Shown: positions 1 through 64,000 of the stretch, piece after piece
How positions within the stretch are numbered: the first letter of the stretch is position 1
Layout of the letters: the number at the start of each line of letters is the position of its first letter
DNA from: a virus
IMG/VR virus record: IMGVR_UViG_3300021185_003284
Span: 49,072-113,071 of that record
Strand: one strand, 5' to 3'
DNA: 64,000 nt
Made by a program: the position numbers and the translations under genes
The notes under the pieces: generated by a model
What the model was told of the DNA's origin: nothing
Seen by the model: only the letters and a program-made list of their open reading frames with translations
Database searches by the model: none

Positions 1-153
1 TTAACATTATGTAAGACTCCTTCTGATTTAATGGACATAGTAGACAGAATAAATAGAGATTATATTATAAAAAAAGACTCACCTTACGGTAAAGGTGATA
101 CAGCTAAAAGAGTTAAACGAATATTATATGGCGAAGATAACAGTAATACTTAA
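1..153 (+). CDS. 5'-truncated CDS, C-terminus of a probable UDP-GlcNAc 2-epimerase
   Basis: Frame 1 is open to TAA at 151-153. ...SPYGKGDTAKRVKRIL resembles the PYGDG-A-RI C-terminal motif of WecB/NeuC epimerases, and sugar genes follow. Confidence 0.6.
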   Translation, partial: LTLCKTPSDLMDIVDRINRDYIIKKDSPYGKGDTAKRVKRILYGEDNSNT

Positions 154-853
154 TTGCTATAAAAGAGCAGAGTACCTTAAAGAGCAGATAGAAGCTGTAA
201 CAGGTCAATCAATTCCACCAGAGGATATAATGATTTGGTCTAATAAACCTGAAGAAGGTCAGCAATTTAATCTAGATGAATTAGGAGTAAAGGTAGCTTA
301 TAGCAATACTAATTTAAAGTTTCATGCTAGGTTTGCATATGGCTTACTTGCTAAATCTGAGTATGTAGCATTCTTTGATGACGATACAATACCAGGTAAA
401 GATTGGTTTAAGAATTGCCTTGCTTGTATGAAACATGGAAATTATATTTTAGGAACTTCAGGAGTAAGGTTAGAAAGTGAGAATTATGACCCTAATAAAA
501 AGGTAGGATGGAATGGAGTTCTAAGCAATAAGTTGGAATTAGTTGATTTAGTAGGACATGCCTGGTTTATGAAAAGAGATACGTTAAAGTACCTTTGGCA
601 AGAAGATCCTATTTCATGGGAGAACGGAGAAGATATACAACTTTCAGCTTTTGCTTATTTACATGGAGGTATTGAAACAGCAGTACCACCGCATCCTGAA
701 GGTAAAGAACACTTATGGGGTAGCATAAATGGGTATAAAAAAGGAAATGACCAAAATGCTTCTCATTGGAAGAGCAATCATGCTCCTTTACGTAACGAAA
801 TTTGTAGTAAACTATCTGATAAAGGGTATAAAAGAGTAATGAAAAGAAAATGA
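128..853 (+). CDS. GT2-family glycosyltransferase
   Basis: N-terminal ITVILNCYKR and a DDD (DxD) motif. ATG at 128 preferred over GTG at 95. Confidence 0.8.
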   Translation: MAKITVILNCYKRAEYLKEQIEAVTGQSIPPEDIMIWSNKPEEGQQFNLDELGVKVAYSNTNLKFHARFAYGLLAKSEYVAFFDDDTIPGKDWFKNCLACMKHGNYILGTSGVRLESENYDPNKKVGWNGVLSNKLELVDLVGHAWFMKRDTLKYLWQEDPISWENGEDIQLSAFAYLHGGIETAVPPHPEGKEHLWGSINGYKKGNDQNASHWKSNHAPLRNEICSKLSDKGYKRVMKRK

Positions 854-1698
854 AAAAAATACTAGTAACAGGAGGAGCAGGCTTTGTAGGATCTAATTTA
901 ATTAAGTTACTATTAGAAAAAGGTCATAAGGTAACTTCTTTAGATAATTATGATTCCGGAACAATGAAGAATCATCACCAAGGAGCAGATTATATTCCCG
1001 GTGATATAGAATTGATTAATACTTTAGATAAGGACTTTGATATAATTTATCACTGTGCAGCTTTATCTAGAATACAACCTTCATTCAATAACCCAGATGA
1101 GACTTATAGAGTTAATACCTTAGGTACTCAGAAAGTATGTGAGTTTGCTAGAAAGAATGGTATAAAGGTAGTTTATGCTGGTTCATCCTCAAAGCATCAT
1201 GATCCATATCAATCTCCTTATGCTGCTTGTAAGTATATGGGTGAAGAAGTATGTAAGATGTATAAGAAGACTTACGGTATGGACATAGAGATAGCTAGAT
1301 TTTATAACGTATACGGTCCAGGAGAGATAGTTTACGGTGATTGGGCAGCAGTAATAGGAATATGGAGACGTCAATCAGAAGCTAAAGAACCTATAACTAT
1401 AGTTGGTGATGGAGAACAAAAGAGAGATTTTACTCATGTCGAAGATATAGTAGAAGGTTTATTTAGAATAGGATTTAAATTAGAAGTGCATGAAGATGCA
1501 TGGGAGTTAGGAACAGGTATTAATTACTCTATTAATGATGTTTACTTAATGTTTAAAGAAAAGTTTGGAACAGACTATAAATACATTCCAGATCAAAATG
1601 GTAATTATAGAGAAACGTTAAGAGAAAATAATGATGCTTTATTAAGATTAGGTTGGAAACCTGAAGATAAATTACTATCTTATATCAATAGCTTATGA
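850..1698 (+). CDS. NAD-dependent epimerase/dehydratase (extended SDR)
   Basis: TGGAGFVG Rossmann motif, YxxxK (YAACK), RFYNVYGP, RDFTHV. Confidence 0.92.
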   Translation: MKKILVTGGAGFVGSNLIKLLLEKGHKVTSLDNYDSGTMKNHHQGADYIPGDIELINTLDKDFDIIYHCAALSRIQPSFNNPDETYRVNTLGTQKVCEFARKNGIKVVYAGSSSKHHDPYQSPYAACKYMGEEVCKMYKKTYGMDIEIARFYNVYGPGEIVYGDWAAVIGIWRRQSEAKEPITIVGDGEQKRDFTHVEDIVEGLFRIGFKLEVHEDAWELGTGINYSINDVYLMFKEKFGTDYKYIPDQNGNYRETLRENNDALLRLGWKPEDKLLSYINSL

Positions 1699-2444
1699 AA
1701 CTAGTAGTATACACAGCACTGTTTGCAGATGAATCACTACCTTTAGAAGAGGTAGGAAGATTCTTTCCGTTTACTCATGAAAGAGGAGATGTTAAGTATA
1801 TAGCTTTTACAAACAGAGAAGATTTAAAATCAGATTTCTGGGATGTTAAAGTTTTAAAGAAAGATAAAGACAAGTCTTTTAGAATGATGTCAAGATTTCT
1901 TAAATGGAATCCATCTAAAGCTAAGTTACCGAAACATACTCATAGTCTCTGGATGGACTCTCAATGTTATTTTAAATTTGAACCAAAGGCTATTGTAGAT
2001 CATTATTTAAAAGATAACAAACATACAGCTATCCATCACCATACAGATCTAAGAAGTATATATGTAGAAGGAATGGTTACATCGTATGCTTATATGAATG
2101 ATAAACCTTCTATAGTAAACAGACAGTTAGAAAGGTATCATGAGAATGGAATGCCATATCAATACGATCATTTCGAAACTGGAGTACTAATTAGAAAAAA
2201 TAATAAAGACGCAAATGAATTTTCAAAAGAAGTTTATACTGAGCTTACAACTGATAGTATTAGAGATCAGATATCAACTCCATATATTGTTTGGAATAGA
2301 AGAGAAAAAGGAGACAAAGGAATACTAACTATAACAGAATCTTTTACAGCACACAAAGGTCAGTTACCTTTAGAGAAATCTAAAATATTTTTTACTGAAC
2401 CTAAGCCAAGTGATAAGTTAAAAGAGGATTTAACAAAAAGATAA
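1695..2444 (+). CDS. DUF616/TOD1-like putative glycosyltransferase
   Basis: VVYTA start, YIAFT, SLWMD, ETGVLIR and RDQIS motifs typical of DUF616. Confidence 0.65.
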   Translation: MKLVVYTALFADESLPLEEVGRFFPFTHERGDVKYIAFTNREDLKSDFWDVKVLKKDKDKSFRMMSRFLKWNPSKAKLPKHTHSLWMDSQCYFKFEPKAIVDHYLKDNKHTAIHHHTDLRSIYVEGMVTSYAYMNDKPSIVNRQLERYHENGMPYQYDHFETGVLIRKNNKDANEFSKEVYTELTTDSIRDQISTPYIVWNRREKGDKGILTITESFTAHKGQLPLEKSKIFFTEPKPSDKLKEDLTKR

Positions 2445-2445
2445 T

Positions 2446-2619
2446 ATGAAAAAGTATATTGTAGAATTTAACTTATTAGATGGTACATCTGAAGAAATAG
2501 AGTTTGTAACTGACAAAATTGATTGGAGTATAGAGCAATGGGGACGCAATAGAGCAGTAAGAAGTTACCAAATAATTCAAGAAGGTTCATCAAATACTAA
2601 AAGAATGTTATTAGACTAA
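2446..2619 (+). CDS. Small hypothetical protein (57 aa), not in the ORF track
   Basis: ATG 2446 to TAA 2619, abutting the upstream stop. Confidence 0.6.
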   Translation: MKKYIVEFNLLDGTSEEIEFVTDKIDWSIEQWGRNRAVRSYQIIQEGSSNTKRMLLD

Positions 2620-2632
2620 CTATTTATTAAAT

Positions 2633-3010
2633 ATGAAACAGCTAGAAAAGTATATAAGAAACGTATTAAGTGAGTCAGCAAAGATTAATTTTGCTGGACA
2701 TAAGTTTGTGCTTAAGGTAGATACCAACGAAGATCCACAGAAGAAAGGTGTCAAAGTTCAATTTCTACCAACAGAGTTTGGTACTCTAACTAAAACTCAA
2801 CAAGATGATATAGCAATTGAGCTTGAATCTAGATTGGAGAAAGGGTTAGCAAGCTTTGATATGAGAGTAGAAAGAGATAGAAATCTCAAAGACAAGACTA
2901 TAATTGGCTTTTTCATCTACATTGAATATTTTGATAGAATAATCAGAAAAGCATTATCAGGACAGAATCCAACGACTGATGACCCTGTAGACGGACCAGC
3001 CGAAGTTTAA
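2633..3010 (+). CDS. Hypothetical protein with a capsid-targeting-like leader (MKQLEKYIRNVLSE)
   Basis: ORF preceded by TATTTAT late motif at 2621. Confidence 0.6.
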   Translation: MKQLEKYIRNVLSESAKINFAGHKFVLKVDTNEDPQKKGVKVQFLPTEFGTLTKTQQDDIAIELESRLEKGLASFDMRVERDRNLKDKTIIGFFIYIEYFDRIIRKALSGQNPTTDDPVDGPAEV

Positions 3011-3025
3011 AAACTAACGCAAAAT

Positions 3026-3433
3026 ATGGTGTCACCGAACAAGAAGATTAGAGAAGTTCTCTTCTCATTACATCCATTATCTTATCGTATCAAGAAGAAA
3101 GGTCTTGATAAAGAATCTATGAATAAAAAACTATTTACTGGAATTATTACTCAGTTAAAGAAGATTGAGGACAGGAGAGACTTTATGGCTGAAGAGATAG
3201 GAATGGATATGACTACTTACGAAGATCAATTCTTTAATGTTATAGAAGATCTAATGAAGATGTCATTTAATAAATCTCAGTTAGGATTAATACAATTATA
3301 TCTCTACACTCTTTCACCAGATAAAGAATGGGATGGAACTATAGTTGTTGAAGTAGGAGAATCAAAAGAAGAGAAAGTAGTAAAATTTAAAACACCTGAA
3401 GAGGTTTGGAAAGTAGTTACTGAGTTCTCATAA
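3026..3433 (+). CDS. Hypothetical protein
   Basis: ORF in operon context. Confidence 0.6.
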   Translation: MVSPNKKIREVLFSLHPLSYRIKKKGLDKESMNKKLFTGIITQLKKIEDRRDFMAEEIGMDMTTYEDQFFNVIEDLMKMSFNKSQLGLIQLYLYTLSPDKEWDGTIVVEVGESKEEKVVKFKTPEEVWKVVTEFS

Positions 3434-3442
3434 TAATAAGTT

Positions 3443-4663
3443 ATGGATTTAGATTTTTATAATGAGCATGGATATCTCCATATCGAAAATGCTATCCCAA
3501 AAGAGTATATAGAAATTGCAAGAGAAAAAGGCATGCCTTTAGTCAAATGGTCTAGAGAAAATGTTAATAAACCTGCACTAGCTGGCCCACCTACATTAAA
3601 TCTACATGTAGGATGTGCTGGAGCATATGAAGGAGAGTTAATGAACCTTTATACTTCTAAAATCTCATATGATTTAGTTACCACTATTTTACAGAAAAAA
3701 GATATATTTTTATTTAATGATCAAATGGTCTATAAGTTTCCAAATGATAACTTTACATTTGCTCCTCATTACGATAATCAATATGGAGCTGAAAATAAGG
3801 ATGGTAAAATGCATACTGTTAATATGAGTTGGGTACTAGATGACTTTACAGATGATAACGGAACATTAGAACTTCAAAGCTTAAAAACAAAAGAGTGGCA
3901 TAGAGTCTATCCTAAAGCAGGAGATATTATAGCCATAAACGGAAACTGTATACATAGATCAGGTCCTAATACTTCTGATAAACCTAGAGGACTATATGCT
4001 TGTGTGTATTCTGAAGGACAGATAAACTTACAAAATTACTATAAGGAACCTTTTCTACTTAAAGATACAGATACACAGCACCTTCATCATCTATCTAATG
4101 GCATACCAATACAACAATTTAGAGGATTTGAGGAGTACTTTACTAAATTTTTAGAACTAAATAAATTTGATAGGATATTAGAATTAGGAACTTCAAGAGG
4201 AGGTTTAACATATTTCCTCTCTACTATATTTGACGGACCTATTATTACAGTTGATAACGTAACTAAGCTAATAGACCAAAAAGTATATAGTGTAGCACGA
4301 GTAATGGAAGCAGATCATATGAGCTTTCAAACTCAGCAGTTCTTACATAAAGAGTTTATTTCTAAAGAAGGAAAGACATTAGTACTTTGTGATGGAGGTG
4401 ACAAACCTTCTATCTTTAATGCTTATGCTACTTTAATAAAGGAGGGAGACTTTATAGGAGTGCATGATTTCTTTGTATCAAAGGAAGAATATGAAAAACA
4501 AAACGCTTGGAACTGGATGGAATGCTCAGAAGATCAAATAAAAAACGTGATACGTGAGTATAAACTAGAAAAGACTGATACTTATTTACTCAACATCGTT
4601 TGGGGTATGTATAAGAAGAACTCTAAGAAAGTAGATCTACCAACTTATTCATCTATAATATGA
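3443..4663 (+). CDS. Fusion of PhyH-like 2OG-Fe(II) dioxygenase and class I SAM methyltransferase
   Basis: N-half: HYD...H(RS)...R facial-triad pattern. C-half: ILELGTSRGG SAM motif, LCDGG, GVHD. Confidence 0.75.
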   Translation: MDLDFYNEHGYLHIENAIPKEYIEIAREKGMPLVKWSRENVNKPALAGPPTLNLHVGCAGAYEGELMNLYTSKISYDLVTTILQKKDIFLFNDQMVYKFPNDNFTFAPHYDNQYGAENKDGKMHTVNMSWVLDDFTDDNGTLELQSLKTKEWHRVYPKAGDIIAINGNCIHRSGPNTSDKPRGLYACVYSEGQINLQNYYKEPFLLKDTDTQHLHHLSNGIPIQQFRGFEEYFTKFLELNKFDRILELGTSRGGLTYFLSTIFDGPIITVDNVTKLIDQKVYSVARVMEADHMSFQTQQFLHKEFISKEGKTLVLCDGGDKPSIFNAYATLIKEGDFIGVHDFFVSKEEYEKQNAWNWMECSEDQIKNVIREYKLEKTDTYLLNIVWGMYKKNSKKVDLPTYSSII

Positions 4664-4680
4664 AAATATACATTAAATTA

Positions 4681-4712
4681 GTTGGAATCCTGGATCTTTA
4701 TTCTTATCTTTA
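4681..4712 (+). promoter_or_regulatory. Bacteroidota-type promoter TTG-N20-TATCTTTA
   Basis: Member of a repeated motif with an invariant 20-nt spacer. Confidence 0.65.
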
Positions 4713-4737
4713 TATCTAATTAAAACGGTTATACTAT

Positions 4738-5136
4738 ATGCAAAAATTAAAAATGATTCCATGCCCTAAATGTGGCAACGATTTCCCAGAACTTAGAAAG
4801 ACATTATACAACTATCATGTATGTGTTGATTGCTCGACTACTAAACCTGTCGTAGGTATTACTACAGTAGAAGGAACAGGCGATCATACCTATAATGATA
4901 TTATTATAATGGATCAAGATAGAGCTTTGGCTATTGAAAGAGCAGCTAATGAAGCTATGGGTAAGAAAGCAATTGATGTAGAAGTTTTAGACTTTGATAA
5001 AGAGCCTATGAATGATAACGAAGTTACTCAATCAATTAAAGATCAAACTAAAAACATACTAGAAGGAGAAGAGGAACAATATGATATGTTGGATCCTGAT
5101 AAAGAACCTGAAGGTATAGAAGGAATAGATTATTAA
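4738..5136 (+). CDS. C4 zinc-finger protein (TraR/DksA-like finger) with acidic tail
   Basis: CPKC-x-LR-x-CVDC. Confidence 0.55.
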   Translation: MQKLKMIPCPKCGNDFPELRKTLYNYHVCVDCSTTKPVVGITTVEGTGDHTYNDIIIMDQDRALAIERAANEAMGKKAIDVEVLDFDKEPMNDNEVTQSIKDQTKNILEGEEEQYDMLDPDKEPEGIEGIDY

Positions 5137-5765
5137 TGGCAAGACCGTCTAAAATAGTTACTAAAGAAGATATTCTTAGAGCACAACAGAATACTCGTTC
5201 TAATATGGCAGCAGCCAGATATCTACATATATCTTATAACCACTATAAGAAGTATGCTAAGATGTTTAAAAATGACGAAGGAGTAACTCTGTTGGAAGCT
5301 CATAAGAATCAAGAAGGGAAAGGTATCCCTAAATTTGCTGTAGCTGGTATAGATAATGTACCCTTAATGGATGTACTGGAAGGAAGAGTTCCTATAGAAC
5401 ATTTCGATTCCAGAAAAATTAAGGCTAGATTATTAAGTGAAGGTAAGTTAGTTGAGGTATGTACTAGATGTAAATTCTCTGAAAGAAGAATTGTAGATCA
5501 AAAAATACCTGTTATCTTAAGTTTTAAAGACGGAAATAAAAAAAATTGGCATTTAGAGAATTTAGAGTTTCTCTGTTACAATTGTTCTTTTCTCTATGCA
5601 GCATCACCTATCGAGGAGAAACGTGCAGAGGCAATGGAAGACTACGTAAAAACTAAAAGAGATGAGCCGGATTGGGAACTAGATGAACACCATAAGGAAC
5701 ATTTAAGAGAGTTAGGGCTATTAGACGAATCTAACCCCGGAGATGAATTTATCTCTAGATTATAA
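5136..5765 (+). CDS. HTH plus degenerate HNH-like domain protein
   Basis: SNMAAARYLHIS HTH. CTRC...DGNKKN..LENLEFLCYNC has HNH-type Zn ligands, but no His where the catalytic His is expected. Confidence 0.6.
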   Translation: MARPSKIVTKEDILRAQQNTRSNMAAARYLHISYNHYKKYAKMFKNDEGVTLLEAHKNQEGKGIPKFAVAGIDNVPLMDVLEGRVPIEHFDSRKIKARLLSEGKLVEVCTRCKFSERRIVDQKIPVILSFKDGNKKNWHLENLEFLCYNCSFLYAASPIEEKRAEAMEDYVKTKRDEPDWELDEHHKEHLRELGLLDESNPGDEFISRL

Positions 5766-5778
5766 ACTATTTATAACC

Positions 5779-5928
5779 ATGGCCAAAAAAGAAAAGAATA
5801 AATTTTCAACATGGAAAAAGAAAAAACCTTTAGAAAGAAAGGTTGCTGACGATCTAGTCAAGCAGTCTGAGAAAAATGAAAAGCTCAGAGAAAAAAGTAT
5901 AGGAACTAGTTTCTTAGACTTATTTTAA
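5779..5928 (+). CDS. Small basic hypothetical protein
   Basis: ATG at 5779 follows TATTTATA at 5768. Confidence 0.5.
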   Translation: MAKKEKNKFSTWKKKKPLERKVADDLVKQSEKNEKLREKSIGTSFLDLF

Positions 5929-5942
5929 CTTAAAACTATTTT

Positions 5943-6536
5943 ATGAAAAACTTATTATTAACTATAGTTGTGTCTTTAGCCAGCACCGTTGTGATGGCAT
6001 TTAGTTTAGCAACAAGAGGAGAAGTAAAGAGTGCAATAGAATTAGAACCAGAGAGGCCCTTGGCCTTAATTAACATCACCCCAGAAATCACAGCTCCAAA
6101 AATAGAGCTCATAATTAAAAATCACAGTAAGTTTCTAGAAGACATCGGAATGAGAGAGTCTTCCGGAAACTATAAAGCAGTCAATCAATTCGGATATTTA
6201 GGTAAGTATCAGTTCGGAAGAAGAACTCTTGATGCATTAGGATATGATAATGTATCTAATAGAGAGTTTTTATCTAATGGATCTATCCAAGAAGAAGCTA
6301 TGTATGCTCTACTTACTCATAATAGAAAGATACTTAGAAGACAGATAAGCAAATACGTAGGACAAACAATAGCAGGTGTATACATTACAGAGTCAGGTCT
6401 GTTAGCAGCAGCTCATTTAGCTGGTCCAGGTAATGTTAAAAAGTTCCTTAGAAAAGGTTATGAATTTAAAGATGGTAACGGTACTACAATGACATCTTAT
6501 ATGACAAAGTTTAGTAACTATAGGTTGGAATTCTGA
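5943..6536 (+). CDS. Signal-anchored lysozyme-like / lytic transglycosylase
   Basis: Hydrophobic N-terminus; RESSGNY (catalytic Glu), GKYQF, AAHLAG. Confidence 0.75.
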   Translation: MKNLLLTIVVSLASTVVMAFSLATRGEVKSAIELEPERPLALINITPEITAPKIELIIKNHSKFLEDIGMRESSGNYKAVNQFGYLGKYQFGRRTLDALGYDNVSNREFLSNGSIQEEAMYALLTHNRKILRRQISKYVGQTIAGVYITESGLLAAAHLAGPGNVKKFLRKGYEFKDGNGTTMTSYMTKFSNYRLEF

Positions 6537-6588
6537 TATAATTTTCTTATATTAAGGTATAATTAATTAATAAAAAATAAAGGTTATG
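6524..6588 (+). promoter_or_regulatory. Promoter TTG-N20-TATATTAA with AAAGGTT-ATG leader
   Basis: Repeated motif. Confidence 0.7.
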
Positions 6589-6888
6589 ACAAAAGCGAAA
6601 CGCCACTACGAATCTTGGTCAATTGATGAAGCAAGATTATTTATGAATTACTATTTAGCTAATATTACTAGAAAAGATTATAGTCTAGTATTAGATAATT
6701 TTTCAAAGGAAGTTGATAGAACTTATGATGCTATTGCATTTAGAGTAAAAGAAGTTTTGAGTATATTAACTGATGGAGATCAAGGTCTTAAAAAAGATAA
6801 ATGGACAAAAGAATTTATCTATGTTGTTGATGAAAAGCTAAATGAAGGCTCTATTTCTAAAGCTAAAATGATAATGTTGTTTGAATAA
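6586..6888 (+). CDS. Hypothetical protein (Myb/SANT-like helical repeats possible)
   Basis: WSIDE / WTKE repeats; has its own promoter. Confidence 0.55.
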   Translation: MTKAKRHYESWSIDEARLFMNYYLANITRKDYSLVLDNFSKEVDRTYDAIAFRVKEVLSILTDGDQGLKKDKWTKEFIYVVDEKLNEGSISKAKMIMLFE

Positions 6889-7223
6889 TGGGTAGAGAAA
6901 AAGCAGGACATACTGAGAAAATCAGGTTCGACTTTCCTACTGAAGCAGTATTGGAAGTTAATATTAAAGGTAATTGGTATAGAGTCACTTCACAAGACTT
7001 TAGATCTTTTGACGGTAAAAGAAGATATTCTAAACCTACTCGTCAACCAGGCCTTGGCATGAAAGATATGCACGAGATAGAATTTATTACTGTTGATTAT
7101 ACTGATGAACCTCTTTACATGTTTGGTACTAATATTCAGGTACTAGATAGAGAGATGAATGAAAAGATAGTCAATAGTCCTTATTACGAAAAAGTAACTA
7201 AAGTATCAGGATCAAGAACATGA
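6888..7223 (+). CDS. Hypothetical protein
   Basis: Translationally coupled ORF. Confidence 0.6.
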   Translation: MGREKAGHTEKIRFDFPTEAVLEVNIKGNWYRVTSQDFRSFDGKRRYSKPTRQPGLGMKDMHEIEFITVDYTDEPLYMFGTNIQVLDREMNEKIVNSPYYEKVTKVSGSRT

Positions 7224-7516
7224 TAAAATTACATTTTGAAAATACTAATGAATTTGAAGGTTTATTTAAATCTAAAAAATTAGCAGTCACTCAGGGCATT
7301 GTCCAAGGTATAGAAGAAGCTATGAAAAGAAATGTTAAGAGTGCTGATTTATTTCAACTCTCTTTTGGAGACTCAGATATGATGTATGAACTTTCACTAC
7401 CTAGATCTCAATGGGTTGTTGCATTAGAGTCTTGTCTAGAACATTACCATGAATTACAATTAGCAGATGATGCTATAGATACGTGGAAACTTCTAGAAGC
7501 AGCTAAAGTCTGGTAA
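7220..7516 (+). CDS. Hypothetical protein
   Basis: ATGA overlap with upstream gene. Confidence 0.6.
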   Translation: MIKLHFENTNEFEGLFKSKKLAVTQGIVQGIEEAMKRNVKSADLFQLSFGDSDMMYELSLPRSQWVVALESCLEHYHELQLADDAIDTWKLLEAAKVW

Positions 7517-7551
7517 ATAAAGTTAAACTTTTCCGGAAATAACTATGTAAA

Positions 7552-7617
7552 TAGTTGCCTAGGAACTTAATTATTCATATATTAAGGTATAATTAAAAAG
7601 GTAAAATAAAGGTTATG
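7552..7617 (+). promoter_or_regulatory. Promoter TTG-N20-TATATTAA with AAAGGTT-ATG leader
   Basis: Repeated motif; leader near-identical to those at 16167 and 20151. Confidence 0.75.
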
Positions 7618-8358
7618 ACAAATATTAAAACAGTTAAAATGAAGGACATGAAGTTTGATCCTTCTCTATTCCGTCCAATGAAATCAGGACGTATAATCGA
7701 TGCTCACTTCTCTTCTCAGAAAGGTTTGATGAAAGGTACTAACTATGCAATCGTAGGTGATCCAGGTATTGGTAAAACTACTGTTATGTTAGATATGTTA
7801 GCTGACTTACAGAATAAAGGTAAGAAAGTTTTATTTATTTCTGGTGAAATGAATCAGATTGATATGTACGGTTACGTAAAAAGATACCCTAAGTTTGGTG
7901 AACTTCCAATATTATTTATGGGTGACCATACTGAAGATAATAACTTAGAAGTTATTGAAAATATCTTATCAGAAGGTTGGGATGTTGTACTTATAGATTC
8001 TATGGCAGAGGTTCAAAATGCTGTTGTAGATACTCATAAAGGATGGATGTCATCTAAAAAAGCTGAGACTGAATTATTGAACTTATTTGAAAAGCATAAT
8101 TTAGGTCAGAATGATTCTAATACTAATACTTCTTTCTTAGTTATTCAACAAGTTACTAAAGGTGGTGAGTTTGCTGGATCGAATAGATTTAAGCATATGA
8201 TGACTGGAATGGCTCATATGAAATGGACTAAAGAAGGTGATAGAACTTTCTTCTTCTCAAAAAACAGAAGAGGTGGTGATATGTCTGTAAGAATGTTTAG
8301 CTTGCAGAATAGAAATAGAATCGGATGGTTAGGAACTGTTGCAGTAGGTCAAGAATAA
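7615..8358 (+). CDS. RecA-superfamily ATPase, RadA/Sms-like (ATPase domain only)
   Basis: Walker A GDPGIGKT, ISGE, Walker B VLIDS, VTKGG, KNRRG (compare RadA KNRFG). Confidence 0.75.
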   Translation: MTNIKTVKMKDMKFDPSLFRPMKSGRIIDAHFSSQKGLMKGTNYAIVGDPGIGKTTVMLDMLADLQNKGKKVLFISGEMNQIDMYGYVKRYPKFGELPILFMGDHTEDNNLEVIENILSEGWDVVLIDSMAEVQNAVVDTHKGWMSSKKAETELLNLFEKHNLGQNDSNTNTSFLVIQQVTKGGEFAGSNRFKHMMTGMAHMKWTKEGDRTFFFSKNRRGGDMSVRMFSLQNRNRIGWLGTVAVGQE

Positions 8359-8369
8359 AGTTACTTAAA

Positions 8370-8403
8370 TAGTTGCCTCACAAAGATAAAATTCGTATAT
8401 TGT
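8370..8403 (+). promoter_or_regulatory. Promoter TTG-N20-TATATTGT
   Basis: Repeated motif. Confidence 0.65.
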
Positions 8404-8444
8404 AAATATAAATTAATAATTAATAATTAAATAAAAATCAGGTT

Positions 8445-9290
8445 ATGTCAGATATTATGTTCAATTTTAAGCAAGATGAAACTTACATGAGTAAGGAAGA
8501 TCTTAGGAATGAATGCCCTTTAGCATTCGCTAGTGCACCAACTAACCCTAATGTTAGTGGTAAATACTTATTCGTTAATACAGAAACTATTGTAGACGAT
8601 TTAGATAAGTTAGGATGGAAACCAGTTCAAGCTGCTCAAAGAAAAGCTAGAGGTAATGCAGGTACTATTTTTAGTAAGCATATGGTTGCATTCCAGAATC
8701 CAGATATTAAGATTAAAGGTGAAGGCGGAGATGATGCTTGGCCTAGAATTATTATGACGAACAGTCATGATGGTATGCAAGCGTTTAAGTTTAGCGTTGG
8801 TATATTTAGAATGGTTTGTTCTAATGGTTTAGTAGTTGCAGATGAGCAATTTAGTGACTTTAAGATTAAGCATAAAGGTTATACCTTTGGTGAACTTAGA
8901 GAAGTAGTTAATCAAGCTGTAGCTGATCTTCCTAATAGAGTCCAAGTATTAAACGATATGAAAGATAGAGTTCTTACTCAAGAAGAAAAGAATAAATTAG
9001 CTTTAGATGCTATGTTAATTAGAGCTAATATTACTCCTGGTTCTGAAAAAGCAAAAGAGTTTAATTATGATGCTGAGACTATTGAAGATATTCTTGATCC
9101 TAAAAGAGATGAAGATAAAGGAGATGATCTTTGGAGAGTATTTAATGTAGTACAAGAAAAGATTACTCAAGGAGATTTCCATGCTGCATTAACAGGTGCA
9201 AAAGTAAGAAAAGTTCGTAAAATTAAATCTTTCGAAAAGGACTTGAAAGTTAATAAGGAACTATTTAAATTAGCGACTAATTTAATTTAG
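8445..9290 (+). CDS. DUF932/DUF945-family protein
   Basis: KHMVAF, NSHDG, G-FRMVCSNGL, H, DLWRVFNVVQE motifs. Confidence 0.85.
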   Translation: MSDIMFNFKQDETYMSKEDLRNECPLAFASAPTNPNVSGKYLFVNTETIVDDLDKLGWKPVQAAQRKARGNAGTIFSKHMVAFQNPDIKIKGEGGDDAWPRIIMTNSHDGMQAFKFSVGIFRMVCSNGLVVADEQFSDFKIKHKGYTFGELREVVNQAVADLPNRVQVLNDMKDRVLTQEEKNKLALDAMLIRANITPGSEKAKEFNYDAETIEDILDPKRDEDKGDDLWRVFNVVQEKITQGDFHAALTGAKVRKVRKIKSFEKDLKVNKELFKLATNLI

Positions 9291-9306
9291 AAACATTCTA
9301 AATAAA

Positions 9307-9339
9307 AGTTGGTTATTAACTCTTAAAAGACTATATTGT
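9307..9339 (+). promoter_or_regulatory. Promoter TTG-N20-TATATTGT
   Basis: Repeated motif only a few nt before the ATG at 9344 (near-leaderless). Confidence 0.55.
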
Positions 9340-9343
9340 ATAT

Positions 9344-10069
9344 ATGAATGTAGCAGTATTAGTAGAAATTATAAAAGAGACGGACAAAAATTGGCGATTC
9401 ATATTTGAGTCGCCTTTGTACGATAAGATAGATTTCGTCTCTGGCCAGCTTGTTCAATTAGCGATCCAGGATCCTATTGAGGCAGGCTACTACCATAAAA
9501 GAAATTATTCAGTAGCATCTTGGCCAGATGGTACAAACAGGTTTGAACTTATCATAACCTACATACCTGGAGGTTTATTCTCTGAGTTTTTATTTAAGGA
9601 AGCAAAGATAGGAGATGAATTTCTCTACAGAGGTCCATTAGGAGTATTTACTTTACCGAACTTACAGAAACTAGATAGAGATATATACTTTGTGAGTACT
9701 GGTTCCGGAATAAGTCCTTTTAGATCCATAATGGGTTGGATAGGAGAAAATCCTGATAAGATAGAAACTAAGAAGCTTAAATTATTCTTTGGTACACGAA
9801 CTGAAAAGGAAATACTTTATAGAGATGAAATGGAGGCTTTAGAAAAGAAGCTTCCTAACTTTGAATTCATTCCAACATTATCTCAAGAACAATGGGACGG
9901 TAAAACAGGATATGTCCATGACCACTACCTTAAACTAATAGATGAGATGGATGAAAAACCTTTAGTATACTATTGTGGATGGGATAAAATGATTAGAGAA
10001 GGAAGAAGCCATCTAGATGCTAGAGGATTTGAAATGACTAAAGATATCAGAGTAGAAATATTTGGATAA
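9344..10069 (+). CDS. FAD/NAD(P)H oxidoreductase, ferredoxin-NADP reductase family (no 2Fe-2S domain)
   Basis: RNYS FAD motif, GGLFS, GPLG, TGSGISP, YYCG, terminal EIFG. Confidence 0.88.
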   Translation: MNVAVLVEIIKETDKNWRFIFESPLYDKIDFVSGQLVQLAIQDPIEAGYYHKRNYSVASWPDGTNRFELIITYIPGGLFSEFLFKEAKIGDEFLYRGPLGVFTLPNLQKLDRDIYFVSTGSGISPFRSIMGWIGENPDKIETKKLKLFFGTRTEKEILYRDEMEALEKKLPNFEFIPTLSQEQWDGKTGYVHDHYLKLIDEMDEKPLVYYCGWDKMIREGRSHLDARGFEMTKDIRVEIFG

Positions 10070-10515
10070 TGGAAGGACCAATGGCAGCTTTAGACCTTCT
10101 TAACGAAAAGGCATTTCAGCATATAAAAAATAACGTCGTCACTCAATTAACTTGTAGAAAAATTGGTCTTACGTTTTGTGCTTTGACCGATATTTATAAA
10201 GGACAAGAGGTATTCCTACCTTGGGATGGACCAACAAGGGAATACAGCTTTATTGTAGATAGGATCGAAGAACTCCACGGAAACGTATTTGGTACCCTAC
10301 TACGATACTTTGACAATCATTCTTATTTAGAAAAGGGTGTTGTTAATTTTAAATTAGTGCACGGTGTTAACTTTATAGTGGCACAACCTGAATGTATTTT
10401 ATCCCCCGATGGAGAGGGTGGCAACTTAGAGTCAGGAACTATAAAGGCTAGATGGGATATTATTGCTACAACAGAGCTTTCACTCTATGAAGCAAGAAGT
10501 AGACCACTTTTGTAA
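10069..10515 (+). CDS. Divergent SET-domain-like protein
   Basis: ALTDIYKGQEV and IKARWDIIATTELSLYE resemble the SET motifs A-RDI-GEE and EL-DY; the NH motif is not clear. Confidence 0.45.
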   Translation: MEGPMAALDLLNEKAFQHIKNNVVTQLTCRKIGLTFCALTDIYKGQEVFLPWDGPTREYSFIVDRIEELHGNVFGTLLRYFDNHSYLEKGVVNFKLVHGVNFIVAQPECILSPDGEGGNLESGTIKARWDIIATTELSLYEARSRPLL

Positions 10516-10541
10516 TACTATGCGTAATTGATAATTAACAA

Positions 10542-10549
10542 TATTTATA
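10542..10549 (+). promoter_or_regulatory. Putative late promoter TATTTATA
   Basis: Same motif lies upstream of structural genes. Confidence 0.55.
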
Positions 10550-10575
10550 ATAAACACTAATAAAACCCAAAAAGA

Positions 10576-12810
10576 ATGAAAGGTACATTATTTTCAGCTG
10601 ACTTTGTAAAAGACGGAAACGGCGATAGTAAACTAATCGAAATCAACACTGATACAGCTTGTATCGCAGGATTAGCTTCTAACATCGACTTTACTGATCT
10701 TTACTCAGTTTTAGCTACAAACACAATCACAGACCTACAGGTAATCTATAAAGAATTTCAAGAGCCAATCTTAGATAGACTTAAAGCTCAGAAACCTGAG
10801 GGAGTAACAATCACCGAACATAAGGAAATACACTCTTCTATATATCCAACTTCTATAGCAGACGATGCTACTAAGTTTATATTGAGATTAGCTTATGACG
10901 AAAATGCATTATTAGATGCCATTTACGCTAAAAATGATGCAAACTTACATGGTTTGTTCGGAGCACAAGGACCAGCATCAGCATCACTTGTAGTATCTGC
11001 TAAACAGTCAGCAGATTCCTCTAACCTTAATTACGTATTAAACGGACCAACAGAACCAGATTTTGCTGTTAAGCCTAAAGTTCCTACTAAATCAGGAATT
11101 GACTTTTATAAGCTAGGAGGTTCAACAGGATCTATTGAAGACAGGATAAACGAATTTACTGCTTCTATTGATTCAGGCGTTAATGTAATTACAAACTACG
11201 TTAGTGATGCAACAGATACAGCTAAGTCAGTAAGATCATATCAAATCGTATATGGAGCTGATTTAGATATCACTTGGTTAGGTGCTTATACTCTTGATGC
11301 TTTATTTACTCATACTTTAAGTTTAGTATACGATGATAATAAAGTAGTTAATAAATTAGCTAACAAGCATTACTATGAATTTGCTACTAATGACATCTCA
11401 GATAACGAAGGTGTTTATTATGAGGCTAAAATTAAGAAAGAAGATGGTAACTACGATGTAGCGGAAGATGCAGTAATAGGTACATTATATGATTCTTATT
11501 ATGTAAGTGGATCGCCGATGACTGATAACAGTCTTATATTAGACTCATGGTCTTTTGCTGGAGATACTCTACCTTCTGGTTCATATAGTACATCATCATC
11601 TTTACAGTCAAACACTTCAGTCACAATGGGAGATAATTCATTAAGAAGAATTACTCTTGATGACGGACAAACAGTACTATTAGGAGGAGCTAACAGAGCA
11701 TTAGTACATGATAATGTTAATAATGAAACTTCTTACTTAAGAGCTAGAGATATTAAAGCTGGATTCAAATTATTTGATGAAAACGGAGCTAGTAAAGGAG
11801 TTACTGCACATGATATAATCATATTAGATAACGACTCAGATTCTAAAATTATAGAATTAGGAGTAGAGGATGTAGATAACTATGTTGTAAGTGGGTCTAA
11901 TACTATTATTCACAACGCACCTTGTTTCATTGCCGGAACTAAAGTTAATATGGAAGACGGTTCAATGAAGAATATTGAAGACGTTAAAGAAGGAGATCAA
12001 GTATGTTGTTGGGACTTTGAAATAAATGGTTTCTCAAATGAGAAAGTATTAATAACTACTGAAACAGAAGATCAGAAAGTAGTACAGATAACATTTAAAT
12101 GCTTCGGTAATGATCTAGATATATATGCAACTCCAGACCATCCATTCTTTGTAGAAGGTGGTAAAGGTTGGGCATGTCAAGATCCAGAATTACTTAAAGA
12201 AAAGACTGGAATGGAAGCTGCTCTATTAGATGCAGGAGATAGTATACTGACAGGTAAGGAAGGAGAAACTTCTATTGTTACAGGAATTACTTCTTGTGAC
12301 TGGACAGCGACAGTATATAACTTAGATAACGTATTCAAATATAATAACTACTTTATATATGGAATGTTAGTACACAACAGATTTATCTTTTCTTGTCATA
12401 CTTATGATAGTAAAGTAGAAATGGCTGATGGTACTCACAAAGCTATAGGAGAAGTAAAAGTTGGAGATAAAGTAAAATCTATCAAAGACGGAATCGTAAC
12501 AGAAGGTACTGTTACTGATCATTTAATTCACGTTACTAACGATGTAATGAGAACAATCAAAACTACTAATGGATATACAGAAATCAATCACCCAATCTTA
12601 GTTGACGGTGAGTGGGTAGCTGCTAAAGAATTAGGAGAAGTAGAAAGTGTATTTGTTGATAACTTCTATAACTTAGAAATTGACGGAAACATTTCTGAAA
12701 GTGATCATAACTATATCGTTGACGGAATGGTATCATCAGGATTAGGAGACAGCAAAGAGCTTAATGCTAAATATCAGAGACAACCTAAACAATTAACTAA
12801 ACACTTATAA
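10576..12810 (+). CDS. Circularly permuted ATP-grasp-like domain fused to three tandem Hint domains
   Basis: N-terminal ADF...KLIEINTDT and AVKP. Hint units: G279-HN447; C450(FIAGT)-TPDH-HN601; C607(HTYDSKV)-INHP-YNLE-NYIVDG. Confidence 0.75.
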   Translation: MKGTLFSADFVKDGNGDSKLIEINTDTACIAGLASNIDFTDLYSVLATNTITDLQVIYKEFQEPILDRLKAQKPEGVTITEHKEIHSSIYPTSIADDATKFILRLAYDENALLDAIYAKNDANLHGLFGAQGPASASLVVSAKQSADSSNLNYVLNGPTEPDFAVKPKVPTKSGIDFYKLGGSTGSIEDRINEFTASIDSGVNVITNYVSDATDTAKSVRSYQIVYGADLDITWLGAYTLDALFTHTLSLVYDDNKVVNKLANKHYYEFATNDISDNEGVYYEAKIKKEDGNYDVAEDAVIGTLYDSYYVSGSPMTDNSLILDSWSFAGDTLPSGSYSTSSSLQSNTSVTMGDNSLRRITLDDGQTVLLGGANRALVHDNVNNETSYLRARDIKAGFKLFDENGASKGVTAHDIIILDNDSDSKIIELGVEDVDNYVVSGSNTIIHNAPCFIAGTKVNMEDGSMKNIEDVKEGDQVCCWDFEINGFSNEKVLITTETEDQKVVQITFKCFGNDLDIYATPDHPFFVEGGKGWACQDPELLKEKTGMEAALLDAGDSILTGKEGETSIVTGITSCDWTATVYNLDNVFKYNNYFIYGMLVHNRFIFSCHTYDSKVEMADGTHKAIGEVKVGDKVKSIKDGIVTEGTVTDHLIHVTNDVMRTIKTTNGYTEINHPILVDGEWVAAKELGEVESVFVDNFYNLEIDGNISESDHNYIVDGMVSSGLGDSKELNAKYQRQPKQLTKHL

Positions 12811-12812
12811 TC

Positions 12813-12950
12813 ATGCCAGAAATATATAAAACAATCTCACTAGCAGATTACGGAAACAGAAATGCAACGGCTTTGACTGCTGACGAACAAACAGATGTAA
12901 GAGCAACTGTTACTAAGTTCATCGAACTTTTCAAAGCAGAACATTTATAA
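12813..12950 (+). CDS. 45-aa peptide (MPEIYKTISLADYGNRNATALTADEQTDVRATVTKFIELFKAEHL), not in the ORF track
   Basis: ATG 2 nt after the upstream stop; fills the gap to the next gene. Confidence 0.7.
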   Translation: MPEIYKTISLADYGNRNATALTADEQTDVRATVTKFIELFKAEHL

Positions 12951-12959
12951 GATAGTTAA

Positions 12960-13502
12960 ATGATCTTAGAGCAAAAGGTTTTATTGACTCCTAAGGAGTG
13001 TCAAGATGTAATAGCATCATGTAAAGACATTTGGTACCCATCATTATTGGGTAAGGAGGAATATAAACCTAAGCTTAGAAATAGTTTCGTACATATTAAG
13101 AAACCAAGAAAAGGAGAGGCCTTGTATGAATACATACAAAGAGGCCTTTCCCTTGTTTCTGAAGAGCTCGTATCTGAAGAACCTTTACTTATTCAGATAT
13201 TAAAATACAAAAAAGGAGGATTTATCTACAAGCATAAAGATGACGTTACCTCTTCATTAAATGGTTTAGTTCAAGCACGTTACTACTTTATTATTCTTCT
13301 TAATGATGATTTTGAAGGAGGAGATTTTCTAGCATATGATAATAAAGATACTGTGTATAAATTAGATAGGAAACAAGGTAACATACTTATAGGAGATCCG
13401 ACTATGTTTCATGAAGTTACTAAAGTTACAAAAGGTACAAGATATAGCCTAATATGTTTTATTACACCAGACCTTCTTAAACCTAATAATACTATAATTT
13501 AA
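12960..13502 (+). CDS. 2OG-Fe(II) oxygenase, prolyl-4-hydroxylase-like
   Basis: HKD...LNDDFEGG...HEV..V.KG.RYS. Confidence 0.88.
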   Translation: MILEQKVLLTPKECQDVIASCKDIWYPSLLGKEEYKPKLRNSFVHIKKPRKGEALYEYIQRGLSLVSEELVSEEPLLIQILKYKKGGFIYKHKDDVTSSLNGLVQARYYFIILLNDDFEGGDFLAYDNKDTVYKLDRKQGNILIGDPTMFHEVTKVTKGTRYSLICFITPDLLKPNNTII

Positions 13503-14050
13503 TGAAACCTAATTTTAAACATTATGGTTCTATAAATGTAGCTCCTTTTCTTTCTGCTTTGGAAGCTATCAAACCTCAAGACTGGAGTAAATATACCTAC
13601 CGTCAAGACTTATTTCCTATGCATAACAAAACTCAAACTATACCAGTACTATATGATACAGACTACGAAATAGGAGTAAGTAAAAAATCATCTTTTTACA
13701 AAATATTTGAAAGTTCAATAGAGCATGCAACTAAAAAGATATCTGAGTTAACCAAATCTAACTGCTCTATAATAAGATTTATTATTACTAACCTTCCAGC
13801 TAATACAGTAGTCGATGAGCATAGAGATAAAGCAAATAGTTTTAAACTTTATAATAGAGTACATATACCTTTAATTACTAATGATAAAGTTCTTTTCACA
13901 GTAGGAGAAGAAACAATCAATATGCCTGTAGGAGAAATGTATGAAATAAACAACAATGATCAACTTCATGGAGTAGTAAATAGCAGTAACCAAGACAGGC
14001 TACATATTATTTTAGATTGGTATGATTATACTAAAAGAACAGCCATATGA
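13502..14050 (+). CDS. Aspartyl/asparaginyl beta-hydroxylase-like 2OG oxygenase
   Basis: HRD, RVHIPL, EINN...HGVVN...RLHIILD. Confidence 0.85.
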   Translation: MKPNFKHYGSINVAPFLSALEAIKPQDWSKYTYRQDLFPMHNKTQTIPVLYDTDYEIGVSKKSSFYKIFESSIEHATKKISELTKSNCSIIRFIITNLPANTVVDEHRDKANSFKLYNRVHIPLITNDKVLFTVGEETINMPVGEMYEINNNDQLHGVVNSSNQDRLHIILDWYDYTKRTAI

Positions 14051-14538
14051 AAAATATACTAATAATAGCATTACCAAGATCAGGAGGAACTTCTATTATG
14101 CATCAGTTAGCTGAAAAGCATAATTTAAAAGCAAGATTTGAACCTGAATTAACTCAATGGCCAGTAGCACCTAAAGACGACGTTACCAAAGTTATTGTTG
14201 ATAGATTCAGTATGGTAGATATTTTTTCTATAGCTGAAAATTACGATAATATTATATTGCATAGCAGACATGATATAGAATCTACAGCAGAATCTTTAGC
14301 TACAATGCTTCATCACTGGGGAGATGAAAGTCATGCTGAGAAACCATGGCATGCTGATTTACTCAAAGAAGTACCGCAGTGGTATTTAGAGCAAACTAAC
14401 CATAGAATAGTACATTGTCAATTACTAATGCATGTATTAAGTGACGAACTTAAAGTACCTATTCAATATTATGAAGATCTATTTGACCTTAATTCAAAAG
14501 AAAGATTAAGAAAAGATTTAGATAGAACACTGTTATGA
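14047..14538 (+). CDS. Sulfotransferase-like protein
   Basis: ILIIALPRSGGT 5'-PSB loop, FEP, R...S 3'-PB, YEDL. Confidence 0.7.
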   Translation: MKNILIIALPRSGGTSIMHQLAEKHNLKARFEPELTQWPVAPKDDVTKVIVDRFSMVDIFSIAENYDNIILHSRHDIESTAESLATMLHHWGDESHAEKPWHADLLKEVPQWYLEQTNHRIVHCQLLMHVLSDELKVPIQYYEDLFDLNSKERLRKDLDRTLL

Positions 14539-15251
14539 TAAAAATTATATGGACATACGATAAAAATGTATTTCACGATGAGGGTACCATTAAAAATAAT
14601 AAAGCTTACTATAAAAGATCTATTATAGATGCTAAAATATTTGGACATCCAACAGAAATGTACTCTAATGATAGAGATTTTGAACACCTAGTAGATACTT
14701 TTCATTATGTAGATACACCAGTAATGTTCTGGGATGAATTTAAATCATTTCCTCTTCATGATAATAAAAGTGATTTTCTACTATCAGATGGTGATATAAT
14801 TTGGCACCAAGGCTTCAAAGTAAATAAAAATGTTGATGTTTTAATTGATAGTTATGAAGACTTTAATTGGAAATCACTTTACGAAATAGATGTTAATACA
14901 TTATCTTATTTAGAAATTAATAAGGTTATTCCGGAATGGGATGGTAAGAAGAGAGCAGCCTTTTGTACAGGTATACTAAGCTTCAATAATAAAGAATATC
15001 AAGCACTTTATTTAGATAGGTATATAAAATTTAAAGCATTTGTAGAAAGGTATAGGAATATGCTAGACGTCAGTAAATGTACAGCAATAGGAGCACAGTA
15101 CCTATTAGCTACTATAGCAGATGTTAAAGGATATTCTCATTACGCTTACTCTAACAAAGTGAGAGAGAATAATGGCATCTACACACACTACTCAGGCAAG
15201 AAGAAACATACCGATAGTTTTCTTCCTCTTACTAAAAAACATCTACTTTAG
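14535..15251 (+). CDS. Putative nucleotide-sugar transferase (GT-A-like)
   Basis: K...LSDGDII DxD motif, CTGIL, late His (THYSG). Confidence 0.5.
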   Translation: MIKIIWTYDKNVFHDEGTIKNNKAYYKRSIIDAKIFGHPTEMYSNDRDFEHLVDTFHYVDTPVMFWDEFKSFPLHDNKSDFLLSDGDIIWHQGFKVNKNVDVLIDSYEDFNWKSLYEIDVNTLSYLEINKVIPEWDGKKRAAFCTGILSFNNKEYQALYLDRYIKFKAFVERYRNMLDVSKCTAIGAQYLLATIADVKGYSHYAYSNKVRENNGIYTHYSGKKKHTDSFLPLTKKHLL

Positions 15252-15283
15252 CTTGTTTTTCTGCTATATTCTTCTTATATTGA
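15251..15283 (+). promoter_or_regulatory. Promoter TTG-N20-TATATTGA
   Basis: Repeated motif. Confidence 0.55.
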
Positions 15284-15309
15284 TAGTTCACTAATATAAT
15301 ATAAAACAT

Positions 15310-15495
15310 ATGGAAAGCTACTTTATTTTAAAATCAAAACTAAATTTTAAACTTCAACAAACTGTAGTCGATGGGGGTGGAATACGCCTAGGAGGGTATA
15401 ACTATATCCAACTAAGCTCAAAACCTAGAGGTCGATCTATTAAACACAACTTAATTGGCTCAGACTCTGGAGATCGATTTGTAATTTACAATTAA
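15310..15495 (+). CDS. Small hypothetical protein
   Basis: ORF downstream of promoter. Confidence 0.5.
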   Translation: MESYFILKSKLNFKLQQTVVDGGGIRLGGYNYIQLSSKPRGRSIKHNLIGSDSGDRFVIYN

Positions 15496-15496
15496 A

Positions 15497-15754
15497 ATGA
15501 GAAAGTTTTTAAGGTCTTTAGTTAAAGAAAGAAAACTTAAACCGGTAGAAAGATTAGGAAATAGGTTGGGCTATATGGGGACTGGATTTATAATGATGTC
15601 TCCTTACCTACTTCCTTATGATAATATGGGTGCCTATACTTATTTAGCAGGAGCATTATTATCTCTTCCTCAGGTTTGGTTAGCTAAACAATGGAACTTA
15701 GTTATTGTTAATTTTAATTTACTTATAGGTTATGGTGCGTATCTTTTTTATTAG
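15497..15754 (+). CDS. Small membrane protein
   Basis: Three hydrophobic segments. Confidence 0.6.
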   Translation: MRKFLRSLVKERKLKPVERLGNRLGYMGTGFIMMSPYLLPYDNMGAYTYLAGALLSLPQVWLAKQWNLVIVNFNLLIGYGAYLFY

Positions 15755-16169
15755 CCTTTTATTATTTCTATCTAATCTAGAGAAGAAAGCTCATAAGGCT
15801 ATCGCCAAAGAGTATGAAGTTGATCTAGTAATACTTGACGTATTAGAAGAAGGTTATTTAGATGGAACACTCTACTCTGTCTTAACTGATAAAGGCCCTA
15901 AGGGATATGCTTTCATAGGTAGTTCCAAGTCTAGATACGATGATTTTGAATATCTAGCTCTATTAGATAGTAATTTTGCAATAGTAAAAGTAAAGGTTTT
16001 GATCTATAGAGAAAACTATGGAGGTGAAATAGGAAGCACAAGATGGTTGAGACAATTCATAGGTTTGAAAGAACCAATTGATAGAGTTTCAGCTATAAGT
16101 GGAGCAACAATCTCAGTGAACTCTATACACTATTCAGTAAATAAGTTACTGAGAAATATAGGGAAATAG
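15732..16169 (+). CDS. Exported FMN-binding domain protein
   Basis: Signal-like N-terminus, YRENYGGEI...WL.QF, and AISGATIS flavinylation motif. Confidence 0.75.
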   Translation: MVRIFFISLLLFLSNLEKKAHKAIAKEYEVDLVILDVLEEGYLDGTLYSVLTDKGPKGYAFIGSSKSRYDDFEYLALLDSNFAIVKVKVLIYRENYGGEIGSTRWLRQFIGLKEPIDRVSAISGATISVNSIHYSVNKLLRNIGK

Positions 16170-16232
16170 TTGCCTCCCCGAAGGATTATTCTTATATTTA
16201 AGTATAATTAAAAAGGTAAAATAAAGGTTATG
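16167..16232 (+). promoter_or_regulatory. Promoter TTG-N20-TATATTTA with AAAGGTT-ATG leader
   Basis: Repeated motif. Confidence 0.75.
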
Positions 16233-17039
16233 ACAAAAATTGAAATTATTGACGAGATTATTGCTAAAAAGCAAGAACTATTATCTAAAGCTAAGAAGAA
16301 AGCTCTTAAGGTTAGAGATGATAGAAGAGATTCTTATTTCTCTGTTATTCAAAAATACTTCGGTGGTGAATTAAATACTGAATACTCTAGTGATGCTTAT
16401 ATTCTTAAGCCTAAATACGATGGAGATTCTAGTTTTGAGATCTTAAGACCTCATGAAGATTATTCTTATGATAAAGAGTTAGGTACTATTAGAATTGAAA
16501 GACCTTGGTCTTGGAGAGAAGAGAAAGGTGAAAAGGCTTCTATGAGAATTTCTACTTATAGTACTTCTGCTGGAGGTCCTTGGGAGTTAGAAAGATTTGC
16601 CGTTCTAGGTAAAGTTGCTTCTGTTATTCAAGACTTTCAAGATGATATTATTGCTGAGATGGATAGTAAAACTGATTCTTATAAGGATGAGTATGATACT
16701 AAGTACCAAGAAGTAAGAACTTTAGAAGCTGATATTCAGAAACTTAGAGATGAAAAGAATAACTCTTACTTAGATACTGCTGAGAAGCTTTTAGAATCTA
16801 AAAAAGGTTTAAAGTTTGACGGTCAGAAGAAAGGTTCTATGGATTTAAGATGGGATTGGACTTTGAGAGGTATATCATCTGCTAAAATAATTAGCAAGAC
16901 TGCCTCTGGTAAGTCAGCTGATGTTGAAATTGCTACCTACGGAGAAACTCCTAGAGTTTATGAAAAGGTAAGAATGACTAATGTAGAGAATCTACTTTGG
17001 CAATATAGAGATTATGTATTAACTGCTGATAGTAAGTAA
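16230..17039 (+). CDS. Hypothetical coiled-coil protein
   Basis: Long ORF with its own promoter. Confidence 0.7.
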   Translation: MTKIEIIDEIIAKKQELLSKAKKKALKVRDDRRDSYFSVIQKYFGGELNTEYSSDAYILKPKYDGDSSFEILRPHEDYSYDKELGTIRIERPWSWREEKGEKASMRISTYSTSAGGPWELERFAVLGKVASVIQDFQDDIIAEMDSKTDSYKDEYDTKYQEVRTLEADIQKLRDEKNNSYLDTAEKLLESKKGLKFDGQKKGSMDLRWDWTLRGISSAKIISKTASGKSADVEIATYGETPRVYEKVRMTNVENLLWQYRDYVLTADSK

Positions 17040-17040
17040 T

Positions 17041-17442
17041 ATGGCTCTATGGAACTATAACGGTGAGATAGTCTACTCTGACGGTGCCCTATCCATTTCG
17101 AATCCTGAGAGTGGATGGGCTACTCGCCACTATTATAAAGTACCCTTTACTAATGTAGGTAAAGGTGGGTTAGTAAATTTACCTACCGGTAGATTTCATA
17201 CTCCTTCTTGGATAGAGGTTCACGAAAAAGCTACCTTAGATGATATCTTAGTAGATAAGAAACCTTTTGAAGAGCTATTCGTAGAAGAGAGAAACGATCA
17301 AAAGTGGTCATTTAAGTCTGCTTCAAGCGATAAAGAATATACTGTTAGATATAATGCAGCTGGTAACTTAAGCTGTGATTGCTGGGGGTATATAGGTCAT
17401 AAGAAGTGTAAGCATATAAAAGAAGTTAAAGATGGACTGTAG
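17041..17442 (+). CDS. SWIM zinc-finger protein
   Basis: SCDCWG...CKH. Confidence 0.75.
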   Translation: MALWNYNGEIVYSDGALSISNPESGWATRHYYKVPFTNVGKGGLVNLPTGRFHTPSWIEVHEKATLDDILVDKKPFEELFVEERNDQKWSFKSASSDKEYTVRYNAAGNLSCDCWGYIGHKKCKHIKEVKDGL

Positions 17443-17668
17443 TAAATGTTGTAACGAGATTAATCCTTTGAGATTAAAAGCATTACCAGGAACTAAGACC
17501 TGTGTAAACTGCTCTAGTACTTCTAGATGGTACGTTAGAAATATTATATCTGGGAAGACTGAGTATGCTGAAACTGAAGTAATAAAAGATCCTAATGTAG
17601 CTAAAGAGATAGCTGCTATGGATGTAAGAACTGGTTGGGGTTCCAACCTTCATAAAGTAAATAGATAA
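17432..17668 (+). CDS. TraR/DksA-type C4 zinc-finger protein
   Basis: CSKC..EINPLRLKALPGTKTCVNC matches the TraR/DksA finger pattern. Confidence 0.75.
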   Translation: MDCSKCCNEINPLRLKALPGTKTCVNCSSTSRWYVRNIISGKTEYAETEVIKDPNVAKEIAAMDVRTGWGSNLHKVNR

Positions 17669-17672
17669 TAAT

Positions 17673-17837
17673 ATGATTGAAATAATAAAACATACATTAG
17701 GAATTTGTGGAGAGCATTGGCATCCAAACGTCATAACCTTGTTGGCCGGCTCTCCCATCTTTCTTACTGCTGTACATTACATTAAATGTAAATGTGGTGG
17801 ATGGTTTAAACATAAAGATAATTGTGAGAATCAATAG
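17673..17837 (+). CDS. Small Cys/His-rich membrane peptide (54 aa), not in the ORF track
   Basis: MIEIIKHTLGICGEHWHPN... runs ATG 17673 to TAG 17837. Confidence 0.55.
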   Translation: MIEIIKHTLGICGEHWHPNVITLLAGSPIFLTAVHYIKCKCGGWFKHKDNCENQ

Positions 17838-19125
17838 ATACATAATACTCGGACTTCTTATAATAGGATGTCAGAAGGAACCTATGGAACCTATTGCTCC
17901 AGTACAACCCTGTAACTGTGAGTTAGTAGTAGATGTACAGATACCTTCTGCTACTGATTGTGAAACAGATTACCTTCATTGGGATATTCCTTTTGTTGAT
18001 ACTGCTAAGAAGTTAAATGTTAACTTACCTAGATTTGGACAATTTACTTTATGGTCTGCATTTGGTAATTTTAATAATAACGATACGTCTGATTATGTAA
18101 TCGTAACAGAAGGAGGAACTAATATAGAAAATCCTCCTAGGGGTGAAGTAGTTATAGTAGTAGATGATGTTATAGTAATAGCAATACCAAGTCCTCAACT
18201 AAAAACTAGGAAGGTAGTTACAGAAGATCTAAATCAAGATGGTATAGATGATATAATTCTATTTGGAACAGGACCTGATACTGCACAATCATCAGGAGAT
18301 ATTACTACTGTGATCTATATGTATGCTTCTGGTAGCTATAGGGTACAGGAAATAGGAAGCATCAGCGGATATTACCATACAGGAGCGTATGGAGTAACAA
18401 ATGGAAATGCAGAGATTTTAGAGATTAACTCTCAAGCTTTTACTAATGGTAGTAACGGGTATGTTAACCTTTTACAATCTAGCGGAACTAGTGAAGTATG
18501 GACTAATAGTGATTCTAACATAACTACTCATCATGTAGCTCGAACTTTTCATAGTGAATTATATGATTTCGATAAAGATGGAATTCTAGATTTAATACTA
18601 GGTGGGCACGAATGGGAAGAAGATTGGATGGCTACTTCATTACGTAAAGTAGTATGGCAGACTCATATACTTAGAGGATTAGGTCCAGGACAGTTCGATG
18701 TAGATAACCCAATTATACTCCCTCAGATATTAAACTGGGGTGTAATTACAGACTTTGATATCTACGATATTGATCGAGATGGTAATGTAGAAATTATTAT
18801 TACTAGAACTACTGGAAGAGATGGAGTACAATTTGAATTAGTAGATAATGAATACTACGATGGTATTAAAGTTCAAATACTTAAAGGAGAAGGATTTAAT
18901 TGGTATCAAGACCAGGCATTAGAGTCTCCTAACATAATAGGCTTAGGGACATTTATATGGCCTCATAAGAGTACGATCTATGATGTAAACGGAGATTGTT
19001 TACTAGATATAATTCCGGAAAGCGATAAGCTTAACGCAGCTAGCTTTGTAGACTTTAACTCTGTGAGAGGTATATACTATGAACAGCAGGATAACGGACA
19101 GTTTAACTTAAAATATAAGAATTAA
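17824..19125 (+). CDS. Lipoprotein with FG-GAP/VCBS-like Ca-binding repeats
   Basis: Lipobox LIIGC after GTG 17824; repeats DLNQDGIDD, DFDKDGILD, DIDRDGNVE, DVNGDCLLD. Confidence 0.75.
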   Translation: MRINRYIILGLLIIGCQKEPMEPIAPVQPCNCELVVDVQIPSATDCETDYLHWDIPFVDTAKKLNVNLPRFGQFTLWSAFGNFNNNDTSDYVIVTEGGTNIENPPRGEVVIVVDDVIVIAIPSPQLKTRKVVTEDLNQDGIDDIILFGTGPDTAQSSGDITTVIYMYASGSYRVQEIGSISGYYHTGAYGVTNGNAEILEINSQAFTNGSNGYVNLLQSSGTSEVWTNSDSNITTHHVARTFHSELYDFDKDGILDLILGGHEWEEDWMATSLRKVVWQTHILRGLGPGQFDVDNPIILPQILNWGVITDFDIYDIDRDGNVEIIITRTTGRDGVQFELVDNEYYDGIKVQILKGEGFNWYQDQALESPNIIGLGTFIWPHKSTIYDVNGDCLLDIIPESDKLNAASFVDFNSVRGIYYEQQDNGQFNLKYKN

Positions 19126-19310
19126 TGACACTAGGATTATATATAATAATAGGAGTAATATGGGCAGCATGGTTAGAGTATTATACAACAAATCAAATAG
19201 ATGGCTTTCTAGGACGACCTTGGGTATGGCGAGAACGATTATTTCATTCTTTACTATGGCCAATAAGTCTAGGAACATTCATATGGGAATTTTTAAAGGG
19301 CATATCATGA
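19125..19310 (+). CDS. Small membrane protein
   Basis: Two hydrophobic segments; coupled to the upstream stop. Confidence 0.6.
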   Translation: MTLGLYIIIGVIWAAWLEYYTTNQIDGFLGRPWVWRERLFHSLLWPISLGTFIWEFLKGIS

Positions 19311-19525
19311 TAAATTCATTTACTACATATAAGAAAGCTTTAAAGGTAGTAGATTCATGTGAGAATCATACTCAGTTAGATGGAGCTAAGAACTACATTA
19401 ATAACTTCTTTAAATTCTATTCAGTAAACACTAAAGATGTTTTTACAGCAGATGATAGCATACATAGAATGTACCAGAGGTTACTAATTAAACACGCAGA
19501 GAAAAGCGTACTACTAGAAGTATGA
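19307..19525 (+). CDS. Hypothetical protein
   Basis: ATGA overlap at 19307 is the likely real start of track ORF 19160..19525. Confidence 0.55.
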   Translation: MINSFTTYKKALKVVDSCENHTQLDGAKNYINNFFKFYSVNTKDVFTADDSIHRMYQRLLIKHAEKSVLLEV

Positions 19526-19890
19526 AAGATTTAAATTGGTATTATATACTATTAGGAGCACTTGTAACTATAGTTGCTCAAATTGGAGCTTGGTTTCAAC
19601 ATAACTTACAGTTTAAGTATCCTGAGTACGATGAGAAATGGTGGGGTATGTATGCTTTATCTGTTCCTCTAACTTATGTATTTATTCTTGCGACTAAGTA
19701 CAATGTTGAAGGATATGGAGGAAGTATCTGGGGAGCTAGATTTGTAGGCTTTGCTATAGGAATGATTATATATGCTATTATGATCCAAATATTCTTTCAG
19801 GAGAAGTTTACTATGAAGATAGCATTTCAATTATTACTTTGTTTTGCAGTATTATTTGTACAGGCTTTCTGGAAAGAGTCAGTAAAATAA
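19522..19890 (+). CDS. 4-TM membrane protein (DMT/SMR-like size)
   Basis: Four hydrophobic helices in 122 aa. Confidence 0.6.
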   Translation: MKDLNWYYILLGALVTIVAQIGAWFQHNLQFKYPEYDEKWWGMYALSVPLTYVFILATKYNVEGYGGSIWGARFVGFAIGMIIYAIMIQIFFQEKFTMKIAFQLLLCFAVLFVQAFWKESVK

Positions 19891-19989
19891 CTTAGTAACT
19901 AGTAGGTTCTTATTGTTATTTTTCATATCTTTAAGTATTAAAGAAAGAGAGATATACTCTCTTTATAATTAATTTAATTTATTTCTACT

Positions 19990-20130
19990 ATGATTCAACC
20001 TATCTATCACACCGACGACAACATTAAAAAAACTATTCAATCTCTATTAGAATCTAATTCGATTACACCCGAATTCGCCGACGATATTTACAACTTAGTA
20101 TATAATAAAAATTTAACCGACCAAGAATAA
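19990..20130 (+). CDS. Small acidic protein (46 aa), not in the ORF track
   Basis: ATG 19990 to TAA 20130, behind a variant promoter (TAG-N20-TATCTTTA, 19903-19933) and an AAGAGAG/CTCTCTT hairpin. Confidence 0.5.
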   Translation: MIQPIYHTDDNIKKTIQSLLESNSITPEFADDIYNLVYNKNLTDQE

Positions 20131-20150
20131 ATTAAAAATAACTTGGGGAG

Positions 20151-20216
20151 GAGTTGCCTCCCTGAGTATTTCTTCTTATATTTAAGTATAATTAAAAAGG
20201 TAAAATAAAGGTTATG
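20151..20216 (+). promoter_or_regulatory. Promoter TTG-N20-TATATTTA with AAAGGTT-ATG leader
   Basis: Repeated motif. Confidence 0.75.
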
Positions 20217-20402
20217 ATACAGATTAAAGATTTAAAAGTAGGTCAGATCTTCCAGATGGAAGGCTTAACAGAGAATGGTGATACAGTTCAAGCTGATTGT
20301 ACCCTTCACGCTTATAACGGAATGAATAAGTACGTTGTTGAATCAGATGGTATTACGATATTATTCGATGGAGAGGATGTAGTAACTAAAGTATATAAGT
20401 AA
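20214..20402 (+). CDS. Hypothetical protein
   Basis: Has its own promoter and leader. Confidence 0.65.
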   Translation: MIQIKDLKVGQIFQMEGLTENGDTVQADCTLHAYNGMNKYVVESDGITILFDGEDVVTKVYK

Positions 20403-20641
20403 TGGCTAGAGATAAAAAAAGATATTCAGTACAGATAGATTTGTACATTCATGCAGACAATGATTATATGGCTCGTAAAAAAGCTCATGAGTATGCTGAA
20501 GAGATAGATGCTAAGCATGTTAATGCTAGAGCTAATGTAATAGAGATAGGTGAGCAACCATTTGCTTCACTTTCATATAGAAAACTAGATGATAAATCTA
20601 GACCTATCGAGAAAGAAAAAGATGAACCGCTACCATTTTAG
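20402..20641 (+). CDS. Hypothetical protein ending DEPLPF (SSB-like acidic tail)
   Basis: Coupled ORF. Confidence 0.6.
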   Translation: MARDKKRYSVQIDLYIHADNDYMARKKAHEYAEEIDAKHVNARANVIEIGEQPFASLSYRKLDDKSRPIEKEKDEPLPF

Positions 20642-20647
20642 TAGCAA

Positions 20648-20659
20648 CGTTCTTTAACA
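20648..20659 (+). promoter_or_regulatory. boxA-like antitermination element CGTTCTTTAACA
   Basis: Similar to rrn/lambda boxA, directly upstream of RNA genes. Confidence 0.45.
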
Positions 20660-20662
20660 TAT

Positions 20663-20944
20663 TGGAGGAAAGTGTTGGATCTGAAAGATTGATCCGTTAA
20701 AGAGAGGCCGACGCGATGAGATGATATCAAGAGCTCGCTAGAAGTTGAAAGCTTAGTACTGACTACCGCCGGTTATAGAGGGAAAGGAAAAGGAACTAAA
20801 GACTGAGGCTCGACATTGGGAGTGTAAATTTTGATCACTTTAAAAGGGGAAGAAAATAAGCTGTGTGAAGACAGCGAGGTACCAAGTCCATTCCGGGCGA
20901 AACTATTTTCACAGAGAGGATACCTAACACCCACCCTAACTCCA
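20663..20944 (+). ncRNA. Candidate structured ncRNA (~280 nt), family unassigned
   Basis: GC-enriched gap without a credible ORF. Closing helices TGGAG/CTCCA and GTGTTGG/CTAACAC; internal GAAAATA/TATTTTC, GCTGT/ACAGC, GGATC/GATCC. Confidence 0.5.
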
Positions 20945-20950
20945 TCTTAT

Positions 20951-21023
20951 AGCGCTGTAGAGCAGTGGCCAGCTCGTTGGGCTCATAACCCAAAGGTCGG
21001 AGGTTCGAATCCTCCCAGCGCAA
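20951..21023 (+). tRNA. tRNA-Met(CAT), initiator (fMet) type; CCA not encoded
   Basis: Cloverleaf: acceptor AGCGCTG/CAGCGCA with 1:72 mismatch, anticodon arm TTGGG-CTCATAA-CCCAA (three G:C pairs), T arm GGAGG-TTCGAAT-CCTCC. Confidence 0.93.
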
Positions 21024-21040
21024 CTAAATTAATAAAGGTT

Positions 21041-21274
21041 ATGAAATATTTAAGTAAAGATTATGTAATGCAAGAGATTATTGATACTGTACATATGATG
21101 CAGCTTAATAATGAAAAGACTCCTGACTTAGAACCAACGTATATGGATGCGTTAATTGAATGGTTCTTTATAGATTGGAATGAGATTGCTGATCGAGATA
21201 CAGACTTTCAAGGATGCTTATTAGAGTTTTTAAGAACTGAGTTTAAAACTGAGACTATAAAACATGCCCTCTAA
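21041..21274 (+). CDS. Hypothetical protein
   Basis: AAAGGTT-ATG start at 21041; the track's upstream extension crosses the tRNA. Confidence 0.65.
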   Translation: MKYLSKDYVMQEIIDTVHMMQLNNEKTPDLEPTYMDALIEWFFIDWNEIADRDTDFQGCLLEFLRTEFKTETIKHAL

Positions 21275-21479
21275 AATTATACCAATCGTAGTAGTCTACA
21301 CAAAAGGTAAAGGCTTCAAAAAGTATATGAAAGTCTTCCGGAATGTAAGGTACATAGATCAAGTTAATAGCTCCAGATCAAAGCTTCTTGATAAAGATAT
21401 TGTTGTACATGATTTAGGATGGGGGGAGTACTTTATAGAAAAGTATATGAAGAAGCATAAAATAACTAAGTATGCGTAG
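21264..21479 (+). CDS. Hypothetical basic protein
   Basis: Overlapping operon ORF. Confidence 0.55.
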   Translation: MPSKIIPIVVVYTKGKGFKKYMKVFRNVRYIDQVNSSRSKLLDKDIVVHDLGWGEYFIEKYMKKHKITKYA

Positions 21480-21627
21480 AGCATGGAGATTATGGGCGAG
21501 AGCTTTGGGAGAAAAGATAGGTCCAACAAGTGAAGCAGATAAAATAGCTATACTGAGAACATTAATTATACTCCAGGCAGTAATATGTAATGCTTTGATT
21601 GTAGCTAATATTATAAAAAACTGGTAA
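21472..21627 (+). CDS. Small membrane protein (WRLWARALGEK type, 51 aa), not in the ORF track
   Basis: ATG 21472 to TAA 21627; one TM helix; motif familiar from T4-like aquatic phages. Confidence 0.65.
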   Translation: MRRAWRLWARALGEKIGPTSEADKIAILRTLIILQAVICNALIVANIIKNW

Positions 21628-21641
21628 AATAACTATGTAAC

Positions 21642-21705
21642 TAGTTGCTCGTCTGATATATTATTCATATATTAAGGTATAATATTAAAACAAATAAAGG
21701 TTATG
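21642..21705 (+). promoter_or_regulatory. Promoter TTG-N20-TATATTAA with AAAGGTT-ATG leader
   Basis: Repeated motif; preceded by AATAACTATGTAA, as at ~7538. Confidence 0.75.
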
Positions 21706-22212
21706 GTAAATTTTAAAAGATCAAGTACAAGTATTAAGGGTTATGGTTCTGAGTTAGCTAAGGGCGAGAAGAACGATTGTTTCGTTAGAGCTTTAGCATC
21801 AGCTACAGAAGTTAATTATGACGTTGCTCATAAATTCACTAAAGATTATTTCGGAAGAGCAAACGGTAAGGGTGTATACTTTACTGGCGCTACAATAAAT
21901 CCTCTTGAAGATAAAGGTTTAAGTATAGGTAATAAAGACTTTGACTTTAAAGTTCTTAACAAGATGAGAATTACTAATGGGTATAAGTTATATGGAGAGA
22001 TGGTTTACCGTCAGAAGACTGTTAAGTCATTCATTAAAGATAATCCTAAAGGGACTTATATTGTTGGAGTAGCAGGTCATGCCTTTACTATAAAGGATGG
22101 TACGTTGATTGATAATGCTGATGAGAAGTTTAGACCTACTAGAAAAGTAACTAGTGTATTCCAATTGAAGTCTAAAAGAACGGAAGCTAAGCAATTAAGT
22201 TTGTTTGCATAA
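21703..22212 (+). CDS. Hypothetical protein (NDC-VRA ... GHA, papain-fold-like Cys/His pair)
   Basis: NDCFVRAL...AGHAFTIKDG..ID. Confidence 0.55.
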   Translation: MVNFKRSSTSIKGYGSELAKGEKNDCFVRALASATEVNYDVAHKFTKDYFGRANGKGVYFTGATINPLEDKGLSIGNKDFDFKVLNKMRITNGYKLYGEMVYRQKTVKSFIKDNPKGTYIVGVAGHAFTIKDGTLIDNADEKFRPTRKVTSVFQLKSKRTEAKQLSLFA

Positions 22213-22222
22213 TAAGCATGGC

Positions 22223-22273
22223 GAGGGGGTGAGGGGGCGTTTCTCTCTCTCCTCCGAAGGAGCCACGCGCGAA
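22223..22273 (+). repeat. GC-rich structured motif, copy 1
   Basis: GAGGGGG..GGGCGTTTCTCTC..CTC-loop-GAG-CACGCGC; similar to 23032-23079. Confidence 0.55.
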
Positions 22274-22287
22274 TTTAAAAAAGTAAT

Positions 22288-22464
22288 ATGAAGAAAAAGA
22301 AGAAATATACTATGTTAGATGCAAGGACTAAGGAGTGGGATACTACTCTACATCAAGGAAGGACTAAGCGTCAAGTAGAGAATAACTATAAAGTCATTGG
22401 GTTGACTATAGTCTCAGTCATAGTAGTAGCTTTATTTTATCTTATAATAAGTTTATTTGTATGA
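22288..22464 (+). CDS. Small membrane protein (58 aa), not in the ORF track
   Basis: C-terminal TM helix; TGA overlaps the next ATG. Confidence 0.55.
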   Translation: MKKKKKYTMLDARTKEWDTTLHQGRTKRQVENNYKVIGLTIVSVIVVALFYLIISLFV

Positions 22465-23009
22465 GTAACTTAGCATTCTATCCTATATTAACTCCAAGAG
22501 AGATCGTAGAAGAAGGAGCCTTTGGTGGTTGTTACTTCGGATTGCCTATAGAGGAGTATAGTAATTATGAGTATAGTGAGTTATTTGATTATCATTTTAA
22601 GGGCTTAGATACAAGCTTATACTTAGGAGAGACATATAAACCTCGTATGAATAAGTACAAGATAAGATCGGGTATGGATTATGAGTATTGGAAGGAGATG
22701 AATTGGATGCATGAGAGAGATCCATATGGTTGGTTTGAATGGTATTGTAAGTATAGTATGGGCATCAGAGGAGAGGACGATGATAGGCAGATAAGAAGAT
22801 GGCAAGACTTTGCAGGTACTAATGGTAGATGGCGTAATAGATTATATAAGAGAATAGAACAAGAAGATGATTGGAGTATATCACCAAGGATACAACAGTC
22901 ATTACTACATTGGGGTTACAAAGCCAATGAAGAAGATTATAGTATGTATAAACAATTTAAATTAGTTAAAGATGAAGATAGACTTATCACTCAAAGGATG
23001 GGGCTTTGA
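22461..23009 (+). CDS. Conserved hypothetical protein (DPYGWFEWYC...RQIxRW...QSLLHWG)
   Basis: Trp-rich, conserved-looking motifs. Confidence 0.7.
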   Translation: MSNLAFYPILTPREIVEEGAFGGCYFGLPIEEYSNYEYSELFDYHFKGLDTSLYLGETYKPRMNKYKIRSGMDYEYWKEMNWMHERDPYGWFEWYCKYSMGIRGEDDDRQIRRWQDFAGTNGRWRNRLYKRIEQEDDWSISPRIQQSLLHWGYKANEEDYSMYKQFKLVKDEDRLITQRMGL

Positions 23010-23157
23010 TATGGCTGCTTTAAAAAAGAGTGAGAGGGGGAGGGCGTTTCTCTCCTCATCGAACGAAGTGAGCACGCGCAATATTGACAAAACATCCAAC
23101 CAATCCTACCAATGGGACCATTATAGCGGATTACCGGGTACTGGGGCATATAAATAA
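22972..23157 (+). CDS. Small hypothetical protein (WDHYSGLP)
   Basis: ORF track; contains copy 2 of the GC motif. Confidence 0.45.
   Translation: MKIDLSLKGWGFDMAALKKSERGRAFLSSSNEVSTRNIDKTSNQSYQWDHYSGLPGTGAYK
23032..23079 (+). repeat. GC-rich structured motif, copy 2
   Basis: GAGAGGGGGAGGGCGTTTCTCTCCTCA...TGAGCACGCGC. Confidence 0.55.
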
Positions 23158-23470
23158 GGTACTAGCATAGCTAGTCTCTGAGGTAGTGTACGGCTTTGCC
23201 TTTACATAGATATATGTTTACATAGATCCTCTAAGAGAGAAGTGCTATGATATGCATACCCATAGGAGACTAACGTCTAATACCATTGAAGCCTATTAAT
23301 AATAACTAGTGTATATATTCATATATAGATATACTTATAGATTCATATAAAGATATATAGCCTGTATAGAATAAACATAGGCAGGTGTGTGTAATTTAGA
23401 TGGGTAAGATCAGTCCTGCATGTGCCCCTTACCTTTTTTTTCTCTCTATAGGCAAAAATAACCCACCAAA

Positions 23471-23532
23471 CAGTTGCTTATATGAGATATTCTTCTTATA
23501 TTAAGGTATAATATTAAAAAATAAAGGTTATG
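23471..23532 (+). promoter_or_regulatory. Promoter TTG-N20-TATATTAA with AAAGGTT-ATG leader
   Basis: Repeated motif. Confidence 0.75.
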
Positions 23533-23775
23533 GATTTAAGTAAATTATCAATTTCAGAGTTAAGAGAGTTAAGAACTAATGTCAATCAATGGATAGATAT
23601 TAAAGGGCAGACCAATGCCATGTCTTATACTATAGGACAAGAAGTTACCGTTGACCATAAGAAGCTTAGAGGTCAGATATGTGAGGTAGTTAAGATCAAT
23701 AGAACTAAAGTAGTGGTTAATGCACCATCAATGGGTAGGGTATCAGTACCAATGTCCATGATAGAGGCTGCTTAA
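23530..23775 (+). CDS. Small SH3/KOW-like protein
   Basis: IGQEV.V...G.V.KINRTKVVV pattern. Confidence 0.6.
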   Translation: MDLSKLSISELRELRTNVNQWIDIKGQTNAMSYTIGQEVTVDHKKLRGQICEVVKINRTKVVVNAPSMGRVSVPMSMIEAA

Positions 23776-23787
23776 TATAATCTATCT

Positions 23788-23979
23788 ATGGCAAATAAGA
23801 TATATACAATCATTGGCCTTATAGTAGTATGTACTATAGGGCTAATACTTATACAAGGCCTTATATGGCTGGGTGTTAATACTCTATGGCTATTACTCAC
23901 CTACCCTCTATATTGTCTTATAGGAGTAACTTGTCTTACCTTCCTAACACTCCTTATACCAAATAAACAAACTAAATAG
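23788..23979 (+). CDS. Small membrane protein
   Basis: Two TM segments. Confidence 0.5.
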   Translation: MANKIYTIIGLIVVCTIGLILIQGLIWLGVNTLWLLLTYPLYCLIGVTCLTFLTLLIPNKQTK

Positions 23980-24290
23980 TTGGACAGGTAGAAAATAGTC
24001 TGTCTTGAATACCCTTCCGGAATATTAGACCAAATTGCCGGCCAATTGCCTGTACGCTGCACTCAAGGTGATATAACACTGACAGTATAGTTCCCTAAGG
24101 GGTTGGTAGTCTGCAAGATTCTTCCATACTTATCTGCATAAATCTGATCAAATTTGAGTATATAGGTTATATATAAATATATATGTATATATTAGATTAG
24201 AACATTAGAGTTATTATGTGATACCATACGAATAAACAAAAACCTATTAGCCCTATCCATGTTAATGGTACTACCAATCTATATAGAGCA

Positions 24291-24446
24291 CTATATACGA
24301 TCTGTTTCATCCTTTCCACCATAGTCATCATAGTAAAATAAGTATACAGCTCCTATTATAAGGCATATAGTAAGAATGATCATTGGGACCACTGGGAGAT
24401 TTACTAAACCTACTTCGTCAAAGCTTTGATTACCTGTTAAATTCAT
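24291..24446 (-). CDS. Small membrane protein (51 aa), not in the ORF track
   Basis: ATG 24446 to TAG 24291; one TM helix. Confidence 0.5.
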   Translation of the reverse strand: MNLTGNQSFDEVGLVNLPVVPMIILTICLIIGAVYLFYYDDYGGKDETDRI

Positions 24447-24449
24447 TAT

Positions 24450-24608
24450 TTACATTCTATTAACAACTGTTTCGTACGCTTTTTGATAAATCTCTAGTAA
24501 TTCAGTGGGAGAACCTTTACTATTCTTTATTTTAGTGACTTCTTTATATAATTCATCTTTAGCGCCATGGGAGATGGCAGAATAAACGATATCTTCTATA
24601 GTCTTCAT
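24450..24608 (-). CDS. Small hypothetical protein (52 aa), not in the ORF track
   Basis: MKTIEDIVYSAISHG..., downstream of a minus-strand promoter. Confidence 0.6.
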   Translation of the reverse strand: MKTIEDIVYSAISHGAKDELYKEVTKIKNSKGSPTELLEIYQKAYETVVNRM

Positions 24609-24627
24609 ACGTTACCTTTGTTATATA

Positions 24628-24661
24628 CTACAATATAAGAACTTTTTATCTACTTTCCAAC
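24628..24661 (-). promoter_or_regulatory. Minus-strand promoter TTG-N20-TATATTGT
   Basis: Reverse complement reads GTTGGAAAGTAGATAAAAAGTTCTTATATTGT. Confidence 0.6.
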
Positions 24662-25510
24662 AGTACTTGGGGAAATTTTTTGGAAAATTTTCGCGATATA
24701 GGGGGTTGATTGTACAAAGCCCTCTTCCTTATGTGTTTTTATTGCTCTTATAAACTTATCAGCTATAATTTTTAACATTAAAGCAGGAGAATGTGCACCG
24801 TCCCTTGCAACTAACACTTTTTTACAGTTTTCTTCGTACCAATTCTTATCTATATCGGCTATTTCGAGAGGAGAGTTCTCCACAGTGGTCATAGCTTTGT
24901 AATATCCGGTTGGATCGTATGGAAATTCACATAAATGGTAGAAAGGCACGTCTTTACCTTTAAGAAACCCTACCATAGCGTTGACATTTTTAGTATGGTT
25001 ATAATCTACATACCAATCTTCTACTAAAGCTCCTCTTATATGCCAATTTGTGTAGGGTATAGCTTCTTGTGTATGTGTCCATTGAGGAGAATATTGGTGA
25101 ACTTCACCATCTTTTGTAAAATAATCATACCTAGATACAATATCTTGGAAATAAAACACGTTCTGCACGTTAAAATACTCAAAATACTTAATAAGATTAA
25201 AGTAGGCTGATTCAGAACCATAACCGCCCATACCTAAGTTAACGATTTCGTTGCCTGTATATTGCGATACAAGGTATGGCCAGGTGTTTTCCCAATACTG
25301 TCCTGCACCGTATGTATGGCTACATCCTAAAAAAAGGTCTACTTTTTTGTTTTTATCGGGTATCATTTCAAAATTCATACGAAATCCAGCAGAGTTAAAC
25401 AAATACTCTAAAGGTTTATCTACATACGGTTGAAATAACTCGGGCCATTTTCGATAATGCTTATAAAATACTTCCTTTTTACAAGTATTATACCATTCAA
25501 GTTTTACCAT
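24650..25510 (-). CDS. SGNH/GDSL-like hydrolase, paralog A
   Basis: FLGCSHT, NLGMGG, RDGAH (DxxH). Confidence 0.65.
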   Translation of the reverse strand: MVKLEWYNTCKKEVFYKHYRKWPELFQPYVDKPLEYLFNSAGFRMNFEMIPDKNKKVDLFLGCSHTYGAGQYWENTWPYLVSQYTGNEIVNLGMGGYGSESAYFNLIKYFEYFNVQNVFYFQDIVSRYDYFTKDGEVHQYSPQWTHTQEAIPYTNWHIRGALVEDWYVDYNHTKNVNAMVGFLKGKDVPFYHLCEFPYDPTGYYKAMTTVENSPLEIADIDKNWYEENCKKVLVARDGAHSPALMLKIIADKFIRAIKTHKEEGFVQSTPYIAKIFQKISPSTVGK

Positions 25511-26367
25511 TGTTGCAGTGGATCTTGGGGATTTTTTTTTGGAAAAATTTTATCTATGTAGGGAATCGGTTCAATATACCCTTTTTCATGTGTATTAAGG
25601 AGGTGAACCATGTCGGTTCCTATTTGATTCATGTCTTCCACACTCATATGTGCTCCATCTCTTGGTAAAGTATAGTCACTATAGGGGAAATCTCCATCAA
25701 TAGACATAATTTTTGGTCCATTAGGTGAATCTCTATCATATTCTATGTATCTTCTATATGTTCTAGTGGGGAAAGTATGTTTATAGTATAAGTTAGCTCC
25801 TCTACTCTGCGCGAGATATGCTATTGCGTGTATAAACTGCAAATGATTGAGGTATATGGACCTATCATCTACAGCAACATGTTGTAGGTAGTCTTCGGTA
25901 AAGGGTTGCTGCATTTTCCATGCTTCTGGCCATAACGGGTTAAATGTACGGTGTGTAAAGTACTCGTCAAAGTAGCTGTATCGAGGAACAATAGGTGCAA
26001 ACATAAATACGTTGCGTACTTTGTAGTGATCTATGTATTGAAGTAGTGAGTAATAATGGGTACCTGTACCAGTTGAAGGCATTCCTAAGTTAACAGATGT
26101 GTTACCTGTATAGTTTGAGACTATACTTGTCCAAACCTCTTCTTCATAGTGCCCAATACCGAAAGTATGGCTGCATCCAAGGAATATATCAACTTCTTTT
26201 TCTTTTCTCCTATGAAATTCAAAATTTGATCTAAATCCATCCGAATTTACATTGTAGCTAAGTGGTTTATCCACGTATCTTTGAAATACTTTAGGAAAGT
26301 TTTCATAATGATAAGGGAATATATCAGGAAATTCAGAGTCATGCCATTCTCTTACCACCATCTCCAA
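25504..26367 (-). CDS. SGNH/GDSL-like hydrolase, paralog B
   Basis: FLGCSHT, NLGMPS, RDGAH; colinear with paralog A. Confidence 0.65.
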   Translation of the reverse strand: MEMVVREWHDSEFPDIFPYHYENFPKVFQRYVDKPLSYNVNSDGFRSNFEFHRRKEKEVDIFLGCSHTFGIGHYEEEVWTSIVSNYTGNTSVNLGMPSTGTGTHYYSLLQYIDHYKVRNVFMFAPIVPRYSYFDEYFTHRTFNPLWPEAWKMQQPFTEDYLQHVAVDDRSIYLNHLQFIHAIAYLAQSRGANLYYKHTFPTRTYRRYIEYDRDSPNGPKIMSIDGDFPYSDYTLPRDGAHMSVEDMNQIGTDMVHLLNTHEKGYIEPIPYIDKIFPKKNPQDPLQQW

Positions 26368-26501
26368 GTAATTTTTGCTATACCAAGGTATATATTAAGT
26401 TCTACCCAATCATTCTCTTCATCTATCACTACATCTCCTTTACCGTAGTAAGTAAATCCCACTAGAAATTCACTAGCTAATAATTCTACTCTAAAGTCCA
26501 T
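26352..26501 (-). CDS. Small hypothetical protein (49 aa), not in the ORF track
   Basis: ATG 26501 to TAA 26352, behind a minus-strand promoter. Confidence 0.55.
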   Translation of the reverse strand: MDFRVELLASEFLVGFTYYGKGDVVIDEENDWVELNIYLGIAKITWRWW

Positions 26502-26515
26502 TTTACTGCTTTTAT

Positions 26516-26548
26516 ATAAATATAAGAAAAGTTAATTTAGAAAGCAAG
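26516..26548 (-). promoter_or_regulatory. Minus-strand promoter TTG-N20-TATATTTA (divergent junction)
   Basis: Reverse complement reads CTTGCTTTCTAAATTAACTTTTCTTATATTTA. Confidence 0.6.
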
Positions 26549-26569
26549 TAGGTAATGATATTTATTGGT

Positions 26570-27013
26570 ATGCAACCATTAGATAAAAATACATTGTTTT
26601 CTATATTTGAAGTAGGTGATGAAGAGATCTACAAAGAGCATGGTGTAGAAGATCAGCTAAAAAATCCTTTCGTGCTAATGGGAATGGTTCTAAAGGGATT
26701 AGAGAATTACAGTATAATGGATATGATGTACTTAAAGAGACATCCAGAAGACTATAAGAACGTAAGAGCGTTAACAAAGTATAAGTATTATATTAAGTTG
26801 TATACGTACTTAGAGAGAATAGACAGTCTTAACTTTGATAAAATATATAAGGTTGCTGATTCTTTCGGAAGAGATGAAACGTATGTAGGGTTAGAGAACC
26901 TTTTAAGGTACTTTGAAAAGATAGAGCATTATGAAAACTGTGCTGTTATAAAGAGGTATCAAGATTTATTGATAGAGTCTTATGTTTCTGAAGATACTGT
27001 AGAAAGTTACTAA
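26570..27013 (+). CDS. Hypothetical protein with UVR-like C-terminal motif
   Basis: EHYENCAVIK; ATG 26570 follows TATTTAT at 26559. Confidence 0.6.
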   Translation: MQPLDKNTLFSIFEVGDEEIYKEHGVEDQLKNPFVLMGMVLKGLENYSIMDMMYLKRHPEDYKNVRALTKYKYYIKLYTYLERIDSLNFDKIYKVADSFGRDETYVGLENLLRYFEKIEHYENCAVIKRYQDLLIESYVSEDTVESY

Positions 27014-27015
27014 GA

Positions 27016-27078
27016 TAGTTGCCTCCCTGACAAAGATTTCTTATATTTAAGTATAAATAAGAAACAATAAAGGTTATG
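27016..27078 (+). promoter_or_regulatory. Promoter TTG-N20-TATATTTA with AAAGGTT-ATG leader
   Basis: Repeated motif. Confidence 0.75.
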
Positions 27079-27564
27079 AGAATGAAAAGATTAACTATAG
27101 AGGAGTCGGCGACTCTAATCAAAGCCGATCATAATACCTCAGATCACGAGAAAACTGGATATACGATAACACCTAGTGTAGATGCTCAGAAGAGATCCGA
27201 AGGATGGGAAGACGTTACGTACTATACTAGTGTAAAGAAGATGAACCAGAAGCCTACATACGATATAGAGGCACAATGGATATACGTACTTACTAATACT
27301 TCGATGCCTGGCCTATGTAAGATTGGTTTTACTAAGAACACTCCGGAGGAGAGATGTAAGGAGATAAATAGTGCTACCGGTGTACCTGTAGATTATGAAG
27401 TAGCTTATTCCGTACCGGTGTTTAATGGCCATGATGTAGAGCAATTAATACATTTCCATTTATCTGAAGTTAGAGTTAATAAGAGAAAAGAGTTCTTTAC
27501 AATATCATTAGATGAAGTAAAGCCTATTATAGATGCTATAAGTCAACCATATAAAATGTTATAA
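27076..27564 (+). CDS. T5orf172/MUG113 (GIY-YIG-like) domain protein
   Basis: WIYVLTN.SMPGLCKIGFT...R..E...TGVP...E...H...EFF. Confidence 0.85.
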   Translation: MRMKRLTIEESATLIKADHNTSDHEKTGYTITPSVDAQKRSEGWEDVTYYTSVKKMNQKPTYDIEAQWIYVLTNTSMPGLCKIGFTKNTPEERCKEINSATGVPVDYEVAYSVPVFNGHDVEQLIHFHLSEVRVNKRKEFFTISLDEVKPIIDAISQPYKML

Positions 27565-27565
27565 A

Positions 27566-28192
27566 ATGAAAGAAATAAAAATCGCGGTGCAACTTCGCGC
27601 GTTTCGCGCGGCGGCCGTAACTTTTTTAATTGTATTATTAACCTCGTGCTCGCCCGATGAGCTCTCTCCCGACACTTGCCCCGGCGGTTGTGATGGACAG
27701 ATGCTTTGGAACTATGAGAAGGATGCAAATGGATATTACCATGTACCTTTAGATTGGACGGGTGAGTACTTACCTTACTTTTTTGTCGATGTAACAGCTT
27801 CCGAAGTTGATCCATATTGGCAGTATAATGAAGAGTCAGTTGTAGAAGCTAGATTCGATAGTAATACCTCATGGAGAATAGGTGACAACCTAGTGATATC
27901 TGTTCCCTACTACACTCCTTTTGGTAATTATACCTCTACAGGTCTTCCTTTACCGGCAGGGTGGACAGACGTTAATTTAACTCAATATGAAGGAGAGCTT
28001 ATTAATATAGCTCAACCTACGGGTATAAGATTTTCTAAGAAGAACGGTAGATTAATGTCAAGACGTTACTTAGGTCCATTTATTCCAGAAATGATAGGTG
28101 ATACTATCACGGTAAATATGAGAATATTATGGGATGCAGGTGATAATTCTATAGTAAAAGATCACTACGAACAAAAATTTATTGTAGAATAG
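27566..28192 (+). CDS. Putative lipoprotein
   Basis: Lipobox VLLTSC followed by acidic residues. Confidence 0.65.
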   Translation: MKEIKIAVQLRAFRAAAVTFLIVLLTSCSPDELSPDTCPGGCDGQMLWNYEKDANGYYHVPLDWTGEYLPYFFVDVTASEVDPYWQYNEESVVEARFDSNTSWRIGDNLVISVPYYTPFGNYTSTGLPLPAGWTDVNLTQYEGELINIAQPTGIRFSKKNGRLMSRRYLGPFIPEMIGDTITVNMRILWDAGDNSIVKDHYEQKFIVE

Positions 28193-28204
28193 TTGCTTAT
28201 ACGA

Positions 28205-28335
28205 ATTATATTTAATATCTTCAATATATAATTAATAAGATATTAATATAGATAATAAATAATATAATATATAATAATAAAAATATATATATACTTATAT
28301 AAATATATAATATAATTAATAATAAATAAATAAAA
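28205..28335. other. Nearly pure A/T tract (~130 bp)
   Basis: Only a handful of G/C bases; TATA/AAT iterations; also carries a promoter at 28193-28223. Confidence 0.7.
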
Positions 28336-28344
28336 GGTTACACT

Positions 28345-29079
28345 ATGTTAGAAGCAGAACAAATTCAAAAGAATTACGAGAAACATCTTAAAATTATCGA
28401 AACTTATTTAAGTGAAGAGCGTGTTACTCAAGTTAAAGCTATGTTAAACCATATGGAAGAGGTCTACATAATGGCTCCTGCTAGTGGTAAGACTTGGTAC
28501 CATAATGCTTTTGCTGGTGGATATGTTGATCATGTTAATAGAGTGGTACAATATGCTATTGAACAATCTAGACTTTATGAAAAGATGGGAGGTACTTTAG
28601 ACTATACTGATGAACAGTTAGTATTTTCTGCACTATTCCACGACTTAGGTAAAATAGGAGATGGAGATGCTCCAAACTATATACCTCAGACTGACAAATG
28701 GAGACAGGATAAACTATCAGAAATGTATACTTTTAATCCTGACCTGCAATTTATGTTGATTCCAGACAGGTCTCTTTTTATACTCCAGAAGTTTGGCATT
28801 AAAGTAGACCAGAAAGAGTTTCTAGGCATTAGATGTCATGATGGAGTATTCGATAAAGCTAATGAAGCATACTTCTTCAGCAATGTTGAATCATCTAGGC
28901 AAAAGACTGCTTTAGTATCCGTACTTCACTCAGCAGATTTCTTAGCCTCTAAGGTTGAATACGATATGTGGAAAAATAAAGGTGGATCAACAATACCAAC
29001 TACTAAAAAAACAAAAGCATCAACAGGCAGAAGAGTGAACTCCTCAGAAGGCCTGAGTAAAATGCTTAAAAACTTATAA
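28345..29079 (+). CDS. HD-domain phosphohydrolase (YhaM-like HD)
   Basis: APAS...HNAFAGG..DH, HDLGK, HDG, HSAD. Confidence 0.85.
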   Translation: MLEAEQIQKNYEKHLKIIETYLSEERVTQVKAMLNHMEEVYIMAPASGKTWYHNAFAGGYVDHVNRVVQYAIEQSRLYEKMGGTLDYTDEQLVFSALFHDLGKIGDGDAPNYIPQTDKWRQDKLSEMYTFNPDLQFMLIPDRSLFILQKFGIKVDQKEFLGIRCHDGVFDKANEAYFFSNVESSRQKTALVSVLHSADFLASKVEYDMWKNKGGSTIPTTKKTKASTGRRVNSSEGLSKMLKNL

Positions 29080-29080
29080 T

Positions 29081-29401
29081 ATGGCACAATTTTTTACTCT
29101 TACTAACATAATAATTACTGTTTTAGTTGCTTTATTGGCAACTTCTGTTTATATTATTAATAACTTACTTACGAAAGTAGAAAAGTACGAAGATGTAACG
29201 GTTGATCAAACAAGTTATCTTCAAAGAATCTCCGATTTAATTAGAGATTCGAAAATGCACCTAAGAAAGCTAGACGAAAAAGGGGTCTTTGCAAGCGATG
29301 ACGAGGTCGGTTATTTTTTTAATAAACTAAAAGAAATACAGAGCGAGCTTGACAATTACATGCTCCCCGAAAATTATGGCAAGGAAGAAAGCAAAAGCTA
29401 A
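29081..29401 (+). CDS. Membrane-anchored hypothetical protein
   Basis: N-terminal TM helix; DDEVGYFF. Confidence 0.65.
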   Translation: MAQFFTLTNIIITVLVALLATSVYIINNLLTKVEKYEDVTVDQTSYLQRISDLIRDSKMHLRKLDEKGVFASDDEVGYFFNKLKEIQSELDNYMLPENYGKEESKS

Positions 29402-30080
29402 CTACTTTACAACAGAGACAGAACAATATATAGTTAAATACAATACTTCAACAGATTCAGAATATAGAAATTCTATATTTACTGAACATATTTATCTACC
29501 ATTCTACAAGTTAGCAGAGAACATTATACATACATTTAAGTTTTACTACACCGATGTTGAAAAGATAGAGGATCTCAAACATGAGATAGTATCTGTCTTA
29601 CTGGAAGAAAAGATTATGAAATTTGACCCTACTAATGGAGCAAAGGCATACTCTTATTTTGGTACGATAGTTAAACGTTGGTTAATAAACTACAACAATA
29701 AGAATTATAAGAAGTTAAAACAGATAGGATCTTGGGATGACGTAGCAGACGGTTATGTACCTGAACAAAGAGACCTAAATACTGTAGGAATAACCTTAGC
29801 TCAATTTATTGACCGTTGGGTAGGCAGCTGTTATGAAGAGTTAGATGAGATGTTTAAGAAAGATCACGAAAAAAGAATCGCTGATGCTGTTTTAACATTA
29901 TTCAGAACTCGAAACGATCTAGAGATATTTAAGAAAAAAGCTCTCTACATATACATTAGAGAGATGACTGATTGCGATACCCCTAACCTCACGAGAGTTA
30001 TTACTAAACTTAAATTTAACTTTAAAGAAAAGTACCAAAAACTTTATGATGAAGGATTAATCTCAAATAAAGTGTTATAA
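29376..30080 (+). CDS. Phage sigma factor, T4 gp55-like (late transcription)
   Basis: NYFT...KLAENII..F.FY...KFDP..G.KAYSYF is a sigma region-2 pattern; directly precedes the structural module. Confidence 0.7.
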   Translation: MARKKAKANYFTTETEQYIVKYNTSTDSEYRNSIFTEHIYLPFYKLAENIIHTFKFYYTDVEKIEDLKHEIVSVLLEEKIMKFDPTNGAKAYSYFGTIVKRWLINYNNKNYKKLKQIGSWDDVADGYVPEQRDLNTVGITLAQFIDRWVGSCYEELDEMFKKDHEKRIADAVLTLFRTRNDLEIFKKKALYIYIREMTDCDTPNLTRVITKLKFNFKEKYQKLYDEGLISNKVL

Positions 30081-30082
30081 TC

Positions 30083-30090
30083 TATTTATA
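30083..30090 (+). promoter_or_regulatory. Putative late promoter TATTTATA
   Basis: Heads the structural module. Confidence 0.6.
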
Positions 30091-30107
30091 TAAAAGTATA
30101 TAATACT

Positions 30108-30485
30108 ATGAGTTTAGATAAAGAAATATTTAAAGGTAAAACTCTATCAGATCTATTTGGAGAAATTTATGATAACTCCAAAGAAACTAAAGGACAGGTA
30201 AAAGCACTTATAGGAGAATTAAAACCTCTTATTGAGAATATCGGAGACGCTACTCTAATAGTACCTATGATTAAAGAGTACATGGAGATTGGTGTTAAGA
30301 ATGACGATGCTCTTATTAAACTAGCAACTATCATTCAACGTATAGAAAGTGCACAAGCAAAAGGAGAAAGCGGAGAGTTTGACTTCTCTGAGTTACAGGA
30401 TTTATTAGAGGAGCAAGAAGCTCTAGAGAATGAGATAGAAGAAGTACCAACTAAAAAAGAAGAAGAAACAGACAAAGATGTTTAA
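30108..30485 (+). CDS. Hypothetical helical protein
   Basis: ORF. Confidence 0.65.
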   Translation: MSLDKEIFKGKTLSDLFGEIYDNSKETKGQVKALIGELKPLIENIGDATLIVPMIKEYMEIGVKNDDALIKLATIIQRIESAQAKGESGEFDFSELQDLLEEQEALENEIEEVPTKKEEETDKDV

Positions 30486-31623
30486 ATCATTCGGAAACGC
30501 TTCGGCAGGTAGCGGTGGAGGAAACGGAACATCATCAAATAGCTCTATATTTGCTAGAGTAGTAGATGTTATTCAAGATTCATTTCATCCTGAATATGAA
30601 GATAAAGGATCTTCAAACGCACTGTACGGACTATTTTACAGAGAACTACACGTACCGACTCTAGAGGATGGAGAACAACCTCTTAAGTTCGCCTACTGTG
30701 GTATATCCGAATTTAAAAAGATACCCTTAAAGAATGAGATAGTTAGAGTAGAAAAACTTCCCTCTGACGAACGTACACCACAGGATCCAACTAAAACTAA
30801 GATGTACTGGACAGCTATAGTAGGAGTATGGAACTCTCCTCATCACAATGCTGCTCCAGACACACTACAGTCAGGTGAAGGATCATCTGTAGATCTAGGT
30901 GAATACTTTGTTGAAAAAGAGAACGTACCACCTATTCAAGCCTTTCCAGGAGACGTATTAATGGAAAGTAGATTTGGGTCTACACTTAGACTAGGAGGTA
31001 CTAAATACGATACTAATATATTTACAGACGACAGTAATGACGGAATTCCATATGTTATACTTTCAAACGGACAAAAAGAACCAGAGGACGGAGTAACACC
31101 TGTTATAGAAGATATCAATGATGATCCAAACTCACTATATATGGGAGCAGATCATAAGTTTGAACTTACTCAAGCAAACGATAAACGTGACGCATGGGAT
31201 TCCGAACCAGATAAAGCAGATGCATTTAAAGGTAATCAAGTAATTCTTAATGGAGGGAGACTGTTCTTCAATGCTAAAGAAGAAGGAATATTTTTATCTG
31301 CAGTTGAAGGTATAGGTTTAAACGGAAAGGTAGTAGGAATAGATGGAGAAGAGTACGTAGCACTAGACGCTACAAAGGTATACTTAGGTACAGATGCATT
31401 TAAAGAGATAGAGCCTGTGCTCTTAGGTCAAACTTCGATAGACTGGTTAGATGATTTTATATCTCAATTCGAAACCCTTTGTAAGAGTATAGCTACATCA
31501 CCACCTGCACCTCCTGCATTCGTAGCAAAGCAGATAGCTACAGCAAATTCAATAGTACCGGTAATACCGCAGTTAAAGAGTTTATTAAAACAACTATTAT
31601 CTAAAAAAGTATACACAGAATAA
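30478..31623 (+). CDS. Baseplate hub/spike protein (gp5-like, no lysozyme domain evident)
   Basis: N-terminal OB-like region, GDVLMESRFG.TLRLG, beta-repeat C-terminus, EPVLLG; sits upstream of gp25/gp6 genes. Confidence 0.55.
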   Translation: MFKSFGNASAGSGGGNGTSSNSSIFARVVDVIQDSFHPEYEDKGSSNALYGLFYRELHVPTLEDGEQPLKFAYCGISEFKKIPLKNEIVRVEKLPSDERTPQDPTKTKMYWTAIVGVWNSPHHNAAPDTLQSGEGSSVDLGEYFVEKENVPPIQAFPGDVLMESRFGSTLRLGGTKYDTNIFTDDSNDGIPYVILSNGQKEPEDGVTPVIEDINDDPNSLYMGADHKFELTQANDKRDAWDSEPDKADAFKGNQVILNGGRLFFNAKEEGIFLSAVEGIGLNGKVVGIDGEEYVALDATKVYLGTDAFKEIEPVLLGQTSIDWLDDFISQFETLCKSIATSPPAPPAFVAKQIATANSIVPVIPQLKSLLKQLLSKKVYTE

Positions 31624-32879
31624 TGCCATACGTTAATATACCCGATTCCGGACTTCATGGTACCATCGCTAAAATAGTTGGCAAGATGATGGGTGGGGTA
31701 ATGTCAAAGGTAATACAGAACTCTACCAACATAACTAATTCACTCAATAGAAAAGGATGCCCGACAGGGCCGGAGACAGATAGGTTAAGAAAGAAACTAA
31801 ATCAAAATCAAAAATCTCTCCAACAAGTACAGAGCCGTATATCAAAATTTAAAGCTATACCCGGTAAATTAAAACCACCATTAGGGGGACTAAAAGCAGC
31901 TTTAAAAATTATACTTACTTTACCAATTCCACAAGGTATAGGTATTCCACCAGGACCTGCTGGGGGTCTTATTATTGGTTTACCAATAAACATTACAACT
32001 AAGTATGCAGATACTATGCATCTACTAAAGGAGTTTATTAAGCAAATTGACGAAATTATAGTAGCTATAGAAGCAGTATTAGATACTCCATCAGCATCAT
32101 TAAAGAGTTTACAACGTAACTTAGGATCAGCAGACACAGCCGTTAAATGCTGTGAAATAGAAGCAGCACTACAAAAACAACTCGACAATGGAGATTTAAC
32201 TCAAACAGATATAGACGATCTTGGACTTTCAGATGATGACGGAGACTTAATCTTCTCCTCTCTAGGACCTAAGCTTCTTGCTTCTGTATCCAATAAAGGA
32301 TTAACTAACAGTAGTAAAGATAGTTTAAAATCTAAAAGTGATTTAAACAAAAAAGGAAAATGGTTACTTAAGAACCCAATATCTTCAAACGCTGACGGTG
32401 GGGATATTATATATCTTGTGAATGACCAAGTTAAGTATAATAATGTAGAGTACATATGCATTAAAGGGCATACCTCTTCATTAGAAAATATACCCCCTAC
32501 AGCTGAATTCTGGAGTACATTAGATTCTGCTGTAAATAAAGGGGTAAGCGACCTTCTATCTGGAATTAGAAAGATAGAGGATAGCAATATTAATTCTAAT
32601 ACCAAAGACCTTATTAAAGGCCTATTAGATAATTTTGCTAATATAGGGGAAGGTAAAGCAGGTATTAATTCTAAGTTCTTTCATACAGGCCCTGATGGTA
32701 TTGTATATGAATTAAGAATAAAGAATGATCCACAAGCACCACCTATTGCCCCTAGACGATACGCAGTAGCAATAAATCCTGACGGAGCAGAGATGTTTGT
32801 CGGTGATAAATCCTTTGCTTCTGACGTAGAAGTATTATTAAATGAAATAAAATTTAGAATAGACAACCAACTTTCATAA
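31623..32879 (+). CDS. Virion-associated protein with an inserted CBM5/12-like module
   Basis: Y.VND.VKYNN.EY.C..GHTS......P....W. Confidence 0.55.
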   Translation: MPYVNIPDSGLHGTIAKIVGKMMGGVMSKVIQNSTNITNSLNRKGCPTGPETDRLRKKLNQNQKSLQQVQSRISKFKAIPGKLKPPLGGLKAALKIILTLPIPQGIGIPPGPAGGLIIGLPINITTKYADTMHLLKEFIKQIDEIIVAIEAVLDTPSASLKSLQRNLGSADTAVKCCEIEAALQKQLDNGDLTQTDIDDLGLSDDDGDLIFSSLGPKLLASVSNKGLTNSSKDSLKSKSDLNKKGKWLLKNPISSNADGGDIIYLVNDQVKYNNVEYICIKGHTSSLENIPPTAEFWSTLDSAVNKGVSDLLSGIRKIEDSNINSNTKDLIKGLLDNFANIGEGKAGINSKFFHTGPDGIVYELRIKNDPQAPPIAPRRYAVAINPDGAEMFVGDKSFASDVEVLLNEIKFRIDNQLS

Positions 32880-32896
32880 ACAAACTATTTATATAT

Positions 32897-33322
32897 ATGA
32901 AACTCGATCAATTACGTACAATAATAAGAGAAGAAGTTAAGTCTGCTGTTAAAGAAGAGTTGCAAGATATGCTTAATGAAGCAGTTAAAGCAGCATCTAC
33001 ACCAACAAAACAGACTCCAACAACATACTCTCCAGTTACACAGAAGGACATAAGCAAGACGTGGTCGACTGGAAAGATTAATCAAGGTACAGTTCCTTTA
33101 GAAGAGATGATAAATCAAACTAAATCCGAAATGACCAATGAAGATTACAAAACAATAATTAATGCTAATTCTACATCAGCACCAAACTTTGCACAAAGAC
33201 AGGCTACAGGTGGAGGAGGAGCAGGATTAGACTTAAGCACAATACCTGGATTCGATCCTAATAAAGCAAAAGCAATTTTAGCTAAAGCTAATGAATCATC
33301 CAAGCAAAGAGCAGGAGCATAA
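32897..33322 (+). CDS. Hypothetical virion protein
   Basis: TATTTATA at 32886; leader MKLDQLRTIIREE. Confidence 0.6.
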   Translation: MKLDQLRTIIREEVKSAVKEELQDMLNEAVKAASTPTKQTPTTYSPVTQKDISKTWSTGKINQGTVPLEEMINQTKSEMTNEDYKTIINANSTSAPNFAQRQATGGGGAGLDLSTIPGFDPNKAKAILAKANESSKQRAGA

Positions 33323-33325
33323 GAT

Positions 33326-33736
33326 ATGGCATTCGAAGTTAAAAAAATAGATCCATTAGACCTACAGCCTAGAAAAGCTGTCGGTGTGCAGTTGCCATTT
33401 TCTGGTAAAAGTGTATTTAATGTAAACTACACTACAGAAGCGGCAATTAAGACTAATTTGATCAATTACTTTTTAACAGGTAGAGGCGAAAGATTTTTAA
33501 ATGTTAATTTTGGTAACTCACTTCAGAAACTAGTCTTTGACCAGTTAACTGAGAATAAAGTAAAAGAGATAGATGCACTAGTTAAGGCAGATCTAGCATT
33601 CTATTTTCCTAGGGTAGAACCAGTAGAAATTAACACACTTGGAATACCGGATAACAATACTGTTCAATTCTCTATGAGGTATAAGGTAAAAAATACCAAC
33701 ATAGAAGATGAGGTGGTAATTAATTTTGAACAATAA
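33326..33736 (+). CDS. Baseplate wedge protein, gp25/GPW family
   Basis: IKTNLIN.FLT.RGER...FG...FD...PRV. Confidence 0.85.
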   Translation: MAFEVKKIDPLDLQPRKAVGVQLPFSGKSVFNVNYTTEAAIKTNLINYFLTGRGERFLNVNFGNSLQKLVFDQLTENKVKEIDALVKADLAFYFPRVEPVEINTLGIPDNNTVQFSMRYKVKNTNIEDEVVINFEQ

Positions 33737-35556
33737 TGGCTGAACAAAGAGACATAAAATATGTAAACAGAGAGTTCGGTGACTTTAAAGAACAGTTAGT
33801 AGAGTTTGCGAAAAGCTATTTTCCAGACAGCTATAATGACTTTAATGAAACAGCCCCTGGAATGATGTTTATTGAAATGGCATCATACGTTGGTGATGTA
33901 CTCTCTTTTTATCAAGACACACAATTACAAGAAACATTTCTTCAACACGCTCAGAACCCTGCTAATCTATATTCTTTAGCATACATGATGGGCTATAATC
34001 CTAGAGTGACTTCAGCTGCTACTGCTGATATATTAGTAGAGCAAAAAGTACAAGCACTTTCTGGAAGCAGCTATACACCCGATTGGGACCAAGCTATCAA
34101 AGTACATGAAAACAGTACTATTAAATCCACCTCAGAAGGAAACTCTTCTTTTATAATACAGGATACCGTAGACTTTAAATTTTCTAGTTCTTATGATCCT
34201 ACAGATATTAAAATATCATCAGTAGATGATAGTAATAATCCTGCAGAATATATATTAAGTAAGAAGGTTACAGCAATGTCAGGCGTAATAAACACTACTA
34301 CATCTACATTTGCTTCAGCAGAGAAATTTGCAACAGTAAACATAACAGATACTAACATAATTAAAGTATTAGATGTTACCGACAGTGACGGTAAAACATG
34401 GACAGAAGTTCCTTTCTTAGGACAGGACACAGTATTTGATGAACAACAAAACACATCTACTGATAACGCTTTAGTTCCATCTTTAATGCAACTAAAAAAA
34501 GTACCTAGAAGATTCGTAACAAGGTTTACCTCTAAAGGGGTTATGCAAATACAGTTTGGAGCAGGAATAATTGGCTCATCAGACGACCAGTTTCTTCCAG
34601 ACCCACAAAATATAAAGAAGTTCGGAGACAAACAAGCAGTTGAACAAATCGATAGAGCATTTGATCCATCTAACTTCTTATTTACTAGAACATATGGTTT
34701 AGCACCAAGTAATACAACATTAACTATAAGATACCTTACTGGCGGTGGAGTAGAGTCTAATGCACCTGCCAATTCAATAACTGAAAAAGATGTAGTTACC
34801 ACCACAGCAACTGATTCAACTTTCCTTGACACATTAACGTTTAACAACGAGAAACCTGCATCCGGAGGTAAAGATGGAGATACAGTAGAAGAGTTGAGAC
34901 AAAATTCTCTTAAGTCATTTAGTGAACAAAAGAGAGCTGTTACTACATCTGATTATACAGTTAGAGCATTATCTCTACCACCTCAGTTTGGTTCTGTAGC
35001 AAAAGCATTTGTAACTCGAGAGTTTAATCAAAATAGTATTAAATCTCCTCTCGACAGTAATCCTTTAGCACTAGCACTTTATATATTAGCGTATGACAAT
35101 AGTGGAAAACTAATTACTGCATCGACTTCTTTAAAGAATAACTTAAAAAAGTATCTCACTGAGTATATGATGATAACAGATGCGATTGATATTAAAGATG
35201 CATTTATTATAAACGTAGAAGTAAAATTTGAAGTTCTCACATTACCTAATTATGCATCAAGAGACGTACTTTTAAACTGTACTAATAAACTAAAAGATTA
35301 TTTTAAGACAAGTAAGAGAGATATAAATGGTCCTATCAATACATCTAATGTATTTACAGTACTTGACTCTGTAAAAGGTGTACAGACAGTTAAGTCAGTA
35401 GACATATTCAATAAAGCAGGAGGTAATTACTCAGGTTTCGGATATGATGTAGAAGGAGCAACCAAAGGAGGAGTAGTTTATCCTTCTTATGACCCTTGTA
35501 TTTTTGAAATTAAATATCCCGATATAGATATATCAGGGAGAGTAACAACAACATAA
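33736..35556 (+). CDS. Baseplate wedge protein, T4 gp6 / baseplate J-like
   Basis: YNDF...GMMFIE..SY.GD.LSFY.D....E, QFG.G, Y..GGG..N, GG.D....E.R, RAVT..DY. Confidence 0.85.
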   Translation: MAEQRDIKYVNREFGDFKEQLVEFAKSYFPDSYNDFNETAPGMMFIEMASYVGDVLSFYQDTQLQETFLQHAQNPANLYSLAYMMGYNPRVTSAATADILVEQKVQALSGSSYTPDWDQAIKVHENSTIKSTSEGNSSFIIQDTVDFKFSSSYDPTDIKISSVDDSNNPAEYILSKKVTAMSGVINTTTSTFASAEKFATVNITDTNIIKVLDVTDSDGKTWTEVPFLGQDTVFDEQQNTSTDNALVPSLMQLKKVPRRFVTRFTSKGVMQIQFGAGIIGSSDDQFLPDPQNIKKFGDKQAVEQIDRAFDPSNFLFTRTYGLAPSNTTLTIRYLTGGGVESNAPANSITEKDVVTTTATDSTFLDTLTFNNEKPASGGKDGDTVEELRQNSLKSFSEQKRAVTTSDYTVRALSLPPQFGSVAKAFVTREFNQNSIKSPLDSNPLALALYILAYDNSGKLITASTSLKNNLKKYLTEYMMITDAIDIKDAFIINVEVKFEVLTLPNYASRDVLLNCTNKLKDYFKTSKRDINGPINTSNVFTVLDSVKGVQTVKSVDIFNKAGGNYSGFGYDVEGATKGGVVYPSYDPCIFEIKYPDIDISGRVTTT

Positions 35557-35557
35557 T

Positions 35558-36607
35558 ATGGCATTATTTAGAATATACCCCGAAAAAGATTCTCATATTT
35601 GGTCTGAACCAAATGTGGCAGGATTGTACGGTAATGCCGGTAAAGATCCAATATTAGAAATAGGAGGATATCCCGACGTTAATTTAACAGGAAGGACAAA
35701 CAGAACTCTAATACAGTTTAGACAATCGGATATTACAAGCAGTATAAATAATAAAGTAACAGGAGGATTTAGCGCAAGCCTACACCTATCCTTAGCTTCA
35801 GCTTCTGAAATACCGGACACCTTCACTATTAACTCTTATCCCCTATCTTCCTCCTGGACTAACGGTACAGGTCAAAGAACAGACAGTCCGCCTAATCTAG
35901 GAGGCTGTAGCTGGAAATATAAAGACGATTCAACAACAGAGTGGACTACACCTGGAGCAGATTATTTACCTACACCTACTACAAGTCAAGTTTTTGACTT
36001 AACATCTACATACGATATTAACATGGATGTTACGGAAGCCATAGAAGGAATGTACAGCGGTTCCTTAAGTAACAATGGGCTTCTTCTTAAAATTGAAGAT
36101 ACATATGAAAATTACACAACTGCCAGTGTAAACCTTAAGTACTATGGATCAGATACACATACTATTTTCCCTCCTTATTTAGAACTTAAATGGGACGATA
36201 CTGTATATAGTAGTTCTTTAACTGAATTAAATACCGACGTAGCAGTTATAAAAATTAAGAATCACAAACCAGAATACGTAGACTCAGATAAAGTTAGATT
36301 TAGAATTTCTGCCAGACCTAAATACCCAGCAAGAACATTCACTACATCTTCTATATACTTAACTGAATATAAACTTCCTATTAACTCCTATTGGGGCATA
36401 CAGGACGACTTTAGTCAGGAAATGATAGTAGAATTTGATACAACATACACTAAGATTAGCGCCGACAATGTAAGTAGTTACTTTGACATTTATATGGATT
36501 CACTTCAACCGGAAAGACATTATAAATTATTAGTTAAAACTACTTTAAATGGAAGCACTGTTGTCTTAGACAATAATAACATTTTTAAAGTAGTTAAGAA
36601 TGGCTAA
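35558..36607 (+). CDS. Structural protein with DNRLRE/CBM96-like domain
   Basis: KD..I...N.G...LEI...R.LIQF...W..G...W...G.D...N.GLLLK...P.LE. Confidence 0.55.
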   Translation: MALFRIYPEKDSHIWSEPNVAGLYGNAGKDPILEIGGYPDVNLTGRTNRTLIQFRQSDITSSINNKVTGGFSASLHLSLASASEIPDTFTINSYPLSSSWTNGTGQRTDSPPNLGGCSWKYKDDSTTEWTTPGADYLPTPTTSQVFDLTSTYDINMDVTEAIEGMYSGSLSNNGLLLKIEDTYENYTTASVNLKYYGSDTHTIFPPYLELKWDDTVYSSSLTELNTDVAVIKIKNHKPEYVDSDKVRFRISARPKYPARTFTTSSIYLTEYKLPINSYWGIQDDFSQEMIVEFDTTYTKISADNVSSYFDIYMDSLQPERHYKLLVKTTLNGSTVVLDNNNIFKVVKNG

Positions 36608-36941
36608 GGAAATTTCAATTAAAAAAACTGTATACCAGAAAGATACCTTTGGTAAGGTGATCGATAGGTCTTTTAAGTCTTTTGTTCAACCAACAGCAGA
36701 AGACCAACAAGTTACTCTTGAACAATTCTTTAGCGATTACGACAGTCTTTTCTTAGAAATACCAGCAGAAGGAGATATACAATCACATACATATCTAATT
36801 AATAAAAGCTCAGAACTAGTAGATTTTGAAAAAGATACAACAGATATACAGCCTCTACTGGACGAAATTACACAGCTCAGAAATCAAATACTTGATTATC
36901 AAGAACAGTTAATTGAAGCTAATAAACCAGACATTGAATAG
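36600..36941 (+). CDS. Hypothetical structural protein
   Basis: Coupled ORF; C-terminal coiled coil. Confidence 0.6.
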   Translation: MAKEISIKKTVYQKDTFGKVIDRSFKSFVQPTAEDQQVTLEQFFSDYDSLFLEIPAEGDIQSHTYLINKSSELVDFEKDTTDIQPLLDEITQLRNQILDYQEQLIEANKPDIE

Positions 36942-39900
36942 TGGCAGAGTTTAAATACAACATAGAACAGTTAGAGCTAAGTAGTTTAGCACAGTCTTCA
37001 AAGATTACTTTGAAAGACGGCAAACTTATTGGTACATTCGAGGTAGACAATGTATTTAATATCAATCAATCTAGAGTAGGAATAGGTGTATACTCTATTG
37101 ATAATACGCTACTCGATTATATACCAAATTATAAAGGGTACACATTTGGCCTTAACGCACAGATAGACGGAGATAGAGGAGCTTCTGTACTTACTATAGA
37201 TCCTGAACAGGATATAAAAAAGTTAAAATACGATACAGGTGATGTAAGATTAGTATATAACTTCACTAATAATCTTTTTTCTGAAAACCAAGAAGGCGGA
37301 GAATTTTTTGTACAAGAAATTTCTAGTGATAAAACAGAGTTAAAGTTATTAAGCTTATCGTTAGAAAGAGAACAGATATTAAATTACGTTAAAAGCTTAA
37401 AATCTAAGCTAAATGATAGTTCTTACTTTTCTCAATTTAGAGTTGACTTCGGTAACAACAGTAATAACGTAGGTATTAATGTAGATACGTTAGAAACTAA
37501 TGAGGGCTTAGTAGTATTAGTAAAATTATATTCCCCCTTATTAGACACAGTTTCTATAAAGGATAGTTTAACCATACAGGAAATAGTTAGCGATAGCTTA
37601 CTATACGAAATTACAGCTATCCCTTTTGTAGATACATTAGAAATACCATATATAAAAGGTCCTAACTTTTCTCTTGAGGAAGTAGATAAAGTAAATGAAC
37701 CCACACAATTTTTAAACTATAACGAATTATTTTCATATCCAGTTTCCGGTTCATATTATGAACTCTTCTCTCTCTTTAATAACGCTGGAGCAGAAATTGC
37801 TATTAATCATGAAGATTACGCTGACTTTATACATTTCTCTTCTGCCGAAGAAAGATTGCGTAACTTCCAATATAAGCTTCAGCTACTAGAAAGCTATGAA
37901 ACTTCGTTAAATACAATATCAGCATCAAATGCCACTGGAAACGGAAATTCAATCCAAACTGAAGTCTCCGGCAGTAACACATACTACGAAGGTTTAATTA
38001 GAGGGTTAGTAGATAATTTTGACCATTACGATAGATACCTTTATTATTCATCAGGATCAGAAGCATGGCCCAAGAGTACCTCAAAACGACCTTATGACAA
38101 CTACTCTACAACCTCTTCAACAAGTATAACTTGGTTTAATCAGCAACTAGTAACAGCATCAAACTTTGATGTAAGTAACTTTGATTTATTAGCTAACTCT
38201 ATTCCTACCTTTATAAGAGAAGGAAAAGAAAACGAACCGTACTTGATGTTTATTCATATGATTGCTCAACATTTTGACAATTTATGGATATACTTTAAAG
38301 CAGTAGGGGATAAGTATGATGCTGATAACAGACTTAATTTTGGAGTCAGTAAAGATATAGTTAGGGAGGTAGTAGAATCATTTGGTATAAACTTATATAA
38401 TAGTAATCAAAACGCTGACAATTTATTCTCTATGTTTCTAGGTGCTACACCTGAAACTGGAAGTGAGAATATTAATACAATGTCTATAGCAACATCTGCA
38501 TCCTTCAATAATGGATCAACAGATTTAGAATACTTACAACCAGTCCCTAAGAGCGATTATGAAAAGGAAGTATATAAGCGAATATACCATAACTTACCCC
38601 ACTTAGTAAAAACTAAAGGTACTGAAAGAGGGTTAAGAGCATTAATAAATTGCTTCGGTATACCGGAAAGTATATTAAGCATTAAGACATTTGGAGGTTC
38701 ATTAATAGACGAACCAATGTTCGGAGCTAATAATCCACATACCTCTAGTTTATATATTTCAAACAGTGTAAATTATAGAAGCGGCTCTACAAAGATAAGA
38801 ACAGACAATACAGGGAGCTATACCTCAGGAAGTACTCTATCTCAGTTCGTATCTATAGAGCAGAGAAATAAAATATATACTGACGATACCCATAATGTAG
38901 AGGTTGGATTTGATATTTCTCATGGTACTAATGAACATATTATTCGTAAGATATCTAGTAGCTACGACATCGATTCTTATATTGGAGATCCAAGAAGAAG
39001 GTACGAAGAGGGTTACCCTGAATTAGATGCTCTAAGAGAAAAAGTAATCAATGACGGAATCGATTGGGACGACATTACTAACCGATGGGAATCAGGCTCT
39101 TGGGCTTGGGAAGATGAATTAGCATTTACTAAGTCTCCTAAGTCTTTTGTTAGACTATTAAAGTTTTTTGACAGTTCTATCTTTAAGATTATTAAGGACT
39201 TCGTTCCTGCAAGAGGAAAGGTAGATACAGGTATAATAATCAAATCGAATAATTTAGGTAGAAGCAAAGCTAAACAAGTAGAGGTATCTTTTACAAATGA
39301 AATACATACAGCCTCAATACTAACCAACACAGTTACTGGAAGCATTGGTGGAATATATGACTCTTCTGGGAGCTTCGACTACACTACTAATTACAACGCA
39401 CATGTAATGACCCCTCTTGGCCCTGCCAGTAGAAACATTACTGATGAATCTCCAATGTTTAACGGAGAATTAAGTGGCTCGTTAATAGTAGCTACGGATG
39501 GAGAAGTAGGAAGTAAGAATCCATTTCTTGATTTAGCACAACCATTAATTGAGTTAGATATTACAGTATTTAACTTCTCACTACCGCCTCCACCGGCCTG
39601 TGTTATTGCTCTTACAGGAAGCTATATAGGTGAAGCTTATACTATAGGTGTAGTTGATGAAGCAGATTACGACGAAACAGTTGCTATAACCTATCCATTA
39701 GCAGTTGCTAATATTACAAGTTCTTATAACTTTGCTCACGATTTCGACGTATATGAATTCTTTACTATTGAAGCAAACGCAACATATAGTGATACATACT
39801 ATGACGGAACCTTCGGAGCATACGGTGCGAACTTTACAGGATGGTATGATAAGAATGATGGAACCGGTAATTTAATATCAACTAATAACCCACTTACTAT

Positions 39901-39964
39901 TTATAGGTATACAGACGAACTGTACGGAAACGAGTTTTATGCTAAATTTGAAAATCATATCTAA
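36941..39964 (+). CDS. Large baseplate protein (gp7 / P2 gpI-like segment)
   Basis: IYHNLP.L.KTKGT.RGLRALINCFG; IKDFVPAR. Confidence 0.6.
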   Translation: MAEFKYNIEQLELSSLAQSSKITLKDGKLIGTFEVDNVFNINQSRVGIGVYSIDNTLLDYIPNYKGYTFGLNAQIDGDRGASVLTIDPEQDIKKLKYDTGDVRLVYNFTNNLFSENQEGGEFFVQEISSDKTELKLLSLSLEREQILNYVKSLKSKLNDSSYFSQFRVDFGNNSNNVGINVDTLETNEGLVVLVKLYSPLLDTVSIKDSLTIQEIVSDSLLYEITAIPFVDTLEIPYIKGPNFSLEEVDKVNEPTQFLNYNELFSYPVSGSYYELFSLFNNAGAEIAINHEDYADFIHFSSAEERLRNFQYKLQLLESYETSLNTISASNATGNGNSIQTEVSGSNTYYEGLIRGLVDNFDHYDRYLYYSSGSEAWPKSTSKRPYDNYSTTSSTSITWFNQQLVTASNFDVSNFDLLANSIPTFIREGKENEPYLMFIHMIAQHFDNLWIYFKAVGDKYDADNRLNFGVSKDIVREVVESFGINLYNSNQNADNLFSMFLGATPETGSENINTMSIATSASFNNGSTDLEYLQPVPKSDYEKEVYKRIYHNLPHLVKTKGTERGLRALINCFGIPESILSIKTFGGSLIDEPMFGANNPHTSSLYISNSVNYRSGSTKIRTDNTGSYTSGSTLSQFVSIEQRNKIYTDDTHNVEVGFDISHGTNEHIIRKISSSYDIDSYIGDPRRRYEEGYPELDALREKVINDGIDWDDITNRWESGSWAWEDELAFTKSPKSFVRLLKFFDSSIFKIIKDFVPARGKVDTGIIIKSNNLGRSKAKQVEVSFTNEIHTASILTNTVTGSIGGIYDSSGSFDYTTNYNAHVMTPLGPASRNITDESPMFNGELSGSLIVATDGEVGSKNPFLDLAQPLIELDITVFNFSLPPPPACVIALTGSYIGEAYTIGVVDEADYDETVAITYPLAVANITSSYNFAHDFDVYEFFTIEANATYSDTYYDGTFGAYGANFTGWYDKNDGTGNLISTNNPLTIYRYTDELYGNEFYAKFENHI

Positions 39965-40938
39965 TGAATTTAGAAGAGTTTATTAATACAAATCCTAATT
40001 TTTATGGAAATGGAAATGCTAATTTATTTTATAGCTCTAGTATTTCCGGTTCAGACGATATACCTGTTGCTCCTTTTGTAATACAGGGACTTTCAATACC
40101 TAACACAGACCTAAATTCAAATAATTTAGTATCTCCTTTAAAAGAGGTAACAAAGTTTAAATTTGACTTTGGTGGATCAAGAATAGAAGCTACAATAACC
40201 GGTAGGCAGAAAAAAAATGACTATACATACTTTTCTATTGAACCTATAACAGTTGGAACATTACCAGATGAAAACACAGTCGGATCCAGAATTGAAGACG
40301 ATTCAGAATTTGTATTTAATCCTTACTTTGAGAGCGGCTACTTTAATAACGATTATAATCCACTACAGGGTAATTCAACTTTACTTTTAAGAAATTCATC
40401 TACTATGGTAGTAGATAGACAAGCATCTCAAATTACACCCGGTAACTTAGATGCACTAATAGCAGGAACTGCAGAAAGAGCAGAAATAGTAGACAGTTTT
40501 AATACAACAGCAGGATTAATCTCAGGTAGACACGTAGGAAGCAAAACAACATCCGGAGGAGCAAAAGTAGACATATCAGCAGTATCTTCTTCGAAAGAGA
40601 GTTTTACAAGAGCAGTCATTGCAAATCAAGGTAAGAATATTGAACCAGCAGTAGTTTTTAAATCTTTTGAAGGAAGTGAACACCCTCAAGATGCAATTAC
40701 TTCTACTATTAAAGGTTTAGCTGAAAGAGAAAAGATCAATATATTTTTTAAAGAATTTAGAGCAACTATTTCAGGTATACTACAGTACCCAAACTTCCCT
40801 GCTGTAGGAAGCACGGTATTTTTAAATAAAGAAGATTCAAAAGAATTAAGAAAAGCAGCAACAGCAAAAGTATATTCAATTCAAACTGACCAGGTATTTA
40901 TTACAAATGAATCCGGATTGGTTACATCAATTGAGTAA
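39964..40938 (+). CDS. Hypothetical structural protein
   Basis: Position in the baseplate module. Confidence 0.55.
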   Translation: MNLEEFINTNPNFYGNGNANLFYSSSISGSDDIPVAPFVIQGLSIPNTDLNSNNLVSPLKEVTKFKFDFGGSRIEATITGRQKKNDYTYFSIEPITVGTLPDENTVGSRIEDDSEFVFNPYFESGYFNNDYNPLQGNSTLLLRNSSTMVVDRQASQITPGNLDALIAGTAERAEIVDSFNTTAGLISGRHVGSKTTSGGAKVDISAVSSSKESFTRAVIANQGKNIEPAVVFKSFEGSEHPQDAITSTIKGLAEREKINIFFKEFRATISGILQYPNFPAVGSTVFLNKEDSKELRKAATAKVYSIQTDQVFITNESGLVTSIE

Positions 40939-40982
40939 TAAACTATAATTAACATATATTTATATAAAACACAAATAATAAA

Positions 40983-41639
40983 ATGGGATACTTAGACAAT
41001 TCGATCGTCACGGTGGATGCGATCCTTACAAAAAAAGGTAGAGAACTGTTAGCTAGAGGGGACGGTTCTTTCAAAATCACTCAATTTGCATTAGCGGACG
41101 ACGAGATAGATTACACCTTATACAATCCATCACATCCCTCAGGTTCTGCACTCTACGGAGAAGCTATCGAAAACATGCCGTTATTAGAAGCATTTCCTGA
41201 TGAGACACAAATTATGAAGTATAAGCTTACTACACTACCAAGAGGTACATCAAAACTTCCGGTATTAGATTTAGGTGTTACTTCAATTACTTTAAGACAA
41301 GGAGCTTCAATAGCAATTACCCCTCAAACGTTAAACTATTTAGGAGCTACTTCTATTTTCGAAACACAAGGATACACAGCAACTATAGCTGATGTAAGAA
41401 CGCTTAACACCTTTACAGCAGTTGGTATTAACACAGAAGACGCAACTAGGCTAAATGAATCAGTAACAATTGGTACGAATGTATCTAAGACAGTACTTGG
41501 TACATCTATTAACTTAGTAGCAACATCAGTTAATACTTTATTTGGATCAAATACTCAACTGCAGACAACTATCACCATTATAGGTAGAGGTTCCGGAGCA
41601 AGATTAACGATTCCAGTAAACATCACTAAAACTAACTAA
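40983..41639 (+). CDS. Baseplate/tail structural protein
   Basis: DAILT.KGRELLA...ITQFAL.DDE.DY resembles the tail-collar/gpH N-terminus; TATTTATA at 40957. Confidence 0.6.
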   Translation: MGYLDNSIVTVDAILTKKGRELLARGDGSFKITQFALADDEIDYTLYNPSHPSGSALYGEAIENMPLLEAFPDETQIMKYKLTTLPRGTSKLPVLDLGVTSITLRQGASIAITPQTLNYLGATSIFETQGYTATIADVRTLNTFTAVGINTEDATRLNESVTIGTNVSKTVLGTSINLVATSVNTLFGSNTQLQTTITIIGRGSGARLTIPVNITKTN

Positions 41640-41641
41640 TT

Positions 41642-42667
41642 ATGTCATATAAAAGATTTGATGCAGAAGATTTAGTAGTTAGTGCAGAGTCAGTAACTAC
41701 TCCAGTATGGTCAGGTAATACTACAACTTTAAGTACATTTTTTACTTCGTCTACCCAGGTAGGTGGTACTTCGGCTGATTATTACTACGATATATACCAA
41801 ACATCCTCTACAGATACTTCTGGTAGAGTTCAATTTAGTGTTGCATATGGAGATAAACACGGAAGTGGTTCTCTATATTACAATACATCTGTAGTAGGAA
41901 AGTCACCTTCTTCTACAATATACGGTCAGTACAGAAACCTAGTATTAGGTGATGAAGAATCTGACTTTACTTTCGGTACAGACACTTCTGAACATTTTTA
42001 CGTTATAGCTATTGATAGAGCGAGATATAAAGAAAAGCTTCTACCAGGTAGTTTCACATTAGAAATGAAACAATCAGGATCAGGAGAACATTTATCATTA
42101 ACTGATAATAGTAAAATTATAACAACCACTACATTTACAGATGCAGGTAGAGTTTATGACCTTGTAACAGGATCATTAGGTTCTCTTTCACCTGGTAAGA
42201 AAAACGATAGTGGTTATACAGACGGATCAGGTTCATACGGAAAACTTCTTCCAGATATTGGAATAATTTTATTAAACGGAAAAGCATTAGATGCTTCTGT
42301 TACAGCTGGAGGATTAAATTTAGGTATTAACAGATCAGCTAATACTGCATCTCTTAATAATAGAAAGCTGTATGACGTTCTGGACTTTAGCGGAAGCTTT
42401 AGAATTCAATCTGAAGAGACTATTACTTCTAACTTTGTATTCGTTAGAGCTAGAAATAGTGAATTTAATTACTCTACTAACCCGTCCCTTATAACAGGTT
42501 CAGGAGAATTGAGACATAACGTAATGATTAACACACCCCAAGCATTTGTTACATCTGTTGGGCTGTATAACGATAATAATGATTTGTTAGCAGTAGCTAA
42601 ACTTTCTAGACCTTTAATGAAGGACTTTACAAAGGAAAGCTTAGTGCGAATCAAATTGGATTACTAG
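41642..42667 (+). CDS. Baseplate/tail structural protein
   Basis: C-terminal T.VGLYND..DLLAVAKLS.P..K. Confidence 0.6.
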   Translation: MSYKRFDAEDLVVSAESVTTPVWSGNTTTLSTFFTSSTQVGGTSADYYYDIYQTSSTDTSGRVQFSVAYGDKHGSGSLYYNTSVVGKSPSSTIYGQYRNLVLGDEESDFTFGTDTSEHFYVIAIDRARYKEKLLPGSFTLEMKQSGSGEHLSLTDNSKIITTTTFTDAGRVYDLVTGSLGSLSPGKKNDSGYTDGSGSYGKLLPDIGIILLNGKALDASVTAGGLNLGINRSANTASLNNRKLYDVLDFSGSFRIQSEETITSNFVFVRARNSEFNYSTNPSLITGSGELRHNVMINTPQAFVTSVGLYNDNNDLLAVAKLSRPLMKDFTKESLVRIKLDY

Positions 42668-42675
42668 ATAGATGA

Positions 42676-43725
42676 ATGAGTGCATTCAAGAAACTAAACC
42701 GTCAAGATGTATATGTCACGGACTATACTGCTAAAAAACAGTGGTATGCTTCCGGGAGTACTCTTAATGATTATGGTCTAGAGGTTTTAAGAGGGTTTTC
42801 AGGTTCTACACCCGGTTACCCATACCCCCTAGATTATAGAAATAATAGATACCAGAAGTTAACCTTCGATAGTGTCTACCATAATTATTACAGCGGTAGC
42901 AATACTCTTGGAGTATTTTCAGGGTCTTACGATCTTTCACTTCAGACTACTTTAACTCTAACAGGTTCAAGAAGCAGCAGTAAAGAAGTAGGGGTAATAT
43001 CTATTCCTAGAAGTGCATACGGTACTCATATAGAACCGGGCTCATTTGTTTTGAAAGCATTTTATGAAGACGGTAGAGGTGCAGCAACAAATGATGATAG
43101 GTATTGGATAGGAGATGGAGATTATGCAAGAGCAGATAATTTTGCAGATCAATATGTTGAGGATTTAGAACATTGGTACGGGACTATTCCTATCGACTTA
43201 GACGACTATATTAGTGATGAAGGAGATTATGTAATAGAAACAGGTAGTGAGTACTTAGTAAGAGATGAGAGTATTCTTTTTGAAAGACATGAAGTAGTAG
43301 ACGATAAAGAAGGAAGATTAGTATTATCAGGATCAACTCTTTCTTACACTAAAAACCAAAGGGTAGTAGGAGATATAATTTATAACCAAGGACAGGTTAT
43401 AATAACAGATGACATAGCAGCAAGATATTATTCAACTTATGCTCGACCTATTGTGCACTGGAAATCAAACCTACCTATTTATACATATAATGTTCACTGT
43501 ACCGTTAAGGAGTCTGAGTTGAATTACTCTTTTAATCCTTCATCGTTAACAGGATCAGAAAATACAGTAAGAGATAATATCACAGGTAGTGAATTTAGAC
43601 CTTACATAACAACCGTAGGGCTGTACAATGAAGCAGATGAGTTAATAGCAGTTGCTAAAACTAACAGACCTATACCAAAATCGGAAAATGTTGATATGAC
43701 ATTTGTCGTAAAAATAGATATATAA
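42676..43725 (+). CDS. Baseplate/tail structural protein (paralog of 41642)
   Basis: C-terminal YITTVGLYNE..ELIAVAK..RP..K. Confidence 0.6.
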   Translation: MSAFKKLNRQDVYVTDYTAKKQWYASGSTLNDYGLEVLRGFSGSTPGYPYPLDYRNNRYQKLTFDSVYHNYYSGSNTLGVFSGSYDLSLQTTLTLTGSRSSSKEVGVISIPRSAYGTHIEPGSFVLKAFYEDGRGAATNDDRYWIGDGDYARADNFADQYVEDLEHWYGTIPIDLDDYISDEGDYVIETGSEYLVRDESILFERHEVVDDKEGRLVLSGSTLSYTKNQRVVGDIIYNQGQVIITDDIAARYYSTYARPIVHWKSNLPIYTYNVHCTVKESELNYSFNPSSLTGSENTVRDNITGSEFRPYITTVGLYNEADELIAVAKTNRPIPKSENVDMTFVVKIDI

Positions 43726-44384
43726 TGGCAATAAACTTTAGAGCAGAGAAAGGACAAGCACTTACGTATTCAGAGTTAGACGTTAACTTTGGTTCGTACT
43801 TTAGATCAGCGTCAACAAACGGTCAAACGCTTACTTTATACTACCCTAGTAGTTCTCAAGTACCTGTTAATAGCGGATCAGTAGAAATTGCCCTAATAAA
43901 AGGATTACAGAACGCAGGTGTAAATAAAAGACTAACAGTATATTCTGGTTCTTCAGCTGTATCATCAAGCCAAGGATTAATTTTAGACGACAATCATAAC
44001 TTAGGAATAGGAGTAGATGAAAGTTCTGACTTACCTTTATCTTACAAGTTAATGGTTTCAGGATCAATTAAAGCTTCAGGTACTGTAATACAGGGATCAG
44101 ACATTAGATTAAAAGAAGATATACAGCCTATAGATAATGCCCTTAGTAGAATAGATAATATAGACGGAGTATACTTTACATATAAGGATACTAAAGAAAA
44201 GAGCATAGGTGTAATAGCACAAGATATTCAAAAAATTCTTCCAGAAGTTGTTTCTGAAGATAATAAAGGCTATCTTGGTGTTAATTATAGTGGTATAGTT
44301 CCTGTTTTAATAGAAGCAGTTCGAGAACAAAATAGTATAATTAAAGATCTTGAGGATAGAATCTCTGATTTAGAAAACAAATAA
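43725..44384 (+). CDS. Short tail fibre with intramolecular chaperone (peptidase S74) domain
   Basis: SDIRLKEDI...GVIAQD...PE.V...Y......L.EA.E. Confidence 0.85.
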   Translation: MAINFRAEKGQALTYSELDVNFGSYFRSASTNGQTLTLYYPSSSQVPVNSGSVEIALIKGLQNAGVNKRLTVYSGSSAVSSSQGLILDDNHNLGIGVDESSDLPLSYKLMVSGSIKASGTVIQGSDIRLKEDIQPIDNALSRIDNIDGVYFTYKDTKEKSIGVIAQDIQKILPEVVSEDNKGYLGVNYSGIVPVLIEAVREQNSIIKDLEDRISDLENK

Positions 44385-44385
44385 G

Positions 44386-46098
44386 ATGCCAGATAGTAAA
44401 ATTACATTAAGGTCGGTAACAGGAAGTGCTTTAACGCATGCACAGATGGATCAGAACTTTATGGAACTGTTCTATACTGCATCAAAAGTAAATTCCCGAT
44501 TAAGATTATTCAGATCACAATCCGACGAGCCGTATGTTGAAATAGAATTACCAACTCCTAAAGCTAAGCAATATGCAATACAGCTTAAACAAGGTACAGG
44601 TAGTTTAGCACAAGAAATAGACTTTACAGGGTCGAATCAATTCATGTTTGATTACGATAACGATGTATTTACTATTACAGGTTCAACCTACCACCAAGGA
44701 GATATGGTTGTTGACGGTAGAATGACTGCTAAGGTATTTCAATCTCAAACTATTATATCATCTACATCTACAGGTTCAACCTCATTTGGTGACACTTCAG
44801 ATGACTTTCATATAAGAACAGGTTCACATAGAGTATTAGGAGATTCTGATATCAACGGAGTATTAAGCATAACAGGTTGGTCAGATGTATCTTCATCATT
44901 AGGGCACCTATATAATTTTAGCTCTTCACTAGACAACTATTATGCCACCGATGCAGACTTAGAAGCATCTAGATCACTAGATAGCGGATCAGCACACAAC
45001 GACAGAGTAGCAAGACATGCTCTTTTATCTAGCTCAGCTCATAGTCAAAGAAGCACACTCTACCAGTATAATTCTTCCTCTATAATTGAACTATCAGGAT
45101 CCTCACATGTACAGAGAGTGCATATGCTTAACTCTATGTCATACCATGACAGTATAGTTTCACAATCAGCATCAGGTTCTCTAGCACAAATAAGTGCATC
45201 ATCACATGCTCAAAGAGTAGCAATTAGCTCCTCTGCGCACACTGCATACCTTAAAAATACTACAGACACCTTTACAGGCACTCTAACTGTTGCAGGTGAT
45301 ATTGACTCTAATGATATAACAATAGATACATGGGGATCAGTTTCTGCTTCACTAGCATCAATTTCATCATCAGCAAGTGGGAGTCAACTTAATATAGCTA
45401 ATAATGCTAACAATAGATTAGTAACTGCTCAAGGAACAGATTACTTAAATGCTGAATCAAATTTAACTTTTGACGGAACTCACTTAACTATTGGTGATAC
45501 AGCAATAACTAATTACTCCCATACTACTCACGCTACTTTAGCATCTCTTATAGGTGGAACAAATTCAGGTTCCTTATTTGAAGCTTATACAGGTGGACAC
45601 TTAGTAATGGGTATTAGAGATAACTCAACTGACGGACATGATAGTTTCGCAGTTGTATCTGGAGATGGCGGGTATTATTCCGGTAACCAGTATACTAAAC
45701 TTGCCTTTAGAGTTTCCGGTTCAGGAGACACAACAGTAGGAGGAACTCTTACTACAGAAGGAAGTTTAGCAGTAACAGGAGACATTACCGCAACAGGGGA
45801 TGTTACAGCATACCATTCTTCAGATGAAAGATTAAAAGATAATATTAAACTAATTCCATCGGCAATCGATAAACTATCTAAAATAGGAGGTTACTCTTTT
45901 GACTGGAATGATAACTCGAACAATACAGGCCATGACATTGGAGTAATTGCTCAAGAAATAGAACAAGTACTTCCTGAAATTGTCATTGAAAGAGACAATG
46001 GATACAAGGCAGTACGTTATGAAAAAATTGTCCCGTTATTAATTGAAGCTATTAAAGAGCAGCAGTTACAGATAGAGGAGCTAAAAAGCAAACTCTAG
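44386..46098 (+). CDS. Tail fibre with peptidase S74 chaperone domain
   Basis: N-terminal LT..Q.D.NF; SDERLKDNI...GVIAQE...Y.K.VPLLIEAIKE. Confidence 0.85.
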   Translation: MPDSKITLRSVTGSALTHAQMDQNFMELFYTASKVNSRLRLFRSQSDEPYVEIELPTPKAKQYAIQLKQGTGSLAQEIDFTGSNQFMFDYDNDVFTITGSTYHQGDMVVDGRMTAKVFQSQTIISSTSTGSTSFGDTSDDFHIRTGSHRVLGDSDINGVLSITGWSDVSSSLGHLYNFSSSLDNYYATDADLEASRSLDSGSAHNDRVARHALLSSSAHSQRSTLYQYNSSSIIELSGSSHVQRVHMLNSMSYHDSIVSQSASGSLAQISASSHAQRVAISSSAHTAYLKNTTDTFTGTLTVAGDIDSNDITIDTWGSVSASLASISSSASGSQLNIANNANNRLVTAQGTDYLNAESNLTFDGTHLTIGDTAITNYSHTTHATLASLIGGTNSGSLFEAYTGGHLVMGIRDNSTDGHDSFAVVSGDGGYYSGNQYTKLAFRVSGSGDTTVGGTLTTEGSLAVTGDITATGDVTAYHSSDERLKDNIKLIPSAIDKLSKIGGYSFDWNDNSNNTGHDIGVIAQEIEQVLPEIVIERDNGYKAVRYEKIVPLLIEAIKEQQLQIEELKSKL

Positions 46099-46111
46099 GG
46101 ACTAACCTAAT

Positions 46112-46603
46112 ATGGAAAAAATGCCAACACAACCTACTTGGACTCACCAAGGGAGGTTAATCACTGATATTTCAGATATGCCAGAAGGAACCTATGGGTT
46201 TATCTATGAGGTAGTTTATAAACCTGAGGATATTCGTTACATAGGTAAAAAAGTACTTTACTTTGAACGTAACAAACGTTTAGGAAAAAGAGCTTTAGAG
46301 GAGTTGAGATTAGAAAGAAAGGCTAAAGGAATAGGTGGTCGTACCCCCCTTAAACAAAAAGTAATAACAGAATCTGATTGGAGAGACTATTTTGGTTCCC
46401 AAAAAGAGATAGTAGCATTAGCAAAAAAAGATAAGACTCAGGATAATTGGGAGAAGAGAATACTTGAGTATGTTCCTAATAAAAAGCTATTAACCTATTA
46501 TGAGACAAAGCACCTATTTATTAATAACGTATTAGAGGACGATTACAGTTCTCATATAAATGATAATATACTAGGTAAGTTTTACAGAAAAGACTTTAAA
46601 TAA
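46112..46603 (+). CDS. GIY-YIG family nuclease-like protein
   Basis: GFIY...YIGKK...W.DY.GS...E...N.NI. Confidence 0.75.
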   Translation: MEKMPTQPTWTHQGRLITDISDMPEGTYGFIYEVVYKPEDIRYIGKKVLYFERNKRLGKRALEELRLERKAKGIGGRTPLKQKVITESDWRDYFGSQKEIVALAKKDKTQDNWEKRILEYVPNKKLLTYYETKHLFINNVLEDDYSSHINDNILGKFYRKDFK

Positions 46604-46905
46604 TGAAACTGATAGAAATTTTAACAGAAGAGAATAGATATAACGCCGACGGTTACGACGAAGGTGATATCAAGCTCATGGGAGATATGATTCTTCCTAC
46701 TGATAAAATGGTAGTATTGCAAGCAGAAGAAGATACGTATAACAGAGGACTATTAGTAACTAGTAATAAAGATAAAAGTTACGATGTAGCCTATTGGGCA
46801 GACGACAAAACTAAACCTTATCCTATAGGAATAGAAATAGACGGTAAGGAAGTATCAAAAGATGCTAAAATTATTAAGTTTATGTTTCACCCAGAAATGA
46901 AATAA
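46603..46905 (+). CDS. Probable capsid-internal protein (leader MKLIEILTE)
   Basis: Shared leader. Confidence 0.55.
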   Translation: MKLIEILTEENRYNADGYDEGDIKLMGDMILPTDKMVVLQAEEDTYNRGLLVTSNKDKSYDVAYWADDKTKPYPIGIEIDGKEVSKDAKIIKFMFHPEMK

Positions 46906-46908
46906 ATT

Positions 46909-47694
46909 ATGATTAGACTAAAAGAAATTATCGGATACCCGTCTTTAAAGTACCACTTAGACAACAAGCTCTCATTACATGAGCATGTCTATCGTTATAA
47001 CTCTGAAGCATTTATACAATTATTCAAAGAAGCAAGAGAAGCTCTTAGAGACGAAGCTATAGAGTTAGACGAGACTGATACAGAACTTTTAGAAACAACA
47101 GATATAGGAGAATATGCTGATTATAATGGAATGAGAGTTCCTTTAGATTTACCAATGGTATCTCCTAAATACAATCCTTTGTTCGAAATTGGAGCTTTAA
47201 TCGATGAAATGATCGAAAATGAAGATACAATTGACGAAGCAGCTTCTATAGACGAAATGATTGACTATGAAATGGTCAAAGAATTAGTAGAGTCTATTGG
47301 GGGTAACATAAACATAGACAAATTTAAAAAAGCAGTCTCAATACAAAATGAAAATTTTGACCATAATGGTTTTGAAATGCTTAAAGCGTCAGTAGATTAC
47401 ATACCCGAAGCTGAATACAAAGGTAAAAAGGTTGCACTTAACAAACCTAAAAGAGGTGGAAGTAAAAAATTCTATGTCTACGTTAAGTCTAAGAAAGGAA
47501 ATGTAAAAAAAGTATCTTTCGGTGATACTGGCCTTTCAGTTAAGTTTAAAAAGAAAGGTGCAAGAGCATCATTTGCTGCACGTCATAAATGTGCAACTAA
47601 GAAAGATAAAACAAAAGCAGGTTATTGGTCTTGTAATATAGGCCGTTATTGGAAATCATTAGGCGGTTCATCTAACTTCTCAGGATACTGGTAG
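46909..47694 (+). CDS. Modular protein: acidic N-terminus plus basic C-terminal domain (KKVSFG...RASFAARH.C...AGYWSC)
   Basis: Composition switches after IPE. Confidence 0.6.
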   Translation: MIRLKEIIGYPSLKYHLDNKLSLHEHVYRYNSEAFIQLFKEAREALRDEAIELDETDTELLETTDIGEYADYNGMRVPLDLPMVSPKYNPLFEIGALIDEMIENEDTIDEAASIDEMIDYEMVKELVESIGGNINIDKFKKAVSIQNENFDHNGFEMLKASVDYIPEAEYKGKKVALNKPKRGGSKKFYVYVKSKKGNVKKVSFGDTGLSVKFKKKGARASFAARHKCATKKDKTKAGYWSCNIGRYWKSLGGSSNFSGYW

Positions 47695-47695
47695 T

Positions 47696-48013
47696 ATGAA
47701 ATTAAGTAATATAATATTAGAAGAAACTGAAGAGAGCTTCAACGACTTTGCTGAAGGCAGAGGAGCAGGAGCAGGTAAGATTGCTTCATCCGCTAAAGAT
47801 AAAGGAGGCGACTCCATGTTAACTCACCACCACTTTAATGTTAAGCTTCCTTACTATAAAAAGGCAGCAGCTGGAAACTTTGATTTAAAAAAAGCTAAAG
47901 AAGAGTTTGATACCACGCATAAAAGTATTAACTTTAGTATGAAACCTATAGACTTTCAAAAGGAGATGGGAAGATTAGAAGTATTAGGAGAGTTAATTAT
48001 TAAGCATGGCTAA
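47696..48013 (+). CDS. Probable capsid-internal protein (leader MKLSNIILEE)
   Basis: Shared leader. Confidence 0.55.
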   Translation: MKLSNIILEETEESFNDFAEGRGAGAGKIASSAKDKGGDSMLTHHHFNVKLPYYKKAAAGNFDLKKAKEEFDTTHKSINFSMKPIDFQKEMGRLEVLGELIIKHG

Positions 48014-48269
48014 GCCGTACAGAGAAACACAAGTAGAAGATTTTATAGTTAGAGAATTTTTAGAAGAGACATCTTCTTTTGAATTCGTATGGCATAGAGA
48101 TAAGGAAGATAGATATATACTGCCGACACACATAACAGACTGGCAATTTCAATTAGACAACGATGTACCCCGTATATTAGGAAAAGATAAACTATTTATA
48201 CCTAAAGAGACATATCACCGACTTATTAAAGGAACAGGAGATTTAACTCTAAAGATTTGGAAATTATGA
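48006..48269 (+). CDS. Small cupin-like protein
   Basis: WHRD.EDR...WQFQLD...FIPK..YHR.IKG. Confidence 0.6.
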   Translation: MAKPYRETQVEDFIVREFLEETSSFEFVWHRDKEDRYILPTHITDWQFQLDNDVPRILGKDKLFIPKETYHRLIKGTGDLTLKIWKL

Positions 48270-48625
48270 AACTAAGTAAAATTATTCTTAGCGAAAGTAC
48301 TAAAGTAACTGATCTACAGGGACTTACTTTTGATCTACTTGTATCCATGTTTATAGAGAAACCCATGTTCGGATTTAGCTTACCAAACCCAGACGATTCA
48401 TCAAGGAGTATTCATGCAGAAGATGATTTAAATAGTTGGAAAGCAGAAATTGAAAAAAAATACGGCAACGTAAAAATTAAAATAGATACTAAATCAGAAT
48501 CACCTTGGAATAGAGTACAGGTATTAGATGATAAGTTTAGGAAAGATAAAGAGAGCTATACAGCTGGAAAAGCAGCCTGGCTGGATAAAGAAAGAGCTGC
48601 AGGTAGAACATACGGATTAGATTAG
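48266..48625 (+). CDS. Probable capsid-internal protein (leader MKLSKIILSE)
   Basis: ATGA overlap at 48266; shared leader. Confidence 0.55.
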   Translation: MKLSKIILSESTKVTDLQGLTFDLLVSMFIEKPMFGFSLPNPDDSSRSIHAEDDLNSWKAEIEKKYGNVKIKIDTKSESPWNRVQVLDDKFRKDKESYTAGKAAWLDKERAAGRTYGLD

Positions 48626-48629
48626 TATT

Positions 48630-48824
48630 ATGAAATTATCAAAATTAATATTAGAGAATAAGAGGATTATTCATAGATCAGAAATTAACCTTTCTGAAAA
48701 AGACGTTGACCTACTATCTGAAAATATAACTGGTAAGCTCGAAGAATTTCTAGACACCGGAGATAGGTCATTTCTTAAGAAGACTGTTACCGCAGCAATC
48801 CAAGAACTCTTAAAAGATTCTTAA
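48630..48824 (+). CDS. Probable capsid-internal protein (leader MKLSKLILE)
   Basis: Shared leader. Confidence 0.55.
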   Translation: MKLSKLILENKRIIHRSEINLSEKDVDLLSENITGKLEEFLDTGDRSFLKKTVTAAIQELLKDS

Positions 48825-48827
48825 TAA

Positions 48828-48861
48828 TAGTTGTTTTTACGAATTATTCTTCTTATATTAT
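48828..48861 (+). promoter_or_regulatory. Promoter TTG-N20-TATATTAT upstream of primase
   Basis: Repeated motif. Confidence 0.6.
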
Positions 48862-48884
48862 AGAATAATAGTTACGGACAATCT

Positions 48885-49808
48885 ATGGATTATACTTTCC
48901 TTTTAGGATCCATTGAAAACATCTTAGGCAAAAGTCATAAGAGAGCAAGAGAGAATCATGCTTTCCATTGCCCATTTTGTAATCATAGGAAACCAAAGCT
49001 TGAGATTAATATGGCAACTACCGAAGAAGGTAAGAACTTCTGGGAATGTTGGGTATGTCAAACTCGAGGTCAAACTATTCGTTCTCTACTTAAACAACTA
49101 AAAACACCTAGAGAACAAGCACAGGAGATATTAAAATATCTTCCAAAAGGAACTACAATAGAGTATAAACAACTATCTATAGTAGAGCTTCCTAAAGAGT
49201 ACCAACCTCTTTATAATGCTTCTCCAACATCGGTTGTAGCTAACATAGTAAGAAAATATTTATATGACAGAGGGCTTAACGACAATGATTTTATTAAATA
49301 TAGCATTGGATACTGCACAACTGGAGAATATGGAGGAAGAGTTATTATACCAAGTTATTCTTCATCCAACCAACTCAATTTCTTTATTGCAAGAACTTAC
49401 GACGGAAATTACTTTAAGTACAAAAATCCAGAAGCTTCTAAAGATATAGTATTTTTTGAGAACTTAATTAATTGGAATGCTCCTATTATTCTTTGTGAAG
49501 GAGTATTTGATGCAATAGCTATACGTAGAAATGCTGTTCCGCTACTGGGAAAGAGTGTTTCTAATTCACTTTATAAAAAGATTATAACAACTACTACAAA
49601 CGATATCTATATAGCATTAGACACAGATGCTAGAGATAGAGCTCTCTCAATAGCTGAGAAGTTTTTAAACGAAGGTAAAAGAGTGTTCATAGCAGACCTA
49701 CCAGATAAAGATCCCTCAGAGATGGGTTTCACTACTTTTACAAAATTCATACAGCAAGCTAAGGAATTGGATCTATCAAGCCTTATGCTTCATAAACTAA
49801 ATCTATGA
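48885..49808 (+). CDS. DNA primase (Zn finger plus TOPRIM)
   Basis: CPFC...CWVC, YL..RG, R.IIP, EG.FD, LD.D, KDP. Confidence 0.9.
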   Translation: MDYTFLLGSIENILGKSHKRARENHAFHCPFCNHRKPKLEINMATTEEGKNFWECWVCQTRGQTIRSLLKQLKTPREQAQEILKYLPKGTTIEYKQLSIVELPKEYQPLYNASPTSVVANIVRKYLYDRGLNDNDFIKYSIGYCTTGEYGGRVIIPSYSSSNQLNFFIARTYDGNYFKYKNPEASKDIVFFENLINWNAPIILCEGVFDAIAIRRNAVPLLGKSVSNSLYKKIITTTTNDIYIALDTDARDRALSIAEKFLNEGKRVFIADLPDKDPSEMGFTTFTKFIQQAKELDLSSLMLHKLNL

Positions 49809-50587
49809 TTAAACAAGGAATGAACATTCTTAAAGAGAATGCAAAGAAAAGATTAGACTTTAACCCCGAGTTAAAGCAGATAAATTTTTTAGACCGAAGA
49901 GTCTATAAGAGAAGCGAAGGAGTATATTACCCGTCTGTAACTACAATACTCCAATATATGCCCAAGAATAAGTTTTTTGAAACATGGATGAAAGACGTTG
50001 GGCATAACGCTGATCTTATTATGCGTAAAGCAGGTAAAGAAGGAACTCAAGTACATGAAGCTGCCGAGAAATTAGTAGAGGGAGAAGAAGTAACCTGGAT
50101 GGACGATTATGGGAACGCTAAATACTCTCAACTAGTATGGGAGATGATACTTAAGTTTGCTGAGTTTTGGAAGACATATAAACCTGAACTAATATCATCA
50201 GAACAATTTGTATGGTCAGATAAACATAAGTATGCTGGAACAGCTGATATAGTATGTAAGATGAATGGAGAGACCTGGTTACTGGATATTAAAACTTCTA
50301 ATAGTATACATAAGTCGTATGATCTACAATTGGCTTCCTATGCAAAAGGGTTAAAAGAAAGTAGAGGAGTAACAATAGAGAGAACAGGTATTATTTGGTT
50401 AAAAGCTCACTCTAGAGGTCCAAGTAAACAGAAGAATGTAATTCAAGGTAAAGGATGGAAGCTGTTACAGATAGATGACATAGAAAAAAACTTTAGTTTA
50501 TTTAAAAACATATACGAACTATACTCTTTAGAGAACCCAAATACTGAACCTATTTATAATAGTTACCCTACAACTATAAAAATATGA
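49805..50587 (+). CDS. PD-(D/E)XK exonuclease (Cas4/RecB-like phage nuclease)
   Basis: PSVTTIL, GT.VH, E, AGTAD, DIKTS, QL..Y. Confidence 0.85.
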   Translation: MIKQGMNILKENAKKRLDFNPELKQINFLDRRVYKRSEGVYYPSVTTILQYMPKNKFFETWMKDVGHNADLIMRKAGKEGTQVHEAAEKLVEGEEVTWMDDYGNAKYSQLVWEMILKFAEFWKTYKPELISSEQFVWSDKHKYAGTADIVCKMNGETWLLDIKTSNSIHKSYDLQLASYAKGLKESRGVTIERTGIIWLKAHSRGPSKQKNVIQGKGWKLLQIDDIEKNFSLFKNIYELYSLENPNTEPIYNSYPTTIKI

Positions 50588-51549
50588 AAAAATTTATCTA
50601 TTTAGCGTTAATACTTTCTTTAGCTAGCTGTAAAAGCTACCAACTATCTACCTACTATACAGAACCAGTAACTATTAACGGTATAGAAGCCGATGTTATT
50701 GAAAATGAATTTCAATTAGATAGAAAGTTTAGACTTGACGATAAGTTTAGATGGAACTTTGCACAGTATGCAATGAATCAAGATTTAAGATGGTATTCTG
50801 ATTTCTATTTTAACAATAGGATGTATAGAAGTCCATTTAGTTCACCATTTGATTTTTATTGGAATTCACAACAGTACTGGTGGAATTGGTCATCAAACTA
50901 TTCATTTAATTATGGATTTAACCATTGGGATACTTTTGGATTCAACGGTTGGAATAATTATGGATGGAACAATTACTATTATTTGAATAATGTATATACG
51001 TGGAATAATTGGAGATGGAACAATAGAATAGATAACAACTACTGGGAAGATAGAAGCAGAAGAAACGTTGCTTATATAAACGGTAGAAGAGGGTCTAGAA
51101 ATACTATAGTACAAGCACCAACAGGAACAGTAGGTAGAACTATAGTAAATGTTAACACACCTAGATTAAGGAATGATAGAATTCCTACACCTAACGATAT
51201 TGACATTGTAATTGAAAGACCAGATAGAAGCCTTATTGGAAGATTTATAGATAAAATGGAAGATAAAGGTATAAGAGTAAGAACATATAATAACCCTAAT
51301 CAGATTAATAATGATAAAATTATCAGACCTAATCCTAGAAGCTACAACAGGACCGAAAGCGGTAATAATGGCGGGAGGAGCTGGAACAGGCAAAACGTAC
51401 CTCCTCAACCAACTAGATCTAGGCAGCCTAACGCAGTTCAACCCAGACAAGTACGTGGAGGATCAGGATCACCCGTACTACAACAATCTAGGAGCAGCCA
51501 GCAGCCAAGTAGCCAAGGACGTAGCAGCAGCAGCAGAATTAAAAACTAG
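50584..51549 (+). CDS. Bacteroidota-type lipoprotein with W/N/Y-rich core and R/S/G/Q-rich tail
   Basis: Lipobox LSLASC; low-complexity architecture. Confidence 0.65.
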   Translation: MKKFIYLALILSLASCKSYQLSTYYTEPVTINGIEADVIENEFQLDRKFRLDDKFRWNFAQYAMNQDLRWYSDFYFNNRMYRSPFSSPFDFYWNSQQYWWNWSSNYSFNYGFNHWDTFGFNGWNNYGWNNYYYLNNVYTWNNWRWNNRIDNNYWEDRSRRNVAYINGRRGSRNTIVQAPTGTVGRTIVNVNTPRLRNDRIPTPNDIDIVIERPDRSLIGRFIDKMEDKGIRVRTYNNPNQINNDKIIRPNPRSYNRTESGNNGGRSWNRQNVPPQPTRSRQPNAVQPRQVRGGSGSPVLQQSRSSQQPSSQGRSSSSRIKN

Positions 51550-52249
51550 TTTAGTTTGGGATACCACTGCATCTGGTGTACAGTTTAGAAAAGGACTTGA
51601 TAACCTTTTAAATAAAGGATATAAGGTCTATATGGTAATGGTATATACTCATCCTATGATAGCATATATTTCTAACTTTACTAGAAAGAGAAATATTCCT
51701 GGAGCATCAGTATTTAAAACCTGGAGAAACGTATATCAAAAGATAGCCGAATATGATAAGGCAACTAAAGGTAATTTTTCAATCTTTGTAAATGATTTTG
51801 GAGGTAAGTATGCTAAGGAAGTAGAAGGGTTTAACCTAGCATCTAAAAATGGAGAAGCAGGAATCAAAGACTATTTAACAAAGTATAACGAAAAAACAGG
51901 AGCAGGTAAAAGCTCTTTCTTTAAACCAGTTGAGATGTCATCATCAGAGGAGCAAGAGTTTAATAAAGCTCTTGGTAGTTTAGATTACGATAGAGATAAT
52001 AGATCTGAAGATAAAGCGATTAAGACTGAATTTTTAAAGTACTATAGAAAAAACGGAGTAGGACCAGGTGAAGATCAATTAAAGGTAACTAGGGATAAAT
52101 ATAGAGATAAAAAAGTAAAGCTTGACAAAGAAGCTTCTCAGGTAATGGATAATATTATAGATATGATTTTTAATCCTAAATATCAAGATAAACTTAACCA
52201 TTCATCTCCTAAAGAAATAGATCAAAAAGTACAAGCATTTTTAGCATGA
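51311..52249 (+). CDS. Zeta-toxin-like P-loop kinase with leader MIKLSDLILE
   Basis: AVIMAGGAGTGKT, NPD, VWDTT, M.MVYT....N..R.R. Confidence 0.75.
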   Translation: MIKLSDLILEATTGPKAVIMAGGAGTGKTYLLNQLDLGSLTQFNPDKYVEDQDHPYYNNLGAASSQVAKDVAAAAELKTSLVWDTTASGVQFRKGLDNLLNKGYKVYMVMVYTHPMIAYISNFTRKRNIPGASVFKTWRNVYQKIAEYDKATKGNFSIFVNDFGGKYAKEVEGFNLASKNGEAGIKDYLTKYNEKTGAGKSSFFKPVEMSSSEEQEFNKALGSLDYDRDNRSEDKAIKTEFLKYYRKNGVGPGEDQLKVTRDKYRDKKVKLDKEASQVMDNIIDMIFNPKYQDKLNHSSPKEIDQKVQAFLA

Positions 52250-52728
52250 TAAAACTAGCTAACATATTAATTGAAAGTGAAGGACCAGCTCCTAAAAAAA
52301 TACCATCTGAAATTTGCTGGCATTTGAGTGAGGAAAAAAGACCAACCTTTCCTGACTATGGATTCCATATTGGCACTGAATTACAGTCTTTAGATAGAGG
52401 TCTTCAAATGCTTGGAGACGAAATGGTTGATGATCCTGACAATACAGTCTTTTATTTACATAAAGTAAAAGTAAATCCTTCAGCTGAAATTTATCCTGAT
52501 ATTTTATTTGATGATCCTGAGGAAGGGTATACTGTACCTAGTGACCAAATAGATAAAAATAAAATTTATTTCTACGAAAATGGTCATGAAGGGATAGACG
52601 GTCCGGAACCTAATCTATCAATCTATACTAGTGGTAATAATATTAAATTAGTTCAAATTATAATTCTAGATACAAGAGGATGGGAAGATGGAGAATCAGA
52701 ATTAAACAAAAGATATAACTCTTTATGA
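52246..52728 (+). CDS. Probable capsid-internal protein (leader MIKLANILIE)
   Basis: Shared leader. Confidence 0.55.
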   Translation: MIKLANILIESEGPAPKKIPSEICWHLSEEKRPTFPDYGFHIGTELQSLDRGLQMLGDEMVDDPDNTVFYLHKVKVNPSAEIYPDILFDDPEEGYTVPSDQIDKNKIYFYENGHEGIDGPEPNLSIYTSGNNIKLVQIIILDTRGWEDGESELNKRYNSL

Positions 52729-54578
52729 TAGCATTATACCCAGGAGCATATAAACCACCTCATAGAGGCCATTTTAACGTCGTTAAGTCTTTACTTGATG
52801 GATCGTATAGTGGTGCAATATACAGTAAGGATGATTATAAAGAAAAAGGAGCAGACTTACTTGGAGGTGTTAAATCAGAAAAGCCTAAGATAGATAAAGT
52901 AATTGTATTTGTTGGTGCCGGTGAGAGAAACGGTATTACTAAGGAGGAGTCAATAGCTATCTGGAAGATATATGCTCAGCATTTAGGTAATGTAGAGATA
53001 TTAGATGGACAGAAGAACCCTATGTTTGCTGCAAAAGACTATGCTCAAGCAAGCCCAGATACAGAATTTGTAGCAGTAACAGGCATTAGAGGAGAAAAAG
53101 ACTTTGTAGACTTAAGAAGAGTAACTACGTTTAAAAATGCTCCTAACGTTAAAGGATTAGCATTAGCTTCAAAACCAGGATCTGGATTTAGAGCATCAGA
53201 TTTTAGAAATAAAATACTATCAGGTAACTTAGATCAAATTACTGACTACTTTCCTGAAGAGTTAGATAAGGAAGAAATATTATCAATATTGACAAATTTA
53301 AAAGATAAAATTGTAGCAGAAATAATTGCTTCTAATATTGAAGGCTTTATAAGTGAATATTTTGTTAAAGAAGAAACAGAAGATAATACACCTTCTTTAA
53401 CTAAGTACATGGCATCATTACTTGAGTATATGATTGATGAAGGAATGAAAATAACACCTCTACCAGAAATAAAGACAATCAAAGATGATGTAAATGCAAA
53501 AGATATATTTGGTAAAACAGCTCATTACGATCCAAACAGTAAAGAGATAGTACTTTACACTTCCGGTAGACACGATAAGGATATATTAAGGTCCTTTTCT
53601 CATGAGATGGTTCATCATATGCAAAACCTAGAAGGTAGATTAGGTAATATCCAAACTTCTAATACAAACGAAGATGATAACTTATTAGAATTAGAAAAAG
53701 AAGCTTACTTGAAAGGAAATATTACTTTTCGTAATTGGGAAGATAGTATAAAGAACGAATCAAAAAATGTTATGGCAGAAGGAAAATATGACTCAATAGT
53801 AACTTACCTTACTAACAAGAGTGTTGAAGCAGTGAAGAATGGGTTAATTAGAAAATTAAACCATTACAAAGAAGGTCATTTCGGCGATCCTAAAACTGAA
53901 GAAGCTAGAATTAGTATGAAAAAAGAAATAGAAAAATCATACCCAATTCTACTCATAGATATACCTGACGATATAGATAAAGAGTTCCAGAAAACTATTG
54001 ATCTTGAATTTGACTTTGAATTGAAAGTTATATTTGCTAAAGGCTCAGACTCTATTATGAGAGACGGAGGAGCATACAAAGGAGGTTTCGGACCGGATGA
54101 TGAATTTGAAAGTCCTAAAGTAGAACTGGAATTTGTTCTTGATCCTTATAACTTTCCTAACGACTTTGAAGAATTATCAGGACAGATATCAGATGTATTA
54201 AGACACGAAATAGAACATTTAACTCAAGCAGGAGGAAACGAAAGAGGTAAATCATTTGGAAAAGATTCTCAATTTGGAGGAGAATTTGGAACAGAAGAGG
54301 AGTCTATATTTCGTACAATGATTCAAAAAGGAATATTAGCTAACGGTGTATCGTATTTAACTTTACCATCTGAAATAGATGCTAACATACAGGGATTATA
54401 TCTTTCAGCTAAAAAACAAAAAAGACCTTTTGTTGACGTTGTAGATCAATATCTATACCAATTTACAGACCAATATGATGAGCAAGGAGATCCTTACTTA
54501 ACTAAAAAAGATGTTGAAGATGTAAAGAAAGTATGGGCATTAAGACTACCGGCACTAGGCATTAAACAAAAATTATAA
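52725..54578 (+). CDS. HxGH nucleotidyltransferase fused to two HExxH (zincin-like) modules
   Basis: YPGAYKPPHRGH, RASDFR; HEMVHHMQ...E.EA; HEIEHLTQ...EIDA. Confidence 0.7.
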   Translation: MIALYPGAYKPPHRGHFNVVKSLLDGSYSGAIYSKDDYKEKGADLLGGVKSEKPKIDKVIVFVGAGERNGITKEESIAIWKIYAQHLGNVEILDGQKNPMFAAKDYAQASPDTEFVAVTGIRGEKDFVDLRRVTTFKNAPNVKGLALASKPGSGFRASDFRNKILSGNLDQITDYFPEELDKEEILSILTNLKDKIVAEIIASNIEGFISEYFVKEETEDNTPSLTKYMASLLEYMIDEGMKITPLPEIKTIKDDVNAKDIFGKTAHYDPNSKEIVLYTSGRHDKDILRSFSHEMVHHMQNLEGRLGNIQTSNTNEDDNLLELEKEAYLKGNITFRNWEDSIKNESKNVMAEGKYDSIVTYLTNKSVEAVKNGLIRKLNHYKEGHFGDPKTEEARISMKKEIEKSYPILLIDIPDDIDKEFQKTIDLEFDFELKVIFAKGSDSIMRDGGAYKGGFGPDDEFESPKVELEFVLDPYNFPNDFEELSGQISDVLRHEIEHLTQAGGNERGKSFGKDSQFGGEFGTEEESIFRTMIQKGILANGVSYLTLPSEIDANIQGLYLSAKKQKRPFVDVVDQYLYQFTDQYDEQGDPYLTKKDVEDVKKVWALRLPALGIKQKL

Positions 54579-54588
54579 AATTAAGGTT

Positions 54589-55131
54589 ATGGAAAAATTA
54601 GTAGATTTATTAGAAGCGTACCCGCTTCCAGAAGTAAAAGAAAAACCAAAGTATAAAATATACTGTGATATGGACGGCGTATTAACTGACTTTGAAAAGA
54701 GATTTGAACACTTTAGTGGAATGCACCCACAAGAGTATGAAAAAGCAAAAGGTACTCCTGCATTTTGGGAACTTATAGATAATAAAATTGGAGTTAGATT
54801 TTGGGTTGGAATGGATTGGATGCCTCAAGGCAAAGAGTTATGGAACTTTATATCACCCTACCAGCCGGATTTATTAACTTCTCCTTCTAGACATAATAAC
54901 TCTAGATTAGGAAAACAGTTATGGGCTAAGAATAACCTTAACCCTAAACCAAAAGTAATAATGGCATACTCTAAAGATAAGCAGAGATATGCAAATGAAA
55001 ATAGTATATTAATAGACGATAAAAAGTCAAATATAAATGAATGGGCATCTAAAGGCGGTATAGCTATAAGATGTAAAGACGGTAACGTTAACCATGTTAT
55101 AGAAAAATTAAAAGAGTTAGGTTATGAGTGA
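54589..55131 (+). CDS. 5'(3')-deoxyribonucleotidase-like HAD phosphatase
   Basis: IYCDMDGVLTDF, LTS, GK..W, LIDD...N..EW...GG. Confidence 0.85.
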   Translation: MEKLVDLLEAYPLPEVKEKPKYKIYCDMDGVLTDFEKRFEHFSGMHPQEYEKAKGTPAFWELIDNKIGVRFWVGMDWMPQGKELWNFISPYQPDLLTSPSRHNNSRLGKQLWAKNNLNPKPKVIMAYSKDKQRYANENSILIDDKKSNINEWASKGGIAIRCKDGNVNHVIEKLKELGYE

Positions 55132-55699
55132 TTCATCACTAAAGAAAGAATTTAGACGAGAAGACGTACAGAGAGTTAGAAATATAGTTAATAAAGATTT
55201 TACATCTAAAACTAAATCTCAAACTGGTTATAGTAAGTCTTCTAACAACTATAAAGAAGGAGACCTCTGGGAAGAATCAGGTAAGACCTGGACTATCAAA
55301 AACGGTATTAAGCAGAATATTACTAAGCTAGATGCTGCAAAAAAAGCTATGAGGATACCTCTTGCTTGCCCAAAATGTGGAGGTTCTATGAAACATCACT
55401 TAGCTAAAAAAATGTATAAGATACACGGTTTTTGTTTTGACTGTACCCTACAGTATGAAGCAGAGCTTAGAAAAGCCGGTTTATTTAAAAAGTATGAAGC
55501 AAGTATGATTAATGGATCGATAGATGCATTTGCAAAAGACCTTACCTCCTGGGTTAATGAATACAGCGTCCAGTCAAGTAGCTTCGTCACAGAACAGGGG
55601 GTTATAGAGGATTGGAACAGTAATACTACCTCTCAGAATAATAAAGTCATGACCAACTTGAAAGAATTTATTGAAGTTTTAAATAAAGCGAAAAAGTAA
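55124..55699 (+). CDS. Zinc-finger hypothetical protein
   Basis: CPKC...CFDC. Confidence 0.65.
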   Translation: MSDSSLKKEFRREDVQRVRNIVNKDFTSKTKSQTGYSKSSNNYKEGDLWEESGKTWTIKNGIKQNITKLDAAKKAMRIPLACPKCGGSMKHHLAKKMYKIHGFCFDCTLQYEAELRKAGLFKKYEASMINGSIDAFAKDLTSWVNEYSVQSSSFVTEQGVIEDWNSNTTSQNNKVMTNLKEFIEVLNKAKK

Positions 55700-55762
55700 A
55701 GTATTTATATATAAGAAAGTACTCCGAAGAGGATACAGTAATAATACAAAACAATACTACAA

Positions 55763-56119
55763 ATGACTCAAAAAGAAGTACTAGATGCTCTGTTAGCTGA
55801 AATCAAGCACATCAAGACTCACATGCCAAATGGTGAATTAAAACAAATGGCAAGAGATTTTGAAAGCATGAAAGAGGACTTATCAGACCTAAAGTATACA
55901 CTACTAAATCCTGAAAATGGAGTTATAGTTAATACTAACAGAAATACCGAATATAGAAAAGAACTCGAAAATAACGAAGTTGACTTTAGAAATAAGTTAA
56001 TGGAAATAGAAGATCTTAAAAGATGGAAGGAAGGAGTTACAAGGGCACTGTGGATTATCTTTGGTATTTTAGCAACAGTCGTAATTAGAATGATACTAAT
56101 GCATTCAGAACAAGGATAA
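55763..56119 (+). CDS. Coiled-coil protein with C-terminal TM helix
   Basis: TATTTATA at 55702; ALWIIFGILATVVI. Confidence 0.6.
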   Translation: MTQKEVLDALLAEIKHIKTHMPNGELKQMARDFESMKEDLSDLKYTLLNPENGVIVNTNRNTEYRKELENNEVDFRNKLMEIEDLKRWKEGVTRALWIIFGILATVVIRMILMHSEQG

Positions 56120-56126
56120 TAAAATA

Positions 56127-56327
56127 ATGTCTATAAAATTAAAACCATCAACAAAACAGTATATAAAAGATTCTAGAGGTAAAATGACTAATAAGTGGAC
56201 TATGTTACATTTTCCACCTTCAAGTTTTAAAACAAAAGAATTAAAGGAGATGTACAGCAGTAACGCCTACAGTAGAAAAAAACATCTAATTAAAAAAGAA
56301 TTAGAAAACAGAGGTCAAGAAGTATGA
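56127..56327 (+). CDS. Small basic protein
   Basis: ORF. Confidence 0.55.
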   Translation: MSIKLKPSTKQYIKDSRGKMTNKWTMLHFPPSSFKTKELKEMYSSNAYSRKKHLIKKELENRGQEV

Positions 56328-56602
56328 AAAAATCTGAATTAATAAATGCTATTAAAGAAGTATTAGCAGAAGAAAAACCAGGTCTATGGGCTAACATCAG
56401 AGCTAAAAGAGCTAGAGGTGAAAAACCTGCTCATAAAAACTCTAACGCACATAAAGATGCAGTTAAGGCTGGTAAGAAGATTAACAAAGAAGGTCTTTGG
56501 GCTAATATTAATGCTAAGAAAAAAGCAGGTAAGAAACCTTCTCATGGTAATTCTAATGCTCACAAAGATGCAGAAAAGGCTGGTAATAAGTTAAAACCAT
56601 AA
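56324..56602 (+). CDS. Basic protein with two tandem GLWANI.AK repeats (probably capsid-internal and DNA-binding)
   Basis: Internal duplication of ~37 aa; leader ending LAE. Confidence 0.65.
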   Translation: MKKSELINAIKEVLAEEKPGLWANIRAKRARGEKPAHKNSNAHKDAVKAGKKINKEGLWANINAKKKAGKKPSHGNSNAHKDAEKAGNKLKP

Positions 56603-56605
56603 ATA

Positions 56606-57475
56606 ATGCCTTTAACTCTAGCACAACTTATAGGAGAGATTATAAGTGATACTAAAATCATTTGTGATAATTGCGGTTGGAGTTGGAACAAAAAAGACGG
56701 AGGAGATGATTTATATATGTGTCATAAATGTGACCATGATAACACTCCCCATGCTTTACAGGAGAAAGTAAACCCTGAGCTAGAATCTCAAATAAAAGAC
56801 TATATAGAAGACTATTCAGAAATAAATGTAGGACTACTAAAAAACCTACTTAAGATAAAGCAAAAATTCCCTAAAGAATTAGATCCTAAATCAGGAGGCA
56901 ATAAATACGGATATAGAGGCACTACATTTAATAAGGAGTTTATAAGTAAATTAAAAGTTAAAAGTGAATCAAACGGAGTAACTGAATATGAGGTTCCTTC
57001 TAATTTAAAAATTAACTCAAAAGGAAATAAAGGCTTTTTAAGCTTTTCCACAGATGAGGATGTAGCTAGAGGATTCGGACATTACTCAGGGTATGTGGAT
57101 CATAAAAAATCTTCTGATAGAGTAGGAGGGTACGTTAAGGTTTCATTAGATAACCCTAACTTTATTTTGCACCCCGATTATATGGGTAGACTTTCACAAG
57201 ACATGGAGTATAGTAAAGAGAGTGAGAAAGAAACTTTATATGTAGGTACTTCATATTCACCCGAAAGCATATATGTTGTAGATGAAAATTTATATAAAGA
57301 AAACTACGCTGATGGTAAAGTGAAAGGTAAAAGCAAACCAGGTAGAGTAAAAAAATCTGGTGCTAGCTGTAATGGCTCAGTTACCGACCTTCGTAGAAAG
57401 GCTAAAAATGCATCAGGTGAAAAAGCTAAGATGTATCATTGGTGTGCTAATATGAAGAGCGGTAAGAAAAAATGA
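56606..57475 (+). CDS. Zn ribbon plus putative ADP-ribosyltransferase plus basic tail
   Basis: CDNC...CHKC; YRG...SFST...EKE (R-S-E pattern). Confidence 0.55.
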   Translation: MPLTLAQLIGEIISDTKIICDNCGWSWNKKDGGDDLYMCHKCDHDNTPHALQEKVNPELESQIKDYIEDYSEINVGLLKNLLKIKQKFPKELDPKSGGNKYGYRGTTFNKEFISKLKVKSESNGVTEYEVPSNLKINSKGNKGFLSFSTDEDVARGFGHYSGYVDHKKSSDRVGGYVKVSLDNPNFILHPDYMGRLSQDMEYSKESEKETLYVGTSYSPESIYVVDENLYKENYADGKVKGKSKPGRVKKSGASCNGSVTDLRRKAKNASGEKAKMYHWCANMKSGKKK

Positions 57476-58101
57476 AAATATCAAATAATAAACTACACTC
57501 GGAAGCATATTTTTTTGATGCCATAGAGAACCCAGAAGTTCTTAAAGATCCGAACTGTGTAGACCTATTTGATCAAAACGGTTATCACCTCACTAAAGCA
57601 GAACAAGCTTTTCTAGACCGTAATGGATATCAGTCAATAGAGAGACGTCATGAAGACTGTCTAAGACATGACTGGCTAACATGGGATAAGAAAGACGGAG
57701 CACATATAAACCACTCAGACTTATTTGAAAGAAAAGGATTTAAAGATCAAGCTTTAGAACAATTAGAGATACTAGCAGAGGAACATAATCCTATGTTATA
57801 CAAACTAATAAAAATGAAACCTAAATGGGGAATAGATATATCGATAGATTATGTATCTCCATATGCTGTATTTGAAGTGTTTCACTACGAGTGGGACTCC
57901 TTTGACTATAAAAAATTACTTGAAAAAAAGTTGGAAATTGAGCAATTAGTTCTTAAATTGGACTGGGATCAAGTAGCAAATGATCTTTGGAAGATAAAAG
58001 AAGAGTGGATTGACCTTAATTTTTTCGAACAGACTAAATGGCGCACAGATTATTTCGGATTATCCCCTGAAAAGTTTAAAAACGTTATTTGGAAACATTA
58101 A
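57472..58101 (+). CDS. Hypothetical protein
   Basis: ORF. Confidence 0.65.
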   Translation: MKISNNKLHSEAYFFDAIENPEVLKDPNCVDLFDQNGYHLTKAEQAFLDRNGYQSIERRHEDCLRHDWLTWDKKDGAHINHSDLFERKGFKDQALEQLEILAEEHNPMLYKLIKMKPKWGIDISIDYVSPYAVFEVFHYEWDSFDYKKLLEKKLEIEQLVLKLDWDQVANDLWKIKEEWIDLNFFEQTKWRTDYFGLSPEKFKNVIWKH

Positions 58102-58103
58102 TC

Positions 58104-58111
58104 TATTTATA
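58104..58111 (+). promoter_or_regulatory. Putative late promoter TATTTATA
   Basis: Repeated motif. Confidence 0.55.
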
Positions 58112-58139
58112 TTATATACGTATATAAAACATTTCGCCA

Positions 58140-61100
58140 ATGACCTATAAAGAACTTAAAAACCGTTTGAATAAGTGCGAGTATGCACTAAAGGCTATCA
58201 AAGACGGAACTCACAAAGATATTAGCACAATAGATGTTCAGAAGACAACTACTCAATTGAATATGATTAAAGAGAGCTTACAGAATCAAATCAAACAACT
58301 TAAAGAAGGTAATTCTAAGACTTACTTAGTAACACCGAAGAAAGGACAGACAACTGCTGTATCTTTAGGTGATGATGAAAAAGACGCATTAAAGGATGCT
58401 GATGATGTAAAAGCAATAAAAGGTATAGATGGAGAAGAGATAAAAGAAGGTATTGAGTTCACATCAGACGAGACTAAAGCAATAGCAAAGAAGGTAGGTC
58501 AGGCAGTCGCAAAAGCTTTAAAAGATTCCGGTGATGATGTAGCACATATGAAAGCTACTCACATAGAACCTAACTCATTTGAAATATACGTAGAGTATAA
58601 GAATAATTCTGATGATTCATTTGCTTTTCACTTAAGTAAAAATAAGTTACATTTAGCAGATTTTTCTTTTAATAAAGCATTAGTTGATGTTAGCGTTAAA
58701 CCTTCAGGAGAACCAATCTTACACGTTGACGTACTGGCTAATGAGCTGGTTAAACACTTTAAATCTTTAAGAGAAAATAAAGACCTAAAGGAAGATCCTT
58801 ACCAAACTACATACATTAAAGTAGGTAGAAGAGATTATAAAAAAGCAATGTCTATATTAGACGGTAATTTAGATCCAACTTATGTTAAGATGGACATTGT
58901 AGATGACGACGGAGACGGTAATGTGATTATATATTTTAATTTTAGAGCATCAGATGACGGTGAACCAGGTGAAAATGTAGAAGCATTTATATACGATGCA
59001 GCATCAGATTTACAAGCTCAAGGAATACATGTAACAGGATCTAGTCACGATATTGATGAGGGTATGGATATTAACGACCCAGTTCTTATGAAAATGAGAG
59101 CTTCAAAAACTAAAGTAGCAAGAAAAAAAGCAATCGTAAAAGGAGGAGAAAGACATGTAGGTAAGAAAAGAGAGTTATTAGCTAAACTTAAAGCTAAGAG
59201 AGCTCAAGTAATGAAAGATATGGAGAATGATCCATCAATCGAACCAGAAGGAGGCCCTGTTGCTGATATGTACGGAGATCAATTGAATAAAATAGATAAA
59301 GATATAGCTAGAGCATCAGGAAGAAAACAAATGGACTATGATACTGCAGTCGGTAAAGTAGACGAATATGCTATTGACCCAGCAGAATATGGAGACATAG
59401 GAGCTGCATATTTAAAAGGATTTAATAAACCTCATTCTTTAAACTTAGATCAACTAGAAATGCTAGGGCGTAAAATAGTTAAACAATTATATAAAGGAGA
59501 TTTTGAAGCAGCAAAGGCTAAACACCTTAAAGAAGGTTCGGATGACGACTTATTTACTTTTGGATTTGATTTAGATAAAATTCAACACGTAATTGATCAC
59601 CTAAAAAATAACTACTCAGATCAAGATTACGAACTTCATGTAGGTAGAGGAGATACGCACCCAAATGCTGTCACCCTTAATAATCCTGACATGGAAAACG
59701 ATAAGGAATTAGGAAATTTATTAATTGCAGCAGAAGATCAAGAAGAAACAGATTATCAAGTCAATAGACAAATGCAAGAAGATGAAGAAGAAGATGCTAA
59801 GAATGATGCTGATTATGAAGCTGGATGGCATGACGATCCAAGAAAGGATGAAGGTGACGAAACAGATGATTACGGTAGACCTCATGTAGATCCAAAAGGA
59901 TCTAGAACGTTTTTAGAACCAGATGAAATGCTACCTCATAATAGATTCAAAAAAATGACACAAAAAGAAGATACAGATATAGGTCATCAAGACGATGAGC
60001 CTAGTATGTTAAGTGCAACTGCTAGAGAAACAGCAGAATACTCTGCTAAATTATTAAAGAAATTACAGGCATACGATCAGCACGATGGAGAAGTAGATTT
60101 TCCAAACTGGTGGCAATCTAAGCTTATATTAGCTAGAGAGTATATGTCAGCAGCATTTCATTATTTAGATTCAGAAGAAAAGCAACCTGCATTAGATCAA
60201 TTAGCTTTAGAAAGCGTTGTCAAAGAAGGTAGAGGAGTAATGGACTCAATAAAAGATGCAGTAGAAGAATTAATGTTTGATGGAGATATAAGCGAAAAAG
60301 AAGCTGCTATGGAATTAGTAATTGCAATATCAGACCAATATGGATTTGATTTAGCAGGACATGAATTCGATATATTCCATAAAGGTATGAGTGAAAATAT
60401 AGATAAAGTAGCGGGAGGTATTCCTTACAAAGTTGAAGGTAACAAAGCTATAATTAATGAACCTTTAGATGATGCCACAAAAGAACGTTTAATGGGTAAA
60501 GCCAAAGAACATGGATATCATGCAGCACCTAATCAAGCAGGAGGTATTACTATTACCTTAAAAAAAGGCATGCACAATGAATCTGACAATTTAGGAGAAG
60601 AAAGATATAGAAAAGTAACTGACGATGATAAAGGACTTGATGGAGTTTTTTATGTTGAAGACGATGCCTTTGTTGATCTTGATTACGGTAAATATAAATC
60701 TGCTACTAAGGATTTATTAGACCTTGCTATGGAACAGGGACACGAGTATGAAAGTGTAGAAAACTATTATGAGTATGCTGATCATTTCGAAAACGAATTG
60801 AAAGATTATGCTGAAGGAGAAGTACCTGATTGGCAGATGAATGACCTTGCTGTGAAGTATGGAACTGATTATAGTCAGTTTTACGGTGAAGAAGATGATG
60901 ATGATGATATGGACGAAAATAAGAAAACATTAAAAGAATATGCTTCTAGAGATTTCGATGAAATTTTCGGAGCACTAGGATATAGACAAGGCTTTGACGA
61001 GTTTATAGAAGATAATCCTGGAGCAGTAGAGGCATTAATGAACTGGATTGGCTCAATAAGTGAATTCAGAAAAAGAATAGGAGATGAATACTCTAAAGAA

Positions 61101-61592
61101 GAACAAGAAAACTTAGGCTTCTATTATGGTGATGATGATGAAGATGTATATGAAAATGCAGAATTAGATAAGGTAACTAAAGCAAAGAGACTTATTAAAC
61201 AACAAGCTCCTGCTATGAATAAGTTATCTCAAGACGATCCTAAAAGAAAAGCATTTATTGATAAAGTAAAACAAATTAATAAAAAGTATAAACAACTATT
61301 AGCTAAACAAGACGATAAGGTATCAGGAACAGGAAAAGATCAAGAATTAGATGAAGCTGGTCCTGGATTTAAGCATGACTGTGCTGCTAAAGTAGTTCAT
61401 GAAAAATATGGTAAAGGTAATACCATTCCAGAAAAACATACCTTAGTAAAAGAAGGTAACAAGTATGTAGTTACTCATTACGACGTTTTATTTGAAAACG
61501 GAAATACAGTATTAGATATACCAGTTAACGAGTTAAAGATAGAAACTACTAACGAACACTGGCATAAAGGATACAAAAAGAAAAAGAAGTAA
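58140..61592 (+). CDS. Large acidic modular protein, probable protease-processed capsid-internal polyprotein
   Basis: Heterogeneous modules bounded by LKE/IKE/LRE/IDE/VDE/LDE. Confidence 0.6.
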   Translation: MTYKELKNRLNKCEYALKAIKDGTHKDISTIDVQKTTTQLNMIKESLQNQIKQLKEGNSKTYLVTPKKGQTTAVSLGDDEKDALKDADDVKAIKGIDGEEIKEGIEFTSDETKAIAKKVGQAVAKALKDSGDDVAHMKATHIEPNSFEIYVEYKNNSDDSFAFHLSKNKLHLADFSFNKALVDVSVKPSGEPILHVDVLANELVKHFKSLRENKDLKEDPYQTTYIKVGRRDYKKAMSILDGNLDPTYVKMDIVDDDGDGNVIIYFNFRASDDGEPGENVEAFIYDAASDLQAQGIHVTGSSHDIDEGMDINDPVLMKMRASKTKVARKKAIVKGGERHVGKKRELLAKLKAKRAQVMKDMENDPSIEPEGGPVADMYGDQLNKIDKDIARASGRKQMDYDTAVGKVDEYAIDPAEYGDIGAAYLKGFNKPHSLNLDQLEMLGRKIVKQLYKGDFEAAKAKHLKEGSDDDLFTFGFDLDKIQHVIDHLKNNYSDQDYELHVGRGDTHPNAVTLNNPDMENDKELGNLLIAAEDQEETDYQVNRQMQEDEEEDAKNDADYEAGWHDDPRKDEGDETDDYGRPHVDPKGSRTFLEPDEMLPHNRFKKMTQKEDTDIGHQDDEPSMLSATARETAEYSAKLLKKLQAYDQHDGEVDFPNWWQSKLILAREYMSAAFHYLDSEEKQPALDQLALESVVKEGRGVMDSIKDAVEELMFDGDISEKEAAMELVIAISDQYGFDLAGHEFDIFHKGMSENIDKVAGGIPYKVEGNKAIINEPLDDATKERLMGKAKEHGYHAAPNQAGGITITLKKGMHNESDNLGEERYRKVTDDDKGLDGVFYVEDDAFVDLDYGKYKSATKDLLDLAMEQGHEYESVENYYEYADHFENELKDYAEGEVPDWQMNDLAVKYGTDYSQFYGEEDDDDDMDENKKTLKEYASRDFDEIFGALGYRQGFDEFIEDNPGAVEALMNWIGSISEFRKRIGDEYSKEEQENLGFYYGDDDEDVYENAELDKVTKAKRLIKQQAPAMNKLSQDDPKRKAFIDKVKQINKKYKQLLAKQDDKVSGTGKDQELDEAGPGFKHDCAAKVVHEKYGKGNTIPEKHTLVKEGNKYVVTHYDVLFENGNTVLDIPVNELKIETTNEHWHKGYKKKKK

Positions 61593-61593
61593 T

Positions 61594-63183
61594 ATGCACA
61601 AGTTAGAAAAACTTATATTAGAATCTTACGGCCAAATCCAAGAGGAGATAAAAAAGCCAAAAGATATGCCTAAACCTTTTCTTGATAGAATTGAAAAGCA
61701 GTATGGACCTGTAGATATGGAACATGACTTCTTTACTGACGACTTAACTCGTTATATGAAGCATACTAGCTATAATAAAACTACAGGGTCTAGAGGACAT
61801 AAAGTTATTAAGTTAGCATCTTTTTCTAAGATGTATGATGATATGAAAGCACTTGTTGATGACATTAAAAACTTAATGGGTTCTGATGATATTAGGACTG
61901 ATAAAGCAGCAAGAGAATTATTTGATCTAATCAAAACTAACTTTAGAAAACTACAGAGATACCTAAGAACAGAAAGACCTGATCAATATGCTATTATTAG
62001 ACAGCAAGCAGCTCTTCAAGAAATGTTTAAAGACTTTCAAGTAAATGCTAGTTTAATTGTTGAACAAAAAGAAGATGAACTAAAAATAGGTAAAGTAAAA
62101 AATATTGAGATATACGTAAACGACCAATCATCTATATCTGATACTATGTTCTATAAGCTTGTAGATAAAAATTCAGGTAAAGAATTTGAAGTAAGCGTAG
62201 ACGTCGCAGGAGAAGAAGTAGATTTGAATTACGTAAAAGAAGAAATTCCTATACTAGTTAAGATAGGTTTTCCTGCTGGAGATGCTATCGGTAATTTTAT
62301 CGTTAAAGATATTAACAAAGAGTTAGAAGAAGGAACGCACGAATCCGCAGTAAAAAATGAAAATACTAACTTTAAGGTATTAAAAAAAGGACCTTATTAT
62401 AGGTACCTTCCAACTGATGATTTATTTACTGATCTAAATCAATTAGGACACCACGGATTACAGCGCAGCCCAGACAACTTAGCAGTAATTAAAACTGCAG
62501 AAGAACTTTTAGATATTTTAGATGATATGCATATGGAGGACCCAGAAAGAGCATTAGCTTTTTCAGATCAGAATAATGATATTATAAAGTTTCAAGGAAA
62601 GGTACTAAATGAATCTATGCTTGATGAAGTAGAAGATGAAGAAGAACCTACACCAGAAGAAGAACCAGACACTGCAGCACCAGAAGAAACAGTATTAGAA
62701 GATGCTACAGATAAAATATTAGGTAAGTTTCCAACTGTTAAAGCAGCTATAATTAAACTTCAGACTGAACAATTTAAAGAATTTGTAGATTCTATTGATT
62801 GGATATCACCAAGACCTTCTTCATTTAGAGTAAACCTCAAGAATGGTCAAGACTATATACTTAAATGGACAGGTAAAACTTTTGAAGCTCAAATATTAGG
62901 TAAAAGATATTTACTTTCAAATATTGCAGATTATCAACAAGCATTAGATAAATTAGCTATATTATATAGAGAGGCACCAATGACTGGAGCAGGCGAAGGA
63001 GAACCTGCTGATGTTGACACCGGCGGCGGTGGAGGCGGCGGAGGAGATTTTCCTGGTGAAGAAGGTGGAGCAACCGGAGAAGATCCAGCATTACCAGATG
63101 ACGCAGGCGGAGAAGAAGGAGGAGCAGACCTAACAGATGAACCAATCGATTTTGAAGAACCGGCAGAAGAGCCAGAAGCATAA
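61594..63183 (+). CDS. Probable capsid-internal protein (leader MHKLEKLILE) with acidic Gly-rich tail
   Basis: Shared leader; low-complexity C-terminus. Confidence 0.6.
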   Translation: MHKLEKLILESYGQIQEEIKKPKDMPKPFLDRIEKQYGPVDMEHDFFTDDLTRYMKHTSYNKTTGSRGHKVIKLASFSKMYDDMKALVDDIKNLMGSDDIRTDKAARELFDLIKTNFRKLQRYLRTERPDQYAIIRQQAALQEMFKDFQVNASLIVEQKEDELKIGKVKNIEIYVNDQSSISDTMFYKLVDKNSGKEFEVSVDVAGEEVDLNYVKEEIPILVKIGFPAGDAIGNFIVKDINKELEEGTHESAVKNENTNFKVLKKGPYYRYLPTDDLFTDLNQLGHHGLQRSPDNLAVIKTAEELLDILDDMHMEDPERALAFSDQNNDIIKFQGKVLNESMLDEVEDEEEPTPEEEPDTAAPEETVLEDATDKILGKFPTVKAAIIKLQTEQFKEFVDSIDWISPRPSSFRVNLKNGQDYILKWTGKTFEAQILGKRYLLSNIADYQQALDKLAILYREAPMTGAGEGEPADVDTGGGGGGGGDFPGEEGGATGEDPALPDDAGGEEGGADLTDEPIDFEEPAEEPEA

Positions 63184-63193
63184 TAATAATAAT

Positions 63194-63754
63194 ATGAAAA
63201 ATAACTTTAACTTAAGAACATTCTTAACAGAAAATAAACTTACACAAAACAGTCAAGCGTTAGTAGAAATGCTTACTATATCAGGAAACTCAGAAGAAGA
63301 AATAAAGAAAAATGCCGAAGAGTTATTAGCATTAGCTAAAAAAGTAGGATTGGACAAAGCTGAAATAAGATATAATGATGACGGGTCTGTTGATGGGGTT
63401 GAATTAAATGACACAGTAGAGGATAGAAACGATGGTAAAACTCGAAAAGTTTCTGACTTACAAGACAAACAGTATCATTCTGCTAAAGCTGGACGCCCTG
63501 AACAAGAGCCTTCTTTCAAACCTAAAAAGTTAAAGAAGCTTACAATAGGAGGTAAAACATACGAAAAAGGAGATTTTGATCCTAACGATGACGGTAGAAT
63601 TATGTCAATTGAAAAATATCCTAACGGATACTTCATTACTGGAGGAATATATTCAGACTACGGAGACGGTGATGGACCTAAAGAAGGATATGGATACGCT
63701 ATCGACTTGAAAGGTAATGAAATGGACGAAGAGGATCTAGAAGGAAGATACTAA
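63194..63754 (+). CDS. Probable capsid-internal protein (leader MKNNFNLRTFLTE)
   Basis: ATG 63194 after the upstream stop. Confidence 0.55.
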   Translation: MKNNFNLRTFLTENKLTQNSQALVEMLTISGNSEEEIKKNAEELLALAKKVGLDKAEIRYNDDGSVDGVELNDTVEDRNDGKTRKVSDLQDKQYHSAKAGRPEQEPSFKPKKLKKLTIGGKTYEKGDFDPNDDGRIMSIEKYPNGYFITGGIYSDYGDGDGPKEGYGYAIDLKGNEMDEEDLEGRY

Positions 63755-64000
63755 ATGAATCTTATAGACAAAGCAATATTAGAATGGTCTTACAAGACTA
63801 CTAAAGGATATCCTGACATCAATAGTCAAGAGGATATGGCTTTGTTTGAATCTATGTTTGGTTTTAATTTATCAGAAAATGCTTTCGAAAGAGAAGTAAG
63901 ACAGAAGATATTAGACGTTTCTTCCGGAGATTTAGAAACAATGGGGGATGACTATAGGGTAGCAAATAAAGGTAAAATTGATTCAACTAAATTTATCGAG
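63755..64000 (+). CDS. 3'-truncated CDS (MNLIDKAILEWSYKTTKGYPD...)
   Basis: Open to the window end; shared leader. Confidence 0.6.
   Translation, partial: MNLIDKAILEWSYKTTKGYPDINSQEDMALFESMFGFNLSENAFEREVRQKILDVSSGDLETMGDDYRVANKGKIDSTKFIE

Follow-up and report, generated by a model that had tools for sequence, protein, structure and literature searches.

The locus and its two genes

The window analysed here is a stretch of 64,000 nucleotides of the viral record IMGVR_UViG_3300021185_003284, which comes from an uncultured marine phage. According to the ORF list and its translation, a single ORF at 10576-12810 of the plus strand encodes a 744 aa protein, in which an ATP-grasp-like domain is followed by three Hint domains (H1, H2 and H3), and a second ORF of 45 aa starts 2 nt past its stop codon. 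The following features were annotated:

10576..12810, plus strand: whole gene, comprising ATP-grasp-like domain, H1, AP, H2, RFIFS, H3 and tail (ORF list, translation, homologues, AlphaFold2)
10576..11409, plus strand: N-terminal domain, aa 1-278, circularly permuted ATP-grasp-like ligase core (Foldseek, VIA-align, hhalign against YgiC)
10597..10656, plus strand: putative Mg2+-binding hairpin (D9, E22, N24), aa 8-27, ADFVKDGNGDSKLIEINTDT (invariant residues, match to YgiC)
11065..11076, plus strand: AVKP, aa 164-167, with the putative ATP-phosphate-binding Lys166 (aligns with VVKP of YgiC)
11410..11916, plus strand: H1, aa 279-447, degenerate Hint with terminal His446-Asn447 (hhalign against H2, weak PT-HINT match, invariant N447)
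11917..11922, plus strand: spacer 1, Ala448-Pro449
11923..12378, plus strand: H2, aa 450-601, complete BIL-type Hint with Cys450, Thr519-x-x-His522 and His600-Asn601, followed by the non-nucleophilic Arg602
12379..12393, plus strand: spacer 2, Arg-Phe-Ile-Phe-Ser, aa 602-606
12394..12741, plus strand: H3, aa 607-722, Vint/Hog-like Hint with Cys607 and block-B His672, no terminal His-Asn
12742..12807, plus strand: C-terminal tail, aa 723-744, LGDSKELNAKYQRQPKQLTKHL (conserved residues, helix 727-733 in the AlphaFold2 model)
12813..12950, plus strand: conserved partner gene, 45 aa (ORF list)

AlphaFold2 modelled the 744 aa protein with a mean pLDDT of 83.5, and values below 50 at aa 439-449 and 602-605 mark these two junctions as predicted disordered. 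All the motifs quoted in a preliminary description of this DNA were located in the translation, namely the hairpin at aa 8-27, AVKP at 164-167, HN-AP-C at 446-450, TPDH at 519-522, HN-RFIFS-C at 600-607, NHP at 671-673 and a terminal ...GMVSSG without His-Asn. The architecture of an ATP-grasp domain with a Hint tail is new, and no described protein fusing an ATP-grasp ligase with Hint domains was found in the literature; its chemistry is one that we infer.

Homology searches led to 825 sequences (E ≤ 1e-3, full-length alignment, identity down to 34%), which originate almost exclusively from viral or marine metagenome DNA and form 197 clusters at 50% identity. Every complete member consists of the N-terminal domain from residue 1 followed by H1, and the start coincides with residue 1 of that domain in all 197 representative homologues. 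The locus of this phage was encountered, nearly unchanged, in 17 marine studies between 2017 and 2025. It is also covered by contigs from RNA libraries, which cannot prove transcription or a single transcript. PHROGs has no family for the 744 aa protein, while tblastn against 50,697 phage records matched solely mycobacteriophage inteins resembling H2. Scanning of viral contigs for the large protein gave no match with the single sequence and 49 loci with the alignment.

The small gene was absent from the preliminary description. In 43 of the 48 related viral loci an ORF of 43-52 aa comes directly after the large gene; it also adjoins the minimal and the Cys-rich-tail forms of that gene, including the deepest branches. 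Its products fall into 129 clusters, all annotated as hypothetical; Pfam contains no family for the 45 aa protein, and the HMM of the small protein detected no fused copy in any large protein. Of 125 sequences, 120 retain Y5 and K6 and 111 the penultimate His; one subclade, with ends like KASVE and KNSV, is without the C-terminal His-x. Judged by sequence, the constant core of the system is the ATP-grasp domain, H1 and the downstream-encoded protein of 43-52 aa, and we take this two-gene module to be virus-only. Concerning the neighbourhood, small 2OG-Fe(II) oxygenase genes often occur no more than three genes away, and the immediate neighbours differ by lineage (carbamoyltransferase, SET-domain, GDSL-like and sulfotransferase-like genes). 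A conserved cluster of tailoring enzymes was considered and not supported; we treat the surroundings as a variable accessory region of marine myoviruses, not as an operon.

The permuted ATP-grasp-like domain

Circularly permuted ATP-grasp ligases convert a carboxylate, typically the C-terminus of a peptide, to an acyl-phosphate, which is then joined to an amine. The best 37 Foldseek matches of the N-terminal domain were all glutathione synthetase, GspS, YgiC/YjfC or trypanothione synthetase (E-values from 8e-6). In the wide VIA-align comparison the best 11 matches belonged to the same permuted clade, with model residues 1-275 colinear (Z = 8.1-6.0; scores of 6-8 are moderate only and were counted against the ligase reading). 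Non-permuted, classic ATP-grasps align with the domain only from residue ~50 onwards in VIA-align. Weaker structural matches were obtained with ATP-grasps of the RimK-like and graspetide type (Z = 3.9-5.0), and MdnC (5ig9) and 7mgv likewise align only from model residue ~50 (Z = 3.9-4.6).

Local hhalign against E. coli YgiC matched aa 3-261 with YgiC 95-368 in a colinear manner (E-value = 6.8e-5), the global mode giving a junk alignment. The profile alignment revealed that the D...E-x-N-x-D-T hairpin and the V-K-P motif are common to both proteins; the hairpin corresponds to YgiC 99-121 and also, not significantly, to Ddl 265-291. A profile search of the domain against PDB sequences returned no significant match, and Pfam GSP_synth (PF03738) scored below threshold (13.1 bits against a cut-off of 29.3, E-value = 0.053). 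A feature search of the ESM Atlas pointed to circularly permuted ATP-grasp, GSP_synth and GSH-synthase clusters with a score of only 0.85, which is a lead and not evidence. At the level of fold and motif, Foldseek, VIA-align and hhalign bear out the permuted ATP-grasp N-terminus of the GspS/glutathione-synthetase type that had been proposed earlier.

The phage domain is devoid of the ~90-residue pre-ATP-grasp domain of YgiC (residues 1-94) and GspS, the start of the protein being equivalent to YgiC residue 95. An upstream ORF of 148 aa (10069-10515) was considered as the missing N-terminal part of a split ATP-grasp and rejected, because it has no Pfam match and is present in only two of 48 related loci, once downstream.

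Conservation was studied on an alignment of 95 sequences, with identity down to about 30-34%. D9, F10, E22, N24, T25-D26-T27, K59, R104, K179 and R220 of the N-terminal domain are invariant, as are the further charged residues D108, D114, D162 and E268; P161, next to D162, is invariant as well, and K166 is conserved in at least 90% of the homologues. The domain is probably a compact, active circularly permuted ATP-grasp amide ligase. It could alternatively be read as a non-catalytic ATP-grasp relic that acts by binding only, with the Hints as decaying selfish elements, a reading in keeping with the sub-threshold Pfam score, the truncated start and low-confidence loops at 110-147 in the model of the isolated domain. 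However, the hairpin, Lys and Arg residues stay invariant across such distant sequences, and the Hints, in which each nucleophile and each Asn is invariant, show the reverse of decay; we consider a relic highly unlikely.

The Hint array and its spacers

H1 bears Gly279 at the place of Cys1, has no block-B TxxH and contains a conserved insert of ~25 aa. When the sub-alignments of H1 and H2 were compared by hhalign, the match extended over 135 columns, beginning at the first strand and ending with the terminal HN (probability 97%, E-value = 3e-11), whereas the control comparison of the N-terminal domain with H2 gave no match; H1 is therefore a real, degenerate Hint. Pfam additionally places a weak PT-HINT match inside it (aa 384-442), H446 is conserved in at least 90% of the homologues and N447 is invariant.

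For H2, PT-HINT was matched on aa 450-601 with 65.8 bits (cut-off 27.7), and the best structural matches were BIL2 of the Tetrahymena BUBL1 locus (6tmm/6y75, TMt 0.81-0.85) and the C. thermocellum BIL (2lwy). H3 matched Pfam Vint on aa 606-724 (60.6 bits, cut-off 27) and, in structure, the Tetrahymena Vint domain 8r2c. It ends in ...SSGLGD, where S721-G722-L723-G724 are invariant, and D725, L729, N730, R735 and Q736 of the tail are conserved in at least 90% of the homologues. The module of H3 and tail also terminates unrelated phage proteins. H3 lacks a terminal Asn while retaining Cys1 and the block-B His, and its chemistry would therefore be limited to cleavage or transfer at the N-terminus. 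The ending KHL, which the H3 tail shares with the 45 aa protein, is taken as a coincidence; it is not conserved among H3 tails.

N447, C450, T519, H522, N601, C607, H652 and H672-P673 are invariant in the 95-sequence alignment. Such a pattern of catalytic residues is, on alignment evidence, not due to chance, and random loss of these residues among homologues, which had been named as grounds for abandoning the earlier proposal, is not seen. The distribution of catalytic ends described previously (C-end only in H1, both ends in H2, N-end only in H3) was confirmed, and the tail appears to consist of one half-disabled and two intact intein-like self-cutting domains. Canonical class-1 inteins carry Cys, Ser or Thr at +1; here, as had been noted, Ala448 follows H1 and Arg602 follows H2, and R or K occupies the latter position in nearly all homologues. 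Cys directly after H1 occurs only in those 25 homologues that lack spacer 1.

H1 is followed by 0 to 3 Cys1-bearing Hints, depending on the family member. Viral contigs of 139-170 kb carry complete genes without any of them, which places thioester chemistry outside the constant core. These minimal forms end in HN plus 1-12 residues, and forms that terminate in H2 end in HNK-stop in at least 39 cases, the "extein" past the last unit often being a single Lys. Within one protein the units have a median identity of only 26%, so that recent duplication is not the source of the arrays. An identity of 74-89% is reached by some units from hosts that have cores only 20-45% identical, including units at different positions of the array, and cores that are 60-69% identical bear different arrays. 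On sequence evidence we propose that H2 and H3 are accessory, exchangeable units in a short C-terminal tail. Units of the H2/H3 type are nevertheless present in about 200 of 263 sampled family members, which, together with the near-universal basic residue after His-Asn, would be unexpected for dispensable riders and hints at a function of the array.

Spacer 1 is AP in 114 homologues, absent in 25, SP in 7, A in 5 and GP in 4, others being longer. Spacer 2 measures 1-14 aa apart from two outliers of 30 and 33 aa, nearly always begins with or contains R or K, and reads R (15), RFIFA (14), RFIFS (6), K (6) or WK (5) in its most frequent forms, a single R or K making up 21 junctions. The preliminary description had suggested checking whether the number of Hints and the sequence of the spacers vary while the catalytic pattern is conserved; such variation and such conservation are seen, and some members have no Cys1-bearing Hint at all. 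It had further proposed that H1 C-cleavage and H2/H3 thioesters release AP and RFIFS as activated peptides for the fused ligase, in a RiPP-like or tagging system. In its favour, the catalytic ends that face the spacers are indeed arranged in a conserved way, and the BUBL precedent of a unit set between a C-cleaving and a thioester-forming BIL is real as well. However, spacers that can be missing or reduced to one residue, that are conserved in neither length nor sequence, that number 0-3 and that lie in arrays exchanged between lineages are not borne out as excised products. Moreover, an ATP-grasp activates carboxylates itself, and a thioester donor would thus make it redundant. We consider this reading, too, highly unlikely. 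Since their length and sequence vary, the Hints after H1 range from none to three and units are exchanged between distant host genes, AP and RFIFS look like variable junction linkers.

A self-conjugation of the BUBL type deserves more weight, though we still hold it to be unlikely. Here the Cys1 thioesters of H2 and H3 would activate the C-terminus of the upstream chain (ATP-grasp, H1 and linker), which would be attacked by a lysine amine (e.g., Lys6 of the small protein, the basic residue past each His-Asn, or a host or phage target) to form an isopeptide bond without ATP. A Hint would in this scheme be a charge that is spent once, and a separate or preparatory step would fall to the ATP-grasp. 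The nearest solved structure to H2 comes from the BUBL1 locus, both H2 and H3 have an invariant Cys1 and block-B His, the residue after His-Asn is nearly always K or R, and Tyr5-Lys6 of the small protein are nearly invariant. On the other hand, minimal members without a Cys1-bearing Hint retain the small protein, and therefore thioester transfer is not the core function. Additionally, the residue most often found at internal +1 positions is Arg, a poor nucleophile, and the folded ubiquitin-like cargo that characterizes BUBL loci is not found between the Hints, where only short, unconserved spacers lie.

The array could also be a required inhibitory extension of a pro-enzyme, whose stepwise autoproteolysis, with the last cut at Asn447, would turn the ligase on at a set time after infection or upon a redox or metal cue. 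The invariant Asn of H1 stands exactly at the boundary of the array, the junctions are predicted to be disordered, and the activity of BIL2 is metal-regulated, all of which would suit such a timer. Minimal forms, however, would have almost nothing to remove, and the composition of the array is too labile for a tuned device; we regard this as unlikely.

A proposed mechanism and its relatives

The reading that we favour, tentatively, is a peptide- or protein-carboxylate ligase that works with a small protein and bears a self-removing, evolutionarily mobile Hint tail. The product of the first gene would be a permuted ATP-grasp amide ligase of the GspS/YgiC/glutathione-synthetase type, permanently fused to H1. 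H1 would act as a domesticated half-Hint that cuts off whatever comes after it: it should be unable to cut its own N-terminus because Gly replaces Cys1, and it retains the His-Asn for Asn cyclisation, so that it could still detach the downstream part. H2 would release itself, by cleavage or by splicing, along the BIL route, for which no +1 nucleophile is needed, and H3 would cut at its N-terminus only, leaving a mature enzyme of ATP-grasp, H1 and a few extra residues. BIL domains yield mainly N- and C-cleaved products (PMC7664689). In minimal forms an H1 cut would remove only 1-12 residues, which the self-removing tail does not account for. The product of the second gene (43-52 aa, Tyr-Lys near its start, His-x at its C-terminus) is a better candidate than the spacers for the substrate or partner of the ligase.

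A bolder version, which we judge improbable, is an ATP-driven phage system for protein tagging or ligation, where the ATP-grasp would activate the His-x-COOH of the 45 aa protein and link it to an amine that Hint chemistry exposes or positions. This amine could belong to the residue that Asn447 cyclisation sets free, to the Lys past the last His-Asn or to a host target. If true, ATP-grasp activation would be coupled to half an intein reaction, giving a ubiquitin- or Pup-like tag without E1 and E2.

The acyl-phosphate of ATP-grasps and the thioester of Hints are two classic ways of activating a peptide carboxylate. Should the ligase modify the small protein, a new phage-encoded protein-modification system would be at hand. 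H1 appears to be a natural Hint in which only the C-terminal cleavage half is retained, and together with short exchangeable BIL units without a +1 nucleophile it may find use in protein engineering, e.g., for traceless C-terminal cleavage or tandem self-removing tags. How intein-like units move between genes without a homing endonuclease can also be studied on this family, as a natural data set.

YgiC/YjfC, GspS and glutathione synthetase all join a carboxylate, usually the C-terminus of a peptide, to an amine. YgiC/YjfC, GspS and eukaryotic glutathione synthetase have the fold and permuted order of the phage domain, with the Mg-binding D...E-x-N hairpin first and the V-K-P lysine later. YgiC and YjfC of E. 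coli are peptidylpolyamine synthetases (PMC12568646). Compared with YgiC and GspS, the phage domain is only 278 aa long and begins at the hairpin with an invariant MKGT, and compared with all the known enzymes of this group its fusion to Hints and its paired 45 aa protein are features of the phage alone.

H2 resembles the type-A BIL (2lwy) and BIL2 of BUBL1 in that it carries Cys1 and TxxH and in that the residue after its terminal His-Asn is non-nucleophilic. BUBL BILs flank a ubiquitin-like cargo, whereas the phage Hints are separated by 0-14 residues; the hosts of BILs are a secreted bacterial protein or a polyubiquitin locus, and here the host is a putative phage ligase. H3, like Hedgehog, Hog and Vint domains, is the last domain of its protein, with Cys1 and the block-B His and without a terminal Asn, but it carries a tail of 22 aa, has no sterol-recognition or vWA context and occurs in phage proteins. 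Finally, the amino-group carrier pair LysX/LysW, RimK with S6 and the graspetide pair MdnC/MdnA also set an ATP-grasp beside a protein or peptide of ~50 aa that it modifies, as may be the case for the phage partner. Those ligases are non-permuted and RimK-like, whereas the phage domain is permuted, and the phage small protein has neither the acidic C-terminus nor the zinc ribbon of LysW, while a graspetide core motif was not recognised in it.

Domain composition of the large gene

The locus consists of two adjacent ORFs:
10576-12810, + strand, large gene, 744 aa
12813-12950, small downstream gene, 45 aa, starting 2 nt past the stop codon of the large gene

All strings quoted for the large gene in the preliminary description were found at the residues assigned to them. 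Pfam placed PT-HINT, Vint, Hint and Intein_splicing models on aa 450-601 (H2) and 606-724 (H3), together with a weak PT-HINT stretch over aa 384-442, inside H1. The 95-sequence family alignment was cut by domain and the profiles were compared with each other: H1 (279-447) and H2 (450-601) aligned over 135 columns that reach from the first strand to the terminal His-Asn (probability 97%, E-value = 3e-11), H2 matched H3 (probability 98.8%), and the N domain gave no match with H2. The three Hint-like units previously recognized are thus borne out, H1 included. H1 has Gly279 at the Cys1 position, no TxxH block and a conserved insert of ~25 residues (SGSP.TD..WS..G..LPSGSY.TSS).

The N-terminus had been read as a circularly permuted ATP-grasp ligase, and this reading gained support from Foldseek, VIA-align and a colinear YgiC alignment. 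AlphaFold2 modelled the whole protein with a mean pLDDT of 83.5 and the isolated aa 1-278 with one of 76. The top 37 Foldseek matches of the isolated N domain were all circularly permuted ATP-grasp ligases (E-value from 8e-6, TMq about 0.42), comprising human, yeast, plant and trypanosome glutathione synthetases, E. coli YjfC, YgiC and GspS, trypanothione synthetase, and Mfla_0391 and Mfla_0392-like proteins. VIA-align, which is independent of Foldseek and covered 48,161 representative chains, returned the same permuted clade as its top 11 (Z 8.1-6.0, 194-228 aligned residues), colinear with model residues 1-275, whereas non-permuted ATP-grasps (RimK, LysX/ArgX, MdnC, Ddl, ITPK1, TTLL11) aligned only from model residue ~50 on, the signature expected of circular permutation. 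Since the Z-scores against the permuted clade were moderate, support was sought in sequence, and a local profile alignment to E. coli YgiC (K-12 record) was colinear (aa 3-261 with YgiC 95-368, E-value = 6.8e-5). It pairs LFS-ADFVKDGNGDSKLIEINTDT of the phage protein with a 24-letter YgiC segment and PDFAVKP with YgiC EKYVVKP; on what is established for the ATP-grasp superfamily, these are the putative Mg-binding hairpin and the strand bearing the ATP-binding lysine, respectively. The N domain scores under the cut-off of Pfam GSP_synth and lacks the pre-ATP-grasp domain of ~90 residues. Sequence and model together indicate that it is a compact, divergent and probably active member of the permuted branch. 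YgiC and YjfC are named as peptide-spermidine ligases in a passage of PMC12568646 (after Pederick et al., 2023).

Family, genome setting and small partner gene

A word-index search retrieved 825 homologues at E ≤ 1e-3, most of them of 730-760 aa, with full-length alignment down to 34% identity. The N domain alone, used as query in an exhaustive HMMER search, gave 197 clusters at 50% identity; among the matches listed, none is a classical ATP-grasp, and in almost all complete proteins the match begins at residue 1. Residues invariant across the 95 sequences include, in the N domain, M1-K2-G3, F6, S7, D9, F10, E22, N24, T25-D26-T27, K59, R104, D108, D114, D162, K179, R220 and E268, and, in the Hints, N447, C450, T519, H522, N601, C607, H652 and H672-P673; judged by this conservation, strong purifying selection acts on the catalytic ends of all three Hints. 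Among prokaryotes (one genome per species, 185,579 species) the family was found only on one 2.8-kb contig binned with a Cyanobium MAG, and tblastn against 50,697 cultured phage records detected no member; the remaining placeable copies come from viral contigs or uncultured metagenome assemblies. Near-identical copies of the locus occur in 17 marine or seawater studies, dated 2017 to 2025.

The window covers the last (3') 64 kb of a linear IMG/VR virus record of 113 kb whose completeness is estimated at 68%, and nearly all genes are on the + strand. Genes downstream of the locus match T4-type baseplate wedge and tail-fibre families. Many small 2OG-Fe(II)/PhyH/Asp-Arg-hydroxylase genes, an FAD/NAD oxidoreductase, DUF932 and a RecA-like ATPase lie around it. 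The surroundings look like the accessory region of a large marine myovirus.

Genes flanking the locus
3443-4663, 12960-13502 and 13502-14050, 2OG-Fe(II)/PhyH/Asp-Arg-hydroxylase-type oxygenases
8445-9290, upstream, DUF932 protein
9344-10069, upstream, FAD/NAD-binding oxidoreductase (ferredoxin-reductase type)

Homologues of the 180-aa oxygenase-type gene lie at most three genes from the locus in many relatives and DUF932 recurs near it in 14 related loci; the genes directly adjoining the locus are not conserved. In one clade of relatives (contig L013), the ligase gene is preceded, two genes upstream, by one for a 555-aa carbamoyltransferase (3079-4746) and followed immediately by one for a 145-aa SET-domain protein (8495-8932). 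Elsewhere in the window, a 443-aa protein with FG-GAP-like repeats (17794-19125) and a 418-aa protein with a weak CBM_5_12 match (31623-32879) may, by sequence, be adhesin or fibre-like.

The preliminary description overlooked the 45-aa gene, a conserved partner: 43 of the 48 related viral loci have an ORF of 43-52 aa immediately downstream. It is also found beside minimal N-H1 genes and genes with Cys-rich tails, which are the deepest branches sampled, and this argues that the constant core of the system is the ATP-grasp, H1 with its His-Asn and the small protein. The latter forms 129 database clusters, every one annotated as hypothetical, and matches no Pfam family; of 125 sequences, 120 retain Tyr5 and Lys6 and 111 a penultimate His. 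A 2409-nt contig from one marine metatranscriptome run (X15) spans 10568-12976, exactly the large gene plus the small ORF, and three further RNA libraries yielded contigs over the locus. At best this hints weakly at co-transcription, as contigs do not show transcript ends and RNA libraries may contain DNA.

Exchange of Hint units

Domain HMMs were used to classify 263 family proteins.

Architectures among 263 family proteins
N-H1-H2-H3: 118
N-H1-H2: 43
N-H1-H2-H2: 29
N-H1 only: 20
N-H1-H3: 3
N-H1-H2-H2-H2: 3
N-H1-H2-H2-H3: 1
Other: 46 (38 N-domain-only fragments, 5 N-H2, 3 odd forms with two N-domain matches)

Minimal forms end in His-Asn plus 1-12 residues, and at least 39 of the H2-terminal forms have ...VHNK-stop as their end. 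After H1 the linker is AP (114), absent (25, HN then Cys), SP (7), A (5), GP (4) or longer; that after H2 has 1-14 residues, nearly always with R or K at the start or within (R 15, RFIFA 14, RFIFS 6, K 6, WK 5). Hint units inside one protein share a median identity of only 26% (maximum 52%), while some units are 74-89% identical across hosts whose N-H1 cores share 20-45%, also at differing array positions (unit 2 of family protein P0111 vs unit 1 of P0234, 77% vs 29% for the cores), and differing arrays sit on cores 60-69% identical. Together with the occurrence of H3 and its tail in unrelated proteins, these sequence patterns indicate that the arrays are built from exchangeable units and are not recent tandem duplications, and that the spacers are not conserved entities.

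Unrelated phage proteins (1419, 890 and 291 aa; contigs L044:2161-6420, L045, L047:27-2699 and L049:60-935) also end in an H3-type Vint-like Hint with the LGDN..LN..QRQ tail. One of them has weak PKD/fn3 matches and is encoded beside a crAss muzzle-like gene. Hint and tail may thus be a portable self-cleaving C-terminus used by phage proteins, probably those of the virion.

A few distant members (P0238, P0239, P0241 and P0249, on contigs L051:4001-5500, L052, L054:3368-4870, labelled GVMAG, and L055) carry a Cys-rich tail of 30-60 residues, often Lys-ended, behind the last His-Asn of ATP-grasp-H1, with the small downstream ORF kept. The flanking genes code for a GDSL-like hydrolase and a sulfotransferase-like protein. 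Asn cyclisation might set free a genuine peptide in this branch.

Proposed role and known systems

Permuted ATP-grasp relatives activate the C-terminal carboxylate of a peptide and then join it to an amine. Because of this chemistry, and because the small protein, with its C-terminal His-x and its Tyr-Lys, is the only universally linked partner, the most likely role of the system by analogy would be ATP-dependent ligation in which the small protein donates the carboxylate, accepts it as the amine, or does both. H1 would be a domesticated half-Hint whose one retained activity, Asn cyclisation, severs whatever comes after it, and H2 and H3 would be accessory, self-removing and exchangeable. Minimal tails often read HN-A-K... 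and H2-bearing tails HN-AP-[H2]-K, which fits units lodged in a short Lys-containing tail, from which they would exit by BIL-type cleavage or splicing. All cleavage and ligation steps are proposals that we infer from sequence and models. The earlier suggestion that AP and RFIFS are themselves the released products is difficult to square with family members whose spacers have one residue or none, or which lack a thioester-forming Hint. A BUBL-like role, in which Hint thioesters would pass the upstream chain on to a lysine, would account for the basic residue after each His-Asn and for the retention of one or more complete Hints by most members; we regard it as rather unlikely.

The best structural matches of H2 were BIL2 of the Tetrahymena BUBL1 locus (6tmm/6y75) and the C. 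thermocellum BIL domain (2lwy), with mini-inteins next, and H3 matched the Vint structure 8r2c. H2 resembles type-A BIL domains in having Cys1, TxxH and His-Asn followed by Arg, and H3 resembles Hedgehog/Hog/Vint domains in having Cys1 and the block-B His without a terminal Asn. BIL domains yield mainly N- and C-cleaved products (PMC7664689), and BIL2 forms a Lys isopeptide bond without ATP (PMC8616854). Full-text literature searches on Hint with ATP-grasp in phages, tandem BIL domains and circularly permuted ATP-grasp proteins turned up no account of this architecture. Its parts are of known kinds, and what is new is the Hint/ATP-grasp fusion, the half-Hint and the small partner.

Follow-up and report, generated by a model that had tools for sequence, protein, structure and literature searches.

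The window, as the whole 64,000-nt stretch of DNA analysed here is called, derives from a 113-kb IMG/VR virus record (IMGVR_UViG_3300021185_003284) whose completeness is judged to be 68%. Within a string of plus-strand genes, it contains an open reading frame (ORF)-free gap of 399 nt (20642-21040) that holds, all on the plus strand, a boxA-like leader (AACGTTCTTTAACA, 20646-20659), a gene for a structured non-coding RNA (ncRNA) of ~285 nt (20660-20950) and an initiator-type tRNA-Met(CAT) gene (20951-21024). The assignment of the ncRNA gene draws on a covariance model (R1, cmsearch), on covariation, on the lack of a conserved ORF and on the lack of an Rfam match, and the boxA-like leader is conserved along with it. 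Upstream of the gap is an ORF of 79 aa (20402-20641) that has no assigned family and that is found upstream of the RNA in every case, either directly or one ORF apart; downstream is an ORF of 77 aa (21041-21274), which starts 17 nt past the tRNA and which served as bait for homologous loci. None of the neighbouring ORFs (62-169 aa) has a family in Pfam or PHROGs, no partner protein is evident among them, and no gene for a nuclease, recombinase or reverse transcriptase is located near the RNA. The nearest cultured relative is Flavobacterium phage immuto, a 160-kb myovirus to whose baseplate protein that of the virus is 56% identical, and from this match the host is probably a marine member of the Bacteroidota.

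The RNA segment stands out by its composition, which the initial annotation had rightly described as GC-enriched and devoid of a credible ORF. Its GC content is 0.44-0.475, with 200-nt intervals reaching 0.46-0.475, as compared to ~0.32-0.34 in its surroundings and 0.336 in the genome, and its plus strand is 60% purine. No reading frame is conserved: whichever of the six frames is read, two or more stop codons interrupt it in at least four of the five complete copies of the element. The single frame that is open across the RNA, on the minus strand of one homologue (L047), is broken by 2-6 stops in the other four copies, and an open minus-strand frame in L047 would be expected anyway because the plus strand is 60% purine. 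The single-sequence folding energy of 20648-20950 is not better than that of shuffled sequences (z = +1.04), and the support for the RNA thus comes from covariation and not from thermodynamics.

Other unusual stretches occur in the same phage. A second ORF-free stretch, of 301 nt and with a GC content of 0.44, is located outside the window (G000:C1:24131-24431; L191:532-832). It has two terminator-like hairpins ~170 nt apart, and the part between them has the look of a small RNA unit with a promoter-like site of its own, and its only Rfam matches are weak and sub-threshold (E 0.18-0.87). Within the window, an ORF-free gap of 152 nt (28193-28344) has a GC content of only 9%, and an ORF of 744 aa (10576-12810) has Hint/intein-type domains (PT-HINT, Vint, Intein_splicing) in its C-terminal half.

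A profile built from relatives of the downstream 77-aa protein (A1) led to ten metagenome loci and one viral locus. Searches with nhmmer and then with R1 located the RNA in six metagenomic loci at E-values of 1e-28 to 1e-99; the cmsearch scores are 308.8 bits in the window and 105-348 bits across the six homologues. Four of these are complete (L045, L046, L047 and L051) and two are partial, cut at contig ends (L052 and L048), which together with the window gives five complete copies. The copies fall into approximately four lineages, namely the window, L046, L047 and a group formed by L045, L051, L052 and L048, and with only about four independent lineages each compensatory change amounts to one or two events.

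Beyond these loci, the RNA has not been detected. A blastn search of 20400-21300 against 50,697 phage records matched only the tRNA part. Scans of IMG/VR for exact words (GGAGGAAAGTGTTGG, CCGCCGGTTATAGAGGGAAAGG, TTATAGAGGGAAAGG and TGGAGGA..CCCTAACTCCA), filtered with R1, returned chance matches only, as did a scan of 185,579 GTDB species genomes for the 17-mer GGTTATAGAGGGAAAGG, all 61 matches to which are attributable to chance. The upstream 79-aa ORF, used as a query, found zero viral loci, and the relatives reached via the 169-aa ORF carry tRNA-Arg and are without the RNA. Flavobacterium phage immuto has neither a tRNA nor an RNA homologue at the syntenic place or elsewhere in its genome, and searches through the full records of immuto, three related viral contigs and Cellulophaga phage phi17:2 turned up no copy of the RNA. 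The last of these (L193; NC_021798.1 87208-91288) has a cluster of 22 tRNAs with several unannotated gaps of 200-260 nt; these gaps, for example that between tRNA-Ala and tRNA-Ile, could hold other RNAs, and R1 finds no match there.

The structure of the RNA was derived from a model-based alignment (A5), and in its final form consists of 48 proposed pairs. In the alignment, 97.5% of the cells at these pairs are paired, as compared to 27-45% after a shift of the 3' partners by 1-3 columns; this control is the more meaningful one, since there are only about four lineages. Eighteen of the 48 pairs are changed on both sides, and all five measures beat 500 of 500 shuffles. The changes on both sides are distributed over seven helices (four pairs in P2, two each in B and C, one each in D and G, three in E and five in F). 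An earlier version of the structure, without P2, reached 96.4% paired cells, with changes on both sides at 16 pairs; P2 itself, a long-range helix, surfaced in an unbiased scan of all column pairs.

According to this model, the RNA folds into two domains. The 5' domain is closed by P2, whose 5' strand (AGTGTTG, 20671-20677) pairs with CGACATT (20811-20817) over 7 bp; the helix is 100% paired, has four pairs changed on both sides and occurs in the versions AGUGUUG/CGACAUU, AGAGCUU/AGGCUUU and AGUGCAG/UUGCAUU. Within this domain are hairpin B, a three-part stem C and a purine-rich core of ~60 nt. Hairpin B (GGATC...GATCC, 20677-20695) is kept in three sequence versions (GGAUC/GAUCC, UUUGCCC/GGGUAAG and GUACAC/GUGUUAC). 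Stem C (20709-20747) consists of 20709-12/20744-47, 20713-16/20735-38 and 20717-19/20727-29, and is supported by the covariation of GCGA/UCGC, which becomes UCGC/GCGA in L047 (two changes on both sides); its outer part varies on one side only. The conserved joining region (20748-20810) contains a 24-mer, TACCGCCGGTTATAGAGGGAAAGG (20764-20787), that is invariant in every copy reaching it, and the region has no testable pairing because nothing varies there. RNAalifold, applied to the invariant core, predicts pairing of GGCC (20706-09) with GGCT (20807-10) and of AGGG with CCCT. A near-direct repeat within the RNA (20701-20709 and 20802-20810) reads ACUGAGGCC / ACUGAGGCU in most copies, while the first copy in the window (20701-20709) reads AGAGAGGCC; each repeat adjoins the 5' side of a helix strand. 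GGCC with GGCU, both of which are invariant, could lengthen P2.

The 3' domain comprises hairpins D and E, helix G and hairpin F. Hairpin D (AGTG...CACT, 20821-20839) is 100% paired, with a G-C pair replaced by C-G in L047. Hairpin E (GCTGT-GTGAAG-ACAGC, 20860-20875) has three of its five stem pairs changed on both sides. Helix G (20878-20924), in which 20878-83 pairs with 20918-24, is 93% paired with one change on both sides, and encloses both hairpin F (20886-89/20895-98), all five pairs of which are changed on both sides, and the strand TTTCAC (20907-12). The loop of hairpin E (20865-70) forms a pseudoknot with this strand: its six pairs are intact in every one of the five complete copies, a single A-U pair having switched to U-A, and the versions observed are GUGAAG/UUUCAC, GUGAUA/UAUCAC and GUGAAA/UUUCAC. 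The 3' end of the gene (20925-20950) consists of the invariant tail CCACCCTAACTCCA, to which the 3' strand of P1 belongs, and a variable spacer of 6 nt. P1, a short terminal helix of TGGAG (20663-20667) and CTCCA (20940-20944), may join both ends of the RNA; its strands are pairable and show no covariation, and GGAGT (20819-23) could compete with its 5' strand for ACTCC. Several further elements were considered and dropped. An extension of hairpin D (CAUU/AAUG) was abandoned since P2 accounts for the same columns without a mismatch, and neither a k-turn in stem C nor a palindromic kissing loop was convincing.

Four helices had been proposed for this segment in the initial annotation, and they fare unevenly in the comparison. 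The strands TGGAG and CTCCA are present as described and are invariant in all five complete copies, and GCTGT/ACAGC (20860-64/20871-75) is a true hairpin, with the three changed pairs noted above for E. The other two are wrong in detail. GTGTTGG/CTAACAC is present in the window and fails in the L045/L051 group, and its 5' strand pairs instead with CGACATT (20811-17) in every copy. GAAAATA/TATTTTC is not preserved in L045, L046 and L051, and overlaps the better-supported pseudoknot. The loops containing GAAA, to which attention had also been drawn, are not conserved.

The distribution of the RNA is patchy. Three loci (L049, L050 and L054) whose neighbouring proteins are ~85% identical to those of L051 have the order tRNA-Met, 77, 82, X, 169 and are without the RNA, and it is likewise missing from three further records and from a relative with a complete genome of 176 kb. 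The RNA is thus dispensable for this phage group. The flanking genes of the window and L045 are ~97% identical and the tRNA is identical, while the RNA is only 75.6% identical; 20650-20950, compared to L045:2610-2910, forms an island of divergence with ~21% mismatches, and mismatches per 50 nt rise from 0-5 outside to 6-20 between 20650 and 20950, which are the borders of the RNA. Between L045 and L051, the relation is the reverse, with 93.9% identity in the RNA and 68-73% in the flanks. L046 is a mosaic, window-like in its 5' part and L045-like in its 3' part. The patchy distribution, the island of divergence and the contrast in identity between L045 and L051 indicate that the RNA is an accessory cassette, alleles of which move between phages while the fold is kept. 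The comparison of the window with L045 also reveals a large indel or replacement patch at 19900-20150, ending at a hairpin (20141-20167).

The tRNA gene downstream of the RNA was called by ARAGORN and scores 66.7 bits with the Rfam tRNA model. In the Rfam alignment, it has the hallmarks of an initiator: a non-standard 1-72 pair (A/A), an anticodon arm UUGGG-CUCAUAA-CCCAA with three G-C pairs in the stem, and a D stem GAGC/GCUC that gives A11:U24. This bears out its earlier description as an initiator tRNA. The earlier placement is also correct: the RNA comes directly after CGTTCTTTAACA, and the tRNA starts (20951) 6 nt past CTCCA, at which the conservation of the RNA ends. A tRNA is located 3' of the RNA in all four copies where one could be called, with a spacer of 6-14 nt. 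In the window as in L045 and L046, the genes run 62 aa, 79 aa, RNA, tRNA-fMet, 77 aa; in L047, L051, L052 and L048 they run 62-like, 77, 79-like, one extra ORF, RNA, tRNA. In L051, tRNA-Met is replaced by a tRNA-like 5' half (4057-4180; acceptor and D arm CCTCAGTAGGTAGAGG) with an insertion of ~75 nt at the anticodon loop before CAGAG-AAGTC-GTTGG, and the contig end cuts the element. ARAGORN made no call on it with the intron option; this could be a tRNA that is interrupted or has an extended arm.

A strong terminator-like hairpin upstream (20141-67) probably ends the preceding unit, and no such hairpin separates the RNA from the tRNA or the tRNA from the ORF after it. Together with the gap of 17 nt between tRNA and ORF, this fits a single transcription unit for all three. 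From the same-strand string of genes, their spacing and the lack of a terminator between them, we infer that the RNA is co-transcribed with its neighbours and that its 3' end is made by RNase P. Transcription would proceed from behind the boxA-like site, as the same-strand string leaves no room for a promoter or terminator of its own, and the 3' end would be set by the cut of the host RNase P at the 5' end of the tRNA, leaving ~6 nt beyond P1. There is a mechanistic precedent in eukaryotes, where RNase P cuts at the tRNA-like mascRNA and thereby makes the 3' end of MALAT1 or MEN-beta without a terminator. The two cases share a long structured RNA immediately 5' of a tRNA-shaped RNase P substrate, and the analogy is one of mechanism only, since the RNA described here has no triple-helix element.

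The motif that precedes the RNA is likewise reminiscent of a known arrangement. Conservation starts at AACGTTCTTTAA, which is located 5' of the RNA in the window, L045, L046 and L047, despite a different upstream gene in L047, where the stop codon of that gene falls inside the motif. In the L051 group, a diverged version (ATGATCTTTGAA) lies within the last codons of the upstream ORF. The motif is not repeated elsewhere in the phage. A pairing between it and an internal GUUAAAG was considered and rejected; this amounts to 9 bp in the window but shrinks to 5 A-U/G-U pairs in the other copies, and such a helix would cross both P1 and P2. The consensus for boxA of rRNA (rrn) operons is G(C/T)TCTTTAACA, and GTTCTTTAACA (20649-59), which is close to this consensus and upstream of a structured RNA and tRNA unit, is one position off the Escherichia coli rrn boxA core, GCTCTTTAACA. 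Among 11 sampled genomes from the order of Cruoricaptor ignavus (Flavobacteriales-type), the identical motif, GTTCTTTAA(C/A)A, occurs 57-249 nt upstream of the 16S rRNA in three and is absent from eight, while the looser G[CT]TCTTT[AG]A occurs seven times in 88 kb of sampled 16S loci, counting both strands and including the leader matches. The boxA of rRNA operons likewise precedes structured RNA and tRNA (PMC10250234). The site described here lacks the boxB, boxC and long leader-trailer helix of an rRNA-operon antitermination leader. Its sequence and placement lend modest support to its being a Nus-type site, and by analogy with rRNA operons it may recruit Nus factors.

These comparisons support the core of the initial annotation, in which a structured ncRNA of ~280 nt is flanked by a boxA-like site and an initiator tRNA: there are homologues carrying compensatory changes, and the Rfam search of the window and of the homologous loci gives no family for the RNA, just as no family could be assigned before. 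We consider it reasonably probable that 20660-20950 is the gene of a stable, highly structured, trans-acting ncRNA of an uncatalogued family, the maturation of which is coupled to that of the tRNA. The RNA would act in trans, and its most likely target, bound during infection, would be a protein or part of the translation or RNA-processing machinery.

It may be, instead, that the RNA acts in cis as a leader of the tRNA, either as a platform for its processing or stability or as part of a covalently linked RNA-tRNA molecule. This would account for the presence of a tRNA or tRNA-like sequence within 6-14 nt on the 3' side in every case, even where the tRNA differs, and GOLLD RNAs, which can carry tRNAs and one of which is found beside a Met-tRNA (PMC12286853), offer a parallel. 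However, the same tRNA-Met occurs without the RNA in L049, L050, L054 and L044, alleles of the RNA are exchanged while the tRNA stays identical, and a length of ~285 nt, a 24-nt invariant core and a pseudoknot exceed what a leader would need. A cis-acting leader is unlikely.

A second possibility concerns the unity of the element. P1 is the sole link between its two halves and, being invariant, has no covariation, and the junction in the L046 mosaic separates a window-like 5' part from an L045-like 3' part, so that the P2-closed 5' half (20671-20817) and the pseudoknotted 3' half (20818-20930) might be two adjacent modules. We regard this as unlikely. The order and spacing of the two halves are constant in all five complete copies, as are the complementary ends, and neither half is found alone; the two partial copies are cut by contig ends.

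The position of the RNA, directly after a same-strand ORF in every copy, could also suggest that it is the structured 3' end of the mRNA for the upstream 62-aa and 79-aa proteins, which by analogy would shield the message from exonucleases after the RNase P cut. In the window, the distance from the stop codon to the conserved motif is 18 nt, which is too short to accommodate a promoter. Such a model is quite unlikely, however, as the upstream ORF differs between copies (79 aa, 58 aa and 117 aa) while the RNA is kept, and protection from exonucleases does not require an invariant single-stranded core.

Known classes of RNA were considered as well, namely a divergent RNase P RNA, a group I intron, tmRNA, GOLLD or ROOL, and a HEARO-type guide RNA. 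With Rfam 15 (4227 models), the whole window yields only tRNA at the gathering score, and the four homologous loci likewise yield only tRNA; at E<10 on 20400-21200, nothing matches over the RNA except for a 25-nt chance match to HIV-1_SL3 (E 4.4). With permissive filters at E<10, none of the classes named is found in this stretch or in the four homologous loci, whether bacterial RNase P RNA (RF00010/RF00011), group I intron (RF00028), tmRNA, HEARO/omega RNA, GOLLD (RF02032) or ROOL (RF03087). The sequence GGAGGAAAGT in the window resembles the CR-I motif of RNase P RNA, GAGGAAAGUCC, but every other copy has GGAGGACAG in place of GGAGGAAAG, with a C for the CR-I-like A, and the order of helices is unlike that of RNase P, since the 3' strand of P2 here is supplied by the central part of the RNA. 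Nor is there a gene nearby for a nuclease, recombinase or reverse transcriptase; a guide RNA would have a nuclease or transposase gene beside it. Membership in one of these classes is therefore very unlikely.

The tRNA neighbour, at 6-14 nt, is a feature of the phage setting that the RNA has in common with GOLLD and ROOL, and this is a likeness of setting only. T4 RNAC and RNAD, also phage ncRNAs, are smaller than the conserved unit of ~285 nt, at about 120-140 nt. They are transcribed from the tRNA region and have no established function to date (PMC3014915, PMC9697503). As is proposed for the RNA described here, they are probably matured along with the tRNAs. GOLLD and ROOL are large pseudoknotted RNAs of phages and prophages, often located near tRNA islands and also of unknown function; GOLLD sometimes contains tRNAs, and one GOLLD is located downstream of a Met-tRNA (PMC12286853). 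At ~580 to >800 nt, GOLLD and ROOL are 2-3 times longer than the RNA described here, form homo-oligomeric cages and have a different helix layout. The resemblance to both groups is thus one of setting, and not of sequence, size or fold, and for the T4 RNAs it is drawn from their description only.

Finally, the view that the element is the remnant of a gene in decay, or encodes a small protein, in favour of which the unremarkable folding energy and the open minus-strand frame of L047 might be cited, is refuted as far as the present data go by the compensatory changes in seven helices and by the 2-6 stops in that frame in the other four copies.

The preferred reading, that of a trans-acting ncRNA matured along with its tRNA, can be extended, tentatively and with considerable doubt, to a broader model. 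The RNA may be the first member of a new class of phage RNAs with their own biochemical role, such as a ribozyme, a self-assembling RNA or a specific binder of the host translation or RNA-processing machinery, that is tied to the supply of initiator tRNA and whose peripheral helices are swapped as alleles, possibly under pressure from host defences. The swapping of alleles between near-identical phages hints at selection on the RNA itself.

The family is small, and its members come from uncultured marine phages. Among the structured RNAs found beside phage tRNA genes (T4 RNAC/RNAD, GOLLD and ROOL), the RNA is a compact addition of ~285 nt whose fold is well defined and includes a pseudoknot, along with an invariant core of 24 nt, and its size makes it tractable for chemical probing, crystallography, cryo-EM and pull-downs. 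The boxA-like site before the RNA and the initiator tRNA after it suggest that phages may produce such RNAs by reusing the transcription logic of host rRNA operons together with RNase P.
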